Source: Sphaerodactylus townsendi (lineage: Eukaryota). Taken from it: a DNA stretch of 42,839 bases. The notes beneath the pieces are model-generated. The model saw nothing but the letters and a program-made list of their open reading frames with translations, made no database searches and was not told the DNA's origin. How positions within the stretch are numbered: position 1 is the stretch's first letter; the number at the start of each line of letters is the position of its first letter. Positions 1 to 42,839 of the stretch are shown piece after piece. The position numbers and the translations under genes were made by a program. The DNA lies in contig NC_059433.1 of assembly GCF_021028975.2 (NCBI RefSeq), forward strand, positions 93,207,162-93,250,000. The letters are read 5' to 3'.

Positions 1-869
1 TATTCATAAATGACCTGGAAGTAGGGGTGGGTAGTGTGGTGGCCAAGTTTGCAGATGATACCAAATTATGTAGGGTGGTGAGAACCACAAAGGATTGCGA
101 AGAGCTCCAAGCGGACCTTGATAAATTAGGTGAGTGGGCCCTGAAATGGCAAATGCAGTTCAATGTAGCAAAATGTAAAGTGATGCACATAGGGGCAAAA
201 AAATCCAAACTTCACATACACACTACAGGGGTCAGTGCTATCAGTCACAGACCAGGAAAGGGATTTAGGCGTCTTAGTTGATAGTTCCATGGGAATGTCA
301 ACTCAATGCATGGCAGCTGTAAAAAAGGCAAACTCTATGCTGGGGATCATTAGAAAAGAATAAAAGAATAAAAGTGCAAAGATTTCATGCCCTTATATAA
401 AGCAGTGGTGCGACCGCACTTGGAGTACTGTGTCCAGTTCTGGTCGCCGCATCTCAAAAAGGATATTGAGGAGATAGAAAAAGTTCAGAGAAGGGCAACA
501 AGGATGATTGAGGGACTGGAGCACCTTCCCTATGAGGAGAGGCTGCAGCATTTGGGACTCTTTAGTTTGGAGAGGAGGCGGCTGAGGGGGGATATGATTG
601 AAGTCTACAAAATTATGCATGGGGTAGAAAATGTTGACAGAGAGAAATTTTTCTCTCTTTCTCACAATACTAGAACCAGGGGGCATTCATTGAAAATGCT
701 GGGGGGAAGTATTAGGACTAATAAAAGGAAACACTTCTTCACGCAACGTGTGATTGGTGTTTGGAATATGCTGCCACAGGAGGTGGTGATGGCCACTAAC
801 CTGGATAGCTTTAAAAGGGGCTTGGACAGATTTATGGAGGAGAAGTCGATTTATGGCTACCAATCTTGA
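1..869 (+). pseudogene. Disrupted CR1 ORF2 reverse transcriptase
   Basis: +1 frameshift in the A-run near 197-203, in-frame TAA at 361-363, compensating -1 near 385; ORFs 27..281 and 387..869 are pieces of one protein. Confidence 0.9.
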
Positions 870-1056
870 TCCTCCTTGATCTGAGATTGCAAATGCCTTA
901 ACAGACCAGGTGATCGGGAGCAACAGCCGCAGAAGGCCATTGCGTTCACATCCTACATGTGAGCTCCCAAAGGCACCTGGTGGGCCACTGCGAGTAGCAG
1001 AGAGCTGGACTAGATGGACTTTGGTCTGATCCAGCTGGCTTGTTCTTATGTTCTTA
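1..1056 (+). mobile_element. CR1 LINE, 3' part (ORF2 C-terminus, 3' UTR, microsatellite tail); runs off window start
   Basis: FINDL..KFADDTKL RT motif and VRPHLEYCVQFWSP / RRRLRGDMIEVYK / FFTQRVIGVWNMLP CR1 C-terminal motifs; 3' UTR ends TTCTTATGTTCTTA. Confidence 0.95.
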
Positions 1057-1154
1057 AACTACATTTGAGAAAATGAATAAAAATATTATTAAAAAACAAT
1101 TGTAGGAAATTTTAAAATTAGAATCGCACTTATTTGTTTACCATATATTTTCAG

Positions 1155-1190
1155 AATTCTGACTTGCTTCAAGCCTATGAGGATTGCGAA
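1155..1190 (+). CDS. Candidate 36-nt internal exon of an unidentified host gene (NSDLLQAYEDCE if phase 0)
   Basis: T-rich tract ending TTTTCAG, 36 nt open frame, then GTAAGT; protein not recognised. Confidence 0.4.
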
Positions 1191-1247
1191 GTAAGTTTAT
1201 ATACAGAAACTTGCTGCTTGAAGGGCACTTTAAGTACTGTTTTCTTT

Positions 1248-1452
1248 GGCCCATTCTACACAGCACAAATAAGACATCCTGAGGATGCAAAAAAAGGCAT
1301 CTTGGGGTGGAGCTTTGCTCCACCCCCAAGACATCCTCAGGACGTCTTATTTCAGCCCACCTCATCATATTTTGAAGACGCTAAAAGATGGACTCCCCCC
1401 TCCCCCCCGCAAATTGTCTGTAAAACATCTCCTGCCCGGCTGTGCAAAGCTC
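1248..1452. mobile_element. Degenerate Harbinger-type MITE with internal hairpin
   Basis: Starts GGCCCATTCTACACAGC like other copies; hairpin AAATAAGACATCCTGAGGATG..CATCCTCAGGACGTCTTATTT (about 1267-1352); right TIR degraded. Confidence 0.5.
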
Positions 1453-1673
1453 AGGAGGTGTCTTATTTTTCCCACCTGACAGTTAAGCTCTCTAGTCAGT
1501 TTCCTCCTCAGCTTGTGCCCGACATTTTGTGTGCTGGTGAAGGGATTCTCTCTGCCTCCATTTGCTAAAGGTTGTCCCAGGATGTTTGCTCTGCAGGCTC
1601 CGATCCTGGGCACTTTTAACTCCAAATAGTACAGTGTTGTACTCAGCTGGTCCTGCTGATTTTGACAATGTAT

Positions 1674-1860
1674 CATTTTATTTATTTATTTATTTATTCA
1701 CTTATTTATTTATTGTTTAGATTTATATATCACCCTCCCTCGAGGGGCTCAGGCCAGTTTACATCAGTTCAAAACAACTCCTAAAAACTGCTAAAACCGA
1801 TCCACCCCCATAAAGTTAAAAGAATTATATTTAATATTACAGATGGCACAGAATTGGATC
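1674..1860 (-). mobile_element. L2 LINE 3' end fragment
   Basis: (ATTT)n tail then CCCTCCCTCGAGGGGCTCAGG and ACAGATGGC, matching the L2 3' end at 28163-28330. Confidence 0.65.
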
Positions 1861-4547
1861 TCTCTTCCCTGTTTTTTAAATTTTTCAATGAGGTGTCTGC
1901 AAAGTACCGCAGACATGGAGGACTGGTCTACTGCCCATTGAAAAGTGTTGAGACAGTGGAGAACTACTACCCATTGAGAAGCACTGGGTAGACTCTTTTT
2001 TCATCATTGTGACCTCAGGATCCATTCTGGCATGGGGGTGGGGGTCTAACAAGGGGAGACAATCTCTTTAATCTAGGGTGCAAGTGACGTGGTTTTCTTT
2101 TCTGTTAATAGTTCCTTGTTTAATGAGAATGGACTCAGAACTTGCATTGAATGGCTGAAGCCTATTTATTTACAGTTCTTAACTGCTGTTTACAGTGTTT
2201 AGTCAACAATCATTTGATTTCAATGTGTATTTAAATTGATAGTGCCTTGACTGAGAAACCACAGTACAATATCAACTTGTGATTACAGTTTTCTGTACCT
2301 CCGCACTGTAGTGTAATTTCTGTAATGACTTAGTTGAAGTGACAGCTTTCTTTCTCCTACATGAAGTCATGGAGAGGAGTGAGGCAGTTTAAAACAATGG
2401 CCTGGATTAAAGGAACAGCATCATCTAAAACACTACAGAACTGTTGCTTTTAATGGCAGCCATATGACCCCTGTAACATTTAGAAAGCTTTGGGCCATGA
2501 TGGATTGGGAATGGAATGTCTATACGCACACATCACTTATTCTAGTATACACATTGAAACACATGGAACTGCTAACTTTTAACAGAACAAGTGATATAGT
2601 AATAGCAAGATCCACATGTCATGTGGGTAAGTTTGGACATTCAGCCTGACTTGTATTCTGCAAGCCCAAATCACTAAGCAAGCTGTTTCAGAAACTTGAG
2701 AAAGTATTAATTTTTTTAATCTGTTTATTTACAACACTGATATCTCACCTTTCTACCTCATCAGGGCCACTGGCATGGACTGATATAATAACGGAATGCG
2801 GTGAGCTATACCAGGGTGTGTGAGTAGAGGGGTTGGAGACAGGGAAGTCTTAATGGAATCTAGACACTCCCAAGGGACTGTTGGATCTTAGTTGAAATAT
2901 GTTACTAAATTATACCAATGTAATTTACAAACATAAAGGTCATGCTGAAGTAGACCTTCCAGACAGAGCAGTTCACAACAAAACACTACTACCAAGTAAA
3001 ATAAAAATGTGAAATATCCACACACAGATTTCTGCTTTGAAGCTATAAATGATGTAAATAGATTGCTGCACTGGAAATAATCAGCATTTAAGAATATGCT
3101 CTCTAGTTAATCTATACCGTACTGTTAGAAATTATTCGATCTCTGTGACATCCATGCTGGTAATGTGTTTCAGTTTTCTCCCATCACAATGAGATGCATC
3201 CCCATCATCCCCTGCCCCCCAAAGTGGATCATCTTCCTTTCATTTCATGACTGTTCCTTACAATTATGGAAATTGCTTTCCGAATGGATTTAATATGTGC
3301 ACTGAAATAAAGCATCTGCTCTGGCAGATGGGGCAAATGACATCAAGTTCAGCTGTAGATAACCCCTCAGGATCAGTATGTGAGTTTACAAAAAACAACA
3401 ACTGTAATTTTTGAGGAGGATACATTAATTTGAATGTATGTGTTTATTTTATTCCTTGAAAGCATGGTGCAGCTGTTCTTGGCACATTCTGGGAAGATTT
3501 CATACTGGTGGTCTTTAAAACTGATCAGAATTGTTATCCACAGCCCAAAGCCTTATATGACTTTCTCCCAGCTTGATGGAGATCCACAAATTCCCTTGGC
3601 AATAACAGAAAACTACTTTGAATGCTAGTGGCAAAGAGATGCCATGGTTTGCCAGTGTTGGAAAGTGGGGCGGGGGGGGGGGAGCGGGGGGCAAAGATTA
3701 GGGCTTTTTGTATTGCTTTGTAGCTGGTTCAGAGGTAAAAAGCAAACCCACAAAGTTGTAGCAGTTTTACTATTCCAAAGAGACGCTAAAAGAATCATGT
3801 TAATTGGCTGTGCAGATTTTAAAAAATGCTTCAGCAGCAGCCACCACAGCATGACTGAAGGAAAGCTGTGTGTAAGCAAGAAAATATTTTAAACAGGTTT
3901 TTTTTCATTTTAAAAAGCATCCTGATAAGTGGAACGTTAGCATCTAATGCTGAAGGGTTACTCTTGAAGTTATGCATAACCTTGCTCCCTGAGATGTTGT
4001 GATTGGCTTCCCAACTTGTGGTAACCATTTTGTGGTTGTACTCACATGTCAGAATTCCAGAGGTGCCTCTTGGATAAACAGTGTTGCTTACCATAGCTGT
4101 TGTTCATCTAGTGGTTTTCTGTACAGACACATGTGGAGCTGTGCTTGAGCAGGGCATCTGTGCTCCCTCTCCTGGGACGAAAGGCTTCATGCACTATGCA
4201 CACAGGTGAATGATGGGTTCGCTGCCCTGGCAAACACCTTTTTTCAGTCCACACTGGGAGAGTCTTTCTCTGGGGAGAGACCTTCCCAGGGAGGGGGAAA
4301 TGGAAGGCTTGATTAGTTTGACTGGCTCTTGGGGAAGACCTGGACCTTCAAAAGGGGGGGGAGTATTGTCCTGCAAGTAGCAGGGATGTGCTCTCAGTAG
4401 TGGCAGCTGGTTCTGTGTGCTTAGTCTTACATCTCTCCTTCAGGGGGGCAGGCTCCTGAAATGCTGTAGAAATGGAGGGACCTTTGTCCTTGGTCAGGAG
4501 TCCCTCTGGCTTTCTAGGTGCAGTGAAGCAGTATAGAATTGTCTTCA

Positions 4548-5010
4548 GTTTATTTATTTTTATACCCCACCCTACCCCCAAAGGGAACAGGGCGACAGTC
4601 CCAATGGAGGAACAGTCCCAATGGAGGCCTAAACACTCTATACTGGTGATCGGTGGGACAGGGGTTGCTCGAAAGGGGATGGAATCCCAAATGAGTATCA
4701 CCATGCCACCTGCTGTTTGCGTGCCTTGTATGAGAGCTTGATGCATGCCAAGCAGGAAGTCAGAATGTGGCTCTCCTCTTGGTGTGGCCACCATTTGCTG
4801 CAAGTGAAGCACCACAAGAGCGGTATTTTTAGTGGACTCCATCTTGTCTTGTTCCTAACATGAGGAGGCATACCACTAGTACATCATCATTCAGTAGCCG
4901 GAAGGAAATAAAAATAAAGAAATAAATTACACTAAGTAGAATTAGATAAAGAAAGAAAAGTAGAGAAAAACTAGCCGAAGCTGTTCACAGATCAACCTGT
5001 AGGACTCAAC
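4548..5010 (-). mobile_element. L2-derived fragment: 3' tail joined to an endonuclease piece and a possible 5' UTR
   Basis: TTTATTTA tail plus TATACCCCACCCT..CAGGGCG; minus-strand GGMVILIWDSIPFRATPVPPITSIECLGLHW resembles the APE segment at 26687-26929. Confidence 0.5.
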
Positions 5011-5038
5011 AAAGTCTCTCCGTGCATAAGCCCAGGGG

Positions 5039-5216
5039 AGGTTTGCCAACTCTAGGAAGGGAAATTTTTACAGATTTGGCAGTGGAGCCTATGGAGGGTG
5101 GAGTTTGGGATAAGAGGGATGTGATGCCATAGGATCCACTCTTCTAAGCTGCCATTTCCCTCAGGCAATTTCTCTCTGTAGTCTGGAGATTTGATATAAT
5201 TCTGGGAGGACCTCTG
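5039..5216 (+). mobile_element. Non-autonomous hAT-like element (GGGTTGCCA-type end), degenerate
   Basis: GGTTTGCCAAC start; shared core ATGCCATAG..TCCAC..TAGTCTGGA with 16219-16376 and 42476-42620. Confidence 0.6.
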
Positions 5217-5235
5217 TACTGCATCCTGTGCAAAG

Positions 5236-5280
5236 ATGTTTAGCGCCATACCCATCATGTTTAGCGCCATACCCATCATG
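5236..5280. repeat. 21-bp tandem duplication
   Basis: ATGTTTAGCGCCATACCCATC x2 plus ATG. Confidence 0.95.
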
Positions 5281-6419
5281 CCCACAAGGGCTATGGATTT
5301 TTGGCATACAGCCTAAGCTTTGAAGTACATTTCAAGCCAGTCTCTGAGCCCATGCAAAACTTCATGTAGTATAACAGGTTTATCATTGTGTCAGCTGAAT
5401 AGGATCTGGGTTTACCATCTAGTCTGAGTGTGGCCACATGTACAAGCCTTTGACACTGGCACATAAGCAAGAACCAAAATATTCTTGGTCCACAAGCAAG
5501 AAAAATTCAGAGCCTCTGGCTCTGAATAAGTACAGTGGTTTCAGGACCAGCTCAATAGTTGACTTCATATTGTTTTCCCCTTCTTTATCTAAACAGTATG
5601 TCTATTTCTTTAAGCTGTTTTGATTTCCCTTAGGGGGATAAAAGAAGGATAGAAATACCCAAATAAATAAACTCTCTGTCTCAGCAGTGCCAGATTTAAA
5701 TCAGACCTCTGTATGATTTACTAACCACTGTGCTGCACTAGAATTGCTGCAATCCAGTTTCTTTTTCAATACCTTGCAAGTTTGCATCCATCCCAGTTTT
5801 GCAATGGTGGTATGGGATTAGACTTCACAATTTTTGAAGCTCCTGCTTCATTTACTTACTGGCTGAAGGATGTTAACTTAACAAAGAGGTTACTGCCACA
5901 GGAAAAATGAGCAGTCTTTTTAGTTGTCTCTTTCTATTTTCTCCTTGCTTTTTCACCCTCTTCTTGCTTTGATATCAGACACATACACACGCACACACAT
6001 ATATATAAACACTATAGTACAGTAGGCTATCATATGGCATTGTGTCTATCCTGGGATTATTTCATTTATTATGTACTGGAGGGTGAGTGCATTAATATAA
6101 TCATGTGTCATCTCAACATTCTTCAGAAGAAAGCCTTATAGAAAGATGAAAAATATATTCACTTTTCATTTCATTATTCTGTGATGATGTTAAATGGGAA
6201 AGTTCCATATTTCTTATGGTGCTGATGTGGTACCTTTTATTGGGTATGAATCCTAATTCAGGATACAGTTCAGCAAATGTGTCATCCGCTGCACAACCTA
6301 GGTTCCATTTCAGTGGGCATCACCATGACATTAATGAAGGTATACAGGCTAAGTGCTTGGTGAATTGCACCTTGGGAACTGATTGATTCAAATGGTTCAT
6401 CTCACATTTAAATGTTCAT

Positions 6420-6621
6420 GGAGTAACATGGCTCAGTGGTAGAAAATCCCCTTGGCATGCAGAAAGTTCCAGGTCAATCTCCAGTTTCTCCAGTGAAGAA
6501 GATCACACAGTAGGGGAAAGACCTCTACCTGAGATTGTGGACAGCCACTGCTAGTCAGAGTGGACAATACTGACTTTAAAAAACCAGTGGTCTCTTAGTA
6601 TAAGGTAACTCCATGCATTCA
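6420..6621 (+). mobile_element. tRNA-derived SINE with CR1-like tail
   Basis: A box TGGCTCAGTGGT, degenerate B box, tail AGTATAAGGTAACTCCATG; homologous to 14258-14452 and 18031-18193. Confidence 0.8.
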
Positions 6622-8075
6622 ACAGTGATAAATGATGGGCGTCTCAAGTATTTGTGAAGGAATTTTAATGACACTTTGTGATAAAAAAACTCCACATAAA
6701 TTTTCACAACAGCATTTTTAAATTGCTGATTTTATTCATGGAAGAAAACTAAAGGGCCAGTTGATAATATAGCATAAATGGACTTTGTACTTAGAGTAAA
6801 ATTGTTGTTAATGAAATATTAACTACTCATTGATCTGCAGTTGTCTTACAAAACTGTTTCCTGCAGGAAACCTAATAATGAAAACTAAATTGCTTCATAT
6901 GAACCAGCTCCTCCACTTCAGATGACCAGACACTGCCTTCTGTACATCAGACTTCTTTTCTCATTTAAAACCATGATTCATTATCTTGGTTCTTATGTGT
7001 CTTAACATAATATTTTGTTAGAAGCATTTTTTAGCATGCTCAACCCATAGGGTGAAATATTGTAGAAATCTGAATAATTTATCACTTTCCAACATGGAAC
7101 AAAGACATCAGTTGGAAGACCTGTATTTGTGTCTTAGATGGTTCTTCATGTTGCTTTATGATAATACACAGAAGATACCATACTGTGTAATTGACCCTAT
7201 AAATATTCTAATTTAGGTGTGCCCAAATTCTGTTTGTGGAAAGATAACTACATCCAAACTGTTCAGCGTGATATGTGAAAGAATGTTTAATGCCCCCGAC
7301 CCCCACAGATATTGGCTCTCTTATAGTGATGACATGAGAGTATTTTGGTGTTATTGATGATCTTCAAATGACATAGTAAGTCTCAAAATGTATATATGTA
7401 TGTTTATATATATTAATTTATAATAGAAACCTAGCATGTTTTTCTTTCCTCCAAAAATGCCTAGACTGATCAAATTTGTTCATAGATTTGTTTTGTTCAT
7501 TTGGTTTGAACTACTTTAGATAAGGCTGAAAATAATACCCAACAGTTTTCGATTGATCTATATCATTGCTCTATATATGTATGTTGTGGACTTTTGTAAT
7601 CTCCATTTCAGCAAGGAAAACATTTTCAAATCAAGGAGTTTATTCCCATTCATATAAACAAACTTACTATGTCCTTGAAATCATGTTTGATATTATGTAG
7701 CTCTGAAATGGGATTCCCTTTATCATCCGTACGTCTGAGCAGGATCAAGTCAATTTTTTTAAAAAATGTAAGCATTCTCAAATAATTTTTTATCTAAATA
7801 CACAGAACATTCCACAAATTACGATGGATTTTTGTTTGTGAAAGTAGCTTTATACTGATCAGGACAAGAATGTGTCTGTACAGGATTTTTCTGGAGGACT
7901 TGATGCAGGCATGAGACAATTAATCTCCTCGTGTAAAAATTACATACGCTCAGAACAGGCCCCCCTGCTAGCATGCTACTTGAAGGGGCAGGAAGTGGAA
8001 GGAAAAGCAAAAGTCAGTGGGACAGGATGTCTAGATTTTCCATGTTTAATGGGCACATGCTTTGTTTTTGGTTAG

Positions 8076-8610
8076 TGTAACCTCCTTCTGTGGGTTCTGT
8101 GGGGCAGAACCTGGAATGAGTTGCAACAACAATTTTAAACAACAAAATGGTTTACTTTTTTTTACAATTAACACTTTTAAAACATCAACATTTAACGTTA
8201 CAATTCAAGGTCCTGTTCAGGTTGCATTTCAAGTCCTTCTATTTACAGTCTACTGATATTGCCAAGTCCAAATCTTCTTTGCAAGTTGGCTGGCTCCTGA
8301 AGACTCCAAGGGCTTGATGAACAGGTTGCAACATGATGAAGGTCTCCAGGAGAACTCTCACCCATTACAACCACAAAAGAAACCCTGAAACAATAAACTC
8401 CAACATTTACAACATAGCAAAAACAACAACTACCTTCCCAGTAGTTTCCAACAATATTGCAATTACCTTAACAAGGTGTTAAGGGCTTATAGAAATCAAG
8501 GTCTGAGTCTGGTAGCCTTGTTCTTCTGCAAAAGAGCTCTTTCAGCCTCTCTGCTGCTCCGAGTCTCCACCCCCTTACTGGGTCAACCCATTCTGGGCAT
8601 GGGGGTTACA
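8076..8610. mobile_element. Solo LTR (535 bp), Gypsy or class I ERV type
   Basis: TGTAACCTCC...GGGGGTTACA inverted termini with exact 4-bp TSD TTAG (8072-8075, 8611-8614). Confidence 0.85.
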
Positions 8611-10877
8611 TTAGCATCTCTGATATTTCTATATTGGTGTTGGCCTGGAAGATGGTATTGGGTAGGAATGGTTCCAGTTCTGACTGAGTAAGAGGCTTAT
8701 TTATCTAATGCATCAATATTAGTTGTGGATCAACTCAACCTGACGTTTCTCGAAGCTATTTTTATACAGAATCTGTAAGCATGAATCTGGCCATGATCTT
8801 CAAGAACACCATTCAGAGAGGGGTCAAGGACAGGGAACAATTCACACCAAGGCTCAATTCTCTGCTTCTAGATACATTCAAGATGAAATTGCCACTTCCC
8901 CCAGAAAAAAACCTGTCTATTATCTAGAAATTTTCAAAAACTCCCATGGAATAATCACATGTCATCTGAAACATGAAAGGAAAAACTACACAGTTCCTGA
9001 ACAAAATGGGTCCTTTGAGATAATAACTTCACTCATGCTTTCGAGCTCTTATTTTCTCCTCCCTTGCCAGCTTTTCTATTGATCTTCAGCAATATATTCT
9101 TTCCTTCTGCGGCCAATAGCTCCCCTTTCTGTTATACTGTTCAGCCTGATCCTTTTCTATTATCATTCCAAGAAGCAGTTATTCTAATTTATGAAAAGAA
9201 TTTCTGAATTCTTTCATTTAGGCTGACCTCATCATTTCCTGTTATTTCCTGACAAAAAGGTATAAAGGTTAGTTAGGAAAGATGTCTCTTTTCCACATTC
9301 ATTTGGGTTTTCTCCTGTTATCTTTCTATTGCACAGGTGTTTCTTTGTACTCTCCCTCGACAACCCCTTAGTTTGCATACTCTTGAAGAAAAATGTTGTA
9401 GTTTCCTGAAGCCAGCGAAGGTGGGAAGAACACAATGAAAGGGGGAAAAAGCTGCTAAGAAAAAAGCTTCCATGAAACGTTCCATGCTACGTATGTCTGA
9501 ATCCAAACTACTCAAGGCACAGTGATCTTCTGAAAACCATTTAAAACTGTCTGATAGCAGAAACATAGGAAATCATGTTTGGAAAAATAAAAGAATTCTC
9601 AATACTCAGCCATAGCATTAAAACATTATCAAAACTCTATTTGTCTTCTATGCTGTATAGAGGATGCCAACATTTCAAAGTGAGATGTAATTCCTACTAG
9701 CTTTTCTCCCGCAAACCCATTTCATACCGGAATAAAATTTTCATCATTGTACAAACTAGATGAACATTGCAGTACAGAACCACGTTAATCCAGCCCTTCA
9801 GCTTGCTCTGCCATGATGCTATATTTTGTAGTGTTTAGTATACTAGACAGAACAAAAATGCTCCTTGCCAGTCATTATGAGAGGTTTTTTGTGTGGTAAA
9901 AATGGGATATTTTTATCCCATTTTAGAATATTTATATGCCGTCTTTCTACTCACTAGAGCACTCAAAGTGACAATAATAACAAAAGTAATTAGAAACTTC
10001 AAAATATAAGTACATAGATCTGGATCACCGGAAATGGAGGAAATGGAGGAGGTGATATTCCTGGTTTAAGTCCTCCTACTGCCGATCCTGCCTTCATTTC
10101 ATTCCATGCTATTCCTGTGGCCGTGCAATGAATCTGCTCAGGGGGAAGACTGCATCCCTTCTCAGTCTGCACTTATGAAGTCTTAGCACAATTTACCCTG
10201 TGCTTGTTGATGATGAAAAATAAAACACAGCCAGAGGTCTAATTTCAAAAGCTCTGATTTTGTGAAAAATAATGGTTTGGATCCATTTCTTAGCAATGTG
10301 CCAGTTCTGAACACTGAGGAAAAAAATGTGCTAAATCAACCAAAAAAAAAAAACCCAACGAGACACCAGTTATGAAGTAAAGCCTTGAGGAAGTCACTGA
10401 CTTGTAGTCTAACCTGCTGTACAGAGATATTGTGAAGTAAAATTAGATAGTTACTTAGATGTTTGCCTGAGGTCTATGGAATAACGGGGTTGGGTGTTGA
10501 CACATTTTTTTTGCCCATTTCTCCTATTGTCACAAACTGTTTTAACTCAAAATATTTTATCTGATTATGGAACAAAACTGAGCTTGGTTGGCATTGTTAT
10601 GATCCTATGATCCTTGTGGCCATGTTACAGGGCTATTCTGTCCTTTCCCTGAACTCAATATAATTGACTCGAATGATTTTATAAAGTACAAAACAATTTA
10701 AAACCATTTAAATAAATGATTTTGGTAACATTATTACCAGTTATATTCAAGGGAACTAAATTGATCTAAGTGATCTCTCATTCATGTTATGAATACTGTA
10801 ACTTGATTTAATTATGGAATTCTAAACACATGTAAACATAGCTTAATGTACAATTTTAAAAAATCTTATGAACATTA

Positions 10878-11580
10878 CTAGCGGGCCCGGCCACGCGTTG
10901 CTGTGGCTGAGTCTGGTGAAGTGGACAAGAAGGGAAAGGGGAAGTGAACGGTTCGAACATGTGTCATTGCACAATGCTTGCAAGGGAGGGGAGGGGCAAG
11001 GGGCCCCTCGCTCTGCTCTCTGTCTCCCGTTCCCTTGCATGGTAACCCGTCCCGTCCCTCCCTAACGTTCCCCTTCCTCTGCTAGGGTGGGTGGGCCATG
11101 TGCAGGTGGGTGGCCCTGTCCCTTTCACTCCCTTCCCTTGCAGGTGAATTACGTAAATGAAAACACTCTGGGAGGCATGAGCTACATTGTGTTCAAATTT
11201 CAGAGCATTTGGTTCAGCAAACCCCCGGACCCTCCCTCACTTTGCCCTTCCTCCACTAGGGTGGGTGGGCCATGTCTTTCACTCCAGATGGCAGCGGTTT
11301 TCAAGGAAGGCATGGTTGTTTACTTTGTATCAGAGGTGCTGATGGCCAGCAGATGGTGCTGTTGCAGAACAGAACTGTGGTTCCAACTGTCAGAGGTGTG
11401 GCATGTACAAAATAACTGGCACAGTTGTGACATGTACACAACAGGAGGTGTAGAAACAGTATGGAAACCTGGCCGCACACAAATGCGACGTTGTGTGAAA
11501 ATTTCAAAGCAATCAGTCCAGTAGTTTGGGAGATTACCTGTCAGCAGAAAAACACACTGATAGATTTTTATATATATAGA
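10878..11580 (-). mobile_element. Non-autonomous Helitron (703 bp)
   Basis: Minus strand A|TCTATATATAT...GCCACAGCAACGCGTGGC hairpin (10890-10907)...CTAG|T; no TSD; internal direct repeats 11071-11101 / 11245-11275. Confidence 0.9.
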
Positions 11581-12828
11581 TTTAAGTAATTAAAAAGCCT
11601 GTATTAAGTATGTGATTGATGCATGCACCAATTAACAGAAAAATAATGCAACATGTTAATATTCATTTATTAACTTTAATGTGCATTCTACAAAACAGTA
11701 GGATGTATCTGTAATTAAAGCTAATATAGGATTTAATAGAGAATGGATAAACATTTGGTTTCAAAGTAAAACTGTCACAAGTCGTTCCTAGTGCTGTATC
11801 TGAAGAATGAAAGGGAACCTAACCCATTGTAACAGTTCATTATATGTATTTAAAATGGTACATCTTAAGAAAAAGATGTTCTGAAACAGCTCAGACCAAT
11901 AAAATGTGAGGGTCCTTTGCTCCTGACTTTAACATAAGAATTCAACACACATTATGCAACTTGGAATCTCACAAAGAAAGCACTGAAGCAAATCATTAAA
12001 CAAGATTTGATCTCTCTTTTTATGACTGTAAAAGAGCATAGCTGATCACTGATAACAGTTTAAGGAGAGGTGAGGAGATGGGCAGTATAAAAGAGACTGA
12101 AAAGAGCATTGTTAATTTTGTATTCCCAACCTCTGCTAGGGTAGGTGAGTTCAAAGAAATGTCTGGGTAACCACAGAATGAAGGGCATTCTTGTCAGTGT
12201 ATCAAATTTGTATTTATGACATAAAGGAAATGGGCGGAATGACTAATTCTTTAAATCCAGTGGTTACAGCAGTTCAGTTCTTTCAGCGGGGACTTCTTAT
12301 CTTAAGTTTTGACAATCTCTGTGTGGCAGAAGGCTTTAAGATGGCTCAATTTGAATTGAATCTATGCCTTTTTCATTTGAAGTAAAAACCCTATAAACTT
12401 TGGAGTGATATGTGTTGGTCTTTGTGTATACTGAGTGGTTCACATGGATGTAAACGAGCAGGCATGTATCTAGGGTGGGACATGCTAGGGCGCTTGTCCT
12501 GGGCACCACTCAACTGGGGGGGTACCCTGGCCTCCCCTTTCCAAGGTCACCAAGGAAGGAAGAAGGCTAGGGCCACCAGAATGACCAGATCTCACCTGGC
12601 CTCACTGCCAGTGCCAGCCACCACCCCTCCTCCTTCTGTTCCTTCGGACTGCACCCATCCAGCCTTTTCCTCATATGATGAATAGGTCACTAGGACAAAT
12701 GAATTTGCAGAATTGGGAGAAAAATATCACACATTATGTAGATAAAATATAACATATTCCTGTGTAATTTATCTGCGCATGGTCCATGGTTCAGCAATTA
12801 GGAAATGATACTCATGCGAAAGAGCCCA

Positions 12829-13347
12829 GGCCGCTTCCGCGATCGGAGGCGAAACGCTGGTCGGCGACGGCATTCTTGGCATACGACCGACAACGCTGGG
12901 ACCATCCGCCGCATCGACAGTCCTTGAAACAGCCGGCAGCCGGTGCTGCGAGCCGGCGCCTGGCCGTCCAACGGTGATGTCCCCGGCCTCCAAAGCTGCC
13001 GCCGGTGTCTGGGAACACCACCCTGGCCTCTTAGCGCCTGGCTGCTCCAGCCGGGCGCAGGGTGAGGGGCGTCCCCAGGCCTCGGGTGACGCTCGAGGCC
13101 CAGGGACAAGGTAGAGTGCCGGGTGGCGGAAATAAAGTGAAGCAGCGTTTCGCCACGCCGGCAGCTGTTACGGGCAAGCGTTCTAAAGAAGCGCTTCCCA
13201 GCGCCTGGGAAAACGCTGGCTTCGGGTCAGTGTGAGGCGGCGCGAGGGCGCGCCGCTGCGATGTAGTTGAGCTCCTTGTGGTAGCCGAGCGGCCTGGAGA
13301 CGCTTGGTCAGCCATCCAGGCCGCCATTGCCCAAGGGAAACGGGACC
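12829..13347 (-). mobile_element. GC-rich Harbinger-type MITE, inverted homolog of 33993-34502
   Basis: Colinear with the reverse complement of 33993-34502 (GGCCGCTTCCGC, ACGCTGGGACC, GTCCCCAGGCCTCGG, GCGCTTCCCAGCGC, GGCGGCGCGAGGGCG); TSD not recoverable. Confidence 0.85.
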
Positions 13348-14109
13348 TCTCAGATTAAATTGCTGTTCTCATTTCAGTTAACATGCATTGGGAAAGACCT
13401 TTCTCTGCACTGGATTTTGGAAAGCCACTTTCAGTCAGAGTAGTTAATACTAGGGTTTGACTGGAGATAAATATTGGTTGAAATATTATTGCTTTTTTTG
13501 GATCAAGACTACATTGAGTTTACCCATTGTTTTTGTTCCAGCAGTGTTCACTGACAACTATGTTGCTGACAAAGCTAAGGGAGAAAACAACATGAGGGAC
13601 AATGGTTACTTTAATTATAACTCAAATTAATTAGAGCTTTTGCTGATGTTGTTTCAGTGTACCATGTATAGCATTATTTCACTATATAAAATAAGAAAGT
13701 ATTGTGGAACCTGTGAGACTAACAGATTTATTGTGGCATAAGATTTCTTGTAAATAAAATTGTGTAAATTTAATTTTATACAATTAATCTATCCATTTTT
13801 AAGATGCTATTACATTTTCCTCTGCTTTTGCTATACCAGGCACAGACATGTCACTGGGATTTTTCTCTTATAAGACACTTGAATTTTTTAATCAGAGTTT
13901 TTTTAGAAATCATATATTAAACTTACTAAGTCCTGTTAGCTTAACAACAGGGTTATATTACTTCTGAGGTAAGAAAACACACATTCAAATATTTTAAAAT
14001 AGGTAGCATTAACCTTAGCTTTCCAGTAAATGCTTATTAATTTTTGAGCATTCAGTTTTAAAATACAAGGCACAATATGCAGAATAATGGGGAACATTTT
14101 CCATTCCCC

Positions 14110-14221
14110 AAATAGCAATACTTTAGGAGTCCTTAGTTGATGTGGATCATACTTATTGCAGAGGTTTGCTGTAGGGTGTTTTCAGTTCTGGCATAGATAT
14201 TGTACAATAAAAAGTGTGTGT
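14110..14221 (+). repeat. 112-bp direct repeat, copy 1
   Basis: Matches 15282-15393 with 3 substitutions. Confidence 0.95.
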
Positions 14222-14257
14222 CGTTGTGTATTACTCCTAAACTATTCACTTCATTTA

Positions 14258-14452
14258 GGGGAAGGAGCTGTGGCTCAGTAGTATAACAGTTCTTGGCTTG
14301 TAGAAGGTTCCAGGTTCACTATTCATCATCTTCAGTATAAATATGTAAGTAGGTGATGTGAAAAACCTCTGTTTTAGACTCTGGAGAGCCACTGTCTGAG
14401 TGTGCAGTCCTGTGCCTGAAAGAGCAATGGTCCGATTCATTACAATGCAGGT
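14258..14452 (+). mobile_element. tRNA-derived SINE with CR1-like tail
   Basis: TGGCTCAGTAGTA A box, GGTTCACT B-box remnant, GTAGGTGATGTGAAAAACCTCTG body. Confidence 0.8.
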
Positions 14453-14827
14453 GCCTGTCTTCACTTTATAACACATTTACTGAAGTGAATCTTCAACAAG
14501 TTCTTTGCGTACGCGGAGCATCGGTTAACCCAAAAGATTACGGGCTTCAAGAAAGTGAGTGTGACTCAGTTGTTCCAAGATGCACCTGGGGCTTCTCCCA
14601 CCTCTTGAATATTTCAGCCTACCCAATTAAACATTCATCTCCACACTTCATTCTCAGCAGAGGCTTTCAACTAGTGTTATTCAAAGTAGCTTCTTTTGAT
14701 TTCTTCAATTGTGTATCAATTGAATACACAGTACAGGAGCTAGCAAAAGAACATGAATACAGTGCAAAGTTATATGGAAAAGTATTTATTTGATGGATAC
14801 TGAATTATAAAATACACAAATATCTTG

Positions 14828-14968
14828 GGCCCCTTCCGCACACGCAAAATAATGCGTTTTCAAACCACTGTCAGAACTGTTTGCAAGTGGATTTTGCCAT
14901 TCCGCACAGCTTCAAAGAGCACTGAAAGAAGTTTGAAAGTGCATTATTCTGCATGTGCGGAATGAGCC
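14828..14968. mobile_element. Short Harbinger-type MITE (141 bp)
   Basis: TIRs GGCCCCTTCCGCACACGCAAAATAATGC / GCATTATTCTGCATGTGCGGAATGAGCC; TSD TTG. Confidence 0.9.
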
Positions 14969-15146
14969 TTGCTGTTTGGTACTACTAACATTCTGATTTG
15001 GGACTGATTTATGACTGGCTTGCAACCTTTTGGCAACCTGCAGCAGCCATTTAAGATTTGAGTCTCTACCCATGCAAGATTCCATGAATGTCAGGTATAC
15101 CATAGTAAATGAAATCCCAACTTTTATTTCAAGCAAAAGAGACTCT

Positions 15147-15275
15147 GGCTGATTCCGCATGGGCCAAAAACAGCAGTGTGAAAATGGTGTAAAAGGGTTT
15201 AAAATGGTGTAAAAGCGTTTATACTGTTTTCACACCGTTTTCACACCGCTGTTTTTGGCCCATGCAGAATCAGCC
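15147..15275. mobile_element. Short palindromic Harbinger-type MITE (129 bp)
   Basis: TIRs GGCTGATTCCGCATGGGCCAAAAACAGC / GCTGTTTTTGGCCCATGCAGAATCAGCC; TSD TCT. Confidence 0.9.
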
Positions 15276-15281
15276 TCTGTT

Positions 15282-15393
15282 AAATAGCAGTACTTTAGGA
15301 GTCCTTAGTTGATATGGATCATACTTATTGCAGAGGTTTGCTGTAGGGTGTTTTCAGTTCTGGCATAGATATTGTACAATAAAAAGTCTGTGT
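15282..15393 (+). repeat. 112-bp direct repeat, copy 2
   Basis: Matches 14110-14221 at offset 1172. Confidence 0.95.
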
Positions 15394-16218
15394 GGTTTGC
15401 GTATGCATGTGTGTGAGGATAAGCATACTTGATCCCTTGAAAGAAATCTCTCTAGAATGGAGTATAGTTGTTTTCTAATGCACAACAAAATCTGAAGGTG
15501 GGAGCAGGCAACTAACATATTGTGATGAAGAGAAATTTGGATCAACAGGAGTGTAATTTTCCTACCCTATTTATAAGACTTGTTTGGTATGCTGGGTTTA
15601 TGCTGACACTAGAGAATTTAGACTAGCACAGAATGCTGAGGTTGTGGGTCCACCTTCAGTATTGAAAATGTATTTTTAGATTTTCTATTGTCATAGTCAC
15701 TCAAAGTTTGCACTCTGGCATGCTTTTTCTCGCTTTATGGAGCCAAGTTTTGCAATGCTGTTAAGCTAAAGAAAATATATTTTAAGGATCTCATAAACAT
15801 AAATATCACCTGAAAACTGTATGGTGGCATGAAATCACTGTTACAGAGAAACAGATGCATAGTTGCCTTTAAATGTAAAGTAATGATAATTAATTTAATA
15901 CAAAATGATTGAATTAACGTTTAGTTAGCTACAAAACATTGCTTTATCACTGCCATCTCAACTAATGTGATATCAAGGTAAGGATAAATTTTCTCTGAAA
16001 TTTCTCTCTCTCTCGATGATTTTCATTTATAGTCTGCCCTTCTTACTGTGACTCAAGAAAGATTACAAGTATAATAATATCAATTAAGCAGTAAGAAGTA
16101 AGCAAATTACAAGATACAACGTTTTAGTCTAATTTCAAAGGTTCCTAGTAAAACAGATAATGCAGTTTGGTTGGGACTGTAGAACAGCATAGGTTCTCCT
16201 TGAAGAAGGGAGATGGAG

Positions 16219-16376
16219 GGCTGGGTTTCCAGTTTCAGCTTGGGAAACTCCTGGAGATTTGGGATAGAGTGTGGGAAGGACTGGAGCCTCAGTGGGATAC
16301 AATGCCATAGAGTCCACCCTACAAAGCATCTATTTTATCTAGGGGAATTGATCACCATAGTCTGGAAATAAATTAT
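16219..16376 (+). mobile_element. hAT-like non-autonomous element, truncated by a MITE
   Basis: GGGAAACTCCTGGAGATTTGGG..AATGCCATAGAGTCCACCCT core shared with 5039-5216 and 42476-42620. Confidence 0.65.
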
Positions 16377-16645
16377 GGCCATTTCCGCATGGCCACGCTC
16401 GGTGTGTGTGTCGGCGTATATGATGCTGATGCACCCCCCCACAGGACCGTTCGCACGAAAAGTCCTGGTAGGGGTGGGGAAGACGCTGCAGCCTGTGCAG
16501 AGGCTGCGCCGTCCCCTGAACACCTTACCGCCCCTCCGACCTTCCGCCGTGTCGCCCAGGCCAGGGGACACGCCCCCTACCCTGTGTGATAGTCAGGAAA
16601 GGGAGGGGAAAATGGCGCCTTCCAGCCGCTGCCGTTCGCACGATG
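16377..16645. mobile_element. Truncated GC-rich Harbinger-type MITE
   Basis: Left TIR GGCCATTTCCGCATGGCC; GGACCGTTCGCAC, GGGGACACGCCCCC and GCTGCCGTTCGCAC motifs as in 30504-31084; no right TIR. Confidence 0.75.
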
Positions 16646-17119
16646 GAGCTGCCATTACAGGGTTCCTTATCTTGATATCAGGAAAGGAGAAATAAAATGG
16701 TATTAAGGAGCCCTAGTGGTTTCAGATCACACTGTAATTGCCAGTCCCATATACATCCCTGATATATCAGCGACTGGAGTATTTGCCAATCCATTAATCA
16801 TAATTTGCTGGTCAGCTGCAGATTTAGCACAACAGTGTGCGCACATTCATGACTGACTGTCATGCATGTTTTTACTGTAGGCATAGTTTAGCTAAATAAA
16901 TAAATGGGAGTTGTATTTTCCCCATACCAGTAATTAGTGGCATCTTTCTCTCCCATCACACTCCTTTATACCCTATGGCACTCTGACATGATCATGGGAC
17001 CACAACAGGAATTTTATTTTATAAAATATTGTTTGTTTGGCAGCATTATCATGGGAGTGGAATTTCTTTTTCTGAAATTCACTCTTTTTAGATATGGCTA
17101 TTGATTCCTCGGAAGAAGG

Positions 17120-17301
17120 GGATGTGGCATGGTGCAGCCCAATCACTTCAGATCTTAGAAGCTAAGCAGGGAAAATACTTGGTGGAATACCACCAATGAA
17201 GATTTTATAGAGGAACACAATGACAAACAAACTTTGCTTCTCAGTAGCCTTGAAAAACCCTTTCAGAGATGTCCAGATGTTGACTATGACTTGATGGCAT
17301 T
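17120..17301 (+). mobile_element. 5S rRNA-derived SINE with RTE/Sauria-SINE-like tail
   Basis: GATCTTAGAAGCTAAGCAGGG matches the 5S box A region; tail GCCTTGAAAAACCC..TGACTTGATGGCA. Confidence 0.7.
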
Positions 17302-18030
17302 GATTCCTCTTATTCTGCTTTCTCTATCAAAAGAGACATTTTTCACCATAGTTTTCTGTTGTACCTGCATGTAACTTTAGCACTTGCAGTGTTTTTTGGG
17401 GGGAGGGGAGCACAACACTGGGTGCTCTAGCAGTAAAGTTGGAAAGGTTGGGAATACATTGTCTGCCTCTGAATGAAATTTAATAGAACCTCCCTCCCTT
17501 CCCCTCCTCTCTGTGAATTTCTCTTTTGATCAAAATGGAATTGATTTGAAATTGTCTTCAATTTGCTAAAATAGAATTTGGATGGGGGAGAGACAGATTA
17601 TTGGATATCAGGAATAAACAGGGTAAACAGAAATTAAAAGAAGTTCTCTTAACAGTGCTAGTGTTTTGTCAGTGAATTCATGCACTAATTTATATCTTAC
17701 GTGAGATGCTGTGGCTGGCAAGGATACAGCTTTCTTCTCCCTGCTTTGTGCCACTGCCTTGTCAGTGCCAATGGAAGCAGCAAAAACTTTATATCCTCCA
17801 ACTGGATCAACATGTACACACATTTGCATGTCCGTGCTGCTCTAAGATTCCACTGCACGCACTCTCTGCCCTGGATCCAGAATAACCTGGTTCAACAAAG
17901 CATCTGATCTGCATGCTAATAAGGCCAGGAGACCAGCAGCTAGCTAGCTAGTAGTAGTCACTAGTTGCAAAAAATCTATTGTGCAGCTGCCAACCAGTTC
18001 ATATGAAGTCAAAGGCATTCAAATACAGTA

Positions 18031-18193
18031 ATGAAATTGCCTTATACTAAATCAGACAATTGGTCCACCAAGCTGGGATTTTCCAAATCTACTACAAACC
18101 TACTACCTGATCCTTAATTGTAGATGCTGGGGACTGAAGCTGTAACTTTCTGCAAGACAAGCGGATGCTCTGTCACTGAGCCACACTTCCCTC
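18031..18193 (-). mobile_element. tRNA-derived SINE with CR1-like tail
   Basis: Reverse complement begins GGGAAGTGTGGCTCAGTGACAGAGCATC and ends AGTATAAGGCAATTTCAT. Confidence 0.75.
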
Positions 18194-18279
18194 TTGTGGA
18201 TGTATTTGCTGTACCCACAAACTAATCATGGGATCGTATCACTAAAATCGCTGCCTTCAGATATGGTAAATTTGTCTAG

Positions 18280-18387
18280 CGAACACATGTATGACCAAGA
18301 TCATGGCATCCCTAGAGAGAAGAGCCTCAGATCAAATTACTCAGCTGAAGACTGTTATAGAAGAAGGTCAAATGTGTGCAATAAGTT
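18280..18387 (+). CDS. Weak candidate exon (xNTCMTKIMASLERRASDQITQLKTVIEEGQMCAIS)
   Basis: AG at 18278-18279 (alternative 18259-18260), GTAAGT at 18388, 108 nt open; protein unrecognised. Confidence 0.2.
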
Positions 18388-18705
18388 GTAAGTTCAGTTA
18401 TTGCAACTGAAATGTTTGCATCTCATTTTGTTTCTATTGTATGTCACCTCAGGCATATTTTTTCCAGTAGATGGTCAATTTATAAATCCGTATACATTTT
18501 GAACATTTTAAATATTATGCTTTTTAAAATGTAAACCTATTTGAATTAGTAAAAGAGATATACATACAAACAGATGCAACTGTCTAAACTCTGAAAGTGA
18601 CTAGCCTACAATATTTGTAGTGACCATATGTTTCTGTGTTAGCAAATTGTCTTTCCTGCTGGGTTCTTTGGACATAATTCCTACTTGCCAGAAGCAACCA
18701 GTCAA

Positions 18706-18723
18706 GGGGGGGGGGGGGGGGGT
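18706..18723. repeat. Poly-G run
   Basis: Direct. Confidence 0.9.
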
Positions 18724-19884
18724 TCTTTAAAAGCCTGTTCTAATCCACATTTATTACAGACATCTATAATCCACATTTGTGATAGCCATTCTACTAAGTG
18801 ATAGCTAATTGCAGCTATTTGTTTAAACAGAATTAATTTGTTCACAGTGTGTGATGGGCAACCAGGCTTTCAGGAACCAGTAGCTTTAAAATTATTGACA
18901 TCAAGTGAGGCAAAGCAGCTGTATTAGATGCAAGTGAAATACCCCCTTTGTCAAATGCTTTCTTTTTTGTGACCCTCTTGCACCCAGTTTCCTTGGAAAA
19001 ATGTCTAAATTGGGCATAGTGCTGCTTAATAAACCATAGAGACTAAAGGCAGCCAAGAGATTTCAGAAAAGAAAGCTGGGCATTACGTTGCCCACATATT
19101 TACATGTTCATAAATGTCATTATTGGCTAAAGTGTATTCCATTGCCTGATGCTGGAAATAAATGTGATATTTTCAGTGTTATATTTGAGTGCTCTAATCT
19201 CTACTAAATCATGTTCCCCAGGTGTCACCTCCAAGACAATGATTAATGACATTCTAATAAAGCTCACTTTGGCACTCTGAGACTAAAATGTCATTTCTAT
19301 TGGGCATGAATAATTTTCAGCTAAATAGAACCTTGCAACGTTCTTGTTCAAGGACTTTATTTTTAAAAATGTGCTTTAATACAAGGGAAGTTTAAAAAAA
19401 AAAGTGGATGTGAATTATCTACATGATGAAGTGATGTTTTCGTTGGCTGATTTCTCTATTGCGCTTTTGACTGTGCTCTCCTGGGTAATATAGTTCCTGT
19501 TATCAATCACCAGCTGTAATCAGATTTACAAATTCATTGTGTGCTGCTATTAGCTAATCCCAACTGAAAGCATGTTGAAAGATGCCCATTTTGGTGGAAA
19601 TGTAAATTTACAGTTAAAGGTCAGTTCAATAGTAACACTATTTATTATTTGCCCTTAAAAGTGCCGTGTTATACAAAACAGGTACAATTGCTGGCCCTGC
19701 CTCATGATTGAATTCAGGCCAACAAACAAAGAAAAAATATAAATAAAAACTGAAGGTCAAAAATAATTAGGCTAGTTGAGTCAAATGGTTCAATTAAGAC
19801 ATTGCTCAAAAAGAAGAAGGGAAAACAAGCAGAGAATCAACTGAATGCAGAACTATATGTGAACAGCCTCTGTTGCTGGGTCAT

Positions 19885-20250
19885 ATTGATGTCACTCCTG
19901 GCACATACTGGAAAAGATGATGTCATTATATTGCTGGTGATGCCATCAAATGATGCCATTATATTGCTGGTGACATGGGGATGGAATGGCTTTTGGACAA
20001 AAATTCTATGGTAAAAACAGTTTCTACCATAGAATTTCTGCATAAATACCAGAGCGTGCCCATGTTGCCAGCAATGTGATGAAGTCACTTCCACTGAGTT
20101 CTGGAAGTGATGTTGATACATTTCCAGTGACAGAGGCCAGGGCTTCAGTTTGCTGCTGGTAAGTCCCCACTAGTTGGCTGAATGATGTTGGGGGAGGGGA
20201 GGGGCCCCAAAGCAGAAGATCTCCTTCTCCCAGTGGGGGTTTGGCATCAC
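19885..20250. mobile_element. Degenerate non-autonomous DNA element with internal inverted repeats
   Basis: Recurrent TGATGTCA units, hairpin AATTCTATGGTA..TACCATAGAATT, end GGGGTTTGGCATC resembling TGGCAACCC. Confidence 0.45.
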
Positions 20251-20422
20251 AGTCATCCTGTATCTTTTGCCTCTGCAGCCAAAAAAATCAATCATATAAA
20301 TATTATAAATATTTTAAATAAATTTGCCCTCACAGAGACATAGGTGTTTTCTCCTTATTGCCATATAGACTGCAAATGAGATCTCCGGAAGCAGTGAGCA
20401 ATAGGAAGCCCAACTATCCTAA

Positions 20423-21106
20423 CATATAATTCCTTAATGGATGGAATGTTACAACTATTCACTTCCCACCAATTGACATGCAGGGCTCACTTCCAGATGT
20501 GGCTTGCCCCCTCCCCATTCCCATGCCCATCTCCCCTCACCTCAAAGACCAAGCCAAACCTTTAGGGTATCCCAAGGACCAAGTTGAGCCTTTGGGCAGC
20601 ACCCTCTCTATTCCCCTGCCTGCTCTCCCCTCACTCCAAAGGCCAAGCCTGGCTAGCAGGGTAGCAGCAGCTTGCCCCCTGCTGCCCAACTGGCCCTGGC
20701 ACCACTCTTGCCATTCCCCCACTCACCCTCCCTTCCCCACAAATACTGAACTGGGGTGGCAGGGTAGTGACGACTTGCCCACTGCTGCCCTCCTGGCCTC
20801 GGCATCACCCTCCACATTTCCCCACTGTCCCTCCACCTGCCTAAAAGTCCAAGCTGGGCCTGCAGGGCATGGGCAGCTGGCCATCCTCCCTGGCACCATC
20901 TTCCTCATTCCCCAGCCTGCCCTCTCTCAAACCCCAAAGACCAAGCCCCCCTACCCACTCATTGCTTACTTGCCTATTGATCTCCATGGTGCTCTCCTTA
21001 CTACTTCAGGTAAGTAAAACTCTTTCCTCCTCCCCTTCGTCACCCTCCCACCCTGTCTAGAGTCCACTGTATTTTTTGGCACAGCAGCCTTTACCGCAAG
21101 TTCTTG
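20423..21106 (+). mobile_element. Old C-rich interspersed repeat, possibly a degenerate Helitron
   Basis: ATATAATT start, internally repetitive C-rich body, remnant hairpin then CTTG|T end. Confidence 0.35.
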
Positions 21107-21112
21107 TATAAT

Positions 21113-21356
21113 TTCATCCTGTGATCACAGCTAACTTATGGCAACTCTGTAAGGTTTTCAAGACAAGAGACATTCAGAGAAGGTTTATCATTGCCTGTCC
21201 CTGTATCATGACCCTGATATTCCTTGGAGGTTTCCCATCCAAATGCTAGGTAAGGTCAGGGCTGAGAGTGTGTGACTGGCTCAAGGTCACCCAGCAACCT
21301 TCTATGACACAGGTGTGGGTTTCCCAGGTCCTACTCCTATACCGCAACACCACACT
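21113..21356 (-). mobile_element. Chimeric SINE: MIR/Squam3-like head, 5S box C segment, RTE/Sauria-like tail
   Basis: Minus strand GCTGGGTGACCTTGAGCCAGTCACAC core, TTGGATGGGAAACCTCCAAGGAATA (5S-like), TCTTGTCTTGAAAACC..GCCATAAGTTAGCTGTG tail. Confidence 0.65.
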
Positions 21357-21420
21357 TTTACATTAGCTTTTATTTAATCTCATATTTCCCTTTTGATTTT
21401 GCTGTCCAGGGAAAAATGAC

Positions 21421-21733
21421 TGTCAGTATTGTGTAGTAGTTAAGAGTGGTAGTTTCTAATCTCAAGACTCAGGTTTGATTCCCCACTTCTCCACATGAGT
21501 GACAGACTTTAATCTGGAAAACCAGGCTTGATTCTCCACTCCTCCACATGAAACCTGGTGGGTGAACCTGGGCTAGTTACTGTTCTCCCTCAGAACTCTC
21601 TCAGCCCAACCTATGTCACAAGGAACCTGTTGTAGGTGAGGGGTGGGCAGGGGAGAAGATGACTGTAAGCCACTTTGAGACTCCTTTTGGTAGGGAAAAA
21701 TGGGGGTATGAAAACCAACACTTCTTTCTCTTC
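21421..21733 (+). mobile_element. MIR/Ther1-related (Squam3-like) SINE
   Basis: GTGTAGTAGTTAAGAG A box, duplicated B-box module, CAGAACTCTCTCAGCCC core, TGTAAGCCACTTTGAGACTCC L2-type tail. Confidence 0.85.
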
Positions 21734-22963
21734 AAGTATGTTTACTTTAGGATAAGCCTTAGCGTAGAACTGGCAATCTTATCTGGACCATTGGATAGTT
21801 TGTATAATTTCTTTTCATATGTTCAGCACTCATCTGTACAGCACTCTTTTTTTTGTTACTGCAAACATTGTTTGAAAAGAAGTATAGACCCCAAAAGTTT
21901 ACCTCAGCCTTGGAAATAGAATTCCCATTTAGAAGGCACACCGTAACAGTAACATACAAAACATTTTCAAACAAGAATTTACGTTTTTTTTCCAGAGGCA
22001 GAGACCACAATTAATCGAACAGTTCTCCTCTTACCCCAGGCTGTATTTGGCATGAAAGCTGAACATGAAACACATTTGAAGCAGCCATTCTTCTGCATCT
22101 TAGGCAAAAAAAAAAAGATTGGGTTAAGATGGAAATAATACCACACATTTCTATTACAGCATTTATGACCTTTCCCATAGAATTCTTTAATCATGAAACT
22201 GATTTACCTAATTATAATATGCTTGCTCTTTGCCATCTTATTCCGTGAACATGAAATGCCTCCTGACCTTTCAATATGCCTTATTATCTCCTCCCCCAAC
22301 ATGCTTTTGCATTCAGCACATAGGAAGGGTGCCCTTTTGTAGTCCTTATGGACTTCTGGGTTTTGCTCATATTTTGTTCTTAAGGCTGTTTTCACTGAGT
22401 TTTTCTTGTAAAGTTTGTTTGTTTGTGAACATTTTTTACAAAGAATCTCTGTTCTGCCACATTCAGTAGCAAACAGATGCACATTATGACACTTAATAAC
22501 ATGTTTATTTTTAAAAATGTATTTGAACACTTATATCCTACCTTTTCTTGTGGCTGAAGGCTGCTTAGAATAATAATTTAAAACATTTTCAGTTTAAACC
22601 AAAAATCCAATAGCACCCCCCCCCCAAAGATCCCTATCATTTAAACCCCGTCAAAAGCAACATATGCTTTCAGTGGCTTGCCCCAACAATAAGTCAGGCT
22701 GCTGTATTCTGGACCAGTTGTAGTTTCTGAGTTATCTTCAAGGATAGTCCACCTAGAGTGTTTTAGATTCTCTTGATTTGAAAACAAATGCCCCACCTAA
22801 TTATTCTTGCCTGAGGTCTCTGCTTTTCCTCCATTTAAATGAAATGGCACCATTTTATGATGACCTGTCCCAATCTTATTGACTCTTTCCTTGTCCATTT
22901 TTGGTACTTGTTAACATCCAGTCTCCCACGCAAATCCCACTGAACATACTTTCTTTTATCTAA

Positions 22964-23156
22964 CAGCTAGTGTTTTAGGTAGTGATTGAAGTGTTGGACA
23001 GGATCTCAGACTCAAGGGTTTGAGCCCTCAGTTTGCCATGAAAGCTTTCTAGGTGACCTGTGACTAGCCAGCCTCACAGAGTTGTGTATGGATATGAGAG
23101 AAGAAAGATGAAAGCTACTTTGGGTCCCCATTGGGAAGAAATAAATGAAGTAAATA
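22964..23156 (+). mobile_element. Degenerate MIR/Squam3-like SINE
   Basis: GGTTTGAGCCC B box, GCCATGAAAGCT..GGTGACCT core, TTTGGGTCCCCATTGGG tail. Confidence 0.6.
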
Positions 23157-23950
23157 TTACCTGTATGCAAAATTGTAGCTCATATAATCTTTACAAATTT
23201 TAGCCATTTCTAGTGTTCCACTTCTTCTTTTAGCCAACGTATCAAATCACTAGCCCTCCTGTCACTTTTCTCTTTCCACCCCATACCATAAAGCCTGTCC
23301 TTAGGCACTGAAGTTTTTTCTGAGTTCTTACCTTAGTTCTCTGTGCCGTCTTTCAATTTTTCAAGCTCTCCTTTGCAGACCATTCTCCACTTAGCATCCT
23401 CCTTCAGACTTTCTATCTTTTGGCTTCCTGTTGTCTTTGGTACTTATCTTTAGGCTGCTTTCTGGTCTTCATCCTGACCTGTGTAAGAGTTTGTCCTTGC
23501 CAAGCTGATAACATTTTATTTCCTCATAAAAGGTGGACTGTAATGATTTGTCTCTGTGGGCAATGAACATGTGGAATTTATTCTCTAGCATGGTTAGCTT
23601 AGCGCTATTACTGCTGAACTTTCCTGAACTAAGGTTTTTCTGTGTGGCTTTTTAATGCTTTGGTTAACCCATCACATATTTTTAACACTTTGCTTCTAAC
23701 TTTTGGGTTTATTTCACTAGTTATTGTATTTTTAATTATAATGATATTATTTGAAAGGATATATACTTATTTGCAAAAGTAGGACATAACTATTTTAATA
23801 AATAATAAAATGGAATGTTCCATGCCAACATGACAGTCTGTGGGAGAGGCTGCACAAGCAGATAATTATAGACTTTGTAGGTTTAGGAGTTTATGGAAAT
23901 CAAAAACTTTATGTTTATATTTGTTATTACAAATCCAGAAGAGGATGTTA

Positions 23951-24037
23951 TCCAAATTCAGAGTCAAATAAAGTATAAAGTGCTGTTATTCAGAGTCAAA
24001 TCCAAATTCAGAGTCAAATAAAGTATAAAGTGCTGTT
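23951..24037. repeat. Interrupted tandem duplication (37 bp + 13 bp internal copy + 37 bp)
   Basis: TCCAAATTCAGAGTCAAATAAAGTATAAAGTGCTGTT x2 separated by ATTCAGAGTCAAA. Confidence 0.95.
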
Positions 24038-24853
24038 TTTAAAGATTCCAATCGTATCTCATTTTCCTGTATATTTCAGAATTAATTATTTTTCATTGGG
24101 ATCTAATGGCACTGATGAAGACTGGATAAGTTGTAACTTTATACTTGCTTTTCTTCATCAGCAGATGTTAAATAAACCTGCTAGAAAAGAATGATGTATT
24201 TTTCTATAAGGAAAAGTAAAGCAAGTAAATCTACTTGATTTCTGCTCCTGACACAGTTCACAGCCCTGGCATTCAGAATTATTCATTGAACAGAGAAAGA
24301 CTTGAAACCCATAAAATTAAGCTTTTATCTGACCCTAATCATATTTATATGGATGAATGCAAAAGACAACCATGAAAAAACCATATATAAGTCATGAGTA
24401 AAATAACCAAGGCAGATGAAACACCTTACTCTTTTTAGTGTATCATTCCTTATGCCTTCGTAACTACTCTTCAGTGTTCTACCTGGTCTTCCAGGATTCT
24501 GTCAAGGTCTTGAGCAGGATATTAGCTGCTTTGGGTTTTTAATTTTTTTTTTTGCATATTTGAGGAATTCCTCGGAATAGGCTAAAACTTCTCCCTTGTA
24601 TGTGTGTACTGCTATGACTGGTACAAGTCCCTTCCCCCAAGTGGTGATGGCTGTGATTCTGTATGTGTTTATGGAACTAGCAGAATATCATTTATAGTGA
24701 CCAGGCAACACTTATTGATTGTCATATAGTCTAAAACAATTGTAGTGGCAAGATAAAGATGAGCTTCATGTACCATTAAGAGATGGAAGGGAATTTTTTC
24801 TCTGTCTTGCATGAAAAGCTGCAGCTACCAAAATTGTTCTCCTACACAACTAG

Positions 24854-25250
24854 GACCCCTTCTGCGCAGCACCGAGAGAGCGGATTGCAGGTGGGATAAA
24901 GTAACCTGCTCTCCTGCTGTCCCATTTGCACGCCTCCGTACAAGCAGTGAATGGAGCATGCAGAAGCAATGCAGGCTGCCGTTGTTCCGTCTTTAAAAAA
25001 ACTCACCTCCCAAAACTCACCTGCGTAGCTATGTAGGGATGATTTTTAAAAATCAGGAAGCAAGTGTTTTCTGGGCAGTCGTTTGCTCATGAGTGGCTAC
25101 ATTCCACATGAAAATGATAGTGGATAGCACCATTCTCGAATAACCTGTTTCGGGGGGTGGAAATGCGAGGCACCCTCACTTTAGGGATGGGAGTCGTGCA
25201 AAGTTTTTCTTCATCCCCAGCACAGGCTTATTGGCCCGTGAAAAAGGGCC
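24854..25250. mobile_element. Older Harbinger-type MITE
   Basis: Ends GACCCCTTCTGCGC / CGTGAAAAAGGGCC; TSD TAG. Confidence 0.65.
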
Positions 25251-26409
25251 TAGCACATGAGTTCATCCTCCTTTGATACTATTCCCTCTAAATGCCATCA
25301 AGGGCTTGTGTCACTAAAATAGCATATACATGCTATCCAAGTCTAATATGATTTCATGGGCTGTTGTGTGATATTCTATTGAAAGATCTAGAACTGAGAC
25401 ACTGCAATCTTGATGCAGTACACAGATGAAAAGTGCAAGCTTTATCAATTTTTATTTTTCATTTCTGGGCCTAACAGGAGAGACTGGAATGGGTTCTGAA
25501 GATTGCCCATAAATGCTTATTTGGCAAAAAGGACAGGAGCATAATATTGTTTCAACAGGACGTACACATCTTAAATTCTCATTGCTTAACTGAGAATTTT
25601 TTTGGCATTAGAAACTGTTGACTGACTGGCAAAAGCTCCCTTGAGATAAATTAATCTGTGCAAACCACCATGTTCAGCTGTAATTGCTGTCCAGTAGCAG
25701 ACTGTGTCGAGTTAATAGTCTTTAGTTCATCAGAAATAAAAATCAGATTCCCTCTTGATAAACACAGAATAAATTGGTAATAGTGAAAGCAGTAGAAAGT
25801 AGGAAGTAGTCAAATCTTTGTGGAGTACTGTTTTTTCTGATCACAAACAAACTGTATATTTTTTCCTACCCAGATGGAAGGGAAATTTCTTTGAATTTTA
25901 CTAGCACCTAATTGCTTTCTTATTACTAAAATGTAATCAAAGCTCTCTGATTCTAAAGCATGGCAAGACACTATTGAAATGGATAGAGCCTGTATTTTGA
26001 CCCAATATTCCTGCATCCTGAAGGTCATACAGCCTCTGCTCCCAAGCCCTACATGACTTGGGACTGGGTTATCTGAATGACCATATGCATTTTAAAGGCA
26101 AGGTCTTACCAGAGACACAAGCTGAAGACCAAGAGCACAAGGGCTCTTGTCCTGTGGTTGTTCATTTGTAAAATAGTGAGTGGGAGAAGGTTTGCCACTA
26201 CTGGAAAGAGAGAGTTTCATCAGTTACATAATGGTTACTGACAGAACTACACCTATTGGACAATGCTGACACCCGTATACCATGACTAGCCCCCTGGTCT
26301 ATTATCACTAGAATGTTGATTATTGGATGTTTGAAGTCACAAGGATGTTAATTGTTGGATGTTTAGATGGTTAATTATTGTTTTGCCTGCAATCTTTATC
26401 TATAGCAGG

Positions 26410-26963
26410 ATGTCTGATGAATGCAATATTTCAGTGCAGTTGGGAACTGGTAGATATGGGGGTGGGATGTATCAAAGAAGGCCAGAACATGGTAATTAAG
26501 CTCATTGCCTATCTAATCTCTGTACCCTCCCAAGTGTTGGTGAGGTAAGGAGCCCTGTTTCCTCTACCTTTATGTTAACACTGTGTAATACTGGTTAGAA
26601 ATGGCACAAAACTGAACAACTGTTACAGGAAGAAGACATTGACCTGGCTGTGCAACGGAGACATAGTTGGAAGAAAATGATTTGGTGTGTTTGTCCCACC
26701 AATACCACCTGGTTATGCAGTCCTCCATCAATCATGCACAGTTGGCTGGGGAGGAGGAATGACCATTATCCTCCATGAGTCCTTCAACTTCCACATACCT
26801 CCAGTGAAAACTGCTACTGGCATGGATTGTATGTTCCTCATATTAGGGACTAATGATAGATTAGGCATTCTACTTGTTTACTGGCTGACTAATTGTCCAC
26901 TGGGCAATTGTCTGAATTGGCAGAGGTAATCTCAGACACCCAGACTGATTATTATGGGGAACT
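26410..26963 (+). mobile_element. Old L2 ORF2, part 1 (APE endonuclease N-terminus)
   Basis: LLQEEDIDLA..TET, PPGYAVLHQ, GWGGGMTIIL, RLGILLVY, PRLIIMG motifs with frameshifts. Confidence 0.8.
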
Positions 26964-27072
26964 GAAAAAAAATATACAAGGGGCTTGAAATTTAACATGG
27001 ATGAAAGGAGCATGCAATAACAAAAAAGATCTTGATTTTGCTCAACTGGGATTATGGTAATAGGAACATGGG

Positions 27073-27857
27073 TTGTGTTTCATTTGTGGAAAAACAGGGA
27101 GTAAAATAATCCATTTTAATTGGAAGGGGGTGTGCACCTTTGGAAATGTGGTAATTAATATGATCAAAAGTAATAATCTCCTACAATCAACAATTCTTAA
27201 TTTGGGAAGTTTTGTACACTGTATGAAAAGGTCTGAGAACATAGAAAATACTCTAGTTGCGAGAGCCACAGGGTTCCATGCTTTTGTGCATGCATTTCTC
27301 CCATGGCTCGGAGTGGAACAATTAGAAAGAGCTATTCGAAATATGTCTAAGGTTATAGAAAATGATTTTTGGGCCACAGCAGATAGTTTTCAAAATATAC
27401 AAAAAGAAATAGCATCCTTGGCAGCAGTAGGTGCTCAAAATTGGAAAGCTTTAGTTGTCCCAAATACTCAGCAAGGAGGCACGTGTACACTAATAAGCAA
27501 AATTTGCTGTTTTTATGTAAATAATGATGGTAATGTGACACGGATGTCAGTGCAATAAAAGAAGCAGTACAGGTTCTCCATAAAATAATTGAAGATCACT
27601 CTTAGATAGGCTTTTTAATTGGCTGCCCCAGCTGGATTGGCTAACAGTTCTGTTGGCAATAGATATTCAAACTGTAATAATTGGTGTTATGGTATTGTAT
27701 TCAATGTATGCCCTATTACTTTCAATTTTTGAATACATGCAGATCATTTAAAATAAAGCAAAAAGGAGAACCCATGATAGTCTGAACTACCACAGCCCCT
27801 CCTCCATATCGACAACTGCAGCCCACTGTTCAGTCCTCTTTCTATGAGAGTAAATAG
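27073..27857 (+). pseudogene. env: Gamma-type retroviral envelope remnant (SU C-terminus and TM)
   Basis: FICG..NWKGVCTFG, decayed furin site CMKR (27220-27231), fusion peptide FHAFVHAFLPWLGV, ISD QNWKAL..QQGGTC, CX6CC (CTLISKICC); frameshifted TM anchor and tail follow 27540. Confidence 0.9.
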
Positions 27858-27866
27858 GTCAGATTT

Positions 27867-27882
27867 GAAAAGGGGGGAAGAA
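27867..27882 (+). other. Polypurine tract
   Basis: GAAAAGGGGGGAAGAA just after the env stop, followed by TG at 27884. Confidence 0.8.
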
Positions 27883-27960
27883 CTGAAGACTGTAGTCAGA
27901 GAAAACACCTGCAGTGGTGAAAGTAATTGGAACGCAGCCTTCCTTGGTAGGCAAGGTCAG

Positions 27961-28162
27961 AGAAGTTAGGAAGTAGCTGTCCGGGAATACAAGATAGAGC
28001 TTGGCAAGTGTAACAGACTTGCCTGTAGAAATATTTATTTATTTATTTATTACTAATTTATTAATTAATTAGTAATAAAAAATAAAAAATATTTCTACAG
28101 GCAAGTCTGTTACACTTGCCAAGCTCTATCTTGTATTCCCAGACAGCTACTTCCTAACTTCT
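27961..28162. repeat. 202-bp foldback palindrome
   Basis: 76-bp arms 27961-28036 / 28087-28162 with one mismatch; AT-rich quasi-palindromic centre. Confidence 0.97.
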
Positions 28163-29492
28163 TTGTTAAATTTGTATACTGACCTCCCCCGAAGGGCTCA
28201 GGGCGGTTCACAACATAACTATATAAATACAATTAAATATATAAACAAATTCCATGCATCTTAATACCCCTCCCTGTTAAAATACAGCGCTCAATTACCA
28301 CATTATTATATTACAGAAGACAACAGATGGCGTCCGACAGTTTAAAACTCCCCTAAGGGGGGACAGTAGAACTTGCGATGTTAGAACGAGGGGGGGGGGC
28401 GTGTATCAGCGGCTGGCCTCCACAAAAGCCCGGTGGAACAGCTCGGTCTTGCAGGCCCTGCGGAACTCCTTAAGGTCCCGCAGGGCCCGGACTGCTGGAA
28501 GAAGAGCGTTCCACCAGGCAGGGACCAGAGCCGTAAAAGCTCTGGCCCGAGTAGAAGCTAGCCGCATCATGGAGGGGCTGGGGACCATGAGCAAATTGGC
28601 CTCTGCTGAGCGCAATTGGGACATATGGGGTCAGACGGACCCGCAGGTACGAGGGTCCCAAACTGCGTAAGGCCTTAAAGGTTAATACCAACACCTTGAA
28701 AATGATTTGGAACTCAACCGGGAGCCAATGCAGGTGGCACAACACAGGTAAAATATGATCTCTGATGGCACCTCCTGTGAGCAAGTGAGCCACCGCATGT
28801 TGGACCAGTTTTAATTTCTGAATCGAAGAGCATGAAGGCCAGCATAGAGCAAGTTACGTAAGTCTAATCTGGAGGTGACCGTTGCATGGATCGCAGTAGC
28901 TAGGTCCACTTGGGAGAGGAAGGGAGCCAGCTGCCGGGCCTGACGTAGATGGAAGAACGCAACCCGGGTTACATGGGCCACCTGGGTCTCCATTGAAAGA
29001 GAAGAATACAGGTGGACCCCCAGGCTGCAAACGGAAGGGGTTGGTGCCAATAAGGCCCCTTCCCAAACCGGTGGCTGAAAGCCCCCCACCCCCCCTCGCG
29101 GCCCAGCCAGAGGATTTCTGTCTTCGCTGGATTCAGTTTTAACCTGCTCTGTTTCAACCAACCAGCAACCACCTCCAAACAATGCTGGAGAGCTGCAGGG
29201 GCGGCGACCGCTCCCCTCTCCATCAACAGAATGAGCTGAGTGTCATCAGCATATTGGTGGCATGTCAGCCCAAAGCTCTGTACCAGCTGTGCAAGGGGTT
29301 GCATATAGATGTTGAATAACAGCGTGGACAACATCTCCCCCTGAGGCACACCGTAATAAAGCGGGCACCTCTGGGAGGCTTGGTCCCTGCACCACACTTG
29401 CTGACTGCGGTCCCGGAGGAATGAGGCAATTCACCGATGGATAATGCCCCACACTCCGGAAACGGCAGGCGGTGGGTCAAAAGATCGTGGTC
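28163..29492 (-). mobile_element. 5'-truncated L2-clade LINE (RT domain to 3' end), frameshifted
   Basis: GVPQG..LLFNIYM, HQYADDTQL, LKLNPAKTE, LHWLPV..FKVLVLTFKAL, RARAF..WWNAL; 3' end TGTGAACCGCCCTGAGCCCTTCGGGGGAGG. Confidence 0.93.
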
Positions 29493-29642
29493 CTGCGAGA
29501 TTCCAGTGCTTCTGCTTTTCACTGTTGGAACCTATTTGACTGTTAAATAAAGGATTATGTCTCTTGCCCTTGCCATGGTAAATTGGGAATGATCCAGTGC
29601 TAAGAATATGCCCTGCTGCCCAAAACTGGGGTATCAGACTTC

Positions 29643-29657
29643 TGGCGACTATGGCAG
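29643..29657 (+). other. Primer-binding site, probably tRNA-Arg(TCG)
   Basis: TGGCGACTATGGCAG versus expected TGGCGACCGCGGCAG (tRNA sequence recalled from memory); the three differences are all CpG transitions; 6 nt after TCA. Confidence 0.65.
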
Positions 29658-30089
29658 CAGCCTGGTGCTTGGTTCCTCTTAGGATATTTCCTCCCCAGCC
29701 ATTAGGAAGGTGTGCCCTGGGTGAGCAGCTTTGATTCTTGGTCCCTACAAACTGGGGGTGGGGGGGGAGCTCAAGGTGGATTCAACAGCCTCATTTCCTT
29801 TGAGTGAGACTTTTTTTTTGGAACTATATAGATGGAAACTATTGGATGGATTATCCCTGTTGAGGCATCATTGGTTTCGAGGGAAGGACATTTTGGTTTT
29901 ATGCAGAAGAATGGAATGTGGTTGGTCTGAATAGTGCCAGCAACTGTGGGTGTAAAGTAAAGCAGTTCTGCATTGACTGATTTTCCCTTAGGTGTGTCCT
30001 TTTGTGCTGGATTAGGCTTGCATCAGGATTGGACCAGCGAGCAAAATGAGTGTGTGTTAGATTGGCCTCACATCTGGATTGTGCAAGTG

Positions 30090-30168
30090 AGCAACAATAC
30101 ATTATCAGAGTTGGGTCAGGATTTTATAGCAACAATACATTATCAGAGTTGGGTCAGGATTGTATAGC
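30090..30168. repeat. 38-bp tandem duplication
   Basis: AGCAACAATACATTATCAGAGTTGGGTCAGGATT(T/G)TAT x2. Confidence 0.95.
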
Positions 30169-30416
30169 CTTTTTTAAACTGCCTTTGTCAGGATCTATTG
30201 ATCCCTGCAATAACCAAACTCTTGGGTTCAACAACTGGTTTATTAAATTAAATTAAACTAGAGGTAAGGCCAGGTGCTGGCCAGCCCAAAGGATGGGAAA
30301 GTAACTGCACACCCAAACCAAAGGAAAACAAGCCAGGGCTTCCCACTTTTCCCCCTGCTCCCAACCCACTCCATAGTTTCATGGCACGAAGCAGGGAAGA
30401 GCAGAAACTTTTAATA

Positions 30417-30503
30417 GGACTTAACAGAGTCTTCGCAGCTTTGGGTCTCTCCCAACATGTGAAAGAACTCACACCTTGGATCAAACTTTTGCACTGAATC
30501 TGA
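30417..30503 (+). mobile_element. Old L2 ORF2, part 2
   Basis: GGACTTAACA (remnant GDFN), AALGLSQHV, HTLDQTF endonuclease motifs. Confidence 0.7.
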
Positions 30504-31084
30504 GGCTGTTTCCGCATGGCCAGCTGAGTGAGAGTGCATCAGCATACTTTATGCCGATGCACCCCCTGGGACCGTTCACATGGACACACAGGCTGCGTCA
30601 TCCCCAAACAGTTCTTACCTCCTCTCGGCTGCCGCTGCTGTAGAAAGAACTGGGGACACGCCCCCGTAGCCATGGCAACCCCTCCAGGGACGGTGGCCAA
30701 AAGGTGTTGTTCCCTGGCCTCTCTACAGCAACAGCAGCGAGGGAAGGTAAGAGCAGGAAAAAAGCGGCAGGGCAAAACGCCGCCTTCCATCTGCTGCCGT
30801 TTGCATGGCAGCTGGTGGAAGTCGCTGCTTTCCAAAAAACTCGTTTGTTGAGCGAGTTTTGAAAGCAGCATTTTCGAGCTGCTTGATGGGTGCTAGCATG
30901 GCGCTGCTGTGATGCAGCAGCACCAGCTGTGTGAACAGCACAACAGCACAGCCTTAGAGTGAAAGCTTGATTTCAGGGCTAGAAATTTCCCCTGAACCAT
31001 GATATGATCACAACATAACTTAAAACCAGGGACGGTGTTTTTACCGTCCCTGGTGTGCTGTTTTCTGCCTGGGTGGAAACAGCC
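30504..31084. mobile_element. Harbinger-type MITE inserted in L2, containing a copy of its own flank
   Basis: TIRs GGCTGTTTCC / GGAAACAGCC; TSD TGA/TTA (one mismatch); multiple hairpins. Confidence 0.85.
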
Positions 31085-31159
31085 TTAGAGTGAAAGCTTG
31101 ATTTCAGGGCTAGAAATTTCCCCTGAACCATGATATGATCACAACATAACTTAAAACCA
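30948..31159 (+). repeat. Exact 81-bp direct repeat (30948-31028 and 31079-31159)
   Basis: Identical by eye; 50-bp spacer holds the MITE terminal hairpin. Confidence 0.97.
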
Positions 31160-31765
31160 AGGTCAATGTGGCTCCCATATCCCAAAAAATAGAGGGCCTG
31201 GTTGAAATGGTCTCATGAATCCTCCTGAATTCCAGAATGCTTTAGGATATTTTAGAATTCTAAACACGTACTCTGTTGAGATTGCAGTAGAAGCATGGAA
31301 CATGAAGCTTCTTGAAGCTATTGACAAGATTTCTCCATCACAACCTCTCCTGTGCTTGGGAAAAACCCAGCCCCTGAGTTTAACACAGAGCTGGGTGATC
31401 TGAAAAGGATTGGGAGATGTATAAAATGCCACTGGTTGAAAACTCACACTGAATCCACAGATTATGTTATAGAGTTCACTGGAAGTCCTAAGAAGCAGTG
31501 GTAACAATGGCTAAGAAATGCTACTTCTCTGCTACTATTGCATCAGCTAGCTCTTGGCCATCAGAATGAGACAATTAGTTGTGATACGTTTGTAAATTAA
31601 TACACTATGATTTAGAAGTTGACTGTAACATTGCCTGTAGCATTTATGGACCTCTTTGACCCAGTTTCTGTGATGCATGTTGACAAGCTCCTGGGATCTG
31701 TGAAGGCCACTGCTTGTGCCATGAATCCTTGCCCATCTTGGCTTTTAAAATCATGTAAAGACCAC
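31085..31765 (+). mobile_element. Old L2 ORF2, part 3 (end of APE and linker towards RT)
   Basis: P*YDH, LMNPPEFQNAL, WNMKLLEAIDKISP, AKKCYFSATIASASS, TACAMNPCPSWLLK motifs in L2 order. Confidence 0.8.
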
Positions 31766-32765
31766 ATCAACCCAGCCAATATCTCTTTTGACTTCATCAG
31801 AATAATGATCAGTGTAGATATCTAGGATGCAATTCTACATTTCCAATCCAACATGCTCAACACTTTCACTTATTTTCAAATGGGGAAGAAATTACAAAAA
31901 TAGGTATTGTGATGTAATTTTTCCTTTTAAAAAATTTATGAGCGCATCCAGGCACAATTTGAAACTGGAATACCAGTTTGGCCCTACTAATATATTTTCA
32001 GGAGTTTCAAGAAAAAATACTATAATGTAGTCTTCCCCCTGAGCATTAAGATATCACAATGAAACTTGGCATATTTGTTCATGCCAAACTGGTTATTATC
32101 ATCACACTCACAGTTCTACAGCCTGCCAAATAATAACCCTATGACCTTGTGCTGTCATTTCAGCTATTTACAGTTTTCTTTTAAAAGCATCCATGCATCG
32201 GATCATCCCTCTGTTGCTGGCTGTTATAGGTTCAGGAATTATTAGGTTGAGACTTACTTTGCTCCTGACATACAACAGAATGGAATAAAATGGAGAGGTC
32301 ATCAGCCTGTTCTCAGAAACACAAAGGGTAGCAATCCCTGCAGAAAATACTAGGTCTTTTAATATCCTTTGATACAGGCAATCACAAAATGCTGTCTTAT
32401 AGACATTGTCCTTTGGGATTGGATTAAGGATGTTTTGTAAATTATAGCATCTCATGATAATCAATATGGTATCATACTGAGTGCATATATTTAGGATCTA
32501 CATTAATCATGGATCAGTAATAAAACATTACAAATCTATTTAAGTCAACGAAGTCTGTAATCTTGTGCATATTTAGAAGTAAGCCCAATTAAAATCAACA
32601 AGATCTTCTTTCAAGAAATTGGATTGTAATTGGATGTAACTGCATGTCTGTTTGTATTGAAAATACTGATCTGTAGTCCTAGAAGACAGGAAGAAATTGA
32701 CTTAGGTGTGCGAATTTGCAGAATAGAGACAGAAAATGGATTGTGAACCCCTCTACTTGGTGCTT

Positions 32766-32881
32766 TGTGAGCTCCCAAAGGCACCTGGTGGGCCACTGCG
32801 AGTAGCAGAGAGCTGGACTAGATGGACTTTGGTCTGATCCAGCTGGCTTGTTCTTATGTTCTTATGTTCTTATGTTCTTAT
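32766..32881 (+). mobile_element. Severely 5'-truncated CR1 (3' UTR and tail)
   Basis: Identical to 958-1056; about four TTCTTATG tail units; TSD GTGCTT (32760-32765, 32882-32887). Confidence 0.95.
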
Positions 32882-33028
32882 GTGCTTCTTCTCTCCACCC
32901 AATTTTCTCTACCAGTTTCTGCTTTAGCTACTGGTTTTCTACAGCAGACCTGAGAAAAGAGGCAGACAGTTTCATCTGGGAATATGTACCACAGAATTCA
33001 AGTAGATATGTCCAAGATTGCTTTTCTG

Positions 33029-33112
33029 GCCTGCAATCCTAAAAACATTTTCCTGGGAGTAACACCTATTGAATAACATGTGACTGGTGAGTCAACTTGC
33101 TTAGGACTGTTC
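33029..33112. mobile_element. Very short degenerate MITE-like element
   Basis: CAATCCTAA...TTAGGACTG imperfect inverted ends. Confidence 0.4.
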
Positions 33113-33992
33113 ATTTGACAATATAATACGCTGTTCTAGCTCAGATATTTTCAGTGTTGTACGAACAGTGCTTCAGTACACATGCAAATATGTTCTGCAT
33201 GTTCACTACACCTGTACTGTGTATACCAAAGTACTATGTAACGCCTCAATAACAATAGTATTGTAATTCTAAACACACTGATGAAGCATGCTAGTCAGCT
33301 GTAACATAGATATTAAAGCAAATGGTGCCTATAATCAAACTCTAAAGATTGGAGAAACACTATTTGCTGTAGAAGTCATCTGAACTCACAAATGAAAACA
33401 AAATCAGCTCCTGAAATACTGCTCCTGTCAACCCTACCATATGCTTAAAATAAGTGATTAGATGAACCATGCTTAAAAGAGAGAGGAAATATCTAACGAA
33501 ATCAAGTTAGCAGATGGTGCAAAGCAATAAAAAAGTCTAATTATGAAGTGTGATCAGTATGGTTCCACTAATATAAACCAGTCTAAAACCTGACGCAAAT
33601 AATCTTTTTAATCAGCTTCAGTGATTCAAAAGCAATAATTTGGAGAGGAACCTAAACTTGGAAACTGGACAACAATTGGCAGAAACTTAATGTGCTAACT
33701 GCACTTGACCAAGAGTAGTAGGAATAATTGTACATGCATCCCTGAATGAAGACATGAGATACGGGTTAAACTAGGTTTTCTTTATGACTGATCTGCATGA
33801 TTAAAAGCATTATCTTGACTTTTTAGTGAAGGCTGATGCTAATGGGTACCTCTAATGGTACCAGCATTTTGGGCAATGCCACCCTAACTCCAAATGTAGA
33901 AACTATTTCTGCCAGTTTTGTTTACCCGAGACTGCACATCAAAACATGGACCCACTGTCAGAAAATCACATCCCATCTTCAGATTTGTCAAT

Positions 33993-34502
33993 GGCCCCTT
34001 CCGCACGGGCGGAATATGGTGGCCTGGGGACGGCAAAAACACCGTCCCCAGGCCGCCGTTCGCACAGGGGGCGCAGCTGCATTGCAGCTGCGCCGCCCTC
34101 GCGCCGCCCGACCGGCGCGAAGCCGGCGTTTCCCGAGTGCGCTGGGAAGCGCACTTTTGTGGAAATGCCGGCTTGAAGCCGCTGCCGTGCGAATGGCAGC
34201 GGCTTCAAGGCGCCTCCCCCCCACTCCCTCCCTGCACTTATTTTGTCCCCGAGCCTCCGGCGCGTCGCCGAGGCCTGGGGACACCCCCCCTGCCCTGCGA
34301 CGCAGGAGCAGGCGCTCAGGGCCGGGGGGCGTGTCCTCAGGCCTCGGCGACGTGCCGGAGGCCCGGGGACATGCCGGATCGGCCGGGCGACGGCGCTCTG
34401 TGGCGCCGTCGTCCCAGCTCTTTCATGCGAACGGTCCCAGCGTCGTCGGGTCGGCGTCGAGTAGGCCGACCCAGCCGCTTCCGCCTCCGTGCGGAAGCGG
34501 CC
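33993..34502 (+). mobile_element. Young GC-rich Harbinger-type MITE (510 bp)
   Basis: TIRs GGCCCCTTCCGCACGG / CCGTGCGGAAGCGGCC; TSD AAT; CpG-rich; several nested hairpins. Confidence 0.92.
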
Positions 34503-34685
34503 AATGTTTGAGTTAATTTCTCATGTTTTATGTTCCTTCCCCAAACCTTGATTCTACATTCTCCCTTTTCTCTCTGCTTCTCAGCTTCATCCTTTTTGAC
34601 TCTTGACTGGCTGGCTTTACCATTCTCTGGCCCCCTCATAGCTCCCCCACCTCCTCCCGAATAGGGACTCCTTGCTCTCTCTTTC

Positions 34686-34920
34686 AGCATGGTATAATTG
34701 TTAACAGCAGTGGACTGTAATCTGGAGAATCGAGTTTAATTCCCCACTACTCCACATAGGGTAACCCTGGACTACTTAAAGTTTTCTCAGAACTCTCTCA
34801 GCCTCACCTACCTTACAAGGTGCCTATTATGGGGCAGGAGGAAGGCAAGGCAAGTATAAGCTGCTTTGAGACTCCTCGTGGTAGAAAAATGTGGATTGTA
34901 AAAACCAACTCTTCTTTTTC
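34686..34920 (+). mobile_element. MIR/Squam3-like SINE
   Basis: Homologous to 21421-21733 (TAATCTGGAGAA, CAGAACTCTCTCAGCC, AAAACCAACTCTTC). Confidence 0.85.
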
Positions 34921-35513
34921 AAACTTATTCTCCCAAACATCCTCTGATCTTACATATCTCTTTGGAAGTATATACATCCTTTCTCCTATCTGCAGTGGTT
35001 TTATGCTGCAATAGTGGTACAACAGGAACATATTTTTGGTAGACAATCTGAATTTCACACTAGGGATTTGCAACTGAATGTTATTATTTGATATTTTTGA
35101 TCGCAATAAATAAATTGCTGTCATGTTTTATCACTGAATTACTTAAAATTGCCACTTTCATTTTTGCTGCCGAGAACTACTGTATTGCTTATTACCGTTG
35201 TTGTTGTTGTTGCTTAGTACTGATCCTGACTTAAAAGCTACCCTTTTTTCTTCTTTGCTGCTCTGTATTCTTTGTTAGGACAATATCTGTCTTTCAAACC
35301 TTTTTTTTTAAAAAATGGATACATTATGTTTTGCTGTGTCTGGGTATACATGGGCTAAAAGATTCTTGTGGAGCAAATGCCTGGGACTTATATGGGAATA
35401 CATATGTATGCTCTGACATGATTCTCTTTTGGTGCCAACAGGAACTGCTAGTCTTCAGGGTTGTTTTAAGGCATCAGAAAGAAGCTTCCTAGTTTCCTAG
35501 TTTGGTGTTTCAG

Positions 35514-36200
35514 AATATTTATTTATATATTTACATTATTTATAATCCACCTTTCTCACTTAGACAAGGACGATTATACAGAGTGAGTCAATACAATCAA
35601 CATGATGGGACATTCAATAAACAGTGAAATATGCTTTGGGTTGTAGAACCAAAGAGAAGTCTAAAAACAATACTGAAGCAAAGCATGAGTGTTAATGTGA
35701 TACATTAAATGATGCAAAATTACAGAATAAGATCCAACCCACAGCAAACTATACACAGTAATACAATCCACAGTCCCCAACAATTTTTCCAAGTAACTTT
35801 GGGATGCTTTTTGTACAGTGCTACCCTATTGCCTGCATAGGAAAGCTTTTTAACAATTCATTTTGCATAGCTTGTGGAAAGCTACGGAGTGGAACCTTCC
35901 TGATGTTATCAGGCAGGCCATTCCCCAAGGAGGTAGCTACAAAACAGAAGTCACATGTTTGGGCAGTTGTTGATTTTGCCCATTTGCTGTTTGGCTCCTG
36001 TTTGGCTGAGCAAAGATTTCATAGCGGAGCACTGGGGAAGAGATGGTCTTGCAGATATAAGGGTCAAAGGCCATGAAGGATTTTTTATATAATAGCCAAC
36101 CTTAAATTAAGCCCAGTAACTGAGGCAGGCAGTGGAGTGACTGTAGAATGGGAGTAATATACATGCTCCATGTAACTCCTGATAACAGCTGAATTGTGGC
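35514..36200 (-). mobile_element. Old L2 3' fragment
   Basis: Minus strand ITPILQSLHCLP..LYLQDHL motifs; ATTT tail at about 35515-35545. Confidence 0.75.
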
Positions 36201-39102
36201 AATCAGTACCATATGGAAAAATGTGTAAAGGAAAAAGAGTCATCCTTTTCCCTCATCATCATACTTACTAAATATAGAATGGATAGTCTATGTAATAGTT
36301 GTTGTTAATCAGTTGTTGAAACTGTTGTATTACCAATGTATGTACAATTCCCATATATAACAGGAAAAAGTTAATCTTGTTTGCTGCATGTATAATCAAT
36401 TATAATCAATTATCTGTGATTATGAAACTATAGGACAAAGTTCCTTTACAATAACAACAGTTCAAAAGCTATGTTGCTTTAGCAAGACACACTTGTAAGT
36501 TCATTAATTGCTACTATTTTTGTTTCCTTTATAAAATAATCGCTGATTCTATTTATTGCATTTACTGGAGTGAAAAGAAATATGAACCAGGCAGAGCAGT
36601 TATTCATATCAGTTTAAGTAACATTTCATTTTCCTCACTGTCTTCATGGCCAGAAATGATGCATATTTCAGTCTCAAATTATGTGCTATTCCTTTTGCGC
36701 CCACCTGTCTCATAATCTACAATCTATAATTATATCAAAGCCTAATTTTAAAAAGTGGCCTCTGCTTTTTTCATTCAGTTATATTTTGAACAGCTTAATT
36801 TTTTTGGATTTTTTTTATCTTGCACACATAAGATCACTCTGAGTTACAGCTAGCTGAAAGACCCTGCTCTCTGTTATGGTATTACCCTATCCCTTGAGAA
36901 AGCTATGATAAATCAGAAGAGATGCCTAGTGCTGGAGAAAGATTTTTGGGTAATATTATAATATAATATCAATAGGATAGGCATTTGCCCCAGCACCAAA
37001 AATAAAAACACAGACAACAGAATGGGTTTAAATAGTTTATTTAACATAACAAATCTACATAATATTCATTTATGCTAAATATTTAAATCTAGCAGGTTGT
37101 GCTAAGCAGCCTGACAAATGGCTGTGTGAGGGGGATGGGGCTCGGCATCTTTCAGCCTATTGTACAGAGATGATAATAAACAAAACTTAAAGATGGTGCT
37201 GGCTGTGTTTGGAATCAAGGTGAGTCTGCCAGAAAAGGTAGCGATGGGCAAGCTGCCTTAGCATAGTCCACCCATTTAAATATGTTAGCATATCTAAACA
37301 ATACAGATCAGTTTAATGAATAAACTAGTTCAACCCAACTGTTGCCTTATGACTTCTTTGAATGGGTACCTGGGGACAACATATGTATAATGCAAGGGAT
37401 CGTCTATGCTAAATTTCAGGAAGACTAGAGAAAGGATCCAAACTTTGCAGCCTATTAAAATTCTTATTTGCATGGAAGGCACAGTGAATAGAGAAATTCT
37501 GTGTGATTTGTGTTCATTTCCTGGGAAGGATCATTTCTGACTTAGAAGGCAGTTTTCTCTGAGCTAGGTTTTAAAACCAGGAATCAGCCAGACTGGAAGA
37601 AAAATATTCTGGAATGGCAAGCACTGGAGCGGACCTACGATTCAGCTTTTCTAGTAGGTACACTTATTGAAAATAGACCATGACCAGAAGGCTGCATAAC
37701 TTTTTCCATACTGAGAAAGGCCTATAGAGGTTATACGCATATGCAAACTTGGAATACATCCATCCCTGTCAGCTATATCATCTCCCAAAGTCCCCTTCAA
37801 CTCCCCTTCCCTTCTGTAACTGAAAAACCATCAGAGACGCCAGAATAAATGGTTCATGAAGACTTTTTGGGAAACTATTACCAATTTTAATTTTTGACAA
37901 TCAGATTAGTCACATTAAACGGATTGAATAAGTACAGGGGATTCAATGTAGGTTTTGATATAATTACTAAATGCACATCTCTAATAATTAAAATCATTTG
38001 TGTGTCCATGAGATTAAAGGCATGGCATACATGAGACTTCAAGTGTGCTTGAAATAACCATTTGTATGAGCTGTCTGACATTTTAAGAAGGTGACAAAGT
38101 GCTACGAGACTCAATTTCAGTTGCAAAACCATCTGATTAATCAAACTATTCTTTCCTGAAGGCATTTGGCAACATACATCTGATATATATCTGCTTCCAG
38201 ATGAGACAGGTCAGCTATCTGGTAGACATTATAGTGTGGAAAGCACTGCCTCTGGGCAGTTCGACTACGTGTCATGTGGATCTAGTTAATCTGGGTCTAT
38301 TAACTGTTTTTATTAAACTTTGACATTAAATGAAATAGTTTAGGAATTCCTTTCCAATATATAACTGTTTTTAAGCTTTGCTGCAGAAGAGTGTTTATAT
38401 ATAAATACAGCTGGAAACTTTTGATTGAAAAGTGTAGAATAGAGCCATTTTAAATTGCCTACAAGGGGCTTCCTGGATCAGAAAAAAATGTTCAGTGCTT
38501 CCCACCCCTCAAAGAAAACAGACCTTTATTTGTGTGGCTGTACCTAGTTTATTACATGGTTGTGATTCTGGGCACACATCTTTGGTGGGACGTAAATCAG
38601 TGGGGGTTATTTCCATTTAGAGGTTTTGGTCAGGGTGAGATGCTTCTGAAGTGAGAAGCAGCAGACTGAAAGGAAGCCTCGTGGGTTCCATTTTGATATC
38701 AGAAATATAAACATCAGTGGTCAGTCCTTGCTCAGACTTGCTCAACAGCATATTTTAGAACAATAGAAAGATTTTACATTTGTTTATTAGGGTTAGCTGG
38801 AGAGAAACAAACAGTGAAAATACCACTACAGCTTATGCTTGCCTGCATGACACTTCAGAGGATGCCAGTTTGGCTCTGTTTACTAAGTTATCTCCATTCC
38901 TCCTTGAAATGGGCTCACCCAGGAGAGTGCGGTTCATAGGGTGGTCTGCAAGAGGATTCTTCACCTATCTTTCTTTTCCCACAGAATCTTTCACTTTTAA
39001 ATGAGAAGCATATCCATATGCAGTTTAGAGGGCTTTCTTCCTGCTAGATCCTGTAAGCCTGTCCTTCTTTAGCTACCCCACTTTTGCCAGCCATGTTTCT
39101 TG

Positions 39103-39502
39103 GGCCCTTTCCGCACGGGGCCAAAAACAGTGGCCCAGGGATGGAAAAACACCAGTCGCTGGGGAGCTGTTCGCAAAGGCGAACCCCCAGCGGCCCCGAG
39201 TGGCGTGAAGGCGCCGCTTTCCACCTCCCTTCCTGAGGGAGGTTTTTGGAAAGTGTGCCTTCCCATCGGCGTGGTGCGAACCACACTGCGCCAAAGGCGC
39301 CGCTTTCCCGTCCCCCCCCACTCATCTCGTCCTCCAGCGTTGGTCTAGAGGGCTGCTGAGACCCGCCCACGCTGCCCTCTGACCCCTGGAGACGGGAGGA
39401 CAGCATGGGTGGGGTCCCTGAAGCCCTCCAGACTGATGCTGGCGGACAAGGTGAGTGGGAGGGGACACAGAAGAGGCGGCTCCATGCGGCATAATTTCTG
39501 CC
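39103..39502. mobile_element. GC-rich Harbinger-type MITE, right end degraded
   Basis: Left TIR GGCCCTTTCCGCACGGGGCC; TTG flanks both ends; large internal hairpin at about 39315-39460. Confidence 0.75.
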
Positions 39503-40390
39503 TTGTTTTTTTTCCCTGTTAACCCAACCCAATGTCATTGGATTCTGACCTCTGCTTGCCTCTTGACTTGGAAGTCTATTTTGTTCTTTTGACCTTTCTA
39601 GCATTTTCCCAGGAGGCAATCCCAGTGACAAGACAGTCACATGACAGTGTTTTGCAAATGGTATATAATTTCTAGTGACGCTTCTCATTTTCCTTACTGA
39701 AATACAGTTTTGGTTCTGCTGATCCAGAATCATAAAGTAGATTTTCTTTCCGAAATATTCTATATCTGAATTGGAATATGGAACCTTCATGTGCACATAG
39801 TTAACAGTAGAACTCTAACTGTATTACCAACAGGTCCACAATATTTTCAGTTGTAATCCTACAGTTATGCTAAATATTTACCAAAATAATAATTTGTCAG
39901 ACTATAGAGGATGATTTGGGTAAAAGTAAATATTGATAGGACTATGGTAGAAGATCTTTTCAGAAAAAAATAGGATAATTCCTTGCATGTGGCAGTTTCA
40001 GGTAATGTGTGAAAGTGGAAATAGAATAAATGTTTAGAGAAATGTTTAGAGAACTTATATGTGAAATGAAAGAATTACCAGTGATAATTAATCCCATATT
40101 ATTGAAAAGAAATTTTAAGGCAGTGGCAATTGTTGGAGGTGCAGATGCTCTAAGAAGCATTTTATTCATTTTTTAACTGTGTAAAATGGAATTTTAAAAA
40201 ATTAATATTACATAATTTAGAGGCGCTGACAGATATAAGAACACCAGATGAGCCCATGACTGTATTTCATTTAAAATAAATTGTTAATAAGGATGATCTG
40301 GGACTAGTAATGAATCTTCTAAAACAGCTAAAATAACAGTCTCTTATTATACAGACAAAAGAGATCTCTCTTGCTCTTTCCTACATCTAT

Positions 40391-40852
40391 GGCTGTTTCC
40401 ACACGGGCCAAAAAAGCCGGTGAAACGACAGTAAAATCAGCATTATGGGCAGGGAGTTTGCACAGCTGCCACTGCAGAAGCGCAGCTGCAGTGATGCAGC
40501 AATGCTCCAGTGGCCCCACAATGGTGTATTAGAAAATCACTCAATGAGTGAGTCTTTACAACAATAGTGCTCCGCAGCTGGCGTCATGTGAAGCACCCAC
40601 CAGGAATCCGGTGCTGCAGAGTCCACCCCCCACAATAGTGGCCCACAAAGGCCAATCCTGGTGCCGAATGCCTATGACATCTACCCCGGGAAAAAAAGAA
40701 CGCCGTTTGCGAAGTGCAGCCATGCAAAGTGCCGGGATTCAGCCAATGCGCTACCTGTCTACAGAGTGCCTGCCCATGTGAATGCTCTGTTGCTGCAGTG
40801 TTGCCAATAACATCAACAGCACAATGCTGTAATTGGCTGTGCAGAAACGGCC
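40391..40852. mobile_element. Harbinger-type MITE (462 bp)
   Basis: TIRs GGCTGTTTCCACACGG / CTGTGCAGAAACGGCC; TSD TAT. Confidence 0.85.
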
Positions 40853-40918
40853 TATGATTATACAGGTTTGGAATGCAAGTGTATAAAATAAGTTAATGGC
40901 TGTGTGAAGGTTGACTTA

Positions 40919-41396
40919 CAGTCCCATTCAAACCCAGAGGTTTTGGGACACTGCACCAAAGTGGAGCCACACTGCTGCTTCCAAGAAGGCTGTCCAGTGG
41001 TACAGGGAGCAGGGAAAAGTCCCCCCACCACCTCCACTGTCGAAAAGCACCATAGGGTATAAAGGACTTATGACATTAAAAATGTGGTGTAAATCTGAGG
41101 GCTGGGGCACAGTGCTCCCAGACCTAAACCTTAAGAGGGAGCCAACTAATGTTGGTGCCATCCTTGGGAATGCCCTGGTCTGCTACCTCCCCACACTGTT
41201 GTCCAAGTGGGACACCAATGCATCCCTATCATAGTCCAGACTTCCAGGTTCTTCAGTGGTGGGGCTGTGGGATGGGTGGCTGCTGGCATGTCTGCTCCAT
41301 CTGCTGGGGTAAGTGCTCAAGGAAGGGTAAGCATGCCACCGCAAGGTTGCGCTGCTCCTGTAAATCCTTTTGGTTCTCCCTTTGGATTTGTGACAG
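40919..41396. mobile_element. Old GC-enriched MITE-like element
   Basis: Imperfect inverted ends GTCCCATTCAAA / TTTGGATTTGTGAC; sharp GC step. Confidence 0.4.
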
Positions 41397-41604
41397 ATTT
41401 TACAATAGCATAAGAACTTATGTATTCACTTTTGTAGATCCAGTTAATTAAAAAGGATGCAGAGAGTATGAAAATGTATTATCTCACTGACATGATCTCA
41501 CAATAATGGAAACTTCCTGGTCAACAGTAAACATAGGTTTGTTGACATCCTAGTGAATTTCTCCATGATGACCAGCAATTCTGAATTGTCAAAACTATAA
41601 CATT

Positions 41605-41690
41605 CAAATCCAACTACTAATCAGGGCTGGCCCTGCTTGGCTTCTGAGATTGAATGAGATCAGGCCAGCCTGGGCTAACCAGGTCAGGGC
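41605..41690 (-). mobile_element. 5S rRNA-derived SINE head fragment
   Basis: Minus strand CCTGATCTCATTCAATCTCAGAAGCCAAGCAGGGCCAGCCCTGATTAGTAGTTGGAT aligns to the 5S internal control region. Confidence 0.75.
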
Positions 41691-42475
41691 AGACATATAG
41701 ACATGATAACTACTGAAGTATTATGGCAGTAAATGCAGCAGTGAGTATCAAGGACATATGCAGCGCAACAAAAATCCAAATCCAGATATGCATATGAGTA
41801 TTACGGTGCACAACATTATGCGGTCATTAAATTGAAGAATGTGGACTGCAACATTTAATACAACAGAATGGAATGATTCAAATTTAGCAATGTAAGTGTT
41901 GGATTTGCACAAAACACACATCACCAAGAAGATATAGTTTTCCCCGCAATTATAAACAAAATAATCAGATTTCAGCATTATATTTTGGGTTTTCATCCCT
42001 TCATGTATCCAATTATCTCAAAACACTCAACACCTAATTCAAGCCAAGTGGCATCACAACATGAATAATTCATTAGGCTTTTTTCTTTATTGAAGCAGCA
42101 TAAACTAAAGATAAATGAAACATATTTTAAATTTTATAATCTACAAAAAATGATATATAGAACTACTTTCACATTAGTTCATTCAATTGTTGCTGTGGAA
42201 TTTTATTTCAAATATCTGAATCCTGCCTAAAGAGGTCAGCTTCTGTGTCGAACTGTAAAATTTCATGCTCAGAAACCGAACATCCACACGCTCTCACTTG
42301 TTTGAACAAATAATTATGTTCAGTGCTTGCTACGCTCACTGCAATAAATTTTGCTTGATTGGATTTCATCCAGAAAAGTTAACTTCATGAACTGATGCAA
42401 GGAAAAAGCAGTTTATACACTAGAGCAAAGCAGGGGAGGATTTGGATATGCAATTTGAGTTGGAGATAAGGAGCT

Positions 42476-42620
42476 GGGGATGCCCCCTTCTAGGTGGAAC
42501 CTGAGGATCCCTTGGAATTATATCTTCTCTCCAGATTATAGACATCAGTTTCCATGGAGAAAATGTATGCTTTGGAGGGTGAACTCTGTGGCACTGTACC
42601 CCATTGAAGTCCCTGTCCTT
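42476..42620 (-). mobile_element. hAT-like non-autonomous element interrupted by a MITE
   Basis: Reverse complement of the 16219-16376 core (TTTGGAGGGTGAACTCTGTGGCA). Confidence 0.65.
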
Positions 42621-42839
42621 GGTCCTTTTCACATGAGCCAATTATCCCGGGGTGGGGATGGGATTAAACCCAGTTTGGGTGGGAATTTGGCACGGTTTCT
42701 GCCACTAAACTTGGTCAATCCCGCTTTAAACCCCCCAAGGCTGGATATTTGAAACTTTTCAAATATCCTGCATTGGCGCTGGGGTTGAATGAACAACACT
42801 GGTGGGGAGGTAGGTTGATGGCGGCTGCGCTGTCCTCTT
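42621..42839. mobile_element. Probable Harbinger-type MITE running off window end
   Basis: GGTCCTTTTCACATGAGCC start resembles family TIR; small hairpins such as GGATATTTGAAA..TTTCAAATATCC. Confidence 0.55.

Follow-up and report, generated by a model that had tools for sequence, protein, structure and literature searches.

Integrase joins LTR ends to host DNA, and a canonical provirus has the order LTR-PBS-gag-pol-env-PPT-LTR, in which PBS is the primer-binding site and PPT the polypurine tract. A PPT-LTR-PBS junction occurs in one-LTR circles, in a circular reverse-transcription intermediate and in tandem proviruses, and is contained in neither linear cDNA nor genomic RNA. One-LTR circles, which are released when LTR-LTR recombination within a chromatid forms a solo LTR, are usually regarded as dead ends.

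Several systems related to the locus studied here have been described. In mouse zygotes, ERV fragments truncated at both ends are captured at double-strand breaks, and two natural MuERV-L cases are reported (PMC4516963). Tf1 and HIV-1 can insert independently of integrase by annealing of their PBS or PPT ends (PMC11042837). In the Drosophila germ line (testes) one-LTR circles are reported to be abundant or dominant and to integrate rarely (PMC12951756). Finally, a permuted order of sequence blocks is taken as a sign of circular intermediates (PMC7450558); PMC3245284 appears to concern such circle-mediated duplications as well.

The window, i.e. the whole stretch of 42,839 nucleotides analysed here, lies on contig C9 of the 1.81-Gb genome G000 and comprises, between 26 and 32 kb, a stack of nested repeats. 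The core of the structure holds: inside a host LINE, an element at 26965 to about 30090 appears from its sequence to consist of the end of env, a PPT, an LTR, a PBS for tRNA-Arg and then about 430 bases in the position of a leader. The features of the region are:

26186..26964, plus strand: old host LINE, ORF2 endonuclease region, ending at GDFN-like codons (genome matches, 66-81% identity)
26965..27867, plus strand: decayed 3' part of env (SU end, TM) and 3' UTR (Pfam TLV_coat; env relatives)
27868..27879, plus strand: polypurine tract (sequence; like motif and spacing after related env loci)
27884..28030, plus strand: 5' LTR piece (family match to 28008; 28009-28030 forms part of a short hairpin)
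28031..28165, no strand assigned: AT-rich LINE tail and fold-back copy (28079-28165 repeats 27958-28044 in reverse complement)
28166..29491, minus strand: younger, 5'-truncated high-copy LINE with reverse transcriptase (RVT_1, E 5.4e-17; very high contig depth)
29492..29636, plus strand: 3' LTR piece of the same family, ending in CA (family matches)
29643..29660, plus strand: decayed PBS for tRNA-Arg(TCG) (3' end of the genome's tRNA-Arg(TCG) gene)
29661..30085, plus strand: putative 5' leader (by its position behind the PBS only)
30090..30185, plus strand: host LINE resumes, including a 38-bp tandem duplication at 30090-30165 (LINE copies; 1 mismatch of 38)
30186..30437, minus strand: unrelated solo-LTR-like repeat, internally deleted (18 copies; 5-bp target duplication 30181-30185 / 30438-30442)
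30438..31771, plus strand: host LINE continues collinearly, interrupted by another repeat at about 30506-30947 (copies L039, L043/L045, L047, L048)

The order env-PPT-LTR-PBS differs from that of a canonical provirus, and TG..CA LTR termini are absent from both host junctions. Like the fragments captured in zygotes, the insert is truncated at both ends, lacks LTR termini, would have needed no integrase and is fixed in the germ line; the cases considered from PMC4516963 are collinear (internal sequence with or without part of an LTR), whereas the piece described here crosses the 3'-to-5' junction. As in the Drosophila circles, one LTR joins the 3' and 5' internal ends, but those circles are extrachromosomal and rarely integrate, while the insert is a fixed, partial chromosomal copy (PMC12951756). 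Tandem elements with a shared LTR (PMC5932611, PMC4079214 and PMC11042837; contig C1295 of this assembly) also have an internal LTR with a PPT before and a PBS after it, but their outer LTRs are retained, in most cases together with a target duplication; at the insert no outer LTR was found and no target duplication is evident. With circle-mediated permuted duplications (PMC7450558) the insert shares a block order reversed relative to the donor and only short indels at the acceptor site; those duplications involve host segments with a known donor, whereas here the sequence is retroviral and the donor was not found. In the Tf1 and HIV-1 insertions, too, host repair inserts retroelement cDNA without integrase, but there the inserted cDNA has PBS and PPT at its termini and not in its middle (PMC11042837). 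Break capture and circle-mediated permutation are each known, and their combination in a fixed ERV was not found described in the part of the literature covered.

The flanks of the insert are formed by one LINE, presumably an L2 as the initial annotation had labelled it. Among the 44 matches listed for 26186-26964, one of which is the window itself, the 14 copies fetched translate as ...RLI(I/V)LGDFNIH.... Downstream, the LINE restarts near 30090-30097, runs to 30185 and goes on from 30438. The LINE stretch unaccounted for between the flanks measures 14-17 nt in five copies and 25 nt in one, these six being the copies with two well-aligned anchors among the 14 examined (the other eight align poorly at one anchor). 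Host loss at insertion amounts to at most about 17 bases, a few of which may hide in 30075-30096. No target duplication is evident at the insert's ends, where up to 17 host bases are unaccounted for and the right breakpoint is uncertain by about 15 nt. The 38-bp duplication, judging from its sequence, probably arose too recently to have been left behind by the ERV insertion. Further downstream, a 91-nt direct repeat with copies 131 nt apart lies at 30948-31169, in host LINE adjoining the repeat at about 30506-30947.

On the left side, 27064-27558 is a gamma-type env piece comprising the SU end and TM (TLV_coat, E 1.5e-9; matches to syncytin and MLV TM), in agreement with the env first proposed there. 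It contains a stop-free frame at 27064-27555, corresponding to 164 residues, with stops just upstream and at 27556, and a CX6CC motif, as in gamma-type TM. Weak env homology restarts in a different frame at 27605-27721, while 26965-27063 is weakly env-like, with 2 of 12 relatives scoring above 97% of shuffles. Retroviral pol was not found in the insert, and a search of the window with 13 natural frames as probes gave no match to gag or pol. The env relatives in the genome belong to other families (51 matches listed, the best with 43% identity excluding the window itself), and the LTR copies tested showed no match to the 19 env loci fetched. Two of these relatives, L062 and L063 (G000:C14:42077538-42083086), are equal-score matches that lie about 4.6 kb from each other, one on each strand and both facing outward, and would represent an inverted duplication of an ERV end.

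The start of the env match lies about 805 bp from the PPT, compared with about 810-890 bp in related env loci. Locus L002 matches 27797-28008 without a break (79%), and because this match is continuous the 3' UTR, the PPT and the LTR starting at 27884 belong to one family, which bears out the PPT originally called before the LTR. With a PPT just before the LTR and a tRNA PBS a few bases after it, the element has the layout of a gamma-like ERV, which we take to be class I.

Both LTR pieces belong to one solo-LTR family of ~500-525 bp (69-80% identity), 27884-28008 corresponding to its 5' end and 29492-29636 to its 3' end, and both ends are matched in L005, L007, L008, L011, L012 and L079. Of 18 solo LTRs of this family examined, six had both ends found, and five of these six are flanked by 4-bp target duplications in which no more than one position differs. 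In family coordinates the two pieces do not overlap, and 205-250 bp of the LTR middle are missing at the younger LINE. Of the single LTR proposed for 27884-29636, the common family of the halves is thus confirmed, whereas its singleness is qualified by the missing stretch; one LTR appears to be the simplest reading of the two pieces. At the 3' end of the younger LINE the fold-back at 27958-28165 duplicates LTR and LINE tail in inverted orientation, with 5 mismatches of 87 between the arms and a short hairpin around 28003-28024. Its structure resembles the product of a template switch that took place while the younger LINE inserted or afterwards.

Nearly all copies found of this LTR family are without internal sequence. 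Among 31 distinct loci a PPT-like site is present in two (L002 and L013) and a PBS-like site in none within the 1.5 kb scanned from the match onward. Neither env nor a second LTR was found upstream of the PPT in L002 and L013, which have hardly any other internal sequence or none; in this comparison the first 5.2 kb of L107 were used, the remainder being simple repeat. The family therefore also undergoes ordinary internal deletion, as these two loci keep a PPT without env, and the near absence of internal sequence in the 31 loci fits extensive solo-LTR formation.

The PBS starts 6 nt past the CA of the LTR and matches the 3' end of tRNA-Arg(TCG) at 13 of 18 positions, which upholds the PBS assigned earlier downstream of the LTR. 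The three mismatches within the first 15 positions are all transitions at CpG sites. In L110, which has two LTRs and a weak Gag_MA match (E 0.0035), a closely similar site lies behind the 5' LTR. Over both strands of the 1.81 Gb a degenerate PBS pattern of fixed spacing was found 22 times, and a chance PBS directly behind the LTR is very unlikely (by our own arithmetic 1e-4 or lower, with any tRNA and several spacings allowed). None of the 21 other sites showed a convincing U5 or leader match, with one U5 score of 30 against a shuffle maximum of 28 and one leader score equal to its maximum. For the putative leader at 29661-30085 no homologue was found in a genome search that is insensitive (it missed L002's known 80% match), and its similarity to the leaders of L110 and C1295 stays within shuffles. 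Its end falls close to the position at which gag begins in L110, 435 nt past the PBS of that element; this agreement in length is suggestive only. A parent provirus, i.e. a second copy with LTR and PBS, was found neither by DNA searches nor by LTR-end/PBS patterns, searches that are weak in having missed the known 80% match. L110 itself (G000:C1:113569500-113574400) spans 4.9 kb, has two ~1-kb LTRs that are 99% alike and a PBS of the tRNA-Arg type, contains one frame with weak matches to Gag_MA and RNase H, and would be a recent, internally deleted ERV.

The sequence right of the resumed LINE has a different origin. It belongs to a repeat type of ~370-420 bp with TG..CA ends (L016-L034), and homology among its 18 copies ends at these termini with no continuation into gag. 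A 5-bp duplication with at most one mismatch flanks 7 of the 18 copies, compared with 1.8% expected by chance, and that of the window copy has one mismatch. The strand is suggested by a hexamer resembling a poly(A) signal, present in 7 of 18 copies; no internal region of this family was seen in the 18 loci. The initial annotation had extended the 5' internal start of the ERV over 29643-30416, with a splice donor at 30264 and an MG-type start at 30293, and had let the host LINE resume at GDFN codons after 30416 with a possible short duplication. The PBS and the presence of host LINE on both sides survive from this description. The supposed splice donor, the ATG and the bases after 30416 all lie within the repeat at 30186-30437, which removes the proposed duplication as well as the proposed point of resumption. 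The ATG opens three codons followed by a stop, and 30186-30416 gave neither a Pfam match nor a tblastn match with the Gag_MA-bearing frame. We rejected 30186-30416 as ERV leader or gag because host LINE separates it from the leader on the PBS side and because it has its own ends and target duplication. For 30186-30416 this outcome is one that the initial annotation had itself named as refuting it.

Contigs of further sequencing runs were compared with the assembly. Contigs of run X1 (organism A; 26766-28023) and run X4 (organism B; 26200-27968) cross from the LINE through env and PPT into the LTR start, and the stretch from LTR end through PBS to leader is crossed in X1 (29390-30119), X4 (29379-30136) and X6 (organism D; 29466-30119). 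The X6 contig, from a separate study, carries 13 other letters. The right junction is clearly bridged in X4 only, by 31 letters, and in the runs compared no contig crosses the younger LINE or spans the whole element. Evidence that the two halves are linked comes from the assembly, from LTR ends that are collinear and from the continuity of the host LINE. Run X1 is possibly the source sample of the assembly, and X1 and X4 come from one study; X6 has no cover at 26985-27769 and X5 consists of scattered pieces, so that these carry no weight on presence or absence. The element is common to related organisms, and an assembly error is unlikely. No empty site was seen among the contig joints listed, and no RNA data sets containing the element were listed.

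The longest matches of the host LINE show about 70% identity, the ERV piece about 80% to its best copies and the second repeat up to 86%, while the two fold-back arms at the younger LINE agree at 94% and 1/38 positions is mismatched in the 38-bp duplication. From these divergences we infer the age order host LINE, ERV piece, second repeat, younger LINE with fold-back, 38-bp duplication. The later events would be independent of the ERV insertion: the second solo LTR would have entered the host LINE at 30186, the younger LINE the LTR, with deletion and fold-back, and the 38-bp duplication would have formed by slippage. The locus is one decayed fossil; it shows no sign of function, and none is implied.

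Insertion without integrase is the best reading of the ERV piece because its parts stand in inside-out order, outer LTRs are lacking and the host LINE continues almost seamlessly across it. It is likely that DNA spanning the PPT-LTR-PBS junction of an old class I ERV, derived from a one-LTR circle or a tandem provirus, was joined by repair into a break in the host LINE in the germ line. The LTR is internal and both ends of the insert are non-LTR sequence with small target loss, as in break capture, while the PPT before and the PBS after the same LTR unit are as in a one-LTR circle. When seven natural LTR copies were compared with the two junctions, no outer-LTR remnant scored above shuffles at either, consistent with the absence of terminal LTRs noted at the outset. 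A break would have opened in the host LINE and host repair would have joined the junction-spanning DNA, one event accounting for everything. The most likely template, to which we assign somewhat over half of the weight of this reading, would be a one-LTR circle or circular reverse-transcription intermediate that had been broken or had lost part of its sequence by degradation; alternatively, repair may have copied the shared LTR of a tandem provirus elsewhere. Circle and tandem junction yield identical sequence and cannot be separated by sequence alone. Against a circle, germline circles are reported to integrate rarely (PMC12951756), and the internal sequence present amounts to only about 1.35 kb and most of the internal region of full-length relatives is absent, so that it is at best a circle fragment. 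The capture of a circle or tandem-junction piece proposed initially thus stands on order, missing outer LTRs and LINE continuity, whereas its evidence from the right side came from the unrelated repeat. Non-integrase insertion survives this misreading, since the PBS holds up and the return to host LINE lies about 330 bp before the point first proposed.

A wider version of the circle origin is held tentatively, at less than even strength: that host repair captured a one-LTR circle (or circular reverse-transcription intermediate), of which the insert is a fixed vertebrate germ-line fossil, and that it is one of an overlooked class of inside-out ERV remnants recording a second route of endogenisation that does without integrase and may draw on the circles of solo-LTR formation.

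Instead of repair, a tandem provirus (LTR-internal-LTR-internal-LTR) might have integrated normally at this site, two later deletions removing the outer LTRs and most internal sequence. Deletions are common at the locus, internal LTRs flanked by PPT and PBS are known (PMC4079214, PMC5932611 and PMC11042837), and the assembly contains the shared-LTR junction of another ERV family with PPT, one LTR and PBS on C1295, by which tandem-type templates are plausible in this genome. We nevertheless regard such a history as unlikely and, as proposed initially, less parsimonious, as the distances of the two deletion endpoints from the insertion point would have to add up to no more than about 17 nt, with every trace of LTR removed; TG at 26963-26964 and AACA before 30097 amount to 2-4 nt only and also fit the LINE. 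An 8-nt likeness of the left junction to the PPT-LTR junction is mostly explained by LINE copies and was set aside. C1295 is a 12.9-kb unplaced contig (L111, L112) with about 1.7 units of a 7.75-kb ERV, 97-99% alike and joined by one ~740-bp LTR, and is either a tandem provirus or the result of reading a circle through more than one turn.

The non-overlapping LTR pieces with a deletion between them would also agree with a captured two-LTR junction, from a two-LTR circle or a double insertion, if the younger LINE had removed about 750 bp and not about 230. This is quite improbable, given that the larger deletion would still have to leave exactly collinear ends and that two-LTR circles of nomad are minor (2.0% versus 43.9% for one-LTR full-length circles; PMC12951756). 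Slightly less credible still is that read-through RNA over a tandem or circular junction was copied in by the LINE machinery, by retroposition or template switch: insert and host LINE lie on the same strand and RT-coding LINE copies are abundant, but the 3' end has no tail, no target duplication is evident and the host LINE restarts beside its stopping point, a misfit with a simple template switch. An insert reaching 30416 and ending in a spliced leader and gag start is refuted, since its motifs, although present, sit in the dispersed repeat, beyond intervening host LINE and with no gag match.

The element is a real and unusual fossil, a variant of break capture, and is neither a canonical provirus nor provably a circle. 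If the preferred reading of junction-spanning DNA joined by repair is true, a heritable PPT-LTR-PBS piece with internal ends means that circle DNA or a tandem junction can enter the vertebrate germ line via repair. One old, decayed copy with no donor changes little alone. Repeat annotation would normally break such an element into unrelated fragments; a signature for a genome-wide count is an LTR with internal sequence on both sides within a continuous host repeat. Elsewhere in the window, identical 99-nt repeat ends at 958-1056 and 32766-32864, 31.8 kb apart, probably belong to a very young SINE-like family.
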